From an uncultured archaeon (GTDB lineage Archaea > Asgardarchaeota > Heimdallarchaeia > Heimdallarchaeales > Heimdallarchaeaceae): 64,000 nt of DNA. A program made the translations under genes and the position numbers. The notes under the pieces are model-generated. The model was not told the origin of the DNA. It was given only the letters and a program-made list of their open reading frames with translations, and searched no databases. Location: assembly GCA_964549075.1 (NCBI GenBank), contig CAZJUB010000010.1, positions 1,575 through 65,574 of the forward strand. The letters are read 5' to 3'. Shown here piece after piece: positions 1 through 64,000 of this stretch (position 1 is its first letter; each line of letters starts with the position of its first letter).

Positions 1-94
1 TTAATGCAAGAAATACAAAAAGCATAGCTAGACCTACTACTATTGAACCTAAGAAATCAAGTAATATTATCTTTGATAAATCTACTCTGTTCAT
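1..94 (-). CDS. 5' end of a membrane protein gene running off the window edge (partial)
   Basis: The reverse strand has ATG at 94-92 followed by MNRVDLSKIILLDFLGSIVVGLAMLFVFLAL, open to position 1. The sequence is a hydrophobic helix. It is absent from the ORF track because no stop lies in the window. Confidence 0.25.
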   Translation of the reverse strand, partial: MNRVDLSKIILLDFLGSIVVGLAMLFVFLAL

Positions 95-241
95 AGCTAG
101 ACAACTATTATGCGATTTCTCTAATTTACTTTATTATTCAACAAAAAAAAAGAGCAGTAATTTCCTGTATTCGTGTAGAGAAAAAAGAACACTTTAAAAG
201 CAGAAAAAAAGGAAATTTAGGTATTATTTGCTCCAATAACT

Positions 242-1702
242 TTAATCATCATCAAGATCAATTGTTTTTTGATGTAAAACATGTCTTTCCCAATCAAGAG
301 TTATATGTCCATCAATATGCTTCGTGAAAGGAACATCCATTCTCCCATAAGGTGTAGGTGCATAGAATTCCATTACTTCAGGATCATTATTCTTAGGAAT
401 CAAAGGAATAGTTATTTTATCTACCCAATTTTCATCTAATATGTAGAGTAATCCATTTCTATTTTGAACTTGAACAGTAATTGTCTTTTTATAGGTTTCA
501 TATCTTCCAGCGAGTGAACGTAAGTGTTTTCTTCTCTTAAAGAAAGGCATTTCCTCATCGGGGTTTTTCCCAAATATCAAAGCAAAAGCTACAAACATTA
601 GATGCAAAGGTATCCAATTGACATTTTGAAGTAAGGCAAAAGTCAGTTTGAGTTCAGGGATAAAACCTACCATACCACCAGAAACACCAGAATTTCCTCC
701 ATGAGTAATAATTCTCTGTCCAAAGAAATCATGATAGATCTTCCATCCATACCCGTAAGTAGCTGTTAAGTCTGGATAATAATAGAAGTATTTTGCTTGA
801 ATGTTTTGATTATGAGGTTTCCACATTTCTTGTATAAGTTCTTCTCCAAGTATTCTAACTCCTTTGTATTCTCCACCATTAAGGTTACATTGCAGATAAT
901 TTGTCATCTCTCTAACACTTGAGATAATACCTCCTGCTCCAGCAATAAAGGGACCAGAAAGCAAATCTTTTGCATCTCTGAAAATAACGTCTTTATTTAA
1001 ACCATAATCGAATCCTCTTGAAACATCATTATCTTCTTCAGCTGTTTTGTTAGAAAAAGTACTTCTATTCATATTTAGGGGAGATAGAATATTCTTCTCA
1101 ATATATTCTTCATACTTAATACTACTTACTTTTTCAATAATTTGTCCTAATAAAACAAAACCTGCATTCCAGTAGTAATATTTTGTACCAGGGGGGCTTA
1201 ATATTTCTGATTTTGCATCATTTATATGGAAATAAAAATCATCCCAAGTTCCCATTGGAAATTCAGGAGGAGTTGTTTTTACCAACTTTTGATTTTTTTG
1301 TGAAAAATAAAATGTGTTTAAGGCTGGAACTCCTGACGAGTGACTCATAAGATGTTTGATTAGTATAGGATTATCTTCGAAACCTAATTCAAAAGGAATA
1401 TATTCTGAAACAGGATCATTAATATCCAATTTTCCTTGTTCATGAAGCTGCAAGATACCTAAGCATGTAAAAGATTTAGTTATTGAAGAGATACCATAAA
1501 GAGTATCAGGTGTTGTTGGTTTTACATTCTTACCGCTTTCTCTTAAGCCAAATGACCTTTCATATATGATATTATCATCTTGTGTTATGATAACTGAAAT
1601 TCCTGGAACTTTTAGATCTCGCATAACTTTTACAATTTCTCTTTCAAATCTATTTTTGAAATTTTCCAACTTAAATTCAGGAATACTCATTTTATTCATC
1701 AA
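242..1702 (-). CDS. Beta-lactamase-fold serine hydrolase (class C beta-lactamase / D-aminopeptidase-like), cytoplasmic
   Basis: SxxK motif S-I-T-K in YGISSITKSF, Y-x-N in YYWNAG, and an H/K-T/S-G-like THGG. A beta-rich C-terminal extension of about 110 aa is present. There is no signal peptide. Confidence 0.8.
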   Translation of the reverse strand: MMNKMSIPEFKLENFKNRFEREIVKVMRDLKVPGISVIITQDDNIIYERSFGLRESGKNVKPTTPDTLYGISSITKSFTCLGILQLHEQGKLDINDPVSEYIPFELGFEDNPILIKHLMSHSSGVPALNTFYFSQKNQKLVKTTPPEFPMGTWDDFYFHINDAKSEILSPPGTKYYYWNAGFVLLGQIIEKVSSIKYEEYIEKNILSPLNMNRSTFSNKTAEEDNDVSRGFDYGLNKDVIFRDAKDLLSGPFIAGAGGIISSVREMTNYLQCNLNGGEYKGVRILGEELIQEMWKPHNQNIQAKYFYYYPDLTATYGYGWKIYHDFFGQRIITHGGNSGVSGGMVGFIPELKLTFALLQNVNWIPLHLMFVAFALIFGKNPDEEMPFFKRRKHLRSLAGRYETYKKTITVQVQNRNGLLYILDENWVDKITIPLIPKNNDPEVMEFYAPTPYGRMDVPFTKHIDGHITLDWERHVLHQKTIDLDDD

Positions 1703-1760
1703 CCCAATAACATATATTATGTTTAGTTTTTAATGTTTTTGCTAAACATATACTTTTTTT

Positions 1761-1782
1761 CCCGAAATACTTAAATATTTCC
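1761..1782 (+). promoter_or_regulatory. BRE/TATA-like promoter element upstream of the substrate-binding protein gene
   Basis: cccgaaatacttaaatatttcc contains CGAAA (BRE-like) plus a TTAAATA TATA-like box and the inverted repeat GAAATA-n6-TATTTC. A near-identical element recurs at 3707-3730. Confidence 0.45.
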
Positions 1783-1850
1783 GAGGTTTGATTATCATAG
1801 TCTTTGGTCAAGTATCAAAGGCAAGGAAAAAAATAAAGGATTGATAAAAT

Positions 1851-3599
1851 TTGAATAAAAAATTATTAATCGTTACAGCTGTTTTTTGTGCTGTTATTAT
1901 GTCTACATCTCCAATTATGTCAGTTGTAGCGCAAGACTACTTTGTTGGCGGAACTGTGACAGTTGCTAGTGGTACAGATCCATTAACACTTAATCCGTTA
2001 ACATATGGTTCAATCTATGAAGGATATATTATTGGATTTGTATATGACTCTCTAGTCTACCTTGATACAGACAACGAACCAGTACCTATTTTAGCTGCAT
2101 CTTGGGAACATAGTGTAGATAACACTGTTTGGAACTTCACCATCAGATCTGATGCTGTTTGGCACGACGGTATTCCATTAACAGTAGATGATATTGAATA
2201 CACATGGAATCTTAAATTAGCTGATGCTGGTATTCCACGTAGAAGCTGGTTGTTCGATGATTTAATCAGTATTACTAAATTCCCAGCAGAGGATAAGATA
2301 CAAGCAGAATTTGATTTTGAACCAAAAGATGCTGATATACTTCTGGATTTTGCAACTGAAACAATCTTACCTAAACACATTTGGGAAGATGTTGCTGACA
2401 TCTATTCATTCAATAATGAAGCACCAATTGGTAGTGGTCCATTCGTATTTGAAGAATGGGAAACTGGACAATATATCAAACTGACCAGAAATCCAAATTA
2501 CTACCTTGATGGTCCATGGATTGAAGAATTGATAGTTCAACTAATACCTTCTACTGAATCTCAGTACTATGCTTTAAGTACTGGAGATATAGAGATGATG
2601 GGCGGTCCACCACCAGAATTAGAAGCTTTAGCAGAAGTTGATCCAAATATTGCAATACATCATTATCTAGATGATTATGTCATGTACTTAGGTATGAATC
2701 AACGAAGATATCCAAATAACGTAGTAGAATTCAGACAAGCTGTCTTAACTGCTATTAACAGGTCAGAAATTGTTGAAATTGCTCGTTACGGACGCGGTAT
2801 GGAAGCTCCTGCTTCTATGAGCTTACCATATGGACCATATTATAATCCGGACATTCCAACATATGATTATGATCCAGCTGCTGCTAATGCAATGCTAGAT
2901 AGTCTAGGTTGGGTTGATACCGACATGGATGACGTAAGAGAGACAGATAATGGAACAGTACTTGAATTTGATCTGCTAGTTTCAGCAGAAGCTCAAGAAT
3001 CTGTTGATTCTGCAAAACTAATCCAAAATTATATGGCTGCTATTGGTGTAGATGTCACTCTTGTACCGATGATCTTCGATTTAATATGGACTCTCGTTGG
3101 TGGTCCTGGTGGAACATATCCAGACAAATATGACTTTGATTGGGCATTTTTAGGTTGGGTCGGCTTTTGGTCGGACTTCTATCCAAATTGGGCCCATTGG
3201 ATGTTCAATGCTGATGATTGGTGGGGATCTGATGAAGTTAACATCCCTGGTTGGTCAGGAACCGCAAGAGATGAAGTAACTCAACTTACTGAAGACATTC
3301 TGTATTCAGTTAATGAAACGGAAATCAAGGAGAAACTCGATGAAGTACAATTGATAGTTGCTACAGATCTACCATATATACCAATTAATATTCTTGGTGG
3401 TACAGCTCTATATAGAACTGATAAATTCACAGGATATATCACAGGTCCAAGTACAGGTCCAGATAATTGGCAAACATGGTTGAATCTCCATCTGATTGAG
3501 CCAGAAGAAACACAAGGATCTCCTGCTTTTACAGTAATAATAGCAGTTATCACTGTATTGTCAGCTGTCGGAGCCAAAAAATTACGAAAACACAAATAA
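1851..3599 (+). CDS. ABC transporter substrate-binding protein, family 5 (peptide/nickel, OppA/DppA-like), C-terminally membrane anchored
   Basis: N-terminal signal/TM segment. Family-5 SBP-like blocks are present (WHDGIPLTVDDIEYTW, GSGPFVFEEWETGQYIKLTRNPNYY). It ends in a C-terminal hydrophobic helix plus the basic tail KKLRKHK. It lies upstream of two permeases and two ATPases. Confidence 0.85.
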   Translation: MNKKLLIVTAVFCAVIMSTSPIMSVVAQDYFVGGTVTVASGTDPLTLNPLTYGSIYEGYIIGFVYDSLVYLDTDNEPVPILAASWEHSVDNTVWNFTIRSDAVWHDGIPLTVDDIEYTWNLKLADAGIPRRSWLFDDLISITKFPAEDKIQAEFDFEPKDADILLDFATETILPKHIWEDVADIYSFNNEAPIGSGPFVFEEWETGQYIKLTRNPNYYLDGPWIEELIVQLIPSTESQYYALSTGDIEMMGGPPPELEALAEVDPNIAIHHYLDDYVMYLGMNQRRYPNNVVEFRQAVLTAINRSEIVEIARYGRGMEAPASMSLPYGPYYNPDIPTYDYDPAAANAMLDSLGWVDTDMDDVRETDNGTVLEFDLLVSAEAQESVDSAKLIQNYMAAIGVDVTLVPMIFDLIWTLVGGPGGTYPDKYDFDWAFLGWVGFWSDFYPNWAHWMFNADDWWGSDEVNIPGWSGTARDEVTQLTEDILYSVNETEIKEKLDEVQLIVATDLPYIPINILGGTALYRTDKFTGYITGPSTGPDNWQTWLNLHLIEPEETQGSPAFTVIIAVITVLSAVGAKKLRKHK

Positions 3600-3610
3600 T
3601 AAATATAGAA

Positions 3611-3650
3611 CTAAGGGTTTTACCTTAGATTCTTTCTATTTTTCTTTTTA
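3611..3650 (+). terminator. Hairpin plus T-rich tract after the SBP gene
   Basis: ctaagg-gtttta-ccttag stem-loop followed by attctttctatttttcttttt. Confidence 0.45.
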
Positions 3651-3706
3651 AAAACAATTAAGATTAATGTTTAATTATAAAACGCTTTTCTAAACATTAA
3701 GTATAT

Positions 3707-3730
3707 CCCGAAATATTTAAAAATATTTCA
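3707..3730 (+). promoter_or_regulatory. Second copy of the BRE/TATA-like element, upstream of permease 1
   Basis: cccgaaatatttaaaaatatttca. It is also preceded by ctaaacat, as in the 1745-1782 copy. Confidence 0.45.
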
Positions 3731-3763
3731 AATATAGAAAAAATAACTATTGGAGAGTTTATA

Positions 3764-5320
3764 ATGTATTTACGAGAAGGTGAGACACCGAAAGGGTTCT
3801 TTAATCAACCAAAAAATTACTTGTACTTTATTGGAGTAGGATTTTTACCTTTACTTTTAACAATTGGTGCAGTTATTGCTGGCGCTATTGCATCACTAGC
3901 AACACCTAGTGAAATTTCTTCATTTTTTGAATTGGATGTTCTAAGATATTTTGGTCAAACGAATCTTCGATTTCGAGATATGATTAAAAATTTTGTAATA
4001 AAAGATGTAATAGTCTATGGAGGGACAGCATCATTACCAGTATGGATGGCACTTTGTTGTGCAGTTGCAACGATAGTATTTTCTTCTATTTATATAATAG
4101 TGCTTAAGAAAGACAAAATGTTAGCAAATCGTAGATTACTCAAAGTTGCGTCTGGTATGTTTTGGCTTCTTAATATTATCTTGATTTTAGGCGAGTTGCT
4201 CAAAATTTCCATACCAGATTATAAAACTACTGGAAATCCTGATTATCTTGTAAAAACGATATTAGAAGTCATCTGTGTAGCTTCAATAGGACTTCTTTTC
4301 TGGGTATATTATATCTGGAGACATATTAACTGGAAGATAGCGAGATACATTGTTAAGAAATTACTATTTGCATTTGTAGCTTATTTCGTAGCAATAGTTC
4401 TAGTGTTTATCATTTATAGAGTCATGCCTGGTGATCCAACATTTATTTTTGCTACGCAGAGAGATGTTGATCCAGGTGTAACGCAAGCGTTGATTGAAAG
4501 GTGGGGATTAAATCTACCATTATGGAACCAATTTTGGATTTATGTTGGGAATATCTTCCATGGAGATTTAGGTTATTCTTACCTTCATATGAAATATGTT
4601 AATTTGATAATTGCTGATTATGTCCCATGGTCACTACTTCTTCTTGGAACAGCTTTTGTACTTAACTCCGTAATTGGTATAATTCTCGGAGCAATTGTAG
4701 CTTGGAGAAGAGGTTCAAAATTAGATTCAGCTTTTGTGTTAACTTATAATGTCTATAATGCTATTCCACTGTTCTTTGTAGGAATGATATTTATCGCAGT
4801 TTTTGGATATATGGCTCAAGATAGAGGATGGTTAATATACTTTCCAATATTCGGTTCTTACTCAGCTAAAGGATCAGCGGTAGGTTTGATGCACGTATTA
4901 GATGTTCTATGGCACATGTTTTTACCATTATTGACATTAATGTTATATGGTGTTTTAGGGTGGTCTTGGTTTATGAGAGGGAATTTAATTAATGTAAAAA
5001 CAGAAGATTACATCCAGACAGCTAAAGCGAAAGGATTAAATGATAACCAAGTTCTTTTCAAACATGGTTTTAGAAATGCTTCTTTACCTGTTATTACGTC
5101 AATTGGTATGAGTTTCGGAGGATTAATAGGAGGAGCTGTTCTAGTAGAGACTGTTTTTGGGTACAAAGGAATGGGGACACTCATTTTTAACGCGATATTA
5201 AACAAAGATTACCAACTATTAATGGGTACTTTCATAATTATTGCAGGAATTACACTTTTAGGTCTTCTTATTGCAGAAATAACATACGGATTTGTTGACC
5301 CAAGGATTAAAACAGATTAG
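3764..5320 (+). CDS. ABC transporter permease (OppB/DppB-like) with an N-terminal polytopic extension of about 190 aa
   Basis: The canonical core starts near IARYIVKKLLFAFVAY..RVMPGDP. The EAA-type loop is TAKAKGLNDNQVLFKHGFRNASLPVIT. The N-terminal part is several extra hydrophobic helices. Confidence 0.85.
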   Translation: MYLREGETPKGFFNQPKNYLYFIGVGFLPLLLTIGAVIAGAIASLATPSEISSFFELDVLRYFGQTNLRFRDMIKNFVIKDVIVYGGTASLPVWMALCCAVATIVFSSIYIIVLKKDKMLANRRLLKVASGMFWLLNIILILGELLKISIPDYKTTGNPDYLVKTILEVICVASIGLLFWVYYIWRHINWKIARYIVKKLLFAFVAYFVAIVLVFIIYRVMPGDPTFIFATQRDVDPGVTQALIERWGLNLPLWNQFWIYVGNIFHGDLGYSYLHMKYVNLIIADYVPWSLLLLGTAFVLNSVIGIILGAIVAWRRGSKLDSAFVLTYNVYNAIPLFFVGMIFIAVFGYMAQDRGWLIYFPIFGSYSAKGSAVGLMHVLDVLWHMFLPLLTLMLYGVLGWSWFMRGNLINVKTEDYIQTAKAKGLNDNQVLFKHGFRNASLPVITSIGMSFGGLIGGAVLVETVFGYKGMGTLIFNAILNKDYQLLMGTFIIIAGITLLGLLIAEITYGFVDPRIKTD

Positions 5321-5328
5321 GTGACAAA

Positions 5329-7815
5329 ATGCAGACAAAAGAAACAAAAAGAATTAGAAACATACTGATATATTGGGTACTATCGTCAGTTCTATTTATA
5401 ATAGACGCAGCCTTAAAAGCACTTCCAGCTTATAATAGTCCAACAAAAAATAGATTAATACCTCATCTTCAAGGAGTTATAGAGTTACCAATTTTAGTAA
5501 ATCAAAATTACCTTATTTGGGGAATTGTAAATTTTGTAGGTTTAGCTTCAATTATTCTTTTGATAATAATTATCTTAAGACCAGAGAAAAGTAAGGATGT
5601 TTTCTTTATAGGTTTGGTACCATTAATTATTTCAATAATTGCTCTAAGTTATGGTATAGCATCATTTTGGGGTGTTGTTGCACTTATCTTCAATTTTATG
5701 ATAGCTTGGAATTGTTTGAGTTTGACAGGAAGAATCAAGCAATTTACTAGTTATATCAATAGAACGATTTTCAAAAATAAAAAAATTGTAACCGGAATAA
5801 TATGGACTATCTCCACAGCTTCATTAATCCTCGATGCTGTTCTACGAGCATTTCCTGAAAGTCAAACAGAAGGTGTTTATCAAATTGTAAGAGGAGTAAT
5901 AGAATGTATCGGAGCAGGATTTGTTTTACTTACAATTTTATTAATTAACAAAAAGGTACCTAATAAAATAAAAATGTATGTTGGTTTGGGTCCACTTGCG
6001 GCTACTTTTCTTGGATTTCTGATAGGTTATCCAATTTCTATGACTTCAATATGGATGTGGATTTCTATTGTGTTCAGTGTATTAACAATGGCTCAATTTG
6101 TCAAGTTATATGGAAAAATCAAAGACATTCCAACATTCAATCGAAAAATGAATGGGATATTTTGGCTTTTCGCAGCAATTATGGGATTAATTAATGCAAT
6201 TAATATTGCTTTCCCACTCTATAACTTACATACTAAAACTGTAGATTTAGGATGGGGAATCATTGAAACACTACTAGCAGTTTCAATACTAATTCCGTTA
6301 CCGATTTACATTTACGATTCAATGATTACAGAGGGTAAAAGAACTAACATTATGAAAAAGATGATTAATGCTATTTCCATAAGATTCCAAAATACAAAAA
6401 TCAAAGTTTTGTTTTCAATATTTCTAGTCCTTACAACAGGAGTTGCTCTTGGATGGGACTTAGCACGAGATTATCTTTACTACAGGTGGTCTCAATTTTC
6501 GTATTATGAACTATACAGCAATTATGTTATACCTATAGTGTTTAATGGATTAAGTGCTTTCATAATATTAATTCTGTTTTATAGATTATTAATAAAAGAT
6601 AAAAGTACTAAAATTGACAAGATTACTGCTACTCTACCTTTAGCTCTTTCAATTGTTAATCTCTTTCTATATACTAATTTAAAGCCTCTATCTCTATATA
6701 TTTCGTGGGTACCAGTTTTCTTAGTAAGTTTATTCATCTTTATTTTTAGTTTAAGAGGTCAAGAATCTAGGACCAGCCGTTGGGTAATGAGGATAACAGG
6801 TATAGTACCTGCAATTTTAGCTATAACTAGCTTTATCTTTTCCTTAGTAGCAGAAGGGACAGATATTTGGTCGTGGTTATCACTTATTTCTGGTATTTTT
6901 GCGACAATTTTTGCTATTCTTGTTACAGGAAATGCTAATAATCAAGAAAGAAGAGTTATCAAGTTTGGAAAGACATGGAATGTTTTCAAAAAGAATTGGA
7001 TGGGTATTACAGGTCTTATCCTTTTAACAGTGATAGTTATTTTAGCTATAGGAGGATCAAGATTAACTAAATGGGATCCTGATAAATATTATGTACAAGA
7101 TCGTCTTCAAGCCCCATCTACTACTCACATCCTAGGTACGAACCGTTATGGTCAAGACGTATTCACTGTATTACTAGATAGTCTTGGTATCTCACTTCTT
7201 ATTGGTATTATTGCAGGTAGTCTAACTGTGATAGTAGGAACTACGATAGGTGTTGCGAGTGCATACATTGGGGGTTGGGTTGATAACATAATTATGCGTA
7301 TAACTGATGTTATTTTAGTGATGCCAGCACTCCCATTGATGTTAGTGTTAGCTTCTTTACCATTTCTATTTGGTAAAGTACATTGGTCTGTAATAGCAGT
7401 GGTTTATATTGTGGTATTCTGGCCAGTATCTGCTAGACTAATTAGAGGTCAAGCTCTATCAGTTAAAGAAAGAGCATTTGTTATAAGTGCTAAATCTTCA
7501 GGAGCAGGATCAGGTTATATAATATTCAGGCACATTTTACCTAATGTATTTCCATTAATGCTTACTATGATTATAACTTCGATGAGACAAGCAATATTAT
7601 ATGAATCATTCTTATCCTATTTAGGTCTTGGAGATCCATTAAATTGGACTCTTGGTCAGATGCTTTATATTGCTCAAAATCAAGCAGCTTTTGCATCTGG
7701 AGCTTGGTGGATGTTCTTCCCTCCAGGTATAGCAATAGGTTTGATAACATTGAGTTTTGCATTTATTGGAATGGCATTGGATGAAATTGTAAATCCACGT
7801 TTGAGGAAAAGGTGA
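5329..7815 (+). CDS. ABC transporter permease (OppC/DppC-like) with an N-terminal polytopic extension of about 550 aa
   Basis: The canonical core starts near FKKNWMGITGLILL..HILGTNRYGQDVF. The EAA-type loop is SAKSSGAGSGYIIFRHILPNVFPL. The preceding ~550 aa are repeated multi-helix modules. Confidence 0.85.
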   Translation: MQTKETKRIRNILIYWVLSSVLFIIDAALKALPAYNSPTKNRLIPHLQGVIELPILVNQNYLIWGIVNFVGLASIILLIIIILRPEKSKDVFFIGLVPLIISIIALSYGIASFWGVVALIFNFMIAWNCLSLTGRIKQFTSYINRTIFKNKKIVTGIIWTISTASLILDAVLRAFPESQTEGVYQIVRGVIECIGAGFVLLTILLINKKVPNKIKMYVGLGPLAATFLGFLIGYPISMTSIWMWISIVFSVLTMAQFVKLYGKIKDIPTFNRKMNGIFWLFAAIMGLINAINIAFPLYNLHTKTVDLGWGIIETLLAVSILIPLPIYIYDSMITEGKRTNIMKKMINAISIRFQNTKIKVLFSIFLVLTTGVALGWDLARDYLYYRWSQFSYYELYSNYVIPIVFNGLSAFIILILFYRLLIKDKSTKIDKITATLPLALSIVNLFLYTNLKPLSLYISWVPVFLVSLFIFIFSLRGQESRTSRWVMRITGIVPAILAITSFIFSLVAEGTDIWSWLSLISGIFATIFAILVTGNANNQERRVIKFGKTWNVFKKNWMGITGLILLTVIVILAIGGSRLTKWDPDKYYVQDRLQAPSTTHILGTNRYGQDVFTVLLDSLGISLLIGIIAGSLTVIVGTTIGVASAYIGGWVDNIIMRITDVILVMPALPLMLVLASLPFLFGKVHWSVIAVVYIVVFWPVSARLIRGQALSVKERAFVISAKSSGAGSGYIIFRHILPNVFPLMLTMIITSMRQAILYESFLSYLGLGDPLNWTLGQMLYIAQNQAAFASGAWWMFFPPGIAIGLITLSFAFIGMALDEIVNPRLRKR

Positions 7816-7819
7816 TAAA

Positions 7820-8929
7820 ATGGAACTATTAGACGTAAAGAATCTGAAAACATACTTCTATACTCAACAAGGTTCAGTAAAAGCTGTTGATGATATTAGT
7901 TTTCAATTGCAAAAAGGTGAAGTACTTGGTCTAGCTGGTGAATCTGGTTGTGGAAAAACAACCACTTGTCTTTCTATCATGCGTATGATAGAATCTCCTG
8001 GCAGGATCTTATCTGGAGAAATAAATTATGAATACACTGATTCTGTTATAAAATCCTTTGATGGAGCTTATGATAGATATCTGTATAACATAGTAAAACC
8101 TGCTAGAGAACATAAAAAGGAATCTACTATATTTGATGAAGCTTTTATTGATAACATTCTCATAAAACGAGGAATAAAAGACAGATCCAATAATTTGTTA
8201 GATTTAACCGAAGCAGAAATGAGGAGAATTAGAGGTAAACACATTGCTATGGTATTCCAAGGAGCTATGAATGCATTAAATCCTGTTCATAGAGTAGGAA
8301 ATCAGATAAAAGAAGCTATTACTGTCCATGATCCGGATATTGAATACCGAGAACTTTGGGAAAGAGTGTATAAAATTCTTGAAACAGTTGGAATAGATCC
8401 TGAAAGAGCACGAGACTATCCTCATCAATTGAGTGGAGGGATGAAACAGAGAGCATTGATAGCAATGGCACTTGTAAATAATCCTCAAATTATCATAGCA
8501 GATGAACCTGTAACAGCACTAGATGTAATAGTTCAAGCACAAGTTCTTAAAGCTACAAAAGAGTTACAGAGTCAATTTAATCTTTCTATGATAATGATCA
8601 CTCATGATCTATCTGTAATTGCGGAAGTTTGTGAAACACTTGCTATAATGTATGCGGGGAAGATGGTAGAATATGGAAAATTGAGAGATGTATACAAAGA
8701 ACCTTTACATCCTTATACAGAAGCATTGATTAGTGCATTTCCAAAACTCACGGGTCCAAAAACAGAATTATATGACATAGGAGGACGTCCTCCTGACTTA
8801 AGAAATCCACCATCAGGATGTCGTTTTCATCCGAGATGCCCCAAAGCTATGCCTATTTGCAGTAAAGAAGAACCTAAAATCACAAAAATTAGAGATGGTT
8901 ATGTTGTGTGTCACTTATATCAGGATTAG
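7820..8929 (+). CDS. ABC transporter ATP-binding protein (OppD/DppD-like)
   Basis: Walker A GESGCGKT, signature LSGGMKQR, Walker B IIIADEP, and the C-terminal oligopeptide-transporter motif CRFHPRCP. There is extra sequence between Walker A and the Q-loop. Confidence 0.9.
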   Translation: MELLDVKNLKTYFYTQQGSVKAVDDISFQLQKGEVLGLAGESGCGKTTTCLSIMRMIESPGRILSGEINYEYTDSVIKSFDGAYDRYLYNIVKPAREHKKESTIFDEAFIDNILIKRGIKDRSNNLLDLTEAEMRRIRGKHIAMVFQGAMNALNPVHRVGNQIKEAITVHDPDIEYRELWERVYKILETVGIDPERARDYPHQLSGGMKQRALIAMALVNNPQIIIADEPVTALDVIVQAQVLKATKELQSQFNLSMIMITHDLSVIAEVCETLAIMYAGKMVEYGKLRDVYKEPLHPYTEALISAFPKLTGPKTELYDIGGRPPDLRNPPSGCRFHPRCPKAMPICSKEEPKITKIRDGYVVCHLYQD

Positions 8930-8940
8930 GAGAGTAAAAA

Positions 8941-10107
8941 ATGTCTGAGAGAGATGTAGTAGTAGAAGCAAAAAATTTGATAAAATTATTTCCTGTTAAA
9001 AGTGGAATTGTTAGATCTGTTGCACGTAAAAGTACAACTATCCCAATAAAAGAAACTCAAGGAAAAACCACATATAAAACATTGAAGGGAGATTTTGTTC
9101 ATGCAGTCGATGGAGTTTCATTTAAGATTTACAAAGGAGAGACTTTTGGTCTTGTAGGCGAGAGTGGATGTGGAAAATCAACTACAGGATTATTACTTCT
9201 TCAACTTCTAGATAGAACCGGTGGAGGTATTTTCTTCAAAGATGTTGAAACTTCAGAGTATACACGAGCACATCTATGGATGAACACTATCATCAATTTC
9301 AGTAAATTTCTAATAGGAAGGTCAAGTTGGAATGATGTTAGGAAAACTTTTCAGCATTATTCTTCTCAAGTAAGATTATTCAGAAAGAATATTCAGATTA
9401 TTTTCCAGAATCCATACGAATCATTAAGTCCTCGATTTAATGTTCTTGACACAGTTGCAGAACCGTTAAGGTTAATGCATATAGTCGAAGATGAAAGGGA
9501 AATAGAGGAGTTAGTCATTAAGGAATTAGAGGAAGTTGGTTTAACACCAGGAACAGAATTTCTAGACAGATATCCGCACGAATTAAGCGGTGGTCAAAGA
9601 CAAAGAGTAGGAGTAGCTAGAGCTTTTATATTAGATCCAGAATTTGTTGTAGCTGATGAACCAGTATCAATGCTTGATGTTTCCATTCGAGTTGGGGTTC
9701 TGAAAATAATGCAAGCTCTAACTAGGAGTAGAGGAACAGGATTTCTCTTCATAACTCATGATCTCGCTCTAGCTAGACATATGTGTGATAGAATAGCTGT
9801 TATGTACTTGGGACGAATCGTTGAACAAGGACCTACAGAAGAACTAGTTCATAGACCATTGCATCCTTATACAAAAGCTTTGATCAAAGCAGTGCCAAAG
9901 GCAGATCCAGATGCAAGAAGAACTGAAGATTTACCAATTAAAGGAGAAGTACCTAGTGGAATAAATATTCCGCCAGGATGCAGATTCCAATCTAGATGCC
10001 CATATTCAACAGAAAAATGTAAGGAAATAGATCCGAAATTGGAACTAGTAAAAACCGATCATCTAGTTGCATGTATAAGAGTGAAAGAGATAAATGATCT
10101 AAAATGA
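8941..10107 (+). CDS. ABC transporter ATP-binding protein (OppF/DppF-like)
   Basis: Walker A GESGCGKST, signature LSGGQRQR, Walker B FVVADEP, and C-terminal CRFQSRCP. Confidence 0.9.
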   Translation: MSERDVVVEAKNLIKLFPVKSGIVRSVARKSTTIPIKETQGKTTYKTLKGDFVHAVDGVSFKIYKGETFGLVGESGCGKSTTGLLLLQLLDRTGGGIFFKDVETSEYTRAHLWMNTIINFSKFLIGRSSWNDVRKTFQHYSSQVRLFRKNIQIIFQNPYESLSPRFNVLDTVAEPLRLMHIVEDEREIEELVIKELEEVGLTPGTEFLDRYPHELSGGQRQRVGVARAFILDPEFVVADEPVSMLDVSIRVGVLKIMQALTRSRGTGFLFITHDLALARHMCDRIAVMYLGRIVEQGPTEELVHRPLHPYTKALIKAVPKADPDARRTEDLPIKGEVPSGINIPPGCRFQSRCPYSTEKCKEIDPKLELVKTDHLVACIRVKEINDLK

Positions 10108-12281
10108 GCTTAGTATTAAAAGAAAAACTAGAAAACCTGATGAGTAAAGGTGATTATAGGAAGGCTTATGAGTTAATAGAGAAAACTCAAAGCCAAAATA
10201 CTTTTTCTGAAGAGGATCAGCTTATTTTAAATTGCAAAAAATGTCGTGTATTAAGATACCTAGGAGATTTTGAAGAATTAATTAAAATATCTCAACAAGT
10301 TCAATCCAAAGCAAAAATTCTCAAAAAAAACGCAATTCAATTAGATGCATTATTACTGGAAATCTTTGCACATTATAGATTGAATAAGGTTGAATATGTT
10401 TTAGATTTAATTGATAAAGCAGATAGTCTCTTACTCAAACTCAAAAAAGGAGATATTTCTTCACTCATGACTCGACTATTGAATTACAAAGTTTATGCAA
10501 ACATAACTAATGGAGATTTTGACAAAGCACATGTTTATGCACAAGAGAACTTCATATTATGCAAAGAACTGAATAATAAAGAATTATTAGCAACTGCTTA
10601 CTATATCAACGGATGGATGTACATGCATAAAGGCGATATGCGTAAATCTGCAGAAAATTATAAAATGAGTCTTGATATAAGAGAAGAACTTAATAATAAT
10701 CCTTATGACTTATCGCATTCTCTTTTCGGATTAGGTTATGTTTACAGAAATTTGGGAGAATTTGACGCTGCTTTCTCCTGCTTAAGCAGATGTAAGGAAA
10801 TTAGAGAGAAGATAGGTAATAAACAAGATATTGTATGGACTTCTCTTAACCTTGGAGATGTTTTTTATGCGAAAAATAATGCAAGAAAAGCTCAAGAATA
10901 CTATGAAGATTCATTGCTATTAAGTCAAAAAATGAACTACATTTATGGTATTTTATTTTCTCTAAGAAGACTTAGTTCAGTTTATGAAAATCTCAAAGAA
11001 CCACAACTTGTTAGGGATACGTTGGAGAAAGCTCTTTATTATTCAAAGCAACTTGAAGATGTTGATTCAGAAGTCTATAGTCTTTTTGATTTGATAAAAT
11101 ATTGTATAGAAAATAAAATTGAAATAGATAAGCTAGAGAATTTCCTATCTCGTTTGCGAATAATTAATGAGACCTATAACAATAAAATCTTCGATACGAT
11201 CTATAGGTTATCTCAAGCACTTTTACTTAAATCGGAAAGAGGTAAACATAACAAAGATAAAGCTAGGAATTTATTTAAAGAGATATCCGAGGAAGATATT
11301 ATAATTTTTGAATTTACAAAGATTGCTATGCACAATTACAGCGTTCTTCTAGCAGAAGAATTGAAAAGATATCTTGATGAAGGGACTATTTCAAGTCAAT
11401 TAACTGATTTATCTGAGAGAATGGAATCTAGTACTCTACATCGATCTTATACACAAGTCGCAGAAAATTTCTTAGATTTAAGCCAAGTCGCACTAGAAGA
11501 TATAAATATTAGTAAAGCACGGGAGTTATTAAGAAATGCTCAATATCTCTGTGATTTCTTAAATCTTTACAATAAAGGTTCTACTCCTTTTAGGATAATT
11601 TACACTCTATACATTAAAGAGAGAAATCTTAATGAATTAAGTAAAATTCTGAAAATAACTAAAGGAGCTCTAAGCACTCAGTTAAAATTATTAATTGATT
11701 TAGATATTGTAAGAATCTCAAGAGAGGAGCAGGTAAGATCAGCTACAATGCTCAAGAAATATTATACACTTGGCACCAAAGGTCTTGAACTTCTCAAACC
11801 TTTAAGGATTCAACTTTGTGATAGTTTAAGTGTAGAAAACAGCGATCCTGATATTTTGATTGATAGTTTAATGAAACCAAGGCTTCTATTAAAGATTATT
11901 AGAGATACTACAAATCTTACTGATAATTTCCAAGATTTCTTGGAAGAACAAGTTTTTCTAAAACCTACAGGTAAAAAACAAATAGAAAACAATGCATCTA
12001 TGCTGAAGGATGTTAAGAAAATACTTGGAGTAACAACTGATGTGAGTGTAGATCAATTTCTTTTAACTGAAAAACAATACAAAATTTATAAAAAGTATTG
12101 GAAAGAATTTTCAGAGAAAATTCAGAAAGAAGTCATTGTGGAAGATATTAATTCTCCGAAATATCACTCAATAGAAAAACCAATTTACGTTGCAAATATT
12201 ACACTTCCTCTAAACGATTTAATGGCTCTTGAGAGATATCAGTTAAAAAAACAAAAGTTGAATGAAAAAAATAAAGACTAA
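10104..12281 (+). CDS. TPR-repeat protein with a C-terminal winged helix-turn-helix domain
   Basis: The N-terminal ~400 aa are TPR-like (repeated A/Y/G-spaced helices, e.g. ATAYYINGWMYMHKGDMRKSAENYKMSL and LFGLGYVYRNLGEFDAAFSCL). The wHTH is near NLNELSKILKITKGALSTQLKLLIDLDIVRI...ATMLKKYYTL. The ATG overlaps the oppF-like TGA (ATGA). Confidence 0.7.
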   Translation: MSLVLKEKLENLMSKGDYRKAYELIEKTQSQNTFSEEDQLILNCKKCRVLRYLGDFEELIKISQQVQSKAKILKKNAIQLDALLLEIFAHYRLNKVEYVLDLIDKADSLLLKLKKGDISSLMTRLLNYKVYANITNGDFDKAHVYAQENFILCKELNNKELLATAYYINGWMYMHKGDMRKSAENYKMSLDIREELNNNPYDLSHSLFGLGYVYRNLGEFDAAFSCLSRCKEIREKIGNKQDIVWTSLNLGDVFYAKNNARKAQEYYEDSLLLSQKMNYIYGILFSLRRLSSVYENLKEPQLVRDTLEKALYYSKQLEDVDSEVYSLFDLIKYCIENKIEIDKLENFLSRLRIINETYNNKIFDTIYRLSQALLLKSERGKHNKDKARNLFKEISEEDIIIFEFTKIAMHNYSVLLAEELKRYLDEGTISSQLTDLSERMESSTLHRSYTQVAENFLDLSQVALEDINISKARELLRNAQYLCDFLNLYNKGSTPFRIIYTLYIKERNLNELSKILKITKGALSTQLKLLIDLDIVRISREEQVRSATMLKKYYTLGTKGLELLKPLRIQLCDSLSVENSDPDILIDSLMKPRLLLKIIRDTTNLTDNFQDFLEEQVFLKPTGKKQIENNASMLKDVKKILGVTTDVSVDQFLLTEKQYKIYKKYWKEFSEKIQKEVIVEDINSPKYHSIEKPIYVANITLPLNDLMALERYQLKKQKLNEKNKD

Positions 12282-12292
12282 AAAATCAGATT

Positions 12293-13339
12293 TCATTTAT
12301 TTCTTAAGGATCTTCTAAAAGCTAGAACTGCTTCTAAAACAACGAAAAATAATGCTGAATAACTTAGGAAGACGTAAAGTATAACACGATCAGCATAACC
12401 TCCATATTGATCGCTACTTAAATGATAATAAACAATTGCATCACCGATTTGGTAAAATGGAGCTAAATAATCATACAACTTATTATATTCATATTTACCT
12501 TGGTTTTCAATACCGAACTGATTAATTACAATTTCTGTGCTATAATTTCTTAAAGTATTCATAACAGCTTCTTTTGAGAAATCTGTTATATTAATAGCTG
12601 TCCATGCAAACACTCTTCCTCCATCTTGTTTCGCTGGAGAGTGCATATCTGTTCCTGAAATCATTCCAACGGTATTATTATGACTTTTAACAAAATTATA
12701 GGATCCCTCATCGAAATCTAGTCCATTCATGACTTCAAAATAGTCCACCCCCCAGCTCTATAAAAGCTCGTTAGAAGGGACATTTTCTTCTGAAGTTCTT
12801 CTTGTATATCCAGGATGATTAAATGTGACTGTGCCATTTTGTCTATGTACTTCATCTATTGCTTGTCGTATTTCATCGTTGTTAGGATTCCATGGGATCT
12901 CAAGAGTCCAATTTTTTATACCTATAAAATTCAAATGAACACGATTTGTTGTCCATTCCATCCCTTGAATTACAATACACCTATTAGCATATTCATTGGC
13001 GAGTAATTGAATTTCCTCCGAATTTTTTAGAGTATTATGGTCAGAGATAACTACTACTTTAAATCCTAAAGCTAAATGCCATTCAATATTTTGTCGAACA
13101 GTAAGTTTACCATCACTATATTTTGTATGAGAATGTTGATCCAATAATAAATCATATTTTACATCTGTTTGGGGAACATAAGGAGTTGAATCTTTCCAAC
13201 TATCGTCTGAATAGATGTATCTTGGAGGACCATACACTTTTAACAGCACACTTCCAGCAGCTATCAGTGCTACTATGAATAAGTAAATTGCTAAGTGAAA
13301 AGAAAACCTTCTCAGACTCCTAAATATGTCCATTATCAA
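12293..13339 (-). pseudogene. Membrane-anchored PHP-domain phosphoesterase interrupted by one in-frame TAG (pseudogene, sequencing error or recoded gene)
   Basis: ORFs 12758-13339 and 12293-12748 are in the same frame. The minus-strand reading is ...SNELL-TAG-SWGVDYFEVMNG..., with the TAG at 12760-12758. PHP motifs DQHSHTKYSDG, SDHN, FNHPG and GTDMHSP span the stop. There are N- and C-terminal TM helices. Confidence 0.65.
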
Positions 13340-13407
13340 AAGCTACTTACAAATGTTAAAAAACATTAAGATTAAACAAAAAAATAGAAAAAAGTTAAGA
13401 AAACAGG

Positions 13408-14577
13408 TTATTTTCTTATTCTTCTTTTTTTATGTAATATTGTGGCAAAACTTATAGCTACGAAAATTGCAGAGACTCCAATATAACTACTCGCACTTGT
13501 TGAAGTTGGAGTAATTAGTATTGAAGGATCCAGAACTGCTCTTACAGCTTTTGAAGCGTTAAGTAAACCATATCCAAAATAAATATCCTTACCAGGATCA
13601 CCTAAATCGGTTGCTGATTTATACAAAATATTCTTTATGTCATCAACTGTTAAAGAATTGTTTAGACTTTTCATTAAAGCAATAACAGCAGCTACTTGCG
13701 GACAAGCAAACGAAGTCCCCCAGCCAGTATAATACGTATCAGGAGGTGCACAACTTCGAATATCTACAGCATTTTCATCGCCAACTGGAGCAACAAGATC
13801 TGTCCATTCTCCATAATTACTGTAATCAGCTTTATTTTTAATAACGTTGGTAGCTCCAACATCTATAACTTCCTCATAAGCTCCAGGAAATGACATATAC
13901 TCTTGACCACCAGTTGGTAACCAAGTATTCCCTGTAACGGAAACTACAGGAACATTTTGGCTAATTGCATATACAATATCATCATAATAGTCTGTGCTGT
14001 TAGGGTAGTATTGAAGACTCAAACTTATTACAGCAGCACCATTATCTACAGCATATCTAATAGCTTTACCAAAATCCTCCATAGTAACCCCATTATAGTT
14101 ATCTGCGAGTAAGACCCTAATGTTCATTACTGTTACATTTGGTGCTACACCGACTACTCCTTGACCATCTTTAGGAGCAGCAATTATTCCAGCAATAAAA
14201 GTAGCATGCCAATGTGTTGGATCATCAGGTGTTGGAAAAGGTTCACTATCATTAGATACAAAGTCCCAGCCATATCGATCATCTACATATCCGTTTCCGT
14301 CATCATCTATCGAATTATTGTAAATTTCATCAGTGTTAATCCATTCTGTAGTATTAAGGTCAGGATGGTTAAAATCTATCCCTGAATCTATAACTGCAAC
14401 AGTTATATCTTTAGTTCCTTGAGTAATTTCCCAAGCATCTGCAGAATCTATCTGGGTGTGATGAAAAGAACCCTCGTAATTTACTGCAATAACAGTACTA
14501 GTTTTAAAGAAGTTTACTCCAAACAAAATACCAAAAATAATTAACGTTGATATTAAATACTTCTTATTATTTTTCAT
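13408..14577 (-). CDS. Subtilisin-like serine protease (peptidase S8), secreted and C-terminally anchored
   Basis: Catalytic triad contexts VAVIDSGID, HATFIAG and GTSFACPQVA. N-terminal signal/TM segment. C-terminal helix plus the tail KKRRIRK. Confidence 0.85.
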   Translation of the reverse strand: MKNNKKYLISTLIIFGILFGVNFFKTSTVIAVNYEGSFHHTQIDSADAWEITQGTKDITVAVIDSGIDFNHPDLNTTEWINTDEIYNNSIDDDGNGYVDDRYGWDFVSNDSEPFPTPDDPTHWHATFIAGIIAAPKDGQGVVGVAPNVTVMNIRVLLADNYNGVTMEDFGKAIRYAVDNGAAVISLSLQYYPNSTDYYDDIVYAISQNVPVVSVTGNTWLPTGGQEYMSFPGAYEEVIDVGATNVIKNKADYSNYGEWTDLVAPVGDENAVDIRSCAPPDTYYTGWGTSFACPQVAAVIALMKSLNNSLTVDDIKNILYKSATDLGDPGKDIYFGYGLLNASKAVRAVLDPSILITPTSTSASSYIGVSAIFVAISFATILHKKRRIRK

Positions 14578-14722
14578 GATTATAAGACTTCATAGTAGTA
14601 CAAAAAGCTTATGCATACAAATAGTAAAAACCTATTCATTTTGATATCCTTAGCGTTTTTTTAAAGAATTTTAAAATTTCAGTTTTTGTTCAAACTCAAC
14701 TATTATTAAATACATCAAGAGA

Positions 14723-15550
14723 TTGCATCACAAGATGATTAGTGAACAAATAAATAATCTTAACCAGTACTTTAAAGATAAAAAAGTGGTTATAGCATTT
14801 TCAGGAGGTATCGATAGTACAGTACTCCTTGAATTTGCTTTGCAATCTGCAAAAGAAGTACTAGCTGTCACCGTTAAATCTAGTCTTGTACCTATGGATG
14901 AGATGGATTTTGCGGTTCGATATCTTCAATCAAGAGATATTCCATATAGATTACTTCAAGTTAATCCGTTGGATCATCCTAATGTTGCAAAAAATGATAT
15001 TAAAAGATGTTATTATTGCAAAAGATTGATTTTTGAATCAATTATTGATGAGACAAAGGAATTTAAACCCGATATCATTGTAGAAGGTTCTAATATTTCT
15101 GACTTATCCGATTATCGACCTGGTATGGAAGCTGTTAAAGAATTATCTATAAAGAGCCCATTTCTAGAATTGAATATTTCAAAGAAGGAAATAAGAGGTC
15201 TATCCAAAATTATGAGTTTGGAAATTTCTGAAAAACCTGCTACAACATGTCTTGCTACAAGAATTCCTTATGGTCAAGAAATAACAGAAGAGAGGTTAAA
15301 GAAAATCGAATTAGCAGAAAGTATCATCAAAGAGATATTACCAATATCTGTTTTACGAGTAAGGGACCACAAAGAGATTGCCAGAATTGAAGTACTTGAG
15401 GAAGATATGATGAAAATTATGAAATCTGATCATCGGAACTTAATTAGAGAAAAACTAAAACAGTTGGATTTTTCATATATTACCTTAGATTTGGGTGGAT
15501 ATAAGCAAGGTTCAATGAATATTAACATAGAAGGTGTAAAAGATGACTGA
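14723..15550 (+). CDS. larE: PP-loop ATP-utilizing sulfur transferase LarE (NPN cofactor biosynthesis)
   Basis: PP-loop AFSGGIDST, a CYYCK cysteine motif, a size of about 270 aa, and a position upstream of larC and larB. The true start may be the ATG at 14735. Confidence 0.75.
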   Translation: MHHKMISEQINNLNQYFKDKKVVIAFSGGIDSTVLLEFALQSAKEVLAVTVKSSLVPMDEMDFAVRYLQSRDIPYRLLQVNPLDHPNVAKNDIKRCYYCKRLIFESIIDETKEFKPDIIVEGSNISDLSDYRPGMEAVKELSIKSPFLELNISKKEIRGLSKIMSLEISEKPATTCLATRIPYGQEITEERLKKIELAESIIKEILPISVLRVRDHKEIARIEVLEEDMMKIMKSDHRNLIREKLKQLDFSYITLDLGGYKQGSMNINIEGVKDD

Positions 15551-16778
15551 AGTTATAATATTAGATCCACGAAATGCTGGAAGTTCTGGAGATATGTTTC
15601 TTTCTCTTTTCATAGATTTATTTGATGACAAAAATACAATTGAAATCTTAGTAGAAAAAATTAATGAAGTATTTAAATCACAAATGACTGTACAACCACT
15701 AAAAATTAATAAAAACGGGATTCATTCAACTGAATTAGTAATTGATATTAAAAATGATATAGAGAAAAAACATGCATCTGATCTTTTGAGTTATTTTAAA
15801 TTAATTCTCTCAAAACTTGAGATATCAGACAAAGCAGCTCAGCTAGCAGAAAAAACTCTAATCACATTATTTGAAGCAGAAGCTAAGGTCCATGGTGAAG
15901 AAATTGAAAAACTACATTTACATGAAACTGCTAGCTTAGATACAATTTTAGATATTTTAGGGACTGTATTATTGATAGATAGAAACAATGCAATAGATAA
16001 ACAATTTCTAGGATTACCAGTAAATGTAGGAAGTGGATTTGTTACCTTTTCACATGGTAAAATGGCAGTTCCACCACCAGCAGTAAACGAGATTTTAAGA
16101 TCAAAGAATTATCCATTTTTCAGTGATGAAATAAAAGGAGAGATGTTAACTCCAACTGGAGCAGCGATTTTAACAAATTTAGTTTCAAAAACAATTCATT
16201 CATTACCTCCAATCGAGGTAAAGAAGATTGCTTATGGAGCTGGAAGCAAAGATCTAGGAAATAGACCAAATGTAATCAGAGCTATGCAAGGACAAGTAAG
16301 GGAAGAAAGTTCAAAGAACTATTTAACGATGCTTGAAACACATCTAGATGATGTTACAGGAGAAGTATTAGGAGGGATGATGAAAAAACTCTTTGAATAC
16401 CAAGCTCTTGATGTGTCTTATTATCCTATATTCATGAAAAAGAATCGTCCAGCATATGTACTTAGAGTCATTTGTGAAGAAGATAACTCTTCAAAACTTG
16501 CTCAATTAATAATGAAAGATTTAGGAACATTAGGAGTAAGAGAGAGTAGATTTGCAAGATATGAACTAGAAAGAAGAATCATCACTAAAGAATTTTTCAT
16601 TGAAAAACAGAAGTTTACATGCAAATTTAAAGAGAGACTCTTCAAAGGAGAAGTAATAGGAGTAAAACCAGAGTTTAAAGATTTACTTACTATACATGAA
16701 GAGACTAAAATACCTCTAGCTGAATTAGAAAATAGACTTATTAATTTTTATCACATGGGAGATGAATTTTGTGAATAG
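15543..16778 (+). CDS. larC: Nickel insertion protein LarC (DUF111 family)
   Basis: N-terminal DPRNAGSSGDMFLS motif typical of DUF111/LarC. About 410 aa. Overlaps larE by 8 nt. Confidence 0.8.
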   Translation: MTEVIILDPRNAGSSGDMFLSLFIDLFDDKNTIEILVEKINEVFKSQMTVQPLKINKNGIHSTELVIDIKNDIEKKHASDLLSYFKLILSKLEISDKAAQLAEKTLITLFEAEAKVHGEEIEKLHLHETASLDTILDILGTVLLIDRNNAIDKQFLGLPVNVGSGFVTFSHGKMAVPPPAVNEILRSKNYPFFSDEIKGEMLTPTGAAILTNLVSKTIHSLPPIEVKKIAYGAGSKDLGNRPNVIRAMQGQVREESSKNYLTMLETHLDDVTGEVLGGMMKKLFEYQALDVSYYPIFMKKNRPAYVLRVICEEDNSSKLAQLIMKDLGTLGVRESRFARYELERRIITKEFFIEKQKFTCKFKERLFKGEVIGVKPEFKDLLTIHEETKIPLAELENRLINFYHMGDEFCE

Positions 16779-17547
16779 AAAAGAGATTCTAAGTAAACTA
16801 GTTAATAATGAAATTTCAATAGAAGAAGCTGATAGAACCTTATCTTCTACTCAAATTGAAGAGGTTAGTGATATTGCTAATTATGATATTTTTCGAGAGA
16901 GAAGAACAGGCATTCCTGAGATAATTTATGCTGAAAATAAGAGCTCTGAGATGGTAGTTGAAATTGCAAAAAAAGTACTCATAAAAAAACAAATAATACT
17001 GATATCTAGAACTAACGCTGAGCATATTGAAGCTATAAAATCTTTAGAAGGAGACTTTGAAATTGAGTATGGTTATAACAATCATTTCTGTCGAATTAGA
17101 AGAAACGGTTTTTCTATTGAAAAAGATGGTGGAAAAATAGGGATAATTACTGCAGGTACCTCTGACATTCCCGTCGCAAAGGAAGCTAAAGCTATAGCTG
17201 AAATGATGGGGTGTGAAGTATATCTTATCAACGATGTTGGGGTAGCTGGTATTCATAGACTCTTTCAACCTTTAAAGGAACTATTAGAAAAAGAAGTCGA
17301 TGTTCTTATTGTTGCTGCAGGTATGGAAGGAGCTTTACCTACAGTTGTTGCAGGTTTAGTTGATATTCCTGTAATAGGTTTACCAATTTCCACTGGTTAT
17401 GGTTATGGAGGTAAAGGTCAAACTGCATTAATGAGTATGTTACAAACTTGTTCATTGGGTTTAGCAGTTGTAAATATAGATGCAGGAATTAGTGCAGGAG
17501 CAATAGCTGCTAAAATTGCGAATAGAAGATGCAAACAAAAAGATTAA
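16762..17547 (+). CDS. larB: LarB, PurE-like carboxylase/hydrolase making pyridinium-3,5-biscarboxylic acid mononucleotide
   Basis: AIR-carboxylase-like core GIITAGTSDIPVAKEA...VIVAAGMEGALPTVVAG. Overlaps larC by 17 nt. Confidence 0.8.
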   Translation: MNFVNRKEILSKLVNNEISIEEADRTLSSTQIEEVSDIANYDIFRERRTGIPEIIYAENKSSEMVVEIAKKVLIKKQIILISRTNAEHIEAIKSLEGDFEIEYGYNNHFCRIRRNGFSIEKDGGKIGIITAGTSDIPVAKEAKAIAEMMGCEVYLINDVGVAGIHRLFQPLKELLEKEVDVLIVAAGMEGALPTVVAGLVDIPVIGLPISTGYGYGGKGQTALMSMLQTCSLGLAVVNIDAGISAGAIAAKIANRRCKQKD

Positions 17548-17560
17548 ATGATTAATAGAT

Positions 17561-18364
17561 GTGAAAACACTGATGAATGTCGTCATTACTGGAGGATCCC
17601 AAGGAATTGGTTTTGCTTTAGCTAAAGAATTTCTTAATCAAGGAGATAAGGTTGTAATTACATCTCGAAGTAATGAGAAGATTACTGAGAGTAAGAAAAT
17701 ACTCGAAAAAAGTTTTCCAAAAAGCAAAATACTAGGAGTTGAGTGTGATGTTACAAAATCCTCTGACTTAGAAAAATTAGCTGAAGTAGCATTAGAAGCA
17801 TTTGGAAGTATAGATATCTGGATTAATAATGCTGGAACTAGTGGATTTAGCTATCGACCATTAGATAATTGGGATAATGAAACTCTCAAACAGGTTATTG
17901 AAACAAACTTACTTGGAACTTTATATGGTTGCAAAGTGGCAATTAAAGTTATGAAAAATCAAAAACATGGAAAGATTTTCAATTTAGCTGGAATGGGATC
18001 AAAGGGTAGACCTTCACCAAATTTAACTGCTTATGGAGCTTCTAAAGCAGCTATACCTCAAATCACTAAATCTCTCACAAAAGAACTTAAAGACACAGGA
18101 GTAATTATTAATCATATAAGTCCTGGAATAGTTTTAACCGAATTGATAACTACTGATGTCCCAAAACAAGCAATCTCCGTATTTAACATTCTAGCAACTA
18201 GACCTGAAAAAGTAGCCAAATTTCTTGTTAAAAAGATGAGAGCTTCAAAAAGAAGCAATTCTAAAATAAACTACCTCACAAGAAGAAAAGCTTTCTGGAG
18301 ATTCATGACTGCAGTTTTAAGAAAAGGAAAATACTTTGATGAGGAAGGAAATTTCAAAGGATAA
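17561..18364 (+). CDS. Short-chain dehydrogenase/reductase (SDR)
   Basis: TGGSQGIG cofactor motif, NNAG, and catalytic YGASKAA. The likely true start is the ATG at 17573 (MNVVITGG). Confidence 0.85.
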   Translation: MKTLMNVVITGGSQGIGFALAKEFLNQGDKVVITSRSNEKITESKKILEKSFPKSKILGVECDVTKSSDLEKLAEVALEAFGSIDIWINNAGTSGFSYRPLDNWDNETLKQVIETNLLGTLYGCKVAIKVMKNQKHGKIFNLAGMGSKGRPSPNLTAYGASKAAIPQITKSLTKELKDTGVIINHISPGIVLTELITTDVPKQAISVFNILATRPEKVAKFLVKKMRASKRSNSKINYLTRRKAFWRFMTAVLRKGKYFDEEGNFKG

Positions 18365-18375
18365 AATGAGATTAT

Positions 18376-20013
18376 TTAATGCCTTTTTTTATTTGATTTG
18401 ATTCTCTTAAATAAATTTTTTAATCTTTTAAAGAATCTTTTGAAGCTAATTTTTATATATCTGAAAAATTCTTTGAAATCCTCTTTTAATCCCTTATAAC
18501 TCTCTTTTTTGAAAACAGCTCTGTAAAAATCTGAAGGTATTAAAGGAGATAATAAGAAAATTAGACCAAGCAGGAATACAGGATGTAAGAAACGAATAGT
18601 AATCATGATTAACCAATTTATACCGTATATAAAGCCGATTAAAATCACAATCCATATAAAGGAAACTATTGTCCAGAAAATTTTATTAAACAGAGGTTCA
18701 GATGATTCTAATACTGGTTTGACTTTGGAGGGATTTTTAGTTTGAATCTTTCGCATTTCTTGTATATTATTTTCGATAAAAAAAACCGAGGACAATACTA
18801 AAAATGGATTGAGGAAAGGATCATAATATTTGAAAATTCCCCTAGAAATAAAAGTATGGACAATTAAAAGAAGCCAAGTTATATAGTAAATAAAGACACT
18901 ATCATTATGCCCTATTTTTTTAGCATTAAAATGACCAACAAACAAACCTAATCCATAAAAAAGAAGAAAAGGTATCATAGGAATATTTATCCATATATAG
19001 AATGTAGCTAATCTCTGTGAACCAAGATAAAGGATAGTATTTGCAAATGTTACTCCGTGTTTTAAAGCTGCAGCACTGTTATCAACATACCAAAGAGACC
19101 TTCCAGCAGCAAATATCCGACCAATATAAAGATGAGGTGTAATCAATATCCAGGGTATTGAAAAAATAAGAAAAGATACAAGAAAAGGTCTTAAGAATTC
19201 TTTAAATGCTTTCCTGAGATCATAAGTTTTCCAGATATACGAAAACAACGGAATAAGAAAGAATAATGGAATTTGTTTTGTTAACCATGCTATTGTAAGA
19301 GAATAAGCTGATAATTTATATCGCTTTTTTAGAAATAAAAATAAAGTGAGTAAAGTAAAGAAGGTCATTTGAGGTGTATTTAGGTAATAAGAATCAATAT
19401 ATAGCAGGTTCATTGGCATAAAAACGCAAGCAAAAGCACCTAATATTCCGAATAGATGCTTCTTCACTTTTGTTTTTTTAAATAGTGGAAAATTAAGTAT
19501 TATCAAATAGATCATAACAGCTGAAAGTGCTTCAAAATTTATTGCTGTCCATTTGATTGCATTGTTTACAAGTAACTCTCTTGAAGCCAAGGGATTAAAT
19601 AAACTAACTAAAAGATATGTGAAGTATAATCCATAGATGAACATCGGTCCATAAAGATAATAATCAAGTGGACCTTCATATCTTTTATACGGATTCCACC
19701 AATCAATGAATGCATCTAAATAGGCGGTATAATAATAACTAGCATCTCCATAAATCTCGAAGTACCAAATTCTTGATTCTGTTATGTCGGAAGGATTAGT
19801 AAAGGTATAATTAAAGTGGTGACTTTCAAAAGGTTGTCCAATGTAACCATGAATCCAATTTGCTATTTTTGAAGTAGAGTAAATAGCTATAGCTAGTATT
19901 GAGAGAGAAATAAGGATTGTTAGAAGAGTATCAATGTTGAAGAATTTACTAACTCTACTGAAAAATCCAAAAGAAGGTTCTATAGTCTCTCTTAAATCTG
20001 TCATTAAATTCAA
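18376..20013 (-). CDS. Polytopic membrane protein, possible GT-C-fold glycosyltransferase (DUF2029/PMT_2-like)
   Basis: More than 10 hydrophobic helices. The first loop is rich in D/Y (GDASYYYTAYLDAFIDWWNPY...YLYGPMF), resembling GT-C first-loop motifs. The C-terminus is Lys-rich. Confidence 0.4.
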   Translation of the reverse strand: MNLMTDLRETIEPSFGFFSRVSKFFNIDTLLTILISLSILAIAIYSTSKIANWIHGYIGQPFESHHFNYTFTNPSDITESRIWYFEIYGDASYYYTAYLDAFIDWWNPYKRYEGPLDYYLYGPMFIYGLYFTYLLVSLFNPLASRELLVNNAIKWTAINFEALSAVMIYLIILNFPLFKKTKVKKHLFGILGAFACVFMPMNLLYIDSYYLNTPQMTFFTLLTLFLFLKKRYKLSAYSLTIAWLTKQIPLFFLIPLFSYIWKTYDLRKAFKEFLRPFLVSFLIFSIPWILITPHLYIGRIFAAGRSLWYVDNSAAALKHGVTFANTILYLGSQRLATFYIWINIPMIPFLLFYGLGLFVGHFNAKKIGHNDSVFIYYITWLLLIVHTFISRGIFKYYDPFLNPFLVLSSVFFIENNIQEMRKIQTKNPSKVKPVLESSEPLFNKIFWTIVSFIWIVILIGFIYGINWLIMITIRFLHPVFLLGLIFLLSPLIPSDFYRAVFKKESYKGLKEDFKEFFRYIKISFKRFFKRLKNLFKRIKSNKKRH

Positions 20014-20069
20014 TATAAGAAAAAATGTTAGAGTATTAAAGCTTACTGAAGAATTTCAGCAGTTTTACT

Positions 20070-20648
20070 TCATAGTTTGAATGATTTCTCTCCTGCTCTT
20101 ATTTGTATTTTTAAGATATTTTCAAAAGGTGTTAAAGGACATGTCCACTGGTCATTATAAGCACAATAGGGATTATAAGCTTGGTTAAAATCTAAGACAT
20201 ATTTGCTTTTCCCAATCTTTTCTAGCTCCACATATCTGCCTGCTCCATATGTTTCCTCTCCACTTGTTAGATCTTTAAAAGGTACAAAGAAATAATCAGA
20301 ATTTGGTTGTAGATAAGCTGTAAGCCTCAATAATTCTCCTTCAACTTCAAACTCAACATAACCAAATCGAAGGTATTTCTGCAAAACACCAGTAGAAGTT
20401 CTAATATCCACTTCTTGTTTTTGGGAATATTCTCTCAATTCTACTTCAAACTTCAGTCTTTCATTTATTTCAAAATAGCTAAGACCTTGAAATTTCTCTT
20501 GCTGTTCTTTAGTTAAAGGCGAATGATGAGAATTTCTAAAGTAATTGTCTTTTTGTGTTCTTTGATTTTCAATAGATTCTTGATAAGTCATTTCCAACTT
20601 TTTAAAATCGTTAGAATATTTATCTATTTCTGCTTTCCAAATTTGCAA
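20070..20648 (-). CDS. DUF1684 family protein
   Basis: Matches to the DUF1684 pattern as I recall it: HHSPLT..F.GL.YFE, FKDLTSGEETYGAGRY, and NPYCAYND.WTCPLTP..N.L...I.AGEK. Confidence 0.7.
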   Translation of the reverse strand: MQIWKAEIDKYSNDFKKLEMTYQESIENQRTQKDNYFRNSHHSPLTKEQQEKFQGLSYFEINERLKFEVELREYSQKQEVDIRTSTGVLQKYLRFGYVEFEVEGELLRLTAYLQPNSDYFFVPFKDLTSGEETYGAGRYVELEKIGKSKYVLDFNQAYNPYCAYNDQWTCPLTPFENILKIQIRAGEKSFKL

Positions 20649-20691
20649 TATACAAAATCTTATTAGTTTCTTGACTTGATTCGAAATCGGG

Positions 20692-21582
20692 ATGAATGGG
20701 CAGAAATCAAATCAGACAAAAGATGGCGTTATCGAAGAAAACAGCTTTGAATGGGTCCTAGATGAACTCCCATTTGGAGTATCTGTTCAAACAATAAATA
20801 GGCAGATTCTTTATGAAAATGAAGCTGTAAAGGACTTGGTTGGATCATATGTTTACAGGCATTGCTTCAACAGATGGCATTATCTTCCTGGAAAAGGGAA
20901 TGAACCATGCCCTGATTGTCCTGCTACAATTGGTTTTCAAGATGGTAAGTCACACAAGGTTTTCAGAAAAACACAGAATAGTAATGGTGAAGATTTATTC
21001 ATCGAAATCCAATTTCTACCTATATTCAATGAAGATAATGAAATCACTAAATTTATTGAAATAATAAACAATGTCACATTGTTAGATAAAGCGAAAGTTT
21101 TAGCAATGACGCCAATTGAAGACATAGCAAATGCAGTTCAATTTTCTTTTGTAAAATTTGGTGAAACAGGAGGAGAAATCATTGCAACCGATAATCTAGA
21201 TTTTGCAAAATCTGAGAACTTAGAAGACATTATAGTTAAAATAACAGTCTATATCTTCAGTGGAGTAATACAAGGTTTTGAGAGCCAAGAAGGTCTTTTT
21301 GGTCCATTTCCAGTTTTAGATAAAACTGAATATCTTATGGAAGCTTACTTATTTAGAATCAAAGATGATAACACTAAAGATCCAAGATTGCAAGGGATGC
21401 AACCTTGTATGATTTTATTCTTTTTTCCTAGAGAGTATTATTTTCTTTTCGAGAGAAGGAATGAATTATCAGATTTTATATCTAAGAAAATTGCTGAATG
21501 GAGTAAACTTCAAAATATTACTGATTCAGTTCATAAAGAATTTGTGACACAAATACGAGAATTGCTTCAAAAATTAATTTAA
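20692..21582 (+). CDS. Hypothetical protein with a PAS-like N-terminal domain and a Cys/His cluster
   Basis: FEWVLDELPFGVSVQTINRQILYENEAVKDLVG is PAS-like and is followed by HCFNRWHYLPGKGNEPCPDCP. The C-terminal half is unassigned. Confidence 0.35.
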   Translation: MNGQKSNQTKDGVIEENSFEWVLDELPFGVSVQTINRQILYENEAVKDLVGSYVYRHCFNRWHYLPGKGNEPCPDCPATIGFQDGKSHKVFRKTQNSNGEDLFIEIQFLPIFNEDNEITKFIEIINNVTLLDKAKVLAMTPIEDIANAVQFSFVKFGETGGEIIATDNLDFAKSENLEDIIVKITVYIFSGVIQGFESQEGLFGPFPVLDKTEYLMEAYLFRIKDDNTKDPRLQGMQPCMILFFFPREYYFLFERRNELSDFISKKIAEWSKLQNITDSVHKEFVTQIRELLQKLI

Positions 21583-21630
21583 AAATAAAAAGAGAACGAA
21601 TATAGTGTAAAACTCTTTTACACTGTTATA

Positions 21631-22047
21631 TTAGTATGAATTACGTTTTCTATTAAATCTACGATGACTTTCGTGTTCTGCTAAGGAGATATTGTTTTCA
21701 GAATTGATATCTTCTAGCTTTTCTTCAGAATCTTCAATTATTCCTTGTCTTCCTAAAGATAATCTAATATTTTTTTTGTACAAAATAGTTTTAGCTTTCA
21801 GAAATTGATATGTCTCATCTGGTTGTAATTTTTCTATTTGTTCATTCCAAGCTGAGAAATATAGAACACCAGTATCATCTCCAATTAGAACATCCATTAC
21901 TTTATGCTCTTCACCAGAATTTCTGTTTGTAACTGTTCTTTCTTCTCCTTTTTCCAGTACTTTTGCTACTAGATTAATATCTCGGACATTAGGTTCGATT
22001 TCACTAACTTTCAAATAACTTACTTCTTCTTCACTCAATTTGGTCAC
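21631..22047 (-). CDS. Single-OB-fold ssDNA-binding protein (NABP/SOSS-B-like SSB)
   Basis: The OB-fold pattern INLVAKVLEKGEERTV...HKVMDVLIGDDTGVLYFSAWNEQIEKLQPDETY..LKAKT..YKKNIRLSLG parallels human SSB1-type and archaeal short SSBs. Confidence 0.65.
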   Translation of the reverse strand: MTKLSEEEVSYLKVSEIEPNVRDINLVAKVLEKGEERTVTNRNSGEEHKVMDVLIGDDTGVLYFSAWNEQIEKLQPDETYQFLKAKTILYKKNIRLSLGRQGIIEDSEEKLEDINSENNISLAEHESHRRFNRKRNSY

Positions 22048-22244
22048 TTCAGTTGAGTAATTCTTTGCTTCAAAACGACTTCAATTATTGCAAGAAAGCA
22101 TTTAAGCTGAACTTGAAAATAGCTGAACTTCCATTTTGTATGCTAACTTACTCCTCTATTTTGCATATAAAAAGGATATGTTTTGACAGAAAAGCTAAAA
22201 GAGACTGAAGCTAACAATTAAAAAGTGTAAAATTATGTTAAATC

Positions 22245-23177
22245 ATGAGATATGGGTACTATGTTCGTACTGAATTAAATTATCCTGAAATAAGAGATTT
22301 AACTCAAAGAGTTGAGGGAATGGGATTTGAATCTGCTCATGTAAACGATCATCTCATTGGATTTGATGAAAAACAAGATAAAAAGGAGCCTTATTTAGAA
22401 GCTCTAATGCTAATGAGTGCTTTAGCTACAGAAACAAAGAAGATTAAATTAGGTCATATTGTTCTTTGCAACTCTTTTCGAAATCCTGCGCATTTAGCGA
22501 AAATGATCAGTACTTTAGATAATATTTCAAATGGAAGAGTACTTCTTTGGTTAGGTGCAGGCTGGTATGAGGAAGAGTATAAAGCATATTCTTATCCTTT
22601 TCCGAGTCCTCAACAAAGAGTAGAGGAATTAGAGGAATCATTGATAATTTACAAGAAAATGTTTACTGAAGAAATAACTAATTTTGAAGGCAAATTCTGG
22701 AAATTAGAAAAAAATAGAAATTATCCAAAACCAGTACAAAAACCACATCCTCAAATCGTCTTAGGAACTTCAGGAAAAAGAATGACAGAGATAGCTTGTA
22801 GAGAAGCAGATGGTATAAACCTTCCTTACATTAAACCTAATGAATTAGAAGGAAAAATCAGCATCATAAGAAGTCATCTTAAAAAATATAAAAGAGATCC
22901 AAGTAAATTTGAAATCTCGTATTTTGGTGCAATTAATCTCGTAAAAGATCAAGAGGAGATAGATAAGCTTGTTCAAATAGCAATAGATAGAGCTCCAGAA
23001 GATAAAAAACCCACAAAAGAAGAAGTCTTAGATAATAGCTTCATCGGTTTTCCAGAAGATATAAAAGAGAAGATAAACTCACTAGAAAACAAAGGTATTG
23101 ATAAAATCGTAATCGCTATTAGGAAATCTGAAAACATTGAAGATCCATTAAAGCTATTTGTAGATAAAGTGATGTAG
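22245..23177 (+). CDS. Luciferase-like monooxygenase (LLM) class flavin/F420-dependent oxidoreductase
   Basis: LLM-type TIM-barrel pattern: GFESAHVNDHL, LGHIVLCNSFRNPAHLAKMISTLDNISNGRVLLWLGAGW and PHPQIVLGTSG. Confidence 0.75.
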   Translation: MRYGYYVRTELNYPEIRDLTQRVEGMGFESAHVNDHLIGFDEKQDKKEPYLEALMLMSALATETKKIKLGHIVLCNSFRNPAHLAKMISTLDNISNGRVLLWLGAGWYEEEYKAYSYPFPSPQQRVEELEESLIIYKKMFTEEITNFEGKFWKLEKNRNYPKPVQKPHPQIVLGTSGKRMTEIACREADGINLPYIKPNELEGKISIIRSHLKKYKRDPSKFEISYFGAINLVKDQEEIDKLVQIAIDRAPEDKKPTKEEVLDNSFIGFPEDIKEKINSLENKGIDKIVIAIRKSENIEDPLKLFVDKVM

Positions 23178-23182
23178 GTGAT

Positions 23183-23428
23183 ATGATGTATTCAAGTATA
23201 TTTCAAAGATTGAGAAATTTAATTATTGAAGTTGTAGATGTAAAAAGATATCTTATTACTATTAACACATACTTTGAAGAAGATCTGGATTTAACCAAAG
23301 ATGATTTAAGCAAACTTCGTAAAATGATAGAAAATGAATTTGATATGTCTCTTCCTGATAATATCTTTAAAGAATTTAATACTGTTGGAGAGATAGTTGG
23401 ATTGATAGAAGCTGAACTAGGAAGATAA
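23183..23428 (+). CDS. Acyl-carrier-protein-like small protein lacking the canonical DSL serine
   Basis: At 81 aa, FEEDLDLTKDDLSKLRKMIENEFDMSLPDNIFKEFNTVGEIVGLIE aligns to the ACP helix II-IV pattern. The D-S-L position reads T-K-D. It starts 5 nt after the LLM gene stop. Confidence 0.45.
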   Translation: MMYSSIFQRLRNLIIEVVDVKRYLITINTYFEEDLDLTKDDLSKLRKMIENEFDMSLPDNIFKEFNTVGEIVGLIEAELGR

Positions 23429-23440
23429 AGAAAAGAAGAA

Positions 23441-24724
23441 CTAGAGGATTTTTTCTCCTTCTTCTAAACTTAACATTGTAAATCCACTAATCATTTTGGG
23501 ATAGAAATCAGTAGCTTTTTGAGGCATTCTCTCTCCATTCTTAGCAACTTTGAGAACTTGTTCAGCACTTGTTGGATTAAGTAGAAATGCAACCTGATAA
23601 GTACCTTTATCGACTTCCTCTACAGCTTCATTCCACCATCGTTCATAGAAGATATCATCATTTATACGTAAATCCCCTAATTCCATTATACCGCTGAAGA
23701 TCATATCTCTAAGTATAACAACATCTAAAGCTTTGAAATCATCACTTACATCGCCAACATAACGATTTATTGATGATGGATCTTTCAGAATTAGAGAAAC
23801 AGCTCGTCCATCTTGATAAAAAACAAAAGCGTGTTTATCCCTATTGTTTTCCAAAAATTTTGGAATGTCAGTCTTGAGAACTTCATCCATATCAAAGAAT
23901 ATTTTTAGTTCATTCAATTTAGCGTCTGAAACTTTTACTTTAGTTAAACAACGATGTGTAGCAAGAATAACAAGACCTTCGTCCTCAATAGGGACAAGGT
24001 AGGTCATTCTAAATTCAGGAGCATCGTCCGGAGTCCAAGAACCTGCAGCTTGTCTCCTCATATCTCTATATGTAACCGCTGTCTCATACCTGTGATGACC
24101 GTCTGCAACAACTAATTGTTCATCTTGAAAAACATCTTGTACGATTTTAATTTGAGCTTTATCAGATATTTTCCAAATACGATTTATCACCCCTAGATCA
24201 TCTTTTGCATTTATTAATGGAGGTTCTTTACTGATTTCATCAAAAAGATTTATTGTTTTCTTTTCTGGATCTGAATAAAGTATAAAACCAGTTTCAAGAG
24301 TATGTCTGGTTGTCTTAAGCATGTTTAGTCTGTCAATCTTTGGACCTCTGTGTGTTTTTTCATGAGGTAAGACTATTTTTTCTTCGAAAGGATGTAACCG
24401 TAAAGCACCTATGAAACCTTTTCTTATATACTTCTTTCCAAAAAGTTCATATTCTTGATAATAAACATAAATTCCTGGAACTTCATCTTTCTCAAGAATA
24501 CCCTCTTGCAACCATTTAACTAATCGTTGTCTTGAAATTTCGTAGCGATTTTCTTCAATTGGAAGTGTTAATCTGCAATAGTTATATTCGGATTCTGCAT
24601 AATATTTCTTTTGCATATCCGCGTCTATCTTGTCATAAGGCTGAACTATTAATTTCTCAATGTCTCCAGCTTTTTCTGTATATCTTATAGCTTTAAATGG
24701 TCTGACATCTACCATTGTAATCAA
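23441..24724 (-). CDS. DUF1015 family protein
   Basis: N-terminal VRPFKAIRYT and central VADGHHRYETA are hallmark DUF1015 blocks. Confidence 0.75.
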   Translation of the reverse strand: MITMVDVRPFKAIRYTEKAGDIEKLIVQPYDKIDADMQKKYYAESEYNYCRLTLPIEENRYEISRQRLVKWLQEGILEKDEVPGIYVYYQEYELFGKKYIRKGFIGALRLHPFEEKIVLPHEKTHRGPKIDRLNMLKTTRHTLETGFILYSDPEKKTINLFDEISKEPPLINAKDDLGVINRIWKISDKAQIKIVQDVFQDEQLVVADGHHRYETAVTYRDMRRQAAGSWTPDDAPEFRMTYLVPIEDEGLVILATHRCLTKVKVSDAKLNELKIFFDMDEVLKTDIPKFLENNRDKHAFVFYQDGRAVSLILKDPSSINRYVGDVSDDFKALDVVILRDMIFSGIMELGDLRINDDIFYERWWNEAVEEVDKGTYQVAFLLNPTSAEQVLKVAKNGERMPQKATDFYPKMISGFTMLSLEEGEKIL

Positions 24725-24909
24725 ATTAGCACTACGAAGAGTCTATTTTAATTTTTTTGTTAGAAGATGATAGATCTCGCAAAAAACTCAAATTATTTAG
24801 TAAAAAATGATATACCATTTTAAAAGACATATCGTTTTTATGATATATCGGTAGTAAGATTTAACAAATTCAACTACTTGTACTATAAAAAGAATAGTAG
24901 GAGATTAAA

Positions 24910-26367
24910 TTGTTTGGAAATCAAAAAAAAGGTAAACCTCAACATTGTGGAAAAAAAATGCAAAGATTGTATATTAGAAAAGGTACAGCAGAAAGGAGAT
25001 GGATTGCAGTTGGGTATTATTGTAATGTATGTAGAAAAATGATAAAAGATTCCGATTTAGCACTATATAGACGTTCAGAAGATCTTATGACTAGACCAGA
25101 ATTAGTACCTTTCTTATCAAATCCACAAAAAATTATTTTAGATATTGGAGAAAAGTTAACTAAAGTAGGTTTCGGTGGAGAAAGAGAACCAAGGTTAATT
25201 CTAGATTCACTTTTATATTATGATAAAAACAACAAATCCTTTATTCAAAATTCTGATTACATTGAGACATCCAAGACAGTAAAATCACAGAAAACCCTAT
25301 TTTGTGATGATATTAGTCCCAGTCTAAAACTTGATGTAGTAGACCTTTTTCTTACACGTGTTTTTGAGATTTTAGGAGTCAATCCTAAGGATAAATCAAT
25401 CATGATAATTGAAAAAAACTACAAAAACAATTATGTAGAAGCCTTATATGGTAAAAAAAAGGAAATTAACGAAACAACACTTCCTGAAGATATTAAAGAG
25501 AAGTTAAAAGAAAAAAGAAAAGTTGAATATCTTAATTATGATAAATATGTAAAATTTCCCAGAAGAGAATTAAGTTCTCTTCTTTTTGATAATTTTGAAG
25601 CTTCTCAGATCTATTTTTCGAATGGAGAGTTACTATCTTTATACGCGAATGATATGATCACTGGATTGGTGGTAAACATTGGAACAAGTTCTACTAGAAT
25701 TATTCCTGTATTTCAAGGATTCATTATAACTCATGCAATTAATGTAAGAGATATTGGTACAGCACAAGTCTTTGAGAAAATTTTAGAATACTTAGATGTT
25801 CAAAATAATTTTAAAAATGTATCCCAGCACACCAAATATTTAATTCAAAAACGGTTGCGTTTATCTTCAGAGGAATTTTGTTATATATCTTTGGATCCAA
25901 CATCTGAGGAAACTAAATGGTATGAAAATGAGAAATTGAAAAAATATATTCATCTTTTTGAGAATGAATATGTAGAAATGGATCAAATCAGATATTTAGC
26001 AACAGAGATTTTGTTTGAGAAAGAAGAATTAAGTATTACAAAGAAGAAAGGAACACTAACAGATGCAATTATTGAAACTATTCAAAAATGTGATGTAGAT
26101 TTAACTAAATCACTGTATAGCAATATTCTAGTGACGGGAGGAGGTTCGTTTTATGAGGGATTAGCAGAGAGACTTCTTTTTGAATTAAAAGAGAAAGTGC
26201 AAAATCGTGTGGAAGTTAGTGTTAATACCAAACCTAATCGATTGATTTCTTCTTGGATAGGTGGATCAATTCTTTCTATTTTACCGGATTTTGAAAATAG
26301 TAACCTTTGGGTAACTAGAGAGGAATATAACGAAAAAGGTGTTTCAGCTATAGATAGATGTATTTAA
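24910..26367 (+). CDS. Actin-family protein (divergent actin/Arp-like) with a Cys/His-containing N-terminal extension
   Basis: Actin-fold motifs: ILDIGEKLTKVGFGGEREPR (phosphate 1), GLVVNIGTSSTRIIPVFQGF (phosphate 2), ILVTGGGSFYEGLAERL (adenosine) and SWIGGSILS...WVTREEYNEKG (actin C-terminus). The start is TTG with GGAG 7 nt upstream. The N-terminus carries H12, C13, C38 and C41. Confidence 0.85.
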   Translation: MFGNQKKGKPQHCGKKMQRLYIRKGTAERRWIAVGYYCNVCRKMIKDSDLALYRRSEDLMTRPELVPFLSNPQKIILDIGEKLTKVGFGGEREPRLILDSLLYYDKNNKSFIQNSDYIETSKTVKSQKTLFCDDISPSLKLDVVDLFLTRVFEILGVNPKDKSIMIIEKNYKNNYVEALYGKKKEINETTLPEDIKEKLKEKRKVEYLNYDKYVKFPRRELSSLLFDNFEASQIYFSNGELLSLYANDMITGLVVNIGTSSTRIIPVFQGFIITHAINVRDIGTAQVFEKILEYLDVQNNFKNVSQHTKYLIQKRLRLSSEEFCYISLDPTSEETKWYENEKLKKYIHLFENEYVEMDQIRYLATEILFEKEELSITKKKGTLTDAIIETIQKCDVDLTKSLYSNILVTGGGSFYEGLAERLLFELKEKVQNRVEVSVNTKPNRLISSWIGGSILSILPDFENSNLWVTREEYNEKGVSAIDRCI

Positions 26368-26374
26368 GTTTGGT

Positions 26375-27430
26375 TTATTTCAAACCCCAAATTTCTCTCG
26401 TTTTTTGTTCCAATTCTTCAATTCCTTTCATAGAAGGTTTCTTCTTACCTTCTTCTATCTCATGAATTTGTTTTAGTACATAGTTGTTTAATGGAGTTTC
26501 TATTCCAAGTTTTTCTCCTTGTTCAACTATGTACCCTGTAAGAAAATCTCCTTCTGATTTCCTTCCACTTTCAATTGATTGTAAACTTGATGATCTGAGA
26601 TGCTTGTATTTTCTTCCAATTATTTTGACAATTGTATCTTTAAAGAATAATCTAGGGCAAAAGAAAGCATTTAACATCCTTTTATTTATAGTTAAAGAAT
26701 GCAAACTCAAACCATTCATTTTTTGAAGCTTTATTTTTTTTGCATCAGCAATTTTCACTCCTTCAGTAAGAACTGTTAAGAAAGCAATTCTAGTCATTTT
26801 TCTTTTCAGCATATCACCTAGAGTTATTCCACCTATGATTCCAAAAGAAGTAACGGCTATATTTATCAAAAGTTTCGACATTTTTTCATTAATAATATTA
26901 TCAGACCAGAATGCAGGTACAATATTTGATAGTTTTTCTATTACTAAATCATCATCTTTGCCTTTCTTACCATTTAATCTACCATAATATATCTCTCCTT
27001 GAGATGTTTTCTTAGATTCAGCTGGTCCTTTTTTAGAAGCTCCAAAGCTTACAACACAACCAACTAGGTTTTTCTTATCATACATTTCAATTAATTTCTC
27101 TTCATACATTCCATTTGTCACAGTAACAATAGTAAAATCTTTACCAAGTTTTGGTTTTATTCGCTCAAGAGCGTCTTCTATATGAGTCAGCTTTGTGACC
27201 ATAAATATAAAATCCAAATCTTTAGGGAGATCTTCAATTTTAAGAACTGGAGTGAGATTTTTCTTTACAATGTAATTCCCACTAACTCCTGTTACTTTCA
27301 AACCTCTTGATTGAACTATGTTTAGTACTTCTTGATGTTTACATACAACATAAAGAGGGAAATCATTCAAAGCTAAATCTGCAGCAACAATAGTACCTAT
27401 TGCACCTAAACCTACTAAAGCAGCTTTCAT
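26375..27430 (-). CDS. 2-dehydropantoate 2-reductase (ketopantoate reductase, ApbA/PanE) family protein
   Basis: N-terminal Rossmann motif MKAALVGLGAIGT plus an ApbA-like middle and C-terminal domain. The specific substrate is not assignable. Confidence 0.6.
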   Translation of the reverse strand: MKAALVGLGAIGTIVAADLALNDFPLYVVCKHQEVLNIVQSRGLKVTGVSGNYIVKKNLTPVLKIEDLPKDLDFIFMVTKLTHIEDALERIKPKLGKDFTIVTVTNGMYEEKLIEMYDKKNLVGCVVSFGASKKGPAESKKTSQGEIYYGRLNGKKGKDDDLVIEKLSNIVPAFWSDNIINEKMSKLLINIAVTSFGIIGGITLGDMLKRKMTRIAFLTVLTEGVKIADAKKIKLQKMNGLSLHSLTINKRMLNAFFCPRLFFKDTIVKIIGRKYKHLRSSSLQSIESGRKSEGDFLTGYIVEQGEKLGIETPLNNYVLKQIHEIEEGKKKPSMKGIEELEQKTREIWGLK

Positions 27431-27488
27431 AAAATAAAAGAAAATAAGTTTTATTAAAATCTTTCAGTAAAAAACAGAAAAAAGAAGC

Positions 27489-28421
27489 TTAAGCTTCTTT
27501 TAGTGCTTCTATCACTCTTTCTGCAGCTTGAATACTTGCTCTGTAATTTCCTTCAGCTGTTTGAGCGCCTATATGTGGACTGATAATTACATGTTCATGC
27601 CTTAAAAGTGGATTTGTTTCATCTGGGGGTTCCTTTTCAAAAACATCTGTACAATAATAACCTAATTGACCAGATACTAAAGCATCATAAGCAGCTTGTT
27701 CATCGACTAATCCTCCACGAGCGCAATTAATCAGAACAGTTCCTTTTTTCATTTCGCTTATCTTTTTTGCATCAATAATGTTTTTTGTTTCATCAGTCAA
27801 AGGTACATGGAGACTAATGTAATCAGAATTTGCAACAACTTCATCCAGAGATGTCTTCATATCAACAACAGGATTCTCAGGAACATAAGCATCATAACCT
27901 ATAACATTCATTCCTAAAGCTTTACATTTAACTGCTAAAGCTGTCCCTATCCTTCCTGTCCCTATCAAACCAAGTGTTTTACCATCAATTTCCTTTGAAA
28001 ATAATTCTTTCTTTGCAGTTTTGAATGTAGAAGGATTAGCTTTAATTTGACAGGTACCTTTAACAACATCTCTAGTTGAGGCTAAAATCATTGTTAATGC
28101 GAGTTCAGCGACTGAATTTGTGGTAGCGGCTGGAGTATTGACTACTTTTATCCCTCTTTGCATTGTCGTTTCAAGATCTATATTATCTAAACCAACACCA
28201 GCTCTACCGATAACCTTGAGATTTACAGCTTTTTCCAATAGTAAACCTCGAACTTTAGTTGCTGATCTTACTATCATTGCATCATAGTCTCCAATGATTT
28301 GAGGTAACTCTTCCTTTGGAATGTCCCAAGCAACGTTTACTTCTAGACCTGCATCTTCTAATACTTCAACTGCTTTCTCATTTAATTTATCAGTTAGTAT
28401 AACCTTTGCCATTGTTCTCAC
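27489..28421 (-). CDS. D-isomer-specific 2-hydroxyacid dehydrogenase (short D-3-phosphoglycerate dehydrogenase-like)
   Basis: NAD motif GLIGTGRIG and catalytic region CARGGLVDE...SPHIGAQT. There is no ACT domain. It abuts the aminotransferase gene with a 0-nt gap. Confidence 0.8.
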   Translation of the reverse strand: MRTMAKVILTDKLNEKAVEVLEDAGLEVNVAWDIPKEELPQIIGDYDAMIVRSATKVRGLLLEKAVNLKVIGRAGVGLDNIDLETTMQRGIKVVNTPAATTNSVAELALTMILASTRDVVKGTCQIKANPSTFKTAKKELFSKEIDGKTLGLIGTGRIGTALAVKCKALGMNVIGYDAYVPENPVVDMKTSLDEVVANSDYISLHVPLTDETKNIIDAKKISEMKKGTVLINCARGGLVDEQAAYDALVSGQLGYYCTDVFEKEPPDETNPLLRHEHVIISPHIGAQTAEGNYRASIQAAERVIEALKEA

Positions 28422-29498
28422 CTATAACTCCCAAATTTCTTCAATTGCTCCAAGGAGCTCTTTCAACTCTTCTAAAGTATGATCACCCATATGACCAATT
28501 CTGAAGGTTAAACCTTTCAATTTACCATAGCCATCTGCGATGACAAACCCTTTTTCAGCTAAACCTTTATTCAATTCTCCCACATTTTTCTCCAATTTAT
28601 TTTCAACAGTTGTAACAGTTACAGACCTGTAACCATCTTCAGCAAACAAACCAAAACCATGTTTTAGTGCCCATTCATGAGTATAATTGGCCATAGCTTT
28701 ATGTCTATTATAAATGCCTTCAGCTCCTTCCTCTAACATCTCTTTGAGCTTATAATCGAAGGCATATAGTAACGAAATGTTTGGTGTAGAAGGTGTCTGT
28801 TTCTTTTTGAAATAATATTCTAAAATATGTTCGAGGCTGACATAAGTTCCCTTATTAGGGACTACTTTAGCTCTGTCATAAGCAGCTTGAGATATAATAG
28901 CTACAGCAAGACCTGGTGGTAATGCAAAACATTTTTGGGAGGATGCAAAAACTAAATCAGTTCCCCATTCGTCTGGTAATAGCACATCTCCACCCATAGA
29001 AGATACAGCGTCAACAGTTAAGAGAGTTTCAGGATAATTTTTCAAGAGATTACCGATAGCTTCAAGGTTTGCTCTTACACCAGTACTTGTCTCATTATAA
29101 CAAACTGTTACTACATCATATTCAGATTCTTCAAGTTTTTCTTTAATCAGTTCTGGTTTGATAGCTTTACCCCACTCTACTTCTAGTTTATCTGTTTGGA
29201 TTCCGCTATCAACAAGAGTGTCGTACATTCTTGAAGAGAAAGAGCCATTTACACATGCAAGAGCTTTCTTACCTGGTCTGATAAGATTTCTAGCTATAAC
29301 ATCCATGAAGATAGTACCAGAAGCAGTATGTACCATGATATGTTGCTCAGTTTTGAAATACTTGCGTAATTGTGTTAATACACTATCATATAATTCTGTA
29401 AAATCATTACTTCGATGACCAATAAGGGGTTTTGCTTGTTGTTTTAGAACATCTTCTTTAACCTCAGTTGGTCCTGGTATCCATAATCTTTTGTGCAT
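28422..29498 (-). CDS. Class V aminotransferase (serine-glyoxylate / archaeal phosphoserine aminotransferase type)
   Basis: WIPGPTEV N-terminus, VDAVSS, and PLP-lysine context SSQKCFALPPGL. Confidence 0.8.
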   Translation of the reverse strand: MHKRLWIPGPTEVKEDVLKQQAKPLIGHRSNDFTELYDSVLTQLRKYFKTEQHIMVHTASGTIFMDVIARNLIRPGKKALACVNGSFSSRMYDTLVDSGIQTDKLEVEWGKAIKPELIKEKLEESEYDVVTVCYNETSTGVRANLEAIGNLLKNYPETLLTVDAVSSMGGDVLLPDEWGTDLVFASSQKCFALPPGLAVAIISQAAYDRAKVVPNKGTYVSLEHILEYYFKKKQTPSTPNISLLYAFDYKLKEMLEEGAEGIYNRHKAMANYTHEWALKHGFGLFAEDGYRSVTVTTVENKLEKNVGELNKGLAEKGFVIADGYGKLKGLTFRIGHMGDHTLEELKELLGAIEEIWEL

Positions 29499-29574
29499 AT
29501 TTTATCACCTTAAGTATTAATCGGTATTAGTTTATTAGATAAAAAAAGGTTATTGTCTAATGCTAATATTCAGT

Positions 29575-30087
29575 TCAAGTAATTTTGTTCAAGAGTTGCT
29601 CGATATGACCCCTGTCTATTTTTTCCGGTATCTTCAATCCACTTGAACGATTTTCTAACCAGATTTTTACTGCTGTATAGATAAGTGAACTAAACATTAG
29701 AGAGGCAGTAAATATAACACTAAATACCCAAGTTCCATGAGAATCTCCTCCGAACATCAAAGTATAAATTGTTACAGGAATTATGAGAATACAGATAGAA
29801 GCTAATGGAATACCAATAAAAAGATAGAGAAGTTCATTCCATATGAACAGGAAAATCTCGCTTTTATTCTCATTGAAAAACGAGATGTAAATCACCATAA
29901 AGAGTACGATACCTGCAATAGCAAGAAAAACGCTTCCTAAGACTAATAACCAAGGATTACTATAGAAAGAATAAAGAACAAACATTAAGGATCCAACAAC
30001 TACAGACAATAAACCTAAGATTATTCCTTCCTTGAAAACATCTTCTTCTCTGAATATGGATCCAAATGCCATTGAATAAACGTTCAA
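29575..30087 (-). CDS. Hypothetical polytopic membrane protein
   Basis: Four to five hydrophobic helices. No recognisable motif. Confidence 0.5.
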   Translation of the reverse strand: MNVYSMAFGSIFREEDVFKEGIILGLLSVVVGSLMFVLYSFYSNPWLLVLGSVFLAIAGIVLFMVIYISFFNENKSEIFLFIWNELLYLFIGIPLASICILIIPVTIYTLMFGGDSHGTWVFSVIFTASLMFSSLIYTAVKIWLENRSSGLKIPEKIDRGHIEQLLNKIT

Positions 30088-30273
30088 TTTTTTATCTATA
30101 AGTGTTATTCAAATACAAATTTCCTATCAAAAAGCACATTATTTTTGTCATAAAATTTATTTGTCATAAAAAAAGCATTAAAAACACATAATTTGCAAAT
30201 TTGAGAACCTAGAAACGATTTTTATATAATGAAAGATATGGTAAGGTTTTTTTAGTCAATTTTAGATTAGTGT

Positions 30274-31983
30274 GTGATGGCTATTCAAGATAGAGATAAG
30301 CAGAAGTCAGAAATCGAGAAGACTGTACAAAAATTCTCGGAATTATTGCCTTCTGTTAAACCAACAGCTGAACCAGCTAAAAGAGCATTAGTCATAATAG
30401 ATGGAACAGCTAAATCTAAGGCAGCAGTTCTTGTGGCAGGAGAACTGAATAGGCACTTTGGTACAAAAATAGATGTAATTTGTTTCTATACAGAACAAGT
30501 TCCTTCTTCAAGTGTGATTTCTAAAGAGAGTTATGAGGACTCCTTAGCCTTTGCCTATGAACATCTTAAAAGCAAGGATTTTGAGATAAAAGGAGAAGTT
30601 GTTGAAAATATAGAAAATCTGAAAACGATTTTAGATAACGTAATTCAGATTATAAAATATGATATAATAATAGTACCTTCGTCTTTCATAGGATTAAAAG
30701 AAACAAGAGTAGAAATTGATGAAGAAGAAGATACAGAGGCTAGTATAACAGTCCTGGGAAATGTATTTGACTATCTTTTAGAAGACATCAAAAACATTCC
30801 AATTCTACTTATAGAAAGCGAAAAAATAAATCTAGATGTTCTTTGGAAAAATGTAGGAATTGTATTCAGTAATACCAATCAACTTAGTTATTTATTTGAA
30901 AAAGCTATGAAATATACCCTAAAAAAATCTGAGATTCATCTCTTGATTAACATCGATCCAATTTTCCATGATGATAAAACACTCGATGATTTAGAGATAT
31001 TAGTTAAGAAAAGTAAAGAAGATTTAGAAGTATTTGAGAAAGCAAATTCTCAAGTGTTTCAGGAAGCATCAAGATTTGTTGATACTCATTTCCTATCCAC
31101 AGATAAATTTGAAAATTTCAAGAAAGAACTATATACATTTGGAAAAGATGTGGGTATTTTAATTCTTTACATGCCTTCAAAATATTCTAGCCTGTATGGA
31201 TTCTTTACCGAACTTCTGGAAGACAGCGAAATTACTTTTCCACTCCTGATAGCTAAAGGAAAAGTTGAACCTAAAAAAGAGGAAATAGAGCAACTTAAAG
31301 AAGAACTTCTAGAGGAAACTCCTGTAGAGAAAGTTGAAGAATCTAAGGAAAAGGAAGAAAAAGAAGAAGAAATAGAAGAAAAGATAGTAATAGATGATAC
31401 ATTAAAAGAATCAATCAAAGAAGAAATCAAAAAAGATATTTTAGGAATAAAAGAAGAACCAGAAAAAGAGTATAAAGACAAACTAGATCAGAAAATAGAA
31501 GAAAAAGAGAAGGATGTAGTTAGTAAAATCAAAGACAAAGTAGAAGAAAAGGACACAGAAATCCATGAAATAATTACTGGGAAAATTGAAGAAAAAGAGG
31601 AGGCTGAACAAGAGATGTCAGAAATTGATGAAATAAAAGAAGAAGTCAAAGAAGAGGTCATTGAAGAGATTAAAAAAGAAGTTGTTAAAGAGGTTAAGGG
31701 AGAACCAAAACGTGAGGTTAAAAAAGAGGTTACAAAAGAACTCAAGAAGGAAGAAAGTATTGAGGAATTAAAAGATTCTATCATAGAGGAGATTAAAGAA
31801 GAAATCAAAGAAGAAATCAAATATGAACTTAAGAAAGACCTCAAAGAACCTAGAAAGGAATTAAAAGAAAAGGTCATTGAAGAAATCAAAGAAGAATCTG
31901 AAGAAGCAGAAGAAGCAGAAGAAGTCGAAGAAGAGATAGATGAAGAACAAGAGGAAATCAAAACAAGGAGAGATTTTGAATAA
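30274..31983 (+). CDS. Tandem USP-like (adenine-nucleotide alpha-hydrolase-like) protein with a long E/K-rich C-terminal tail
   Basis: Two USP-like units (ALVIIDGTAKSKAAVLVAGE...IIIVPSS and VGIVFSNTN...ILILYMPSK...PLLIAKG) are followed by about 235 aa of EEIKEEIK-type low complexity. Confidence 0.5.
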   Translation: MMAIQDRDKQKSEIEKTVQKFSELLPSVKPTAEPAKRALVIIDGTAKSKAAVLVAGELNRHFGTKIDVICFYTEQVPSSSVISKESYEDSLAFAYEHLKSKDFEIKGEVVENIENLKTILDNVIQIIKYDIIIVPSSFIGLKETRVEIDEEEDTEASITVLGNVFDYLLEDIKNIPILLIESEKINLDVLWKNVGIVFSNTNQLSYLFEKAMKYTLKKSEIHLLINIDPIFHDDKTLDDLEILVKKSKEDLEVFEKANSQVFQEASRFVDTHFLSTDKFENFKKELYTFGKDVGILILYMPSKYSSLYGFFTELLEDSEITFPLLIAKGKVEPKKEEIEQLKEELLEETPVEKVEESKEKEEKEEEIEEKIVIDDTLKESIKEEIKKDILGIKEEPEKEYKDKLDQKIEEKEKDVVSKIKDKVEEKDTEIHEIITGKIEEKEEAEQEMSEIDEIKEEVKEEVIEEIKKEVVKEVKGEPKREVKKEVTKELKKEESIEELKDSIIEEIKEEIKEEIKYELKKDLKEPRKELKEKVIEEIKEESEEAEEAEEVEEEIDEEQEEIKTRRDFE

Positions 31984-32075
31984 TCAAAGATTGTGATTGT
32001 GATTTTAAGTCTCAAATTGAAGTATCAAAAAATAATAAAATTAAAAATTTGATTCCAAATTAAAATGGTGATAAA

Positions 32076-33611
32076 TTGGTAAGTGTGTTAGATAATTACG
32101 GATGGATTGCAACAATCTTTATTGTAATTATTGTACTTGCCACTATCTTATTACTGATGAAGGAGGGTATAGATGCAACAAAAATTACTGTTACTGGTGC
32201 TGTTGTAGTTGCTTTGATTTACTTGTTTTTTATGGATTGGCAATTAGGATTTGCAGAAAATCTAAGTTTTGAACATGTTCCTAATAACTTCTTAGAGGCA
32301 TTATCACAAACTATAAATGTTGAAGCAATATTGATTATTTTTTCAGTGAGTATTATTGTAGCAATAACAAAAGGTGCAGGATTCTTCGATTTTATTTCAC
32401 TTTCTATAGTCAAATTAACAAAAGGAGATCCAAGAAAGCTAATGATTGCTTTAGGTGGTCTTACTTTCTTTGTTTCAATGTTTTTTGATAATCTTTCAGC
32501 GATTATTTTACTAGGATCACTCACAGTTGTTATATGTAGGCAATTAGAACTTAATATAAGACCTTTTGTATTATTTGTTGGTATAAACACAATAATTGGA
32601 GGATTACCAACACCAGTCTCTTCACTTCCAAATATTATTTTCTATAATTTGCTTAAACCAGGAACATTAGCTAAAAACGGAAATTTTGTCGATATAAATT
32701 TTATCTCATTTATGGGATATATGCTTCCTATCTCTATATTTTTCTTTGGTGTTGCTTTAGCATTCTTCTTCTTTATTTATAGAAAAGATATTCTTATTGA
32801 AGTATCAGATGAGAAGAAAGAACAATTGAGCAGAATCAATCCTTGGTCTGGAGTCGAAGACCGAAAAAATATCTGGAAATCTATAATACTTCTAGGAACT
32901 CTTTTTACTGGTTTTCTCTTAACTAGTATCCAGGTTGAGGCAACACAAATAAGCATAGGTTTGAAAGGTGTTACTAGCTTAACCTTAGCTGATCATTTGA
33001 ATCCAGGATACAACTCTAATGTAGTTTCAATATTTCAATTCCCTGATGTAGCTTTTGTTGCCCTTATTGTAGCAGTTTTTGGTATCTTTCTCTTCAAAAA
33101 GGAACTAAAACACTTTCTTGAAGAAGGAGTAGAATGGGAGATGATTGTATTTTTCATAGCTCTATTCATACTGATGGGAGTACTAACAGCTTCAGGAGCT
33201 TTGTCACCATTAACAAAAATCATGAGCAATTTCCTTCAAGCAGAAACTGAAACGGGATTAATACCAATAGGGGGGCAAATATTAGTAGCGCTGATAATTG
33301 GAGTGGTTGGACTTCCAATCACTGGATTCCTTAACGGATCATCAGCAGCTTTGATTTTCTCTTATATTTTCCAGACACTTCCTAGAGGAATTTTACCTGG
33401 TTTATGGATAGGATTTGTGTTAGGAGGAAACATTGGGGGGGCTCTTTCACCTTTAGGTTCTATAACTATCTTAATGGCTTTAGAAATTTTAAACAGAGAA
33501 GGAGACAAAATGTCGTTCCTTCAATATATAATAAGAATGCTCCCTTTAACACTTCTGTTTGGTGTTTTAAGCGTGCTTTATTCTATGTTTTTAATTGGAG
33601 TAGGACTATAA
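32076..33611 (+). CDS. ArsB/NhaD-superfamily ion transporter (citrate-transporter-like permease), copy 1
   Basis: Polytopic. Contains conserved MFFDNLSAIILLGSLTVVIC, GGLPTPVSS and EWEMIVFFIALFILMGVL. It is a paralog of the next gene. Confidence 0.7.
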   Translation: MVSVLDNYGWIATIFIVIIVLATILLLMKEGIDATKITVTGAVVVALIYLFFMDWQLGFAENLSFEHVPNNFLEALSQTINVEAILIIFSVSIIVAITKGAGFFDFISLSIVKLTKGDPRKLMIALGGLTFFVSMFFDNLSAIILLGSLTVVICRQLELNIRPFVLFVGINTIIGGLPTPVSSLPNIIFYNLLKPGTLAKNGNFVDINFISFMGYMLPISIFFFGVALAFFFFIYRKDILIEVSDEKKEQLSRINPWSGVEDRKNIWKSIILLGTLFTGFLLTSIQVEATQISIGLKGVTSLTLADHLNPGYNSNVVSIFQFPDVAFVALIVAVFGIFLFKKELKHFLEEGVEWEMIVFFIALFILMGVLTASGALSPLTKIMSNFLQAETETGLIPIGGQILVALIIGVVGLPITGFLNGSSAALIFSYIFQTLPRGILPGLWIGFVLGGNIGGALSPLGSITILMALEILNREGDKMSFLQYIIRMLPLTLLFGVLSVLYSMFLIGVGL

Positions 33612-33647
33612 AAATTGGAAAAATAATAGAAGGGTGATATTTGAAAA

Positions 33648-35003
33648 TTGAGCACTGAACTTCTGGGTCAAATTTTGATAGTTCTTATCGTTCTAGTAAC
33701 TATTATACTTTTTATTTTTGAGAAATTTGAGAAAATAAAGATTGCTCTTACAAGTTCAATTTTTTCATTACTTATATTCTATTTCTTAATATTTCGCAAC
33801 AGTGAAGAATATTTAGGAAAAACGTTTTTTGGCGCAACTTTTGAATTCATTAATATTGAAGCGATATTGATCATATTCTCAATAAGTATAATAGTATCGT
33901 TAACCAAAAGAGTAGGCTTTTTTGACCTTATTTCTTTATACCTTGTCAAACTCACAAAAGGAGATCCAAAAAAATTATTTATGGTTTTAGGAGGGATAAC
34001 ATTTTTTATTTCAATGTTCTTTGATAATCTTTCTGCGATCATTTTACTAGGTTCATTGACAGTAGTAATTTGTAAACAGATCGAAGTAAATCCTGTTCCT
34101 TTTATCTTGTTCGTAGGTGTAAATACAGTAATTGGAGGTCTACCTACTCCTGTTTCATCGATTCCAAACATAATCTACGCTAGCGACTTTCAAAAGATAA
34201 ACTTCATCAAATTCATGATGTTGATTTTACCTCTAGCAATTTTCTTCTTTGGGATTGCAACAGCTTATTTCTTTTTGGTTTTTAAGAAAGATCTCTTGAA
34301 AAAAGTGTCAAAAGAGAAAAAAGAACAGATTGAGAGAATCAATCCTTGGTCAGGTATAAAGAATAAACAAGATATCTTGAAGTCAATAGGTTTACTAGTT
34401 TTTCTTTTCGGTGGATTTCTTCTTACAAGTTGGGATAAATTTACAGTCGATGTAGCATTTTTCGCGTTGATATCAGCTGTTATAGGCTTATTTCTCTTCA
34501 GAACACAATTTAGAGAGATGATAGAAGAAGGGATAGAGTGGGAGATGATTGTATTTTTCATAGCTCTGTTTATACTGATGGGAGTATTGCAAGCTTCAGG
34601 GGCTTTAAATCCTATAACTTCACTTCTAAGAAGTATTCTCGGAGAGAACGCTGAACCAGTTAGACAAATTATTGTTGTAGCAATAATAGGATCAATAGGT
34701 TTTATAATCATGGGAGTGATAAATGTGATACCAGCAGCAGTAGTTTTCTCATCAATTTATCATTCGTTAAGCATAACTTCAATAGGACTATGGTTCTCGT
34801 TCTTACTTACAGGAAATATTGCAGGAGCATTTATACCAATAAGCTCAGCAACAATATTAATGGCTATAGAGATATTAAAAACAGAAAAATATAAGGTAGA
34901 TTTCAAGAAATACATGAAAAACATACTTCCGCTAATCCTAATATTACAAGTACTAGCAATGGCGTTTAGCTTAATCTTGGTATATTTTCCACCGAAAATA
35001 TAA
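33648..35003 (+). CDS. ArsB/NhaD-superfamily ion transporter, copy 2 (tandem paralog)
   Basis: Shares long identical blocks with copy 1: MFFDNLSAIILLGSLTVVIC, INPWSG and EWEMIVFFIALFILMGVL. Confidence 0.7.
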   Translation: MSTELLGQILIVLIVLVTIILFIFEKFEKIKIALTSSIFSLLIFYFLIFRNSEEYLGKTFFGATFEFINIEAILIIFSISIIVSLTKRVGFFDLISLYLVKLTKGDPKKLFMVLGGITFFISMFFDNLSAIILLGSLTVVICKQIEVNPVPFILFVGVNTVIGGLPTPVSSIPNIIYASDFQKINFIKFMMLILPLAIFFFGIATAYFFLVFKKDLLKKVSKEKKEQIERINPWSGIKNKQDILKSIGLLVFLFGGFLLTSWDKFTVDVAFFALISAVIGLFLFRTQFREMIEEGIEWEMIVFFIALFILMGVLQASGALNPITSLLRSILGENAEPVRQIIVVAIIGSIGFIIMGVINVIPAAVVFSSIYHSLSITSIGLWFSFLLTGNIAGAFIPISSATILMAIEILKTEKYKVDFKKYMKNILPLILILQVLAMAFSLILVYFPPKI

Positions 35004-35196
35004 TTCGAATTTTCATTTCACATATTTTTAGAAATTAATGCATAATCTTTTAGAAATATTAAGAAGAAGAGTTATAAAACATTTCTGAGAAAGTAGATTG
35101 TTATGATCGAGTAAGAACCTACTTTCGAGGAATTGATAGAACAGCTGAAAGATGAAGATTGAAAGAAAAACAAAAAACTAGAAATAAAGAAGAATA

Positions 35197-36252
35197 TTAA
35201 TTCTTCTCCATCCAAGTACGACCATCCCAGTGAGTTGAACCAGGTTTTGTCGCAATTCCATCTGGTTTCTTTCCAGCTTTTAATTCTTCTTCTGTTAACC
35301 AATACATTGAGGGGTGTTCCACATTATATAGAACATTATACGCTTGTGGCATATGTTCAACTATCACATGTTGACTGATATCGCCTTCGTATATCTCCCC
35401 ATCATGTTCCATACCTATTGGACTCTCCAATTCTACTTCCACTTTTTTAGCGTACTTATACTCTGCACCTTTCAAGTTTAAATGCTCCCCTTTGAAGATT
35501 TTTTGTATTCCTAGAAGAGTAGCAAATTTGGTCATGTCTCTTGAGATAAACACATCAAAGAAATCGTTTTGAGGATGAGCGTTTACACATGATAACATTC
35601 CCCCACCAAGAGATTTTCCTATACCTATTGCTATTAGCATTAATCTGAAATCCATCGGTTCTCCATCATCTAGAACAATCGTTCCTTTTCTCTGTTTAAC
35701 TGTAGCTAATTTCTTTAAAGCTAGAAAAGTATATCTAGATGGTCCTTTGATCCAATTCATCTCCCCATCCAAGTTTGCTAGATTGACTAAAGAAGAGATA
35801 CCAAAATCAAAACTGTTCCCAAAGAAGACTTCAAATTTGGTATCAGGATACTTTACATGACCTATTGAGGAAGGTGAAACAGCTGTTTTCTCTATTAATG
35901 TTCTAGCTGCATTTTCTGGATCCCAAGGTATTCCCATGAATGTACATAAGTCGTTACCTGTCCCAAAAGGTAAGACTCCAAAAGTTATATTCTTTCTCTG
36001 TTGTTCTGAAGAACTCATAATACCGTTGATAGCTTCGTTTACTACTCCATCCCCTGAAGCAACAATGATTCTATTAAATCCATCTTTAATTGCTTGTTTA
36101 GTTAAGTCTTGACCTTGAGCTCTTGCTGTTGTAAAAACAACATCATAATCTATACCACTTTCTTTGATAACTGGCTCAGCTTTTTCCCATCTTTTTGGGC
36201 ATAAACCTACACCTGCATTAGGATTTACAATAAACTTCCATTTTAAAGACAT
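35197..36252 (-). CDS. Diacylglycerol-kinase-family lipid kinase (YegS/BmrU-like)
   Basis: DAGK catalytic-domain motifs NPNAG, VASGDGVVNEAINGI and LPFGTGND. Confidence 0.8.
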   Translation of the reverse strand: MSLKWKFIVNPNAGVGLCPKRWEKAEPVIKESGIDYDVVFTTARAQGQDLTKQAIKDGFNRIIVASGDGVVNEAINGIMSSSEQQRKNITFGVLPFGTGNDLCTFMGIPWDPENAARTLIEKTAVSPSSIGHVKYPDTKFEVFFGNSFDFGISSLVNLANLDGEMNWIKGPSRYTFLALKKLATVKQRKGTIVLDDGEPMDFRLMLIAIGIGKSLGGGMLSCVNAHPQNDFFDVFISRDMTKFATLLGIQKIFKGEHLNLKGAEYKYAKKVEVELESPIGMEHDGEIYEGDISQHVIVEHMPQAYNVLYNVEHPSMYWLTEEELKAGKKPDGIATKPGSTHWDGRTWMEKN

Positions 36253-36364
36253 GAGAGTTAGTTTTCTGCAACTTACTTATAAAGATTGTAGTATTTTATG
36301 ACAAGATAATATTATATTGGCAGATAATATATATTCTCACATGTTTGAGCAGTAGAACAGAAAA

Positions 36365-38671
36365 TTGTTTGTTTGTTCTTGTTCTAGGCTTTTATATAAG
36401 GAGCGAGAAAGTATTGCTATGTTATGGGTATCTAGAACTACTAAAAGCATGGTCAAAGGTTTACTTCTCTCATTATTAGTTTCAACTTCTGTTATTGCTA
36501 CCCTGATTTATCCTTTTTATCTTTCTAATCGTAATAATCTGTGGAAAGAAGCTGGCAATTATGATTGGGTAACAGGAGTAATTGATCGTTCACCTCAACC
36601 AGGACCAGCGTTGGCTCATAATATCGAATTAGAGACTGAAACTCCTTTTGGCACCTATATTCCTAAAACTCTGAATTATATCCCCTCTATTATACCTACC
36701 CCTATAGCTCCAGATTTATCAAATGTCGGATGGGATATGGAGGTATTTGCTTGGTTTTCTCAAGAAGCTAGAGATACTTTAGCAGAACAAGGATATTTAG
36801 TAACAGAAGGAACAAGGTCCATATATGAAACTTATAAACCTTCAAGCCCTGCCGAAGCTAATGCCAAATATATTACAACTGATCTCGCTCTTCATACATA
36901 TCATCGATTGTTTTCTATGGCTATGAAATTTACAGAAGGCGTTTATCTAGTTAATGATTTTGCGACGATGGTTGTTGCTCTAAGAAATCATCAAATAGAA
37001 TTAAGTCACTTAATAGTTCCGAGCAATGTTATGAATGCTCTAAGAAAGAATATAGCTTATCTGTCAACTATTTTAGTTCTTCTTAATGATACTTACTCCA
37101 TACCAATTGAAGTTCAAGGCATGGTAGAAGATGAACTTGATAACATCGATAATGGTGTGCTTGCACCTTCAGCTATCTTTGGTTATTCAGAGGACTATTC
37201 CCAATATAAGGTAAGAGGGCATTATTCGCTCAATGAAATTCTCTCTAACTATTTCCAAGCAATGATGTATGCTGGTCGTATGGGTTTTCTTTTCCAATAC
37301 GAGTTCTTATCTCTTGCAGCGAGAAGAGAGCAAACTAGAATGGCTCTTTTGTTAGTTTCTTCCTTTAACGAAACTGTTGGTGATCAACAGATTTGGAATT
37401 ATTGGGAAAGAATCTATGGTACTACTTCATTCTTTGTTGGTAAAAGCAATGATCTTACTGCTTTAGATTACTATAAACTCTATAAGCACTATGGCTATCC
37501 AGAGTTAAATGATATTGCAGAAGAAGAGCTCATAAATAAAGTGATGAGTGATTTAAGAGAAGCACATTATCCACGAATAATAACTATGTTAGTAGACAGT
37601 TCAGATCTTTCAGGAATACCGAGAGGTTTCAGGTTATTTGGTCAAGCTTTTATCCCTGATTCCTACATGTTTCAAGAATTAGTTGCTGATAAAGTTCAGG
37701 GAAGATTGATGCCTAAAGCTCTAGATATTATGTCAGTTTTTGGTAGTGAGAGAGCTGTTTATCTTCTTCAAAATGAGAGCGTATATGACAATTATGATGA
37801 ACAAATAATTAAATTAAGAAATGAATATGGAGATTTAACAGATTACGATTGGTGCCAATCTTTATATTGGTTGCAATTGTATTCTATTCTTCCCTTACTG
37901 CAATCAAATTACACAGATTATCCGGGTTATATGCAAAATGAATCTTGGCTTGATAAATCACTTACAACTGCTTTAGGTTCTTGGGCTGAATTACGTCACG
38001 ATTCCATCTTATATGCAGCTCAATCATACACAGCTTTGAGTGCGCATAACGGTGTTGGATATGTGGAACCTTATCCAGAACTTTATGCAAGATTATCTAG
38101 TCTGATAAGTTTAATGAGAGATGGTCTTGCAGCAAGGAATTTACTGATTTCAGATTTTGAAGAAAGACTACTTGAAACTATTACAATTTGTGACAGACTC
38201 ACTGTTATTAGTATTAAAGAACTTGAAAATGAAGCTTTCACTCAAAATGATATAGACTTTCTTGAAGATGTTGGGTATGATCTGTGTCTTTTAGTGAGTT
38301 TTAGCGACACTATTTACCAGCAATGGGTAGATGCTAGATATAATAGAGATGCATTGATAGCTGATGTTCACACAGACCCAAATACAGGAACTGTTTTAGA
38401 AGTCGGAACAGGTAATTCAAATTTTATTTATGCAATTGTTCAAAATCATCTAGGAGAACTTCGCGTTGTTAAAGGAGGTATTTACTCTTATTACGAATTT
38501 GTTCAACCATACCAGAGTAGATTATCCGATGAGGAATGGCATGAAATGCTTGATACAACCAATCCTAGTATGCCAGATTGGATACTCAATAGCATTCCTT
38601 TTCTCGATAATGACGTAGTTTTCGCACAAGTTAGAAGCATATTTTTCCTAAAGGATGCAAAAAAGATTTAA
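36365..38671 (+). CDS. DUF3160 domain protein, N-terminally membrane anchored
   Basis: Blocks ITTDLALHTYHRLF, YSQYKVRGHYS and SWAELRHDSILYAAQSY match my recollection of DUF3160. The likely true start is the ATG at 36419 (MLWVSRTT...), followed by a TM helix. Confidence 0.6.
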   Translation: MFVCSCSRLLYKERESIAMLWVSRTTKSMVKGLLLSLLVSTSVIATLIYPFYLSNRNNLWKEAGNYDWVTGVIDRSPQPGPALAHNIELETETPFGTYIPKTLNYIPSIIPTPIAPDLSNVGWDMEVFAWFSQEARDTLAEQGYLVTEGTRSIYETYKPSSPAEANAKYITTDLALHTYHRLFSMAMKFTEGVYLVNDFATMVVALRNHQIELSHLIVPSNVMNALRKNIAYLSTILVLLNDTYSIPIEVQGMVEDELDNIDNGVLAPSAIFGYSEDYSQYKVRGHYSLNEILSNYFQAMMYAGRMGFLFQYEFLSLAARREQTRMALLLVSSFNETVGDQQIWNYWERIYGTTSFFVGKSNDLTALDYYKLYKHYGYPELNDIAEEELINKVMSDLREAHYPRIITMLVDSSDLSGIPRGFRLFGQAFIPDSYMFQELVADKVQGRLMPKALDIMSVFGSERAVYLLQNESVYDNYDEQIIKLRNEYGDLTDYDWCQSLYWLQLYSILPLLQSNYTDYPGYMQNESWLDKSLTTALGSWAELRHDSILYAAQSYTALSAHNGVGYVEPYPELYARLSSLISLMRDGLAARNLLISDFEERLLETITICDRLTVISIKELENEAFTQNDIDFLEDVGYDLCLLVSFSDTIYQQWVDARYNRDALIADVHTDPNTGTVLEVGTGNSNFIYAIVQNHLGELRVVKGGIYSYYEFVQPYQSRLSDEEWHEMLDTTNPSMPDWILNSIPFLDNDVVFAQVRSIFFLKDAKKI

Positions 38672-38705
38672 AATCTCTCCTCCTTTTATTGTTTGACTCT
38701 CTAAA

Positions 38706-39215
38706 TTGGTTATTAAAATGCTTCTTAGAAAACAGAGGATAAAATCCGAGAAAATTCTTGAACATCCAACAACTTTGAAGTTATTTCTCTATTTGAAGGC
38801 AAAAGAACCAAATAAAATTGGTGTTAGAGAAGCACAGAAAGCTCTTGAAGTAAAAAGCTCCAGCACAATAGCGTGGCATCTGGAGAAATTAGTAGAAGCA
38901 GAATATATTGAACATAAAGCAAATAACAAATATGTGTTAACACAAAAAGGTCTTGATAAGCAAGATTTTAAAGTCCCAGTTTTAATTCCTACTCAAACGA
39001 TCAAAGGATTAATGATTCCAAGAATTATTTTTCTGCTCAGTTTCCTAATCGCTTCTGTAATAACAGTTGTGATTTTACAATTCTTTGCCTATATAATTGC
39101 ATTATATGTGGGGATTGGAAGTCTAATATTAGCAATTATTTTAGTAATAAGAGAGTATATTGAATTGAGAAAACAATTCAGGTTTTACAAATTTATTTCA
39201 GAGGAAAAATTGTAA
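38706..39215 (+). CDS. Membrane-tethered winged-helix DNA-binding protein
   Basis: An N-terminal wHTH (LKLFLYLKAKEPNKIGVREAQKALEVKSSSTIAWHLEKLVEAEYIE) is followed by two TM helices. The alternative ATG is at 38718. Confidence 0.6.
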   Translation: MVIKMLLRKQRIKSEKILEHPTTLKLFLYLKAKEPNKIGVREAQKALEVKSSSTIAWHLEKLVEAEYIEHKANNKYVLTQKGLDKQDFKVPVLIPTQTIKGLMIPRIIFLLSFLIASVITVVILQFFAYIIALYVGIGSLILAIILVIREYIELRKQFRFYKFISEEKL

Positions 39216-39296
39216 CACCAAAAATTACTCGTTTTTGAGTAGCCTTTAAGAGTAATAATATAAATGTAAATTCACTTATTTATTATAGAGGTTAGT

Positions 39297-40748
39297 ATGA
39301 ATAAGTGGACTATTTTCGCTAGTTGGATAACTATGTTCATTCTTAGTTTAACACCGTTATTTCTTAACAAAGAGAGTCTTTACACTGTAAGAGATACTTA
39401 CACAAATATCTTATATTTTATACTAGCTTCATTTTGTATCCTGATTAGTATTATGGGATTTATCTATAGTCAGGATTTGGGAAAAAGAAATTTTGCTATA
39501 GTAGCTGGAATCTCCTCTCTTATGTTACTTATTTATCAAATATTCGAGTATATCTATAAAGGAGCAGAAGGACCTGCTGCAATAAATTGGTGGTTTGGTT
39601 TTTGGATAGCTGCTTATTTTCCTTTTATTGTTTTGTCTGTTAAACGAATAATTGAAGAATATCGTTTTATCACCAGAGCTAGTTTCACAATAGGTATGGG
39701 GATAACTAGCTTAGTAGCAGTTGTTTCTGTTCCTGTTTTCGTATATTTTCTCAATAGTTCAACTTTATCTATGGCTGAACTTATTTCATTTTCAATTATA
39801 CTTGTTCTTGATATGATTAGTTTTATTATGTTCAATATCTTGCTTGTTCTTTACTTTAGAATCAAATATGGATATCATTGGTTGTTTATGGCTATAGGTT
39901 TTGCAATTCTCATTTTTAGAGACTTAGCTGGAGTTTATTATTTCATGTTTGAAGATATTTATCCACAAATCACAATTACGGTTCTCAATCTCTTTTTCTT
40001 TAGTACTATGATAACAGCTCTCCTTACCTTTTTTGACAAAAGTTTTTCTATGAAACCAATTAAAGATATTGAAGCAGAGAGCGATTTCTATAAATCAAGA
40101 TATGAAGAATTAGACTTCCTTTCTAAAGATCTTATCACTGTAACAGAACTCTGGTTTCATGATTTAAAAAATGACATTAATGTTCTTGAAAATTCCTTTC
40201 TTCTCTTTGAAGAAAATCATAAGACTGAATTTTTGGATATAATTAAAAAGAGATTAGAACTTATGGGTGAGAGACAAGAAAGATTTCAATCTCCTGTAGG
40301 TATACTCGATTCTTTAAAAATCCAACCAATTGATGTAACAATCATTAAAGGTCTCGAAAAGGCTTTTAGTTCGATTAAGATTAATATCCCAAATAAACCT
40401 CTTTATGTAAAATCTAACAAATTACTCTTTCCAATAATCTTGAATGTTGTCCAAAATGCATTCCAACATGGAGGAGGAGAGGATATCAAAGTCAACATCG
40501 AAATTAAAGATGAAAAAGATTCAGTTTTAATTCAAATTAAAGATAATGGTAAAGGAATTTCAGATGAAAACAAAAAGAAAATCTTTGATAAAGATTACAA
40601 ATCTTCTGACACAAACTCTTCTGGAATAGGATTATATTTAGTAAAACTAGCTTCTCATAAATTTGGTGCAACAATTAATGTTGAAGATAATGAACCAAAA
40701 GGAACAATCTTTTCACTAAGATTTCAAAAAATGAAAAATGTTGTTTAA
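39297..40748 (+). CDS. Membrane sensor histidine kinase
   Basis: About 7-8 N-terminal TM helices. H-box ELWFHDLKND, N-box VVQNAFQHG, G1 DNGKGI and G2 SSGIGLYLV. Confidence 0.8.
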   Translation: MNKWTIFASWITMFILSLTPLFLNKESLYTVRDTYTNILYFILASFCILISIMGFIYSQDLGKRNFAIVAGISSLMLLIYQIFEYIYKGAEGPAAINWWFGFWIAAYFPFIVLSVKRIIEEYRFITRASFTIGMGITSLVAVVSVPVFVYFLNSSTLSMAELISFSIILVLDMISFIMFNILLVLYFRIKYGYHWLFMAIGFAILIFRDLAGVYYFMFEDIYPQITITVLNLFFFSTMITALLTFFDKSFSMKPIKDIEAESDFYKSRYEELDFLSKDLITVTELWFHDLKNDINVLENSFLLFEENHKTEFLDIIKKRLELMGERQERFQSPVGILDSLKIQPIDVTIIKGLEKAFSSIKINIPNKPLYVKSNKLLFPIILNVVQNAFQHGGGEDIKVNIEIKDEKDSVLIQIKDNGKGISDENKKKIFDKDYKSSDTNSSGIGLYLVKLASHKFGATINVEDNEPKGTIFSLRFQKMKNVV

Positions 40749-40749
40749 A

Positions 40750-41010
40750 TTAATCTTCTGGCCATCTTCGTTTTTCTAGTTCAGTCTCACACTTTCTGCA
40801 AACAGTTTTCTTTACAGAGTTAAAACCAAATTCATCTATTCCATTTTCAGCTTTCAACGCTTGGGTACAAATATAATCATAATTACATTTAGGACAGTGA
40901 AAATAAAAAGAAGATTTCTTTATATTAGGAGAAAGCATTTGACGGGGACAAGTGGCAGATTTAATTGCTTTTGAACAATCACATACAAGATGGTTACCTA
41001 CAATAGTCAC
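40750..41010 (-). CDS. Small Cys-rich (zinc-ribbon-like) protein, family A
   Basis: HLVCDCSKAIKSATCP...FHCPKCNYDYIC...CRKC...RWP. There is a clear paralog at 55124-55462. Confidence 0.6.
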   Translation of the reverse strand: MTIVGNHLVCDCSKAIKSATCPRQMLSPNIKKSSFYFHCPKCNYDYICTQALKAENGIDEFGFNSVKKTVCRKCETELEKRRWPED

Positions 41011-41080
41011 AACTCACTAAACATATACAATAATTTAAAATTTTATGTGTGTAAGAAAAAAGAAGAAAAAGTTGTATCTT

Positions 41081-41551
41081 TTAAGGGATACTAATAGCTA
41101 TTGGAGGAATTTCCATAGTAAGGAAATTCAATGGAATTCCTATATAAATTGGAGTTGCTATTGCTTCAACAGAGAAGTCTATAGAGCCTCCTCCTGAAAT
41201 AGTAACTACATCATCTGTTTCAATGAATAAAGTGAACTCTATCGTTTGATTTTCTCCAAGAGGAATTGTCACACTTTGAGAATCATAGACAGTAGTATTA
41301 CCATTTTTGAATACACTAATATCCAATCTTACAGATTTTGGCATATACCCCAATTTTGGAGTTACTACAACAGCTGATACAACTGCGGATTCGTTATTAC
41401 TTGCTAAGACATAGTTGATATCTGTTACATCAAAAGAATCTGGATTATCTGTAAATCCTTTATAGCTTAGATAGACATCTACACCTATGACTGCACCACC
41501 TGCCAGAACGACAAATAGTATTGTTAAAAATATGGCTGTACCTTTTCCCAT
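41081..41551 (-). CDS. N-terminally anchored beta-rich protein (possibly LEA_2/Ig-like)
   Basis: An N-terminal TM helix is followed by alternating beta-strand-like segments. A T-rich terminator lies downstream. No motif-level assignment. Confidence 0.4.
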   Translation of the reverse strand: MGKGTAIFLTILFVVLAGGAVIGVDVYLSYKGFTDNPDSFDVTDINYVLASNNESAVVSAVVVTPKLGYMPKSVRLDISVFKNGNTTVYDSQSVTIPLGENQTIEFTLFIETDDVVTISGGGSIDFSVEAIATPIYIGIPLNFLTMEIPPIAISIP

Positions 41552-41657
41552 AATTGTTTAATAGATATTCCAACATTATAAAGGTATTTTTTTTACTAAT
41601 CAATAATCAAGGTTTTCTGTGAAATTTTAAATAGAACTAATAATAAACTAGAAAGAT

Positions 41658-42509
41658 ATGAAACACAAATTTGGAATCATGACCGATTCCGGTGCGGATT
41701 TTACTCTGGATTATCAAAAAGAACATGATCTAATACTCATTCCAACTAGGATAATTGTTGATGGGGTAGAGTATATTGATAGAGAGAATATTTTCAGAGA
41801 TGACATTATACATAAAATGAAGGATGAGAAAGCTAAAACTTCTACATCTGTAGCTCCCCCGCAAGATTTTATTGATGTTATGAATCAAGCTTTAGAAGAC
41901 TACGAGCAAATTTTATTCATTTCTATAAGTTCAAAGATGTCTGCAACTTTACAAAATTTCCTGCTAACTGCCAAACGACTAAAATCTGATAAGTTTTTTG
42001 CAATTGATACAGAATCTGTTTCTTGGGGTATGTCTTTTCTAATCGATCATGCGATAATAAGAAGAGAACAAGGAGTTACCATTGAAGAATTAGTTAAAGA
42101 ACTCAACATCATGAAAAAGAATATTGATCTATACTTTATGGTAGATACATTAGAATATCTGAGAAGAGGTGGGAGGATTGGAGCTGCTAAAAATCTCCTA
42201 GGAAAATTAATTGGAGCTAAACCTATATTGACAGTAAAAGAAGGAGAAATTGCACCAGCTGAAACAGTAAAGAGTTTCAAAGAAGGATTAGAATTCTTTT
42301 ATCATAAATTTAAAGAAAAATCAAAAAGTTACAAAAAATATTCAATTGCTGTAATTTATGGAGTTGAAACACCAGAATTCAAAGAATTTGCTGCACAAAT
42401 AAAGCATGAATTCAAACCAGAAAAATTCTATTATGCACCAATTGGAGCCAATATCATTAGTCACGCGGGACCTGAGCTTTTTGGTATGGGAATTATCAAA
42501 CTTCCCTAA
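41658..42509 (+). CDS. DegV family (fatty-acid-binding) protein, copy 1
   Basis: N-terminal GIMTDSGADF...LIPTRIIVDGVEYID and the RGGRIG motif typical of DegV. Confidence 0.8.
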   Translation: MKHKFGIMTDSGADFTLDYQKEHDLILIPTRIIVDGVEYIDRENIFRDDIIHKMKDEKAKTSTSVAPPQDFIDVMNQALEDYEQILFISISSKMSATLQNFLLTAKRLKSDKFFAIDTESVSWGMSFLIDHAIIRREQGVTIEELVKELNIMKKNIDLYFMVDTLEYLRRGGRIGAAKNLLGKLIGAKPILTVKEGEIAPAETVKSFKEGLEFFYHKFKEKSKSYKKYSIAVIYGVETPEFKEFAAQIKHEFKPEKFYYAPIGANIISHAGPELFGMGIIKLP

Positions 42510-42562
42510 GAAAAGTTTTGGTCATACGAACTTTTTAAAAAACATTATTTTTTTGTTTTCAT

Positions 42563-43117
42563 ATGCAAGACAAAGATCATAATGATAAAATTTCAATAGT
42601 GTATAATAACTCTAAATCAGACAAGATTCAAGATCTTGTTGTTGAACTATTAGAAGTAAATAGAGATATTGAAAGAGATCAACCTTATAGTTGGAGCTTA
42701 AAACACATTATCTCCTGTTCTCAAATCTGTAAAATCCTTGCATCAGTGAGAGGAATTAACAGAGAGACTGCTGCTATTTCTGGAGCTATTCATGATCTTG
42801 CTATAATAAAGACTGGAAAATTCGACAATCATGGTCCTCTAGGAGCTCCTATGGTAGAAGAATTTTTATCTAATTATAACCAGAAATTTGGAGAAAAACA
42901 CGGTTTTCTTTCACAGGAAGAAATAGATCAAATAGTACAAGCTACAAGGAATCATACTTTAAAGAAAATCTTTAGTGAAAATGCTTTTGATGAATTAATT
43001 AAAGATGCAGATTCTTTGGATAGATTTTTGCATGGCAAGAAAACTTTCGATTTTTATTATGAACGAAGTAAAGAAGCTCTCAAAGATATGGATTTGAACA
43101 TAGATAATATTTTATAG
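42563..43117 (+). CDS. HD-domain phosphohydrolase
   Basis: H...HD pattern (LKHIISCSQ...GAIHDLAI) and a later NHT/D residue. Confidence 0.6.
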   Translation: MQDKDHNDKISIVYNNSKSDKIQDLVVELLEVNRDIERDQPYSWSLKHIISCSQICKILASVRGINRETAAISGAIHDLAIIKTGKFDNHGPLGAPMVEEFLSNYNQKFGEKHGFLSQEEIDQIVQATRNHTLKKIFSENAFDELIKDADSLDRFLHGKKTFDFYYERSKEALKDMDLNIDNIL

Positions 43118-43263
43118 GTAAATAACTTGACAAGTTTTTTAATTAACCAACGAGTTTCTTGCTCTAATCAATAAATTTTGCATTTTAGTGCTCTGAGTGG
43201 AGCAATTGGCAGTGGTATAAGGATTTTAATTGAAAACAGAAAAAAAGACTAAATTTTTCTTTC

Positions 43264-44082
43264 TTAACTATTTTTTTCTAATAGATTTGTAGAGACTTTA
43301 GTTTGCTTATCCAGACCTACCTCTTCAAAGATAAGTTCTTCAGTTTCAGTTCCTACACTAATACCTTTATCCTTCAAAAGTGTCCAGATTATAAACAGAT
43401 ATGGAGTACCGGAATTAAACTCAATAAGACTGTTAAAAACTAGTACAGTAAGTAAATTTTCAGCTGGCCTGATTCCTGCAGTAAGAAGAGAGATCTCCAT
43501 TCCAAAATGTACGACAACTCCTACTAGAACAACAAATCCTATTTGCTTCCAAGTGACTGATTTAAATGGTTTCCAAATATATTTGAAAAGAATAAGTACG
43601 GCAAAACCTCCTATAGCCATTCCTATTTGCAACCACCTTCCACCTTCCATAAATCTGGTAATTTGAACTGTAGTATCAGATAAAGGTAAAACCTTTGGAA
43701 AGAATGCAATAACGAACCAACCGATGTATAAAAAGAGTGTCCAATACATCTTTTTTCGCCAATGTTTTGCACTGAACATTACTGCAACATAACTAAATTC
43801 TACCATCCCATAAGTAAAAGAAAAATAAATTAAGAAGAGAAGAGGTCCCCAAGTTGGTCCTAAATTTGTAAAGAAATCTGGGAGAGAGTAAATCTGTCTT
43901 GTTCCTTTGATAGTATACCAAAAAACATAATCAAACAGGAACACAACAACGGTTCCAAAAAGACCAATGAGCCATTGAAGGATGTATTTCTTCTTTATCA
44001 GAAAAGCCATCCATAAGAAACAGAAGATTATGTCTAAAATTATAAATTCAGCACCAAATGTTCTAGTGACTTCATGAACCAT
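43264..44082 (-). CDS. Hypothetical polytopic membrane protein
   Basis: About 7 hydrophobic helices. No recognisable motif. Confidence 0.5.
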   Translation of the reverse strand: MVHEVTRTFGAEFIILDIIFCFLWMAFLIKKKYILQWLIGLFGTVVVFLFDYVFWYTIKGTRQIYSLPDFFTNLGPTWGPLLFLIYFSFTYGMVEFSYVAVMFSAKHWRKKMYWTLFLYIGWFVIAFFPKVLPLSDTTVQITRFMEGGRWLQIGMAIGGFAVLILFKYIWKPFKSVTWKQIGFVVLVGVVVHFGMEISLLTAGIRPAENLLTVLVFNSLIEFNSGTPYLFIIWTLLKDKGISVGTETEELIFEEVGLDKQTKVSTNLLEKNS

Positions 44083-44123
44083 GAATTTGGAGTTTAGAAG
44101 TATTTCTTAAAGCTTTTGCGAAT

Positions 44124-44930
44124 CTAAAGGAAGTTTTGTATAATGAAATCTGCCCAAGAACTAGGAAGAAATTCTAATAATCTCCTTTGTCTATTATTCT
44201 TTACTCTGTACCTTTTTCGAGGTTTTCTTTTATGTATAGCTCTGAAAACCTTGTTAGCAACATACTTTGGATCAGCATAATTTTCTTTTTCAAGAACATC
44301 CCAAACTCTAGACATTTCTTTCTCAAATTCAGAATTTTCAAGATATTTTTGGTAACTTTTCACTGTCTTTTGAGGCAAGCTTGTATTAATAGCACCAGGC
44401 TGAATAGCTACCACCTTCATCCCTAAAAACATTAACTCCCTCCTAAGAGAATCAGTGAATGCTTCTACTGCATATTTTGTCATAGTATATGGGCCATTGA
44501 AGGGAAAAGCGATTCTCCCAACTTCTGAGCTCATATTTACAATTCTCCCTTTTCGTTTTTTAAGAAGAGAGAAGAAAGCTTTAGTAACTCTCACATACCC
44601 TAAGACGTTGACATCAAATATTTTCTTCATATCTGAAGGACTAACTTCGACTAAAGGTCCCCCAAAGAATAAACCAGCATTGTTTACAAGACAATCAATA
44701 CCATCAAATAATTCATTAACTTCTTTTACAGCTGTTTCTATACTTCGTTGATCTGTCACATCCATAAAAAGAGTATGAATTTTCTCATTGGAATCATATT
44801 TACCTAGACCTTCTTTATCATAATCAGTAGCAATAACAATATCTCCTTTTTTGATGAGATATTCAGTAATGGATTGACCAATTCCCTGAGCTGCACCAGT
44901 CACTAAAACAACTTTTGAATTAACTTTCAT
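44124..44930 (-). CDS. Short-chain dehydrogenase/reductase (SDR)
   Basis: TGAAQGIG, NNAG, and catalytic YTMTKYA. Confidence 0.85.
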   Translation of the reverse strand: MKVNSKVVLVTGAAQGIGQSITEYLIKKGDIVIATDYDKEGLGKYDSNEKIHTLFMDVTDQRSIETAVKEVNELFDGIDCLVNNAGLFFGGPLVEVSPSDMKKIFDVNVLGYVRVTKAFFSLLKKRKGRIVNMSSEVGRIAFPFNGPYTMTKYAVEAFTDSLRRELMFLGMKVVAIQPGAINTSLPQKTVKSYQKYLENSEFEKEMSRVWDVLEKENYADPKYVANKVFRAIHKRKPRKRYRVKNNRQRRLLEFLPSSWADFIIQNFL

Positions 44931-44986
44931 CTAAATCAATGAAATTATTGGTTTTAGACTCAATTATAAAATTAATGTGCTTTTTT

Positions 44987-46963
44987 TCAAATTCTCATCC
45001 AGACTTTCATAGAAGATTTTCCTTTATTTCCCCATAAATAGTAAGGACGAGCTACAAGTTGCTGATTTTTACTATTATATATGATAAGAAATATTGAATT
45101 ATTATCTTTTTTCAGTTCAACTTCCTTATTTAGGTTTATTTTTTGGTCGGATAGATCTAAATTTGGATTGTCTACACTCTCAAAACAATATACAAGTGGT
45201 CCCCTTGAAAACGCACATTTAGTGTTGTTTGACTTAATCTTTTTAGGAGATTTATGGATCTTTATCTCAAGAGGAAAATTTATTTCTATTACATTCTTTG
45301 TAAACCATTCTTCTTGAATTATAACATAATAAGCGTTGTAAACCTGCATATCTGAAGCAGTTTTTAGATTCGAAATATTAAAGTTAATATTGTCTAATTT
45401 TTTATTATTAACCGTGATTTCTGGGTTCTTTGTCCATCCAGGAATACGAATATTTAAGGTAAAATCTGATTTCTTCTTGGTTTCAAAGAAAATACGTATT
45501 TTTCCTTCCCAAGGTAATTTACTTTCTAATTTAATATCAATCGAATTATCTTCTTTTTCATCTAAGCATATTCTAGAATTATTTCCTATATATTGATGGA
45601 CCCAAAGATTATCCTTATCAGTACTATAGATATATTTAGCCATATGTGCTAATGTTCGAGAGATATTAGATGGACAACAAGCTGTTTTATACCAATCTTG
45701 TCTTTCAACAAATTCACCAGCTTCCAACGGATTCCTATAAAAGTATGATTTTCCATCTGAAGACATACCTACAAGTACAGCATTATATAATTGCCACTCA
45801 GTTAGATCAGCATATTTAGCATCTCCGAGAGTCAGTAGCATCTCCCAATTCCAAAATACAGAACTAATTGCTGCACAAGTCTCATTATATGCAGATTTAT
45901 TGTCAAGTTCATAATCTCTCCCAAATCCTTCAGTAAGTGGTAAAGAGCCTATTCCACCAGTTACATACATTTTCTTCTTTACCATTGCATCCCAAGAACT
46001 TTGAAGGGCTTTTAACAACTGTTTATCACCCGTTTCTTGAAGAATCATAGTTGCAGCTGTTACAAGATACCCCCATCTCACACAATGACCTACTGGTTTT
46101 CTTTGTCTTCTTAATGGTTTATTTTGCTGAAGATATTTTCCAGTGAATGCTGATAAATAAAATCTAAATAATTGTTTTTTCGAACCAAATTTAGGCCACT
46201 CACTCATTAAAGACTCATCATCTACTCGCAAACCATAAAATGCTTCTTTTTGCTTAATTACTTCCTCATTTCTTTTACTATGTGAATAATTTTCTTTGAA
46301 AATCTGATATCCAAAAAACACGAATTTACCTCTTGTATCTATGAATCTTTTAGCAAGTTCAAGATATTTTTCTTCCCCAGAAAATCTATACAACTTAATC
46401 AAGGCAATCTCAATTTCAGGATGACCAGGAGTATTCTTAGGTGAAGGATTTTGAAATTCTTTTACTAATAAATCAGCTATTTTTTTTCCTAGATTTAGAT
46501 ATTTTTCTTCTTTAGTAAGTTTGTATGCAATTATTGATGCTTCAATTAAATGGCCAAGTATATACAATTCATGCTCGATTTGAAGATTAATCCATCTATT
46601 ATTAGGAAAATGAATTTGATTATAGGTGAAAATATACCCATCTTGTTCTTGAGCTGATATTATTAAATCTAAATAACATGTTAATAATTTGAGTAATTTA
46701 TCATCTTTTTTTGATTGTAGGATTGTAGCAGCAGCTTCTGCCCATTTATGAGAATCTGAGTCAACATAAAAATACCCTCTACGAGACTTGTTGATTTCTC
46801 CACTAACAATTCTGAAATTATCTATTGTACCAGTTTCTTCAAGCATGTTCCATTGATGAAAAATAGCTGAATCTGAGTTTACTTGTATTCTCTCTAACCA
46901 GAAACTATCCTGAATGTTTATTTGTTCAAAAGGAATTTCTTTGGAAACTTTATAAGAATTCAC
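44987..46963 (-). CDS. Glycoside hydrolase family 127 (DUF1680, beta-L-arabinofuranosidase-like)
   Basis: Blocks DSDSHKWAEAAA, AQEQDGYIFTY, EHELYILGHLIEA, GHPEIEIALIKLY, NETCAA and the Cys cluster ACCPSNISR. Confidence 0.8.
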   Translation of the reverse strand: MNSYKVSKEIPFEQINIQDSFWLERIQVNSDSAIFHQWNMLEETGTIDNFRIVSGEINKSRRGYFYVDSDSHKWAEAAATILQSKKDDKLLKLLTCYLDLIISAQEQDGYIFTYNQIHFPNNRWINLQIEHELYILGHLIEASIIAYKLTKEEKYLNLGKKIADLLVKEFQNPSPKNTPGHPEIEIALIKLYRFSGEEKYLELAKRFIDTRGKFVFFGYQIFKENYSHSKRNEEVIKQKEAFYGLRVDDESLMSEWPKFGSKKQLFRFYLSAFTGKYLQQNKPLRRQRKPVGHCVRWGYLVTAATMILQETGDKQLLKALQSSWDAMVKKKMYVTGGIGSLPLTEGFGRDYELDNKSAYNETCAAISSVFWNWEMLLTLGDAKYADLTEWQLYNAVLVGMSSDGKSYFYRNPLEAGEFVERQDWYKTACCPSNISRTLAHMAKYIYSTDKDNLWVHQYIGNNSRICLDEKEDNSIDIKLESKLPWEGKIRIFFETKKKSDFTLNIRIPGWTKNPEITVNNKKLDNINFNISNLKTASDMQVYNAYYVIIQEEWFTKNVIEINFPLEIKIHKSPKKIKSNNTKCAFSRGPLVYCFESVDNPNLDLSDQKINLNKEVELKKDNNSIFLIIYNSKNQQLVARPYYLWGNKGKSSMKVWMRI

Positions 46964-47018
46964 AAAATGGTAAAATAATATCCCTATAAGAAATTTACGT
47001 GAAGAAGATAGAATTTTC

Positions 47019-48122
47019 TTATTTCCTCTTCATGAACCGTGGATCAATTTCGTCTCTTTTAGAAGCATCCTGATAATTTTCTTTTGCTTGTTCTTTAGCT
47101 TCTTCTAAAGTTTCATCAGAATGACACAACCATCTGAGATGTGTACTAGCAGGTTTTCCGCAGAAAGGGCAGAACATATCATCAAGAACCTCTAGTAACT
47201 TATTATGTGCAGCAAGGTTTCTTCTATGTTTTCCTCGTTCTTCTATAATAGGCTTAGTTAAAATTTCAGCTTGTTTTTTCTTTCCTACTTCAACTGCTTT
47301 CTTTACTGTACTAATTTCATCTTTTGGTATTTCGATACTAAAACCTTCTTTTGAATCTCCTACGATTTCAACTGGAATACCTTCTGTTAGAATTGCTTCT
47401 TGCTCTTCGTGAGGTATTTTCTTAATCTGGGAAACAAATTTGCTAGCTTCATCTTTACCCATATCCTGTTCAACAATTTTGACATAAGTACTTCTCTGTA
47501 ATTCCAGATCTGGAATTGTGGATAAACGAGATAAAACTCTTTCTGGGATTCTTTCATCTACAGGTTTAGCTAATTCTTCTCTTATTATATCTGGAGATAC
47601 TGAAGCTGCCTCTAACCATAATCGTAATGTATTTGCTTTAACAAAAGTTCTTTGACAAATTTCATCTATTTTTTCTTCTGTTGGAATAAGAGAAAGATCT
47701 CTTGATTTCTTTCTTTGAATACTATTAATGATATTTGCTAGACTTTTTGGTGTTTGAACTATTCCTTCACTTCTAAAAATTTCCATAACTCCTCGACCCT
47801 TTTCAATCATGTAAAGGTCTTTTCTATGGATGTTTTCAATCAATGATTCGATTCTTTGACGAGATTCTGTAACTTCCTTTACAATTGCAAAGATTTTTTT
47901 CATCTTAGCAAACTGAGCAGCTCTCCAACGGCGTTCCCCTGCGATAATCTGATAAGTTTCGTCACCAGTCTTTTTTACTAATATTGGATTTAAGAGATCA
48001 TACTCCTTTATAGATGCAGCCAACTCTTCAATTTCTTCTTTATCGAATGATTCTCTTGGCTGAAATGGACTTGGAGAAATTTTCTCTACAGGAATTTCAA
48101 CAATTTGCACACTAATCACCAC
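47019..48122 (-). CDS. ParB/Srx-domain protein with a C-terminal Cys/His motif
   Basis: ParB N-terminal boxes ISPSPFQPRESF, LLNPILV and IIAGERRWRAA (the GxxRxxA CTP-binding-type motif). The C-terminus has CPFCGKP...WLCH. The start is GTG. Confidence 0.7.
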   Translation of the reverse strand: MVISVQIVEIPVEKISPSPFQPRESFDKEEIEELAASIKEYDLLNPILVKKTGDETYQIIAGERRWRAAQFAKMKKIFAIVKEVTESRQRIESLIENIHRKDLYMIEKGRGVMEIFRSEGIVQTPKSLANIINSIQRKKSRDLSLIPTEEKIDEICQRTFVKANTLRLWLEAASVSPDIIREELAKPVDERIPERVLSRLSTIPDLELQRSTYVKIVEQDMGKDEASKFVSQIKKIPHEEQEAILTEGIPVEIVGDSKEGFSIEIPKDEISTVKKAVEVGKKKQAEILTKPIIEERGKHRRNLAAHNKLLEVLDDMFCPFCGKPASTHLRWLCHSDETLEEAKEQAKENYQDASKRDEIDPRFMKRK

Positions 48123-48345
48123 TTTCTTTAATCAACTCAAATGCAATATCCTTCCAAGGATATTGTTCAATAACCCAATTATCTCCCTGAGTGTTTACAC
48201 ACAATAATTTTGTTTTTTCTCCGTTTCCAGATTTAACTACAGACTTCATCTGGTTTATTGCTTCAAGACGTGTAGTGAATATCCACTTCTCTTCTCCAGC
48301 GTCTAAAACATAAAATTGATTCTCCTCTAACTTCAACATTTTCAC
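48112..48345 (-). CDS. Small hypothetical protein overlapping the ParB-like gene start
   Basis: 77 aa. Its stop overlaps the downstream GTG start (GTGGTGATTAG). No motif. Confidence 0.4.
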   Translation of the reverse strand: MKMLKLEENQFYVLDAGEEKWIFTTRLEAINQMKSVVKSGNGEKTKLLCVNTQGDNWVIEQYPWKDIAFELIKESGD

Positions 48346-48620
48346 CTTTATATGTCTCTAAAGCAGTTCTAAAGCGATTTAGCATATATATTTTCATGAA
48401 TCACTTAAAAAGTGATTGTATTACTATGAACAAATGCTATTTTGAACTTTTTTGTCGGGAATATTTTAAATTCTAGGAATTTTCAAAGATAATATAATTC
48501 ACAAATCAAAAGTGATCAATTTTCATTTCTTCAGAATAATTTCAAATTATAAAGAATCAAATAGATTTCTTGAGTGAACATTAACTAAAAAATTATTAAG
48601 TTCATCTCAAAATAGCAACT

Positions 48621-49493
48621 GTGACTACCGATTATTCAATTGTTATAGATTCTCCCTCCGACTTCCCAAGAATACTGCAAAGCAAACATGAGATATTCAT
48701 TGTACCTTCGAGAGTACATATAGGGGATAAGACCTACAAAGATAGAGTAGGAATTACACGAAAAACACTTTTTTATGAACTTGATCGCGCAAAAAAAGAT
48801 ATTTGGACTACAGAAGCTCCAGTATCAGATTTCATTGAAGCTTTTGATCAAGCGAAAGAAGTCTCTGATCACATTCTCTATCTTGGAATCAGTCATAAAC
48901 TGAGTAAGTCCTTTCAAAATGCTACAATAGCTGCTCGAAAATATAGAGGTCGTATTACTCTTATTGACACTTTGTCTATTTCTCATGGAGTAACATTGAT
49001 GGTTCAACATGCTTTACTAAGAAGAGAACAAGGAATTGAATTAGTTCCACTTGTTCATGAAATAAATGAGATGATCACAAACACTCGTTTATATGTCTTA
49101 GTAGAGAATCTCAAATATTTGTACAAAGGAGGAAGAATAGGAAGAGCTCAACAAACAATAGGCACTCTACTAAACATAAATCCTCTCTTACATCTTGTTG
49201 ATGGGGAACTAGATGCATTGATGAGTATTAGAGGAACAAAAGCTAGTTTTGAAGCAATAACTGAAAAAATATCAGAGCATGCAAAGGAGTTTAAAAATTT
49301 CGCATTAGCAGGATCATATGGAAAAGAAAGTGAAGTATTTGAGGAACTGTCGACTTCCATCAAAGTGAAATTAAATCCTTTATTTTACTGTTATGATGAG
49401 ATAGGTCCAGCAGTTTTAACCAATGTTGGTCCAATTGTAGAAGCTCTCTTCATATCCAAAATTCCAGATAAAGCAGTTGAAGCTTATAAGTAA
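48621..49493 (+). CDS. DegV family (fatty-acid-binding) protein, copy 2
   Basis: VIDSPSDF...IVPSRVHIGDKTYKD and KGGRIG. It is a paralog of 41658-42509. Confidence 0.8.
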   Translation: MTTDYSIVIDSPSDFPRILQSKHEIFIVPSRVHIGDKTYKDRVGITRKTLFYELDRAKKDIWTTEAPVSDFIEAFDQAKEVSDHILYLGISHKLSKSFQNATIAARKYRGRITLIDTLSISHGVTLMVQHALLRREQGIELVPLVHEINEMITNTRLYVLVENLKYLYKGGRIGRAQQTIGTLLNINPLLHLVDGELDALMSIRGTKASFEAITEKISEHAKEFKNFALAGSYGKESEVFEELSTSIKVKLNPLFYCYDEIGPAVLTNVGPIVEALFISKIPDKAVEAYK

Positions 49494-49500
49494 GTTCATT

Positions 49501-50331
49501 CTATTCCTTTACAGCTTTAATTGAGAATATCATCGGAACACTGTACTTATTATTTTTAAATTTCCATACTCCTCTCTCAACTTCTTCTAGAAAAGGAAAT
49601 TGAGGAAAAAGTGTATAAGGATATTCTTTTACTGATACTATTTTTAAGCCTTCATTAATTAGAGCAGTTATAATGTCTCCAAAAGTGTGTTGCCATTCAA
49701 AAGTATCTACGTTTTTGATTTCAACATCTTGTTCAGTATAAGTGTACTCAGATTTAAAATGGATGGGATCTTTTCCTTGGAAATATGGATATTTGTATAC
49801 AAGTTCAGATTCATGTTCATCATCAAAAATCCACATAAATGGATGAAATTCAGCTATAAAGAAAGTTCCTCCCTTCTTAAGATATTTAGAAACTATTTTT
49901 GCCCATCCTTCTAAATCAGGTAACCAAACTAAAACACCATAGGAAGTAAATATAATATCAAATTCTTCATCAAGAATTTTAGGTAGATCATAGATATTTG
50001 CACAAAGGAATTCAGCAGGTAATCTCAATTTCTTATTAATTGAATTAGCTAAATTTATTGCAACATCTGAGTAGTCTACTCCTACCACTTTTGAAGCTCC
50101 TAATCTAGCCCAAGAAAGTGTATCCATCCCAAATTGACATTGTAAATGAAGAAGGGACTTTCCTTTTACATTATTAAGCTCTTTTAACTCAATTTCATGA
50201 AGACTGTTCTTTCCTTTCATAAAACTCTCAAGGTCATAATCTGATGATTTTGCATGAATTGCTGTTGTTTCATTCCACCTTTTGAGATTCTTCTGCATAT
50301 ATTCATCCATATTTATCAAAAATCTTACCAA
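49501..50331 (-). CDS. Class I SAM-dependent methyltransferase
   Basis: Motif I region LLHLQCQFGMDT..GA.KVVGVDYS and a post-I/II pattern. Confidence 0.7.
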   Translation of the reverse strand: MVRFLINMDEYMQKNLKRWNETTAIHAKSSDYDLESFMKGKNSLHEIELKELNNVKGKSLLHLQCQFGMDTLSWARLGASKVVGVDYSDVAINLANSINKKLRLPAEFLCANIYDLPKILDEEFDIIFTSYGVLVWLPDLEGWAKIVSKYLKKGGTFFIAEFHPFMWIFDDEHESELVYKYPYFQGKDPIHFKSEYTYTEQDVEIKNVDTFEWQHTFGDIITALINEGLKIVSVKEYPYTLFPQFPFLEEVERGVWKFKNNKYSVPMIFSIKAVKE

Positions 50332-50360
50332 AATTGAACTTAAAATTCTATCTTTTAATT

Positions 50361-50405
50361 AGAAAAAGGAAAAAGGAAAAAGGAAAAAAGAAGAGAAAAA
50401 GGAGC
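50361..50405 (-). terminator. Oligo-pyrimidine (CCTTTTT)n tract downstream of the coiled-coil gene
   Basis: The plus strand reads agaaaaaggaaaaaggaaaaaggaaaaaagaagagaaaaaggag. On the minus strand this is a T-rich run directly after the stop at 50408. Confidence 0.4.
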
Positions 50406-50407
50406 TT

Positions 50408-51205
50408 TTATTCTTTTGGAAGTTTAACTTCACGTGTAGCAGGATTAAAATCTATTACACCTAATTCTTCTAGAACATTAAGAGAGGATTTCACTAAAAC
50501 AGCGGTTGTATTTGTTAAATCAGCAAGATCATCTATTGTAGTACTTTCTGGATGAGCATCTACTATAGCTAAGTAAATTTTCCCTTGTTCTGTAGATTTC
50601 AAAATTCTCTTGATGCTATCATTTTGTGCCATAATAGGTTCTTCTTTAGACTTAAATTCTGTATATTCTTTCTCTACAGCTCCAAGTTTTTGTTTTAGCT
50701 CTTTCTCAAGAGTCTTTACTTGATCGTATTGAGTTTGAAGTGCTTCATAATCTGCTTTTATTTTAGCCATTTGATTTAATGAATCTTTGAGTTCTTTCTC
50801 TGCTTTCTTCAAATTGCCATCTTTCTCTTTAATAAGGACGTCTTTCTCCTTAACTTGTTCACGATATTTCTCTAGTAATTCGTCTTTCTCAGCTAATTTC
50901 TCAAGTTCTTCTTCCATTTGTTCTTTAAGACTGCTGAGCTCACCTATCGTTTGTTGAAGCAAATCATCTTGTTCTTCAAGTTTTTCTTCAAAATTTGTTT
51001 TAAGGGATTTTACTTCGAGATTGGTACTTTTTACAAGATTATCAAAATCTTTAGAAGTATTTTCTAATTTCTCTACTCTCATATCTTTCTGTTTCTTTTC
51101 ATCATTTATGAATTTCTCAAGTGTATTTATTTTACTCTCAATATTCTTAATATCTTGAGTAAGCTCTTCGTTGCTTTTTTTCTTAACCATAAGGGACACC
51201 AACAA
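50408..51205 (-). CDS. Coiled-coil protein with a C-terminal winged-helix domain
   Basis: About 190 aa of heptad-like E/K/L sequence are followed by IYLAIVDAHPESTTIDDLADLTNTTAVLVKSSLNVLEELGVIDF. Confidence 0.55.
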   Translation of the reverse strand: MLVSLMVKKKSNEELTQDIKNIESKINTLEKFINDEKKQKDMRVEKLENTSKDFDNLVKSTNLEVKSLKTNFEEKLEEQDDLLQQTIGELSSLKEQMEEELEKLAEKDELLEKYREQVKEKDVLIKEKDGNLKKAEKELKDSLNQMAKIKADYEALQTQYDQVKTLEKELKQKLGAVEKEYTEFKSKEEPIMAQNDSIKRILKSTEQGKIYLAIVDAHPESTTIDDLADLTNTTAVLVKSSLNVLEELGVIDFNPATREVKLPKE

Positions 51206-51261
51206 TTATAATATATAAGTGTAAGAAAAATTGAATTTTAAGATTATCTATTGTGAAAAGA

Positions 51262-52050
51262 TTAATTGTCTCTTACTTTTCTTCCAACGGGTGCAAGATA
51301 TACTGTAAACTCATCTTCTCCATTGACACCTAATACTTCGTCTGCTATCTCCTGGTTATACGCAGCAATTGCACAGGTACCAAGATTTAGAGCCTCACAG
51401 GCTAGATATAGATTCTGACATATATGACCTGCTTCAATAGCGATAACTTTGAAAGAAGGAATTGAATATCTCCATTCCATTCTATATGGAATAGTAACAA
51501 AGAAGAAAATCACAGCTCCTTTGAGTATGAAAGGTTGAGAAACCAACTCCTTCAGCTCATTTTTATCAACTTCCTTTTTAGCTTTTATGAGTAAAAGCTT
51601 GTGTCCTATTGCTATATAGCGATAAATCCCTGGTTCTAATTTTTCAACATTATTAACCAAGATATAAATCTCATATGGATGTCTAGCTCCTCCCGAAGGA
51701 ACTGTTCGTTTAGTGCCAGCACCATGGTGTTTAGTAACCTCATGAACACCATCACTAGCCCATAAGAGATATGATAGTTCCTCAAAAGATATAGGTTCTG
51801 AAGTATATGCACGATGACTTCTTCTGTCTAAAAGAGATTGAAAGAGGGTATGATCTTTTCCAATTGTAAAATCTTCTACCTTAATCAAATCGATCAGTTC
51901 TGCGTCTTTAGGATACGGTTTTTGAAGAGGAGGATTTGCTACTTTTTTCTGTTGATCTGTTTGAAATCCATCAGGAAAAACTTCAAGATCATCATCAAAG
52001 ACTCTAAGAAGTCTTCTATACTTAAGAATTAAATCTCTATTCAATGACAT
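51262..52050 (-). CDS. SagB-type dehydrogenase domain protein (nitroreductase superfamily)
   Basis: RRSHRAYTSEPISFEELSYLLWA, VPSGGARHPYEIY and GIYRY..GHKL match the SagB/ThcOx-type pattern. Confidence 0.7.
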   Translation of the reverse strand: MSLNRDLILKYRRLLRVFDDDLEVFPDGFQTDQQKKVANPPLQKPYPKDAELIDLIKVEDFTIGKDHTLFQSLLDRRSHRAYTSEPISFEELSYLLWASDGVHEVTKHHGAGTKRTVPSGGARHPYEIYILVNNVEKLEPGIYRYIAIGHKLLLIKAKKEVDKNELKELVSQPFILKGAVIFFFVTIPYRMEWRYSIPSFKVIAIEAGHICQNLYLACEALNLGTCAIAAYNQEIADEVLGVNGEDEFTVYLAPVGRKVRDN

Positions 52051-52169
52051 AAGATAAAATTAGTGTTTAGTGCATTTAAGTATAATCCATAAAAAAAAGA
52101 AAAAAAAGAAAAAAATAGAAAGGAGAGCTATCGTAAAGAAAGAAAGGAGGTAGTAACTTCGCGGGTAAT

Positions 52170-52427
52170 CTAAAATCCTACTACCTTTGCTTTTAATTCC
52201 AAAGCTTTATTCCTTTCTTTTATAAGGTCTTTCTTGATTAAATAATCTTGATATATTTTATTTGCAGGACATTTATTTTCATAATGTTGACATTCGAAGA
52301 TTGTTTCTGCAATCTGATCAATCATTTTGAAAATTTCTTCTTCTTTCTCAAACTCATATTTATGTAATTCAGCAAGATTCTTGAAAGATCTTCTGAAGAT
52401 ACTTTTATATTCTGTTTTCAGTGCCAT
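52170..52427 (-). CDS. Small helical protein, family S (copy S1)
   Basis: 85 aa. It is a paralog of 52536-52799 (shared SFK.L.E...YEF..EE..F....Q.AE). A T-rich tract follows on the minus strand. Confidence 0.5.
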   Translation of the reverse strand: MALKTEYKSIFRRSFKNLAELHKYEFEKEEEIFKMIDQIAETIFECQHYENKCPANKIYQDYLIKKDLIKERNKALELKAKVVGF

Positions 52428-52535
52428 TTTACTACCACCTCTAAGTTATTTTATAGTCTATATTTATTATATAATGCTCACAACTTGTTAACACAACTTG
52501 TGTCATTCATACTAAAAGAAGAATAAGATGAGGGA

Positions 52536-52799
52536 TTAAAGTAAAGAACCTTTATGCAGAATTAGAGTGGTTAAATGTTTAGTTCTCTCTTGCGAGATTT
52601 TTTTTTGGAGGAGATGCTGTTCATAAATTTGATGATCAGCTGAATACTCGTTGTCTAGGTTATAATTCAACATGTTTTCTGCAACTTGTGTTAGGAGTTG
52701 AAACAAGTTCTCTTCTTCAACAAACTCATACTCATATATTTCTTTTAGAGCTTTGAAACTTCTGATTATCTCATTTTTCTGTTCGACTCTTAATACCAT
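52536..52799 (-). CDS. Small helical protein, family S (copy S2)
   Basis: 87 aa. It is a paralog of S1 and is divergent from wHTH paralog P1. Confidence 0.5.
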   Translation of the reverse strand: MVLRVEQKNEIIRSFKALKEIYEYEFVEEENLFQLLTQVAENMLNYNLDNEYSADHQIYEQHLLQKKISQERTKHLTTLILHKGSLL

Positions 52800-52970
52800 T
52801 TTATTTCACCGAGTTTATTTTGTGTTGGAGAGACCATTCTCAGTCTCTGAGAAGACTTTCCCACAAAAATATATAAAGTTTTCTTATTGTGTGAGAATTG
52901 CAAGTCAGATGTTCAGAATATCTTCTTTGTTCAACAGAAAACTATTTAAACATCTAAAGGATAAATTTAA

Positions 52971-53816
52971 ATGGTGAAGGAAAAAATGAGCGTACCAGAG
53001 CCTCACGACGTAATTACTTACGAGCAAAAAGCTGTCGAAATTGTTAAGGAGAGGGAAAAAGTTGAAATGTTTTATGATCAAGGATACTGGCCTATTCTGG
53101 TAATTTTGAGAGAGGGACCTCTTACTGTCAGAGACATGACTGAGAAATCCAATAATCTTATTGAAAAGAAACTTAACCCTGTACTTGATAAAGAACTTAG
53201 AGATTATAAAGTAACTAAAGAAGAACTTGAGGAAGAACTCAAGAAAGTTTCCACTTTTTCTCCTGAAGAGAAAAAAATGTTAAAGGAAAAAGAAACTTTT
53301 TCTGATTCTGACATTAAAATAATAAAAAATAGGATAAAAGAGTACAGGTTAAGTAAAGAACAAAAATCAGAAAAAACTATCTACAGATATGTTAAAGATT
53401 TAACTCAAGCTGGACTTATAGTCCCAGCTGGGCAGAGAGTTATAACAGGAAAAACTGCAACTGAAACTCTTTATTCAAGAAAAGCAAGAATTTTCATTAT
53501 CAGACAACATCCAGATGATACTTGGCATTGTGATGAATGTAAATCAACACTTTCCAAGGTTAGTAAAATGCTTGCACTATCAATGGGAATTAAAGAACCA
53601 AAAGTAGAAAATCTCGCGAAATTGATGTCCAATATTGATATGTATCATGAAGATGAACAGATAAGATTGTTTGAACAATATGATGATGAGATAAAGGAAA
53701 TGATTAAAGATTGTTCTTTTACAGAAACAAATCGTGTTCTTGAAACCTTCAAAACCATTTATTTGATATTGAAAGTTGATGAATTTAAGGATGAAATAAA
53801 GAAATGCTTTGAATAA
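52971..53816 (+). CDS. Lineage-specific winged-helix protein, paralog P1 (with K/E-rich insert)
   Basis: ILVILREGPLTVRDM, TIYRYVKDLTQAGLIVPAGQRVITGKTATETLYSRKARIF, and C-terminal EFKDEIKKCFE. Confidence 0.65.
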   Translation: MVKEKMSVPEPHDVITYEQKAVEIVKEREKVEMFYDQGYWPILVILREGPLTVRDMTEKSNNLIEKKLNPVLDKELRDYKVTKEELEEELKKVSTFSPEEKKMLKEKETFSDSDIKIIKNRIKEYRLSKEQKSEKTIYRYVKDLTQAGLIVPAGQRVITGKTATETLYSRKARIFIIRQHPDDTWHCDECKSTLSKVSKMLALSMGIKEPKVENLAKLMSNIDMYHEDEQIRLFEQYDDEIKEMIKDCSFTETNRVLETFKTIYLILKVDEFKDEIKKCFE

Positions 53817-53885
53817 GCAGTTTTATTCATTCTTTACTGTTTTTTGAGATAAGTTTTAAGATAAGGTTTACTTTATCTCAGTAAT

Positions 53886-54310
53886 ATGGGAATCACAGAC
53901 GTTCTGGATGATGGATTCGTACAGGATGATGTCATAAAAATAATGGATCCTAGAATTATAAAGTCCTTGAGAAAGACAAGTATAAATTCATTCTTAATAT
54001 TTTGAAAGAAAAGCCAATGACAGCAAGGGAAAGAGTATGAAAATACAATAATAGTATTGAAATTGAGTAGAGAAAAACAATGAATAACAAACTAGATATA
54101 TCAGAGGAGCTTTGGCAAAAATCTTTTAAGCTTATGCAAAAGAAATGTATTGCTGAACGCACCCCTTACAGATATCTCAAAGTATTAACATCAATAAAAT
54201 TATTAGCAAAAGTAGGTAGAAGATCAATATAAGGAAGAAGAGCAACTGAAGTACTTTACGCAAGAAGTGCGAAAACTATCCTTGTTGGTCAAGAGTCTAT
54301 TGAAATGTAA
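53886..54310 (+). pseudogene. Decayed, 3'-truncated copy of the winged-helix paralog family
   Basis: Reads MGITDVLDDGFVQDDVIKIMDPRIIK, then a frameshift, then VLEKDKYKFILNILKEKPMTARERV*KYNN...E*...RTPYRYLKVLTSIKLLAKVGRRSI*GRRATEVLYARSAKTILVGQESIEM*. It is colinear with P2 (54387-55070). Confidence 0.7.
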
Positions 54311-54386
54311 GAAAGAGTTTAGAAAGGCAATATTTTCCTCTTTTTTAGAAAAGTTTTAAGATAGATTTTTCTGTACTCGTTTTATA

Positions 54387-55070
54387 ATGGAATTTAGAGA
54401 TTTTCTAGATGCTAATTTTAAGAAAGAAGTTATACGAATCATTCGTGACCCTAAACTTATCGAATACTTTGAAGATGAGAATTTCTCTATTATCCTTAAC
54501 CTGTTAAGACAAAAACCAATGACTGTTAAGGAATTAACTAAAAAATATAACGAGTATGTTACAGAGAAAGGTACCAAAGAGAGATTACCTCAACAGCGTA
54601 TTATAGAAAATCTTCGCACAGATAAAACAATGTATAGGTACATTAAATCACTAACGAAATCCAAACTTATTGCTCCAGCTGGTCAACGTATGGTAATAGG
54701 TAAGACTCAAACAGAGGTACTTTATGACAGAACTGCTAAGATTTTTTATGTAAGTCAAGAGTCTCTGGATTGGTGGTTAGGGGAGGAAGGTGTAAGGACG
54801 GTAACTACTGTAGCAGGTATAGTAGGCTTATTACAAAAAAAGACTAATCCTTCAGTTGAGTGCCTTACACAGTTAATTCATCAATTATTGCAAGAAAATG
54901 AAGAAGTGTTATTTAATCTATTTACTGAAAAACAAGATGAAGTTACAAAACTTATTTATGCAATAGAAGGTAGAGAAACAGACCGAGCCATCTATATTAC
55001 GAGCATTCTTCTTGCTATATTAAATAGTGATGAATATAAGAAAGAACTAGAGAAATGTCTCGGGGATTAA
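54387..55070 (+). CDS. Lineage-specific winged-helix protein, paralog P2
   Basis: ILNLLRQKPMTVKELTKKYNEY, TMYRYIKSLTKSKLIAPAGQRMVIGKTQTEVLYDRTAKIF, and C-terminal DEYKKELEKCLGD. Confidence 0.65.
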   Translation: MEFRDFLDANFKKEVIRIIRDPKLIEYFEDENFSIILNLLRQKPMTVKELTKKYNEYVTEKGTKERLPQQRIIENLRTDKTMYRYIKSLTKSKLIAPAGQRMVIGKTQTEVLYDRTAKIFYVSQESLDWWLGEEGVRTVTTVAGIVGLLQKKTNPSVECLTQLIHQLLQENEEVLFNLFTEKQDEVTKLIYAIEGRETDRAIYITSILLAILNSDEYKKELEKCLGD

Positions 55071-55123
55071 TAAAATGCTGTTTTTCGCGAGGTAAGTATT
55101 TATACTAGTTTTTTCTAGCCTTT

Positions 55124-55462
55124 TTGATGACAGAAATAGCTTATCATTTACTTTGTGATTGTAAAAAAGCAGTGAATGCCTATTCCTGTCCAGTAGGTTT
55201 GCTCAAACCTACTACTAAATTCAATTATGATTATTATCATTGCCCACATTGCAATTTTGATTATATATGTGATCATTCTATAAAGATAGAATTTGAGTAT
55301 GATGAGAAAGGTCTCCCTGAACAAAATCAGATCGTATGTGGCCGATGTGGTTCACGATTAGAAGCTTACATGTGGCCCAAACCACCAGAAGAGTTAGAAG
55401 AAGGAGCATATGGTACAAAGTATGTAAGTATTTACAGACGCAATTACCGATACTCGATATAA
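55124..55462 (+). CDS. Small Cys-rich (zinc-ribbon-like) protein, family A, second copy
   Basis: HLLCDCKKAVNAYSCP...YHCPHCNFDYIC...CGRCGSRLEAYMWP is colinear with 40750-41010. Confidence 0.6.
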   Translation: MMTEIAYHLLCDCKKAVNAYSCPVGLLKPTTKFNYDYYHCPHCNFDYICDHSIKIEFEYDEKGLPEQNQIVCGRCGSRLEAYMWPKPPEELEEGAYGTKYVSIYRRNYRYSI

Positions 55463-55500
55463 GTGAAAACAGAGCTCAAAGAAGAATTTCAACCGATTCA

Positions 55501-55818
55501 TCAATTTATATAAGAATAACTGGATGTACTTTTATCTGATTTTCTTTTGGAAGAGTTAGTGTAACTATATTCTTCCGTTATGTCCTTAAGCGTTCGATTT
55601 ATAATAGAATTAGGATTAAAGAACTTTAAATCAAAAGTCGCTGAACATTTGGAACATTCACATGTAACAATATCAAAATGGTAACCTTCCTCAATAATAG
55701 GCATTTTATGTTTTGAAAAACAACCACTACTTTCTTTACATTCTACACAATACATTTTTCTTATGAAGATTTCAACATCCGCTGATTTTTCTACGGGTAT
55801 TATAAATTCATACACCAT
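55501..55818 (-). CDS. Small Cys-rich protein, family B
   Basis: The pattern CVECKESSGC...TCECSKCS suggests a zinc ribbon. It lies downstream of P4-P3 on the same strand. Confidence 0.45.
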   Translation of the reverse strand: MVYEFIIPVEKSADVEIFIRKMYCVECKESSGCFSKHKMPIIEEGYHFDIVTCECSKCSATFDLKFFNPNSIINRTLKDITEEYSYTNSSKRKSDKSTSSYSYIN

Positions 55819-55997
55819 CTATTATCATCTTTGCTGGTTTTCCAACAGACACCCTTATGAAATATTTATCAAAATAGATATAGATATCTTTCCATAGTTG
55901 CATCAGACTATCTGTTTTTATTCTGGTTTTTTAATAATTAATTTAACTGATTAACATATACTGTATAATCTTTGTGATACATGTAATAACAGTTTAT

Positions 55998-56630
55998 TTA
56001 AGGAAAGCATGTTTTTAGATTCATGTCATATTGTTCTGATTCTAAAAGAATCATTACTAAAGAAAAAAGGTTGATAACTTCTCTAACTTCTTCTTGACTA
56101 CTACCTGTAAAGATAGCTCTTAAAGAATCACTGTAGTTAGTAACATAGCCCTTTAGTTTTTCTGTAGGAATTGAATAAATATGTATGAGTAATTTTTTAA
56201 AATTAGGAGTATCAACAGGTGATTCTCCAGTGTAAAAGGCAAGTAATTGTCTTATAGTGTTCAATAATTCCTTACCGTTTTCTGTATCCCAAAAACCTTC
56301 TGACATCATTGTCATAGGGATCATTAAAAGCGCTTTACGTGAGTATAACTGAGTAGCTGCTGTACTACCGCGAATTAATCTTTGACCTGCTTTAATCACC
56401 AAGTCTACATCCTGGAGGGATTTAATATAATTGTATATTGTAATTTCTGATTTTGGTTTAGAAACATGTTTGTTGTACTCAAAAGTAATTTCCTTTATTG
56501 GCATCGGACCTTTTCGAAGAAGATCTAATAATATTGCAAATTTTGGATCATTATATGCCTTTAATTGTTTCTTATCCTCTACAATCATCAAAGGTTCAGG
56601 TTCTTGGATAATATAATCTTCGCGACTCAT
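55998..56630 (-). CDS. Lineage-specific winged-helix protein, paralog P3
   Basis: ILLDLLRKGPMPIKEITFEYNKH, TIYNYIKSLQDVDLVIKAGQRLIRGSTAATQLYSRKA, and C-terminal EQYDMNLKTCFP. It starts 7 nt after the P4 stop. Confidence 0.65.
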   Translation of the reverse strand: MSREDYIIQEPEPLMIVEDKKQLKAYNDPKFAILLDLLRKGPMPIKEITFEYNKHVSKPKSEITIYNYIKSLQDVDLVIKAGQRLIRGSTAATQLYSRKALLMIPMTMMSEGFWDTENGKELLNTIRQLLAFYTGESPVDTPNFKKLLIHIYSIPTEKLKGYVTNYSDSLRAIFTGSSQEEVREVINLFSLVMILLESEQYDMNLKTCFP

Positions 56631-56637
56631 TAAACCA

Positions 56638-57372
56638 TCAATCCTTATTTGTACGTGAGGGGAAACATTTCCTTAGTTCTTCAGCATATTTTTCTTGAGA
56701 TAGCACCATTATTAACACATTAAGAACTTCTGTAGTTCTTGAAAGTTGACTAAAACTTAAAGGTGAAACAATTTCATCTATCTGGTCTGAGTACTTAATA
56801 AAAAGATTACTAACCTCATTTCTGAAATTAGCAAATATTCTATGAAATAAAGCAATTAGATTTTCTTCAGTTAAACCTTCAGATAAAGTGAAAATAGTTA
56901 GAAGTTTTTTAGTTTTTGCTAAAATAGATTTACTTTCATCAGAATCCCAGTATTTTTCAGTCATTACAGAAGAGTAGTAAAGTTTAGCTCTTCGACTATA
57001 AAGTACTTCAGTTGCAGTTTTCCCACTTAAGATCCTCTGACCAGCTTTAAGTATCAAATCTTTTTTTACCAAATCCATCAAATAATTATAAATACTAGTC
57101 TGTTTTTTAGGAGAATCAGCGATCTTATTATATTCATCAACAAGTTCTTTAATCGTCATTGGACCTTTGTTTAGAGCTTCAAAAATGGGACTATACCTTG
57201 AGTCACTGAGTAAACGAAAAGAGTCTTCATCCTCAATGATGAAAATCTGTTGTTGTTCCTCAATAATAAAATCTTTGTAATCCATTAATTCACGTCTAAG
57301 CTCAGTGCTCAAATAAATTTCGCCCACACCAATATAAATATTTTTGAAAAGCCGTTTATTTTTATTGAGCAA
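56638..57372 (-). CDS. Lineage-specific winged-helix protein, paralog P4
   Basis: IFEALNKGPMTIKELVDEYNK, SIYNYLMDLVKKDLILKAGQRILSGKTATEVLYSRRAKLY, and C-terminal EKYAEELRKCFP. The likely true start is the ATG at 57285 (MDYKDF...). Confidence 0.65.
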   Translation of the reverse strand: MLNKNKRLFKNIYIGVGEIYLSTELRRELMDYKDFIIEEQQQIFIIEDEDSFRLLSDSRYSPIFEALNKGPMTIKELVDEYNKIADSPKKQTSIYNYLMDLVKKDLILKAGQRILSGKTATEVLYSRRAKLYYSSVMTEKYWDSDESKSILAKTKKLLTIFTLSEGLTEENLIALFHRIFANFRNEVSNLFIKYSDQIDEIVSPLSFSQLSRTTEVLNVLIMVLSQEKYAEELRKCFPSRTNKD

Positions 57373-57426
57373 TAATCAACTGTTGTGCGAAAACTTTATA
57401 TAATTCTTGAGAGATATTCTCAATAG

Positions 57427-57729
57427 ATGAGAATATTAGGATTTGATTCGATGGGAACAAATCAAGAGAACATGAAAAAAAACCCATTTCACATAATCTA
57501 TGAATTATCAAAGAAGCTAAAAGATATTGATGAACTGACAGACGAGAAATTATTGATAATCTTTGATGAAATGGCAGAGGAGTTTGCAAGCGGAAGTTAT
57601 GGGTATCAATACTTACCAGACTTTCTTATAGGATATAGTGAAGCGCAACAAGAGAAAAAACCGGTTAAAAAACGAAAAATTTCAGGAAGCATAGTTCTGG
57701 ACGGAAACTATTGCTTCCTTTCACGATAA
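57427..57729 (+). CDS. Small hypothetical protein, possible distant member of family S (S4)
   Basis: ELTDEKLLIIFDEMAEEFA resembles EFEKEEEIFKMIDQIAETIF of S1. It is divergent from P4. The start is uncertain (an internal MKKNPFH is possible). Confidence 0.35.
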   Translation: MRILGFDSMGTNQENMKKNPFHIIYELSKKLKDIDELTDEKLLIIFDEMAEEFASGSYGYQYLPDFLIGYSEAQQEKKPVKKRKISGSIVLDGNYCFLSR

Positions 57730-57790
57730 AAAGAAGTTAAGAAGCATGCTGATTTGAAGCTCACCTTTTCAAACTTCTTCTTTCTTCTTT

Positions 57791-58453
57791 TTAACAACCA
57801 CATTTCTGTAGTTCTTCCTTAAAATTATCACTATTCATAATCAAAATTACTTTTCCTAATAAATCAAAAATCTTATCTACATCCTTGAAAGAATAACCTG
57901 ATATAAGATCATTAATTGTATCATCATTCTTCTCAAAAAACGCAGCTAGTTCATTATTAGTAGTATTAGCAGTCTTACTCATTAGTTTTGCAAGATTTTC
58001 AGAGTTTATGTTCTTACAAGTATATAATGTAAGCAACTCTTTTAAAGTCTCAATCATTTTTTGATTATCCGTATCTGGTTTGTAACCTTGATCATCAGTC
58101 CAATAATCTTCTTTAAGTGCTAGATTCCAAAAAATCTTAGCTGTGCGACCGTAGAGAGTCTCAGTCGCAGATTGACCAGTAGTTATTATTTTACCTACTT
58201 CAGCTACTAGATTATATTTAGCAAGTTCCTTGAGATATCTATAAATTGTCATTTCAGATTTCGGTTCAGAAGCAAGCTCATTATATTTTTCAACAAGTTC
58301 TTTAATAGTCATTGGACCTTCTCGTAGAATTATTATAATTGGTTCATAATTCTTATCAAATAATTTCTCTACTGTTTCCTCATCTCTGATAACCATTACA
58401 CCCAGTTGTTCTCTAGTTATTACTCTCTGTTGCTTTGAACTCATTTTATTCAC
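57791..58453 (-). CDS. Lineage-specific winged-helix protein, paralog P5
   Basis: IIIILREGPMTIKELVEKYNEL, TIYRYLKELAKYNLVAEVGKIITTGQSATETLYGRTAKIF, and C-terminal DNFKEELQKCGC. Confidence 0.65.
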   Translation of the reverse strand: MNKMSSKQQRVITREQLGVMVIRDEETVEKLFDKNYEPIIIILREGPMTIKELVEKYNELASEPKSEMTIYRYLKELAKYNLVAEVGKIITTGQSATETLYGRTAKIFWNLALKEDYWTDDQGYKPDTDNQKMIETLKELLTLYTCKNINSENLAKLMSKTANTTNNELAAFFEKNDDTINDLISGYSFKDVDKIFDLLGKVILIMNSDNFKEELQKCGC

Positions 58454-58614
58454 TTTTTCTATTCACATAAAGTATGTTTTACATATTAATAAGCGTTTTT
58501 ATACGAGAAGATATTGCAATTTTCATTTGATGATGGCAACATTTTCTTATAACGAAAGGTTTATTAACATTAAATGAAATACTATTCTTAAGCAATAAGA
58601 ATGGTGAAACAAAA

Positions 58615-58854
58615 ATGGCAACAGCAACAGTATCAAAAACAATAGAAATCTCAGATTTAAAATGTTGTAAGGAAGAATCAATATATGAACGCCTTCAGAG
58701 ATTAACTGTAAGCGCAAATAATCATTATAAAGTAGAAACCAACAGTATTTCAACTCAAACACCTCAACTGAAATCAGTTGATACACTATTTAAAATTCAC
58801 AAAGATAAAGCAATTAGAACAGCTCTACTCCACAGAGGATCCCTTAACTATTAG
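58615..58854 (+). CDS. Small hypothetical protein (S3), divergent from P5
   Basis: 79 aa. A T-rich tract at 58855-58887 follows the stop. The C-terminal LLHRGSL resembles LILHKGSL of S2. It is preferred over the overlapping minus-strand ORF. Confidence 0.35.
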   Translation: MATATVSKTIEISDLKCCKEESIYERLQRLTVSANNHYKVETNSISTQTPQLKSVDTLFKIHKDKAIRTALLHRGSLNY

Positions 58855-59028
58855 ATTTTTCCTCTTTTTTCCTCTTTATTTTATTTATGAAAGGCTTAGA
58901 ATTTTAGTCTTAGAATGCAAATAAGTTGTTGATTTATTCAAGAAACAATTTCCACTCTACTTTAAATTTCGTTTTTTCAAAATTCAGAAGCACATCACTT
59001 TTAAAGAGATAACAATTGCTTTGGATTA

Positions 59029-59472
59029 ATGAATTGGAAGAGATTTGTTCGCAAATATTCCGTTAGATTCGGAATGTATGTTTTAATTACTGCGGTTCTA
59101 ATGACTGCAAGTGTTCTAATATATAATAGCAAATTAACACCATATATTTATTCAAATGACAGTTGGGACCAGATTGAGCCATTTGTTCCTACTACAAACA
59201 TATCCTATAATATTCTTTTTGACCAACACTCCCACACCTATTATAGTGATGGTATTTTAAGTGTTGAACAAAACATCAGATGGCACATTGCCATGGGATT
59301 TAATGCTGGTGCGATTACAGATCATAACAACTTGAAAAGTTCAGAGGAGATTGCGGAGTTAACTCCAAAATATCAAGATCAGATTTCAATTATTCAAGGT
59401 ATGGAATGAACCACACAGAGAATTCACTTGAATTTCTTAGGTATCTCTACCTGGGATTTACCTATACCGTAA
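59029..59472 (+). pseudogene. Truncated paralog of the PHP phosphoesterase with a TGA at a conserved Trp codon
   Basis: It is colinear with 12758-13339, with roughly half the residues identical by eye, including DQHSHT.YSDG and DHN. QGME-TGA-TTQRIHLNFLGI aligns to QGMEWTTNRVHLNFIGI. The frame ends at 59472 and the C-terminal half is absent. Confidence 0.7.
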
Positions 59473-59589
59473 TCAGCTGTAGTATGAAATCTTGATCAAT
59501 CTTGCCAACAAGAAATTTTGGGATAATTTTTGAAAGGAAAATTGAGCAACGACAAAAAAGAGTAAAAAATGAAAAGAATGATAACAAAA

Positions 59590-60597
59590 TTAGTCGATAA
59601 AAAGAAATGCTTCTTTCCCTTCTTTTCCCACAATTTCAAAACCATTCTTCAGATACAGGATTTTTGCAATATCATTGTTAGAGGTAACAGCTAACGAAAC
59701 TGTTTCACATTTATCTTCTTCGTAATATTTGATAATAGTATTTCTAAAAAGTACTTTACCTAAACCCAATCCTCTGTAATCTGGATGAACAACTAGGTCA
59801 ACAATTACACCTTTTCTATCTATAGGTGCCATATTAAGAATGTACCCAACAAGTTCTCCTTTTGAATTTTCAACAAGCATAGAGGTTTTATTGCTCAATC
59901 TTCCGTAATATCCTGAAATTAGTTTCATCATAAGAGAGATATTGTAACTGGAAAAATGTTTAGACAACAGAACCACATTATCAGTGAAATCTACTTTAGA
60001 ATAGACTACATTCATAAGACGAGCTATTTTATCTGTTGAAACCTCGTAAAGTGCTTTTAATTTGAACACTTGAGATCTTCTCCCTTTTTTCAATTTGAAA
60101 GATCTGTTAAAATCTAAAGAGTCGTATTTCTCTTTTAATAAGTGGGTTTTTCCTAAATCATACCATTTCTGGACATAATGTTCTTTAGTAAGGAGTAGAC
60201 TCATCCTTTTGTGAACCATAACTTCGTCAGGAAGTTTATCTATGTCTATATTAATAAAACTCATATCACTCATATTAAAAGCGTAAATTGCTTCTATAAA
60301 TTCCATTTTGCAGAAATTTATTAACTTATAAAAAACATTCAGCTCCTGAAGGTCAATATCTGGTAAAAATGCAATATGAATTAACTCGAGTATATTAGGC
60401 GCGACTTCATCTTTTACTCCAACAATTGTACCTAAAATCTTATCATCCTCATTTTCATCGATGAATTTCAGCAGATACATAACAGGAATATTAACAAATC
60501 GATCGTTAATTTCCTCTGGGGTCGTGTCAAATAAATCTCCGAGAAAATTAGCAATATTTTCAAAGTTTTCTTCAATTACCCACTTCATCACTATCAA
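59590..60597 (-). CDS. GNAT-family N-acetyltransferase (C-terminal GNAT domain, N-terminal degenerate second domain)
   Basis: Motif A VVDLVVHPDYRGLGLGKVLF and a downstream ...KILYLKNGFE. Confidence 0.7.
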   Translation of the reverse strand: MIVMKWVIEENFENIANFLGDLFDTTPEEINDRFVNIPVMYLLKFIDENEDDKILGTIVGVKDEVAPNILELIHIAFLPDIDLQELNVFYKLINFCKMEFIEAIYAFNMSDMSFINIDIDKLPDEVMVHKRMSLLLTKEHYVQKWYDLGKTHLLKEKYDSLDFNRSFKLKKGRRSQVFKLKALYEVSTDKIARLMNVVYSKVDFTDNVVLLSKHFSSYNISLMMKLISGYYGRLSNKTSMLVENSKGELVGYILNMAPIDRKGVIVDLVVHPDYRGLGLGKVLFRNTIIKYYEEDKCETVSLAVTSNNDIAKILYLKNGFEIVGKEGKEAFLFID

Positions 60598-60642
60598 CTT
60601 TTCATATTAGAGTTATAACATTTTCCGTAATTTCTTTGAAAA

Positions 60643-61440
60643 CTAGCTCTCTCCTACCTTATTTATCAGAAGTTTAAACCATTTAGGCATAATATAACCT
60701 AAATATCCTAAAATTATACCTATTAAAGCAAATACCCAACCTAAATAATAAAATGGAGTGTAACCTTTTGAAAAAGCACTTACATTAGAGATAAGAACTG
60801 TATCGCCTGCAAAAGAAAGGAATAATAAGGGAATAAAAATGCCATAGAGACCGATCAAAATGAAACCAACTTTATGAAAATGCTCAGTACTTAATCTTGA
60901 TTCCCTAAATGAAAATACAGAAATTAAACCATAGGAAATTAAAGATAGCAAAGATAAAGATATCACTATTAACTGAACTGATTTTTGTCGAATTAATCCA
61001 AAGCTCTGATCAATATAGATCCAGGTATAGATTTGAGGGAGAAGAAGACCAATTATAGTGCCATTTACCAAAACAAAAGAGAATGTAAAATCAATTCCTT
61101 TATTAAAATAGATGCTATCCACAAAAATTACAGCAAAGCAATTTGATATTGCTATAAAGATATAACTAAGAAGAGTGGTTAAATCAGTAATACTCAAATC
61201 TAGATAGTCTATGGGAGAAAAATACCCGACCCATCGTCCAATCGCAGTCGTCATACTAGCAAGAGTGAAACTAAGGAAAGTCAAACCGAGATAAAGGCCA
61301 GGTTTTTTCTTTCGTTCGAAATATTTCTTGAATACAAATAGTGTCAGAAAAACAAGAATACTAGCAACTAAAGTTTCAAGTATAATTGCACCCATTGGTA
61401 TTTTATTAGACCACCACTCCATTAAATCACCAGAAGGCAT
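60643..61440 (-). CDS. Seven-helix integral membrane protein of unknown function
   Basis: I count seven hydrophobic segments by eye. The start overlaps the upstream gene by 14 nt, or lies 4 nt downstream if Met7 is used. Confidence 0.55.
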   Translation of the reverse strand: MPSGDLMEWWSNKIPMGAIILETLVASILVFLTLFVFKKYFERKKKPGLYLGLTFLSFTLASMTTAIGRWVGYFSPIDYLDLSITDLTTLLSYIFIAISNCFAVIFVDSIYFNKGIDFTFSFVLVNGTIIGLLLPQIYTWIYIDQSFGLIRQKSVQLIVISLSLLSLISYGLISVFSFRESRLSTEHFHKVGFILIGLYGIFIPLLFLSFAGDTVLISNVSAFSKGYTPFYYLGWVFALIGIILGYLGYIMPKWFKLLINKVGES

Positions 61441-61873
61441 CAGAAATTATTTTGGTTGCTTTTCTCTGAGCTATCTCTTTATCTCCATTTTGCATCATAA
61501 GCTCTATGGAATCCTCTATCTCTTTGATTTCTTTACTACTTAGAAGATTATAATCTGATATCTCAGGATATTTTGTGCTGATATCTTTGAGAATTTTTGC
61601 AGTAATTTCATGCATAATATTTCGTTCAACTTCTTTTGTAGCTCTTCTGAGTAATGCTACAGCAAAATTATCTGTTAATTCAATAAAAACTTCAAATTTC
61701 TTTGTATCAACAAATTTTGGAACTCCTACATCGATTTCTTCCATAGCAGATTGAATAGCTGTCATTATTCCGCTAAAGAGCGCTTTATCAGTAAAACTAC
61801 TATGTTCATCTCCTTTATCAACAACAACTATTGGTAATCCAGTTCTAGAAATGACATAGACAGCTTGAATCAT
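61427..61873 (-). CDS. Small longin/roadblock-superfamily-like protein
   Basis: IQAVYVISRTGLPIVVV (beta hairpin), then LFSGIMTAIQSAMEEI (helix), then FVDTKKFEVFIELTDNFAVALL (strands), then helices. The beta-beta-alpha-beta-beta-beta-alpha order is judged by eye only. Confidence 0.35.
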   Translation of the reverse strand: MIQAVYVISRTGLPIVVVDKGDEHSSFTDKALFSGIMTAIQSAMEEIDVGVPKFVDTKKFEVFIELTDNFAVALLRRATKEVERNIMHEITAKILKDISTKYPEISDYNLLSSKEIKEIEDSIELMMQNGDKEIAQRKATKIISDAFW

Positions 61874-61934
61874 TGATACCTAAAAAACATGCTCAAATTT
61901 AAATGTGACGCATATCTATTTAAAGAAATCATGT

Positions 61935-62159
61935 TTAGAGATTATAACCTTTATATAAAGCTCGAAAAACCTCTTCTTTTGATCCACCATGTTTGTTGAT
62001 TATATCGATTATAATAGCAGCAATGAGTTGAATCTCTTCTGCAGTAAAATCACGTTCATCTAATTCTTCTTGTAATTTACGTAAAGCTGTAAACTTGTTT
62101 GCACCAAAATCAATTCTTCCTTCATATCTATCTTTAATTTCATCCATAAGATAACTCAT
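61935..62159 (-). CDS. Small hypothetical helical protein
   Basis: 74 aa. It is first in the minus-strand gene string. No motif. Confidence 0.4.
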   Translation of the reverse strand: MSYLMDEIKDRYEGRIDFGANKFTALRKLQEELDERDFTAEEIQLIAAIIIDIINKHGGSKEEVFRALYKGYNL

Positions 62160-62347
62160 TGTAACCCTCTTAAAAGATATAATCGATATTTATAAATTTT
62201 CAGTAATGAATTCCTCTTTTTTGTGATAGTTTAAAATCGAAGAAAAACAATTTCTCAGTTAGGTTTGGAATTAATAGAATTATTATAATATATAATCAGA
62301 AAACATTAAGATGTTGTTCATAAAACCTTACTCTTACCTATTTTAGT

Positions 62348-62926
62348 TTGGTGACTTATGTGCTATTAAAATTAAAAAAAAGGAAACAAATCTCCTTCTT
62401 TGCTGTTGGTATTTTCATTCTGCTCATATTCTCAGCTAGTCCTATAGCTGGAGATGATGGGGATGACGGGGATAGTTCTAAAAACATAGGATATATTGCT
62501 ATAAGTCTTTTTGTTTTAGGCATGATCAATGTTGTTTTCTTATATGCGTATAGGATAACTAGAAGATTTCTTAGTGAAGAAGGTCTTGCTGGAAAAACTC
62601 GGGATTTCACCAGAGAAGCTTATATTGTAACAAGAAAACCACTAAATTGGGTACATTATTTATTAACATTTTCTGCAACTACAATAATCATTCTTCATGG
62701 GTTTAGATTGATGAATAAAGAAGAGGAAGTAGGCATATTTGGTTGGATTGCTACGGCAATATTCCTTTTTTACATTTTAACTGGGATTATCATTAAACTC
62801 AGAATTAAACCTTTCTGGAATCATAAAAACATAAGATATCTATTAAATTTTCTTCATAGAAACCTAATTATCTTCATTATAGTAATTTTTATTCATATAG
62901 TTCATATTCTTGCTTCAGACGAGTAA
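62348..62926 (+). CDS. Hypothetical membrane protein with conserved-looking intramembrane histidines
   Basis: Five hydrophobic helices with His in helices (VHYLL...ILHGF and FIHIVHIL). The acidic loop is GDDGDDGDS. Confidence 0.45.
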   Translation: MVTYVLLKLKKRKQISFFAVGIFILLIFSASPIAGDDGDDGDSSKNIGYIAISLFVLGMINVVFLYAYRITRRFLSEEGLAGKTRDFTREAYIVTRKPLNWVHYLLTFSATTIIILHGFRLMNKEEEVGIFGWIATAIFLFYILTGIIIKLRIKPFWNHKNIRYLLNFLHRNLIIFIIVIFIHIVHILASDE

Positions 62927-63013
62927 AAACACATTTTTCTCAAAGATTTAATTAATTAAACAAAACGCTTATCTAATGTAAAATTTATAAGCTTGAAATT
63001 ATTTACCTAAGAC

Positions 63014-63472
63014 ATGTCAGAATCGACATCAACAACAACAACAACAACAACTAAAAAGACTCCGGCAAAAAAAGCAACAACAGCTCCACCTTCACCATCG
63101 AAGGATAAATGGAGATTTGCTGGATATTGGAATGCTTTAATAGGTGCCTTTATACTAATAGTACAAGGATTTTTACTATTTTTCAATGGTCTTGCTGGAG
63201 GGATAGGATTCCTAGCAGGCTCAAACATCTTTGTTACTTTTGGTTCTAATTGGGGAATATGGCTTGCAGCAGCTCTTCAAATGGCTCTCGGTATTTTTAT
63301 ATTAATATTGATTTGGGCAACAATTCAAAAATTACTAAATATTGGAGTCTTAGTAAAAGATACCATGTGGTTAGGGATTATTCTCTTACTAATTGGTATA
63401 ATAACCTTAGGTCTTGGAGGAGCTCTTGTATTAGTTGGAGGTATATTTTACCTCTTAAGCATACCAAAGTAA
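63014..63472 (+). CDS. Hypothetical membrane protein with a poly-Thr N-terminus
   Basis: MSESTSTTTTTTTKK... is followed by four hydrophobic helices, and an oligo-T tract follows the stop. Confidence 0.5.
   Translation: MSESTSTTTTTTTKKTPAKKATTAPPSPSKDKWRFAGYWNALIGAFILIVQGFLLFFNGLAGGIGFLAGSNIFVTFGSNWGIWLAAALQMALGIFILILIWATIQKLLNIGVLVKDTMWLGIILLLIGIITLGLGGALVLVGGIFYLLSIPK
63029..63052 (+). repeat. (ACA)n trinucleotide microsatellite inside the coding N-terminus
   Basis: tcaacaacaacaacaacaacaact encodes the Thr run. Confidence 0.8.
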
Positions 63473-63513
63473 TTCCTTTTCTTTTTTCTTTTTTCTTTTT
63501 TTTTTCTTTTTGA
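63473..63513 (+). terminator. Oligo-T archaeal-type terminator
   Basis: ttccttttcttttttcttttttcttttttttttctttttg lies directly after the stop at 63472. Confidence 0.5.
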
Positions 63514-63629
63514 ATGGTGTTTAACAATTTCTCATTCTTTTACACTTTGTTTTTTTAACGCATAAGATTTAAATAACAGATTCAGCTTAAAAGATGAATA
63601 AGTAATCAATTTACGAAGGCGATTTAAAA

Positions 63630-64000
63630 ATGAGAAATAAACATATATTAATGATTACTCTTTCTCTGCTTCTTCTTGTACAACCATTTATCTCAAAAGA
63701 TGTTACTTTAGCGCAAGTTATGCGTTTTGAAAATACCACTGCTATTGCTTCTTCAGAAATAACTGCAGTTAAACAAGATATTGGCTTAAGTGGAGAAGAA
63801 TACATTAAGACGAATTTTGTACATAATCCTGGTTTTGAGTATACTGATACATATGGGGGACCAGGAGATAGTAATTATTATAATTCCCCTATACAATATT
63901 CTGATGAAGTTTATACAGCTAATACACATTCTGGGACTTACGCTTGTAGAATCTTTGGTCAAGGAAATGCACAGCAAATGTCTTACGCTTACGCTTATAG
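63630..64000 (+). CDS. 5' part of a secreted protein gene running off the window end (partial)
   Basis: ATG at 63630. MRNKHILMITLSLLLLVQPFISKDVTLAQ is signal-peptide-like and the frame is open to position 64000. It is absent from the ORF track because no stop lies in the window. Confidence 0.5.
   Translation, partial: MRNKHILMITLSLLLLVQPFISKDVTLAQVMRFENTTAIASSEITAVKQDIGLSGEEYIKTNFVHNPGFEYTDTYGGPGDSNYYNSPIQYSDEVYTANTHSGTYACRIFGQGNAQQMSYAYAY

What the first reader, a model, noticed from the sequence alone, without database searches (positions are those of the whole stretch)
59590..62159. Compact minus-strand gene string: small helical protein, longin/roadblock-like protein, 7-helix membrane protein, GNAT
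The 148-aa protein has a beta-hairpin / helix / three-strand / helix order (judged by eye) typical of longin/roadblock-superfamily regulators of small GTPases and trafficking complexes. Its stop overlaps, or lies within 4 nt of, the start of a membrane protein with seven predicted helices. A GNAT gene follows 45 nt later. A seven-helix membrane protein translationally coupled to a longin-like adaptor suggests a receptor-adaptor pair in a lineage noted for eukaryote-like trafficking and signalling parts. No GTPase is present in the window.
Basis: inference. Interest (0 to 1): 0.65.

Follow-up and report, generated by a model that had tools for sequence, protein, structure and literature searches.

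The report
Asgard seven-helix membrane protein with longin partner
In a Heimdallarchaeota genome, a small protein with the eukaryote-type "longin" fold is encoded right next to a seven-helix membrane protein of an unnamed, apparently Asgard-only family, and this gene pairing is kept across very distant Asgard archaea, which suggests the two proteins work together at the membrane.

Summary
Four minus-strand genes are present as described: 74 aa, 148 aa, 265 aa and a GNAT.

- **148-aa protein.** The AlphaFold2 model (pLDDT 82) has the order β-β-α-β-β-β-α-α. Its best solved-structure matches are longin domains (Sec22b, VAMP7, TRAPPC1/Bet5, σ/ζ-adaptins). Roadblock proteins match less well.
- **265-aa protein.** It has seven helices plus a short C-terminal helix, with a predicted N-out/C-in topology. 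It matches no Pfam family. It belongs to a family of at least 374 cluster representatives. Every named member I sampled is from an Asgard archaeon.
- **The pairing.** Of 31 distinct loci with a family member, 25 have a partner gene beside it. The partner usually lies directly upstream (−14 to +11 nt), once downstream and once divergent. The pairing holds while partner identity falls to 15–28%.
- **Partner signature.** Every partner ends in [SA][LF]W-COOH.
- **Accessory genes.** The GNAT and the 74-aa gene are clade-specific neighbours, not part of the old pair.
- **Limits.** Resemblance to GPCRs is weak (E ≥ 5e-3) and phage membrane proteins match equally well, so GPCR homology is not shown. 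No GTPase is linked.

The most likely reading is a membrane protein plus a docked longin adaptor. Physical contact is inferred, not shown.

The parts
61427..61873 (-). 148-aa cytosolic longin-fold protein, the 'partner'. Residues 1-101 form the longin core (beta-beta-alpha-beta-beta-beta-alpha). Residues 113-147 form a long C-terminal helix.
   Evidence: AlphaFold2 model with pLDDT 81.7 and pTM 0.77. Foldseek PDB matches: Bet5 2j3t_C E 5.2e-5; Sec22b 1ifq_A TM 0.62/0.71, rmsd 3.6; VAMP7 4afi_B TM 0.63/0.61. Pfam Robl_LC7 matches 7 of 12 family members (best E 1.2e-5) and Fuz_longin_1 matches 3 of 12. 55 homologues were found, and all named ones are Heimdallarchaeota or 'Asgard group'.
61430..61453 (-). 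C-terminal motif K-I-I-S-D-A-F-W-COOH of the partner. The family signature is K-x-x-x-[DEKT]-[SA]-[LF]-W, and the final Trp is invariant.
   Evidence: Translation. W148 is invariant in alignments A1 and A4. Of 435 ORFs of at least 90 aa in 362 kb of loci, 33 end in Trp, and 31 of these are the partners beside a 7TM gene.
60643..61440 (-). 265-aa membrane protein with seven transmembrane helices plus a short amphipathic C-terminal helix. Predicted N-terminus outside and C-terminus inside. It belongs to an unnamed family whose named members sampled here are all from Asgard archaea.
   Evidence: Hydropathy. AlphaFold2 pLDDT 84.7, pTM 0.81, helices 16-43, 46-74, 84-112, 118-142, 153-183, 187-219, 229-249 and 253-264. 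K/R count is 13 on the inferred inner side and 5 on the outer side (residue list). No Pfam or NCBIfam match. 374 cluster representatives at E <= 1e-3.
60679..60705 (-). Motif Y-L-G-Y-I-M-P-K-W at the cytoplasmic end of TM7 and the start of the last helix. This is the most conserved stretch of the 7TM family, and P252 is invariant in 66 sequences.
   Evidence: Translation. Alignments A2 and A3. Per-position information content.
61303..61329 (-). K-K-Y-F-E-R-K-K-K, the strongly basic loop between TM1 and TM2. It sets the topology by the positive-inside rule and is itself conserved (K39, Y40, R43).
   Evidence: Translation. Conservation.
61427..61440 (-). 14-nt overlap of the partner's last codons and stop with the first ATG of the 7TM gene. 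The alternative start, Met7 at 61422, gives a 4-nt spacer.
   Evidence: Longest-ORF spacers in the other same-strand loci run from -14 to +11 nt. One apparent +91 comes from a frameshifted 7TM gene in L021.
61935..62159 (-). 74-aa small protein of unknown function. It is a clade-restricted neighbour of the pair, not part of the widely conserved module.
   Evidence: 39 homologues, and all named ones are Heimdallarchaeota or Heimdallarchaeaceae. It lies upstream of the pair in the window's clade and downstream in the L003/L005 clade. It is absent next to the pair in L007, L023-L025, L027-L029, L032, L035 and L037. It occurs alone in L009/L010.
59590..60588 (-). GNAT acetyltransferase, 332 aa from ATG 60588 (the TTG at 60597 gives 335 aa). 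It has a RimI-like C-terminal GNAT core and an N-terminal ~215 aa with no family match. It is a clade-specific neighbour.
   Evidence: Pfam Acetyltransf_1 E 3.7e-15; TIGR01575 rimI 9.8e-15, below its cut-off. It is present after the pair only in the window's and AB_125-like clades, and is displaced by 1.9 kb in L026. Public gene calls give 332 aa.

Best explanation
The core of the finding is an old two-gene module of Asgard archaea. One gene encodes a stand-alone seven-helix membrane protein (N-terminus outside, C-terminus inside). The other encodes a small cytosolic longin-fold protein made together with it.

I propose that the longin protein docks onto the conserved cytoplasmic face of the membrane protein. 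That face comprises the inner ends of TM3, TM6 and TM7, the YLGYxMPxW motif and the basic first loop. The contact would be made through the partner's long C-terminal helix, which ends in an invariant tryptophan.

The membrane protein would then act as a sensor or an anchor. The longin domain, probably as a dimer like other longin and roadblock proteins, would act as a membrane-localised adaptor for a downstream factor encoded elsewhere. By analogy, that factor is most plausibly a small GTPase.

**Shown:** the two folds, the topology, the family distributions, the conserved pairing and tight gene spacing, and the conserved terminal motifs.

**Inferred:** physical contact, which surfaces touch, any signal or ligand, and any GTPase.

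The GNAT and the 74-aa gene are lineage-specific neighbours with no demonstrated role.
For: 1. **Fold of the partner.** The order is beta-beta-alpha-beta-beta-beta-alpha-alpha with no N-terminal helix. The top Foldseek matches are longin proteins. Superfamily-level sequence matches recur across the family.
2. **The membrane protein.** Seven helices plus a short helix were modelled consistently in all five models (pLDDT 83.5-84.7). The positive-inside count is 13 versus 5.
3. **Pairing.**
   - 25 of 31 distinct loci have a partner within 400 nt, and a 26th (L008) has the partner's C-terminal fragment cut off by the contig end.
   - 23 of the 25 have the partner directly upstream on the same strand. 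Longest-ORF spacers are -14 to +11 nt, apart from one frameshift artefact (L021).
   - The pair stays adjacent after rearrangement: 7TM first in L038 and divergent in the Helarchaeota locus L032.
   - It persists while flanking genes differ completely (L007, L023, L028, L029, L035) and partner identity falls to 15-28%.
4. **Terminal motif.** The [SA][LF]W-COOH ending is specific to partners. 31 of the 33 ORFs ending in Trp are partners.
5. **Conserved inner face.** The cytoplasmic halves of the 7TM family are more conserved than the outer halves (1.74 vs 1.35 bits, Mann-Whitney p = 4e-4). The peak is at the inner end of TM7. This fits a conserved intracellular interface better than a conserved external ligand site.
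6. **Cytoplasmic extensions.** Two family members carry extra C-terminal extensions, placed in the cytoplasm by the predicted topology (P0185, P0187). This fits an inward-facing output side.
Against: - No complex prediction could be run, so contact between the two proteins is only inferred from gene linkage.
- Five loci have a 7TM family member with no adjacent partner: L031, L033, L034, L036 and L039.
- No longin-7TM fusion protein was seen among the six proteins with atypical length or match pattern that I read out of the 150 listed representatives.
- No GTPase is in the window. GTPases lie near the pair in only 2 of 31 loci, so the GTPase step rests on analogy alone.
- Many loci are close relatives, so the 25 are not 25 independent events. 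By my reading there are roughly eight to ten deep lineages.
- The 7TM model rests on only 13 sequences. AlphaFold2 may favour a receptor-like bundle for any seven-helix protein.
- The conservation contrast depends on my assignment of inner and outer halves from the model.
Confidence: 0.55

Rival explanations
1. Transporter or channel plus a regulatory subunit. The seven-helix protein moves a solute or ion, and the small cytosolic protein gates or regulates it from the inside. This is how the co-transcribed GlnK binds and plugs AmtB, and how Ragulator binds the lysosomal transporter SLC38A9. No receptor function and no GTPase would be involved.
For: The tight, conserved pairing of a small alpha/beta protein gene with a membrane protein gene is just what such regulator-transporter pairs look like. 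The inner face is conserved. No GTPase is linked. Tandem duplication of the membrane gene behind a single partner gene in L008, L029, L035 and L037 is compatible with hetero-oligomeric membrane complexes.
Against: - Foldseek did not rank seven-helix transporter folds highly. PQ-loop, hemolysin-III and ceramidase-type proteins appear only at E > 0.2, and no transporter is in the PDB top 50.
- No internal repeat was noticed, and no conserved charged residues appear in the membrane core beyond N100 and D213.
- No transporter Pfam family recurs. CitMHS matches only 2 of 66 members.
Confidence: 0.2
2. True receptor-transducer pair related to eukaryotic seven-helix receptors. The membrane protein is a homologue of GPCR-type receptors. 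The longin protein plays the part of the G protein, inserting its C-terminal helix into the receptor's cytoplasmic cavity.
For: All 50 best PDB matches of the 7TM model are GPCRs, aligned over nearly the full length (TM up to 0.61). The topology is N-out/C-in, with a short helix after TM7 in the position of GPCR helix 8. The most conserved residues lie at the inner ends of TM3, TM6 and TM7. The partner has a conserved C-terminal helix with an aromatic end.
Against: - No match reaches E <= 1e-3, and rmsd is 6.6-9 A.
- Against viral structures, the best matches are Gordonia phage membrane proteins (TM 0.60/0.60, rmsd 5.1), ranked level with herpesvirus GPCRs.
- PMC10760455 reports that ordinary E. 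coli seven-helix proteins also resemble GPCRs moderately.
- GPCRs dominate the seven-helix entries in the PDB.
- The family profile finds only one GPCR, at E 0.23.
- No DRY, NPxxY or CWxP motif is visible in the sequence.
- The most recurrent weak Pfam match is the bacterial 7TMR-DISM_7TM family, in 9 of 66 members.
Confidence: 0.12
3. Neighbours by descent only. The two genes sit together because the locus is syntenic within one archaeal class, and they have unrelated functions.
For: Most loci come from Heimdallarchaeia. Other neighbours are also syntenic among the closer relatives: the divergent 192-aa and 152-aa membrane proteins and the paralogous ~220-aa HTH-like genes. Five family members lack a partner.
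Against: In the distant loci every flanking gene differs and only the pair remains. The pair survives three different gene orders. Stop and start overlap or lie within 11 nt. The partner's terminal motif is found only beside 7TM genes.
Confidence: 0.08

Closest known systems
Longin-domain proteins of eukaryotes and Asgard archaea (Sec22b, VAMP7, Ykt6, TRAPPC1/Bet5, sigma- and zeta-adaptins, Mon1/Fuz)
   Same: The secondary-structure order is the same, with no N-terminal helix and an extra C-terminal helix. These are the best structural matches. Weak sequence matches to Fuz_longin_1 and Sybindin occur. Dozens of longin and roadblock families are already known in Asgard archaea (PMC10933270; 10.1101/2020.10.19.343400).
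   Different: - The last helix is unusually long (35 residues) and ends in an invariant Trp.
- There is no SNARE motif, GTPase, TRAPP or DENN domain.
- It is encoded with a seven-helix membrane protein. I did not find this pairing described in the papers searched.
Roadblock/LC7-MglB proteins and actinobacterial conservons (CvnA-D, 'actinobacterial G protein systems')
   Same: A small roadblock-superfamily protein is encoded with a membrane sensor protein, in an arrangement likened to receptor/G-protein signalling (PMC13343842, PMC13621833). Robl_LC7 is the most frequent Pfam match in the partner family.
   Different: - Conservons always include a Ras-like GTPase and a CvnC-type protein. Their membrane component is a histidine-kinase-like protein, not a stand-alone seven-helix protein. 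None of these is present here.
- The partner lacks the N-terminal helix of roadblock proteins.
Eukaryotic lysosomal pairs of a membrane sensor with a longin or roadblock complex: SLC38A9-Ragulator and LYCHOS/GPR155-GATOR1
   Same: A multi-pass membrane protein, with a GPCR-like domain in LYCHOS, recruits a cytosolic complex built from roadblock or longin domains (PMC11525196; 10.1101/2024.11.21.624772).
   Different: This is an analogy of logic only. No sequence or specific structural relationship was shown. Those systems act through Rag GTPases, and no such link is seen here.
Bacterial 7TMR-DISM receptors (PF07695)
   Same: Both are prokaryotic seven-helix modules with cytoplasmic output. This is the most recurrent weak Pfam match, in 9 of 66 members with best E 0.0046. 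A phage histidine kinase with a seven-helix domain is among the structural matches.
   Different: All matches are below the Pfam threshold. 7TMR-DISM proteins are fused to extracellular and intracellular signalling domains. This family is almost always stand-alone, at 236-277 aa.

Membership tests
Longin domain (fold class) | Order beta-beta-alpha-beta-beta-beta-alpha-alpha: no N-terminal helix, extra C-terminal helix | tested here: met
   The AlphaFold2 model has E2-9, E14-19, H30-46, E53-56, E60-66, E70-77, H84-101 and H113-147. The definition of longin versus roadblock follows PMC10933270.
Longin domain (fold class) | Structural similarity to solved longin domains | tested here: met
   2j3t_C E 5.2e-5; 5mc7_A E 1.2e-4; 1ifq_A TM 0.62/0.71, rmsd 3.6; 4afi_B TM 0.63/0.61. 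Roadblock proteins score lower (TM about 0.44/0.5).
Longin domain (fold class) | Sequence-profile match to a curated longin family above its threshold | tested here: inconclusive
   The window protein matches only Robl_LC7, at E 0.12. Across the family, Fuz_longin_1 matches 3 of 12 (2.1e-4), Sybindin 2 of 12 and Intu_longin_1 2 of 12. Whether any match reaches its Pfam cut-off was not checked for the homologues.
Longin domain (fold class) | Forms a dimeric platform that binds a small GTPase or other trafficking partner | not testable with these tools
   No complex prediction or experiment was available.
Roadblock/LC7 (MglB type) | Order alpha-beta-beta-alpha-beta-beta-beta, with an N-terminal helix | tested here: not met
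   The model starts directly with a strand. The Robl_LC7 match covers profile positions 15-86 only.
Roadblock/LC7 (MglB type) | Encoded with, or acting on, an MglA/Ras-like GTPase | tested here: not met
   No GTPase is in the window. GTPases lie within 3 kb in only 2 of 31 loci.
G-protein-coupled receptors | Seven helices, N-terminus outside, C-terminus inside | tested here: met
   K/R count is 13 inside versus 5 outside.
G-protein-coupled receptors | Significant structural or sequence similarity to GPCR families | tested here: inconclusive
   The top 50 PDB matches are all GPCRs, but the best E is 5e-3, TM is 0.4-0.6 and rmsd is 6.6-9 A. Phage membrane proteins match equally well. The family profile against PDB sequences finds one GPCR at E 0.23. 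There is no GPCR Pfam match.
G-protein-coupled receptors | Signature motifs (E/DRY at the TM3 end, NPxxY in TM7, CWxP in TM6) | tested here: not met
   None is present in the sequence or in the conserved positions of A3. The conserved residues are instead N100, F106, G192, D213, Y246, G248, P252 and W254.
Microbial rhodopsins | Retinal-binding lysine in TM7 | tested here: not met
   TM7 (229-252, PFYYLGWVFALIGIILGYLGYIMP) has no lysine. There is no Bac_rhodopsin match, and no rhodopsin in either Foldseek top 50.
7TMIC superfamily (insect odorant/gustatory receptor-like, reported in Heimdallarchaeota) | N-terminus inside, C-terminus outside, and intracellular loops longer than extracellular ones | tested here: not met
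   The criteria are from 10.1101/2023.08.30.555482. Here the basic TM1-TM2 loop indicates N-out. Modelled inner loops are 2-5 residues and outer loops are 9-10. No odorant or gustatory receptor is in the PDB top 50.
7TMR-DISM (PF07695) | Pfam match above threshold, and fusion to signalling domains | tested here: not met
   Only sub-threshold matches, in 9 of 66 members with best E 0.0046. Family members are stand-alone.
Actinobacterial conservon (CvnA-D) | Four-gene operon: sensor kinase-like protein, roadblock protein, CvnC, Ras-like GTPase | tested here: not met
   No kinase, CvnC or GTPase lies in or beside the gene string.
GNAT acetyltransferases (the 332/335-aa protein) | Acetyltransf_1 domain above the Pfam threshold | tested here: met
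   56.7 bits against a cut-off of 20.7, residues 239-320. Not assignable to RimI: TIGR01575 scores 54.9 against a cut-off of 86.4.

The most novel reading that the evidence does not exclude
Asgard archaea possess their own seven-helix receptor system. A stand-alone membrane receptor would signal by binding a longin-fold transducer through that protein's C-terminal Trp-ended helix. This would be a prokaryotic counterpart, or even a forerunner, of the eukaryotic habit of coupling multi-pass membrane sensors to longin and roadblock platforms that control small GTPases.
Probability: 0.15. Interest if true: 0.85.

Novelty: new variant of a known kind. Interest (0 to 1): 0.6.

Why it matters
Longin and roadblock proteins are among the most expanded 'eukaryote-like' protein families in Asgard archaea. 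For almost all of them no partner is known. Their genes usually do not sit with GTPase genes, as PMC10933270 notes for the cultured Lokiarchaeon MK-D1.

This pair gives one longin family a specific and testable partner: a membrane protein of an unnamed family whose named members sampled here are all from Asgard archaea. The pair also carries sharp sequence handles for mutation. These are the terminal Trp of the partner and the YLGYxMPxW motif of the membrane protein.

If the two proteins bind, this would be a direct example of a longin domain being placed on a membrane in an archaeon without lipid anchors or SNARE-type tails. That bears on how membrane-associated trafficking and signalling platforms arose before eukaryotes. 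If they do not bind, the finding reduces to a conserved operon of two uncharacterised proteins.

Tried and rejected
- **Rhodopsin:** rejected. TM7 has no lysine, and there are no fold or Pfam matches.
- **7TMIC (insect-receptor-like proteins reported from Heimdallarchaeota):** rejected. The topology and loop pattern are opposite, and there are no fold matches.
- **PAQR, ceramidase or PQ-loop folds:** they appear only far down the viral list, at E > 0.2. No conserved His or Asp metal site is present.
- **GPCR homology:** not accepted, for the reasons given under the rival explanations.
- **A single four-gene operon:** rejected. The GNAT and the 74-aa gene are not kept outside close relatives.
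- **Fusion proteins joining the longin and 7TM parts:** none was found among the six proteins with atypical length or match pattern that I read out of the 150 listed representatives. The two longest carry other C-terminal extensions.
- **GTPase in the neighbourhood:** none in the window. In the loci, only L034 and L038 have one.
- **Searches that failed for technical reasons:** The reciprocal scan starting from the partner family could therefore not be run in the metagenome collection.
- **Not possible here:** a complex prediction of the pair and a model of the 74-aa protein.
Full report
**1. What is in the sequence**

Four ORFs lie head to tail on the minus strand:

| Coordinates | Product |
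|---|---|
| 61935-62159 | 74 aa |
| 61427-61873 | 148 aa |
| 60643-61440 | 265 aa |
| 59590-60597 | 335 aa from TTG |

- The stop of the 148-aa gene lies inside the first codons of the 265-aa gene, giving a 14-nt overlap. If Met7 is the true start, the spacer is 4 nt.
- Public gene calls use the 265-aa form. They call the last gene as 332 aa from ATG 60588. The L001 homologue begins at the matching residue.
- The window has about 31% G+C throughout.
- Homologues of the 148-aa and 74-aa proteins that carry a name are from Heimdallarchaeota, Heimdallarchaeaceae or 'Asgard group' archaea.

**2. The 148-aa protein has a longin fold**

- Pfam gives only a weak Robl_LC7 match for the window protein (E 0.12). 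It covers residues 2-72 and profile positions 15-86 of 91, so it lacks the profile's N-terminal helix. Some homologues carry a precomputed Robl_LC7 mark.
- An AlphaFold2 model built on 28 homologues has pLDDT 81.7 and pTM 0.77. Two of the five models were poor, at 47 and 37. The element order is strand, strand, helix, three strands, helix, long helix. This is the longin arrangement as defined in PMC10933270: no N-terminal helix and an added C-terminal helix.
- Foldseek against the PDB gives 58 matches at E <= 1e-3. The list is headed by TRAPP Bet5, zeta-COP, AP2 sigma, Sec22b (TM 0.62/0.71, rmsd 3.6 A), VAMP7 and Ykt6. Roadblock, MglB and LAMTOR proteins follow at TM about 0.44/0.5.
- A profile of 12 diverged family members matches Robl_LC7 in 7 members (best 1.2e-5), Fuz_longin_1 in 3 and Sybindin in 2. 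Among PDB sequences it finds an archaeal Robl_LC7 protein (7f8f_A, E 0.0024), dynein roadblock chains, TRAPPC1 and Mon1.
- Superfamily membership is therefore supported by both sequence and model. The topology is longin rather than roadblock.

**3. The 265-aa protein is a seven-helix protein of an unnamed family**

- Hydropathy gives seven segments.
- AlphaFold2 on 13 sequences gives seven long helices plus a short helix at 253-264. All five models have pLDDT 83.5-84.7.
- Basic residues number 13 in the N-out/C-in 'inside' segments against 5 outside. The loop KKYFERKKK after TM1 is the main contributor.
- No Pfam or NCBIfam family matches.
- A profile search of 1.84 billion cluster representatives finds 374 proteins at E <= 1e-3 and 178 at E <= 1e-10. 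Nearly all are stand-alone proteins of 236-277 aa.
- Every member for which a source gives a name is from an Asgard archaeon: Heimdallarchaeota, Ca. Heimdallarchaeum aukensis and endolithica, Helarchaeota, Promethearchaeota, Jordarchaeaceae, 'Asgard group', and one bin labelled Thorarchaeota. Only a sample was named, so 'Asgard-only' is provisional.

**4. Is it a GPCR?**

Points that resemble a GPCR:
- All 50 best PDB matches of the model are GPCRs aligned over almost the full length.
- The topology and the short post-TM7 helix resemble GPCRs.

Points against GPCR homology:
- The best E-value is 5e-3, TM-scores are 0.4-0.6 and rmsd is 6.6-9 A.
- In the viral structure library the best matches are Gordonia phage membrane proteins (TM 0.60/0.60, rmsd 5.1 A). 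A phage histidine kinase's membrane domain also appears, alongside herpesvirus GPCRs.
- The family profile finds one GPCR in the PDB, at E 0.23.
- The most recurrent weak Pfam match is the bacterial 7TMR-DISM_7TM family, in 9 of 66 members and all below threshold.
- PMC10760455 reports moderate GPCR resemblance for ordinary E. coli seven-helix proteins.

I conclude that the fold is a receptor-type seven-helix bundle. It resembles bacterial seven-helix modules as much as it resembles GPCRs, and GPCR homology is not shown.

Other seven-helix families:
- Rhodopsin is excluded, because TM7 has no lysine.
- The 7TMIC family reported from Heimdallarchaeota is excluded, because its topology and loop pattern are opposite.
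- PAQR and PQ-loop folds match poorly.

**5. The pairing is the real finding**

I collected 39 loci through the partner, the membrane protein and the 74-aa protein. I scanned them with family profiles and a motif test. Among 31 non-duplicate loci with a 7TM family gene:

| Arrangement | Loci |
|---|---|
| Partner ORF (137-191 aa, ending [SA][LF]W) within 400 nt | 25 |
| - partner directly upstream on the same strand | 23 |
| - membrane gene first, 63-nt spacer (L038) | 1 |
| - divergent, 178 nt apart (Helarchaeota locus L032) | 1 |
| Partner's C-terminal fragment cut by the contig end (L008) | 1 |
| Too short to judge (L030) | 1 |
| No adjacent partner (L031, L033, L034, L036, L039) | 5 |

- For the 23 same-strand upstream cases, longest-ORF spacers are -14 to +11 nt. 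One apparent +91 is caused by a frameshift in L021.
- L031 is a second copy in a genome that also has a paired copy.
- In the distant loci all flanking genes differ. Gelsolin and Tex flank the pair in L007, a 1147-aa surface-type protein in L023, a nitroreductase in L028 and a GHMP kinase in L035.
- Partner identity to the window falls to 15-28%, and membrane-protein identity falls to 28-31%.
- Several loci carry two tandem membrane-protein paralogues behind one partner gene: L008, L029, L035 and L037.

Many loci are close relatives, so the count overstates independence. Even so, survival of the pair through three gene orders and complete turnover of neighbours argues for functional linkage.

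**6. Sequence features that point to an interface**

- Every partner ends in K-x-x-x-[DEKT]-[SA]-[LF]-W, and the terminal Trp is invariant.
- In 362 kb of loci, 33 of 435 ORFs of at least 90 aa end in Trp, and 31 of them are the partners.
- In the membrane family, the only invariant residue across 66 diverged sequences is P252, inside the motif YLGYxMPxW at the inner end of TM7.
- The other best-conserved positions are the basic first loop and the inner ends of TM3 and TM6.
- Inner halves are more conserved than outer halves (1.74 vs 1.35 bits, p = 4e-4).
- This pattern fits a conserved cytoplasmic docking surface. It does not prove one.

**7. The accessory genes**

- **74-aa gene.**
  - The protein is 59-92% identical among full-length Heimdallarchaeaceae-type relatives.
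  - It lies upstream of the pair in the window's clade and downstream of it in the L003/L005 clade.
  - It is missing next to the pair in the more distant loci.
  - In L009/L010 it sits alone between an aspartate dehydrogenase gene and a PHP gene.
- **GNAT gene.** It follows the pair only in the window's and AB_125-like clades, and in L026 it is displaced by 1.9 kb.
- **Promoter and terminator signals.** By eye, the 61-nt spacer before the partner gene holds two TTTAAAT(A) boxes and a T-run. The partner and membrane genes may therefore have their own promoter. This is inference only.

**8. GTPases**

- None is in the window.
- In L034 a small GTPase lies about 700 nt upstream of the membrane gene, with an opposite-strand HIT gene between them. 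In L038 a Rag/Arf-like GTPase lies two genes downstream.
- Two of 31 loci is roughly what chance would give in GTPase-rich Asgard genomes. That estimate comes from my own general knowledge, not from a test.

**9. Reading and novelty**

- The best-supported explanation is a two-protein membrane module. The seven-helix protein would act as sensor or anchor, and the longin protein would dock on its inner face as an adaptor.
- A transporter-plus-regulator arrangement, as in GlnK-AmtB, is the main rival.
- Longin and roadblock proteins are well known in Asgard archaea (PMC10933270; 10.1101/2020.10.19.343400).
- Membrane sensor plus roadblock modules are known in Actinomycetota as conservons (PMC13343842, PMC13621833).
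- Membrane sensors that recruit longin or roadblock complexes are known in eukaryotes, for example LYCHOS-GATOR1 (PMC11525196).
- Four literature searches found no description of this particular pair or of this membrane family. The library is incomplete, so this is absence of evidence only.
- I rate it a new variant of a known kind, with moderate to good interest. It offers a concrete, testable partner for one Asgard longin family.

Noticed in passing
window 59029-59472 (+): Remnant of a membrane-anchored PHP-domain gene, convergent with the GNAT gene. The 126-aa ORF ends at a TGA (59407-59409) that aligns with the conserved Trp of 'GMEW' in the 341-aa homologue of L009. Similarity continues for 20 more codons and then stops at residue 147 of 341. 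It is probably a truncated pseudogene.
   Followed up: partly
window 12296-13315 (-): A full-length paralogue of the same PHP protein (46% identity to the L009 protein over 340 residues). It carries a single in-frame TAG at 12758-12760 (ELL*SWGVD against QLLSWGVD). This could be a pseudogene, an assembly error or stop-codon read-through. I did not resolve which.
   Followed up: partly
window 55998-58453 (-): Three tandem paralogous genes (210, 244 and 220 aa) share a winged-helix-like segment ('GPMxIKE...YN...IYxY'). Their only Pfam matches are weak ones to MCM_C and Cdc6_C winged-helix domains. Genes of similar size, some with faint HTH_5 marks, flank the locus in L001, L003, L005 and L009.
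   Followed up: partly
window 62348-62926 (+) and 63014-63472 (+): Two divergently transcribed small membrane proteins with no Pfam match. One is 192 aa with an acidic stretch near the N-terminus. The other is 152 aa with a Thr-rich N-terminus. Both are syntenic with the pair in L001, L003 and L005, and the smaller one is duplicated in L003/L005.
   Followed up: partly
L008 145-1637; L029 2891-4394; L035 3001-4557; L037 3001-4611: In four distant loci, one partner gene is followed by two tandem paralogues of the seven-helix gene (about 25% identical to each other in L008). This hints at hetero-oligomeric membrane complexes.
   Followed up: partly
L038 6191-6783; L031 1964-2566 (-): L038 has a Rag/Arf-like GTPase two genes downstream of the pair, whose N-terminal part looked longin-like to me by eye. 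L031 has a 200-aa protein about 1.4 kb upstream of an unpaired 7TM gene, with an N-terminus that also looked longin-like and a Cys-containing C-terminal part. Neither was analysed further.
   Followed up: no
P0185 (384 aa) and P0187 (353 aa): Two members of the seven-helix family carry extra C-terminal extensions, placed in the cytoplasm by the predicted topology. One looks like a winged-helix domain and the other like a Cys4 zinc ribbon, judged by eye only. This is consistent with an inward-facing output side.
   Followed up: no
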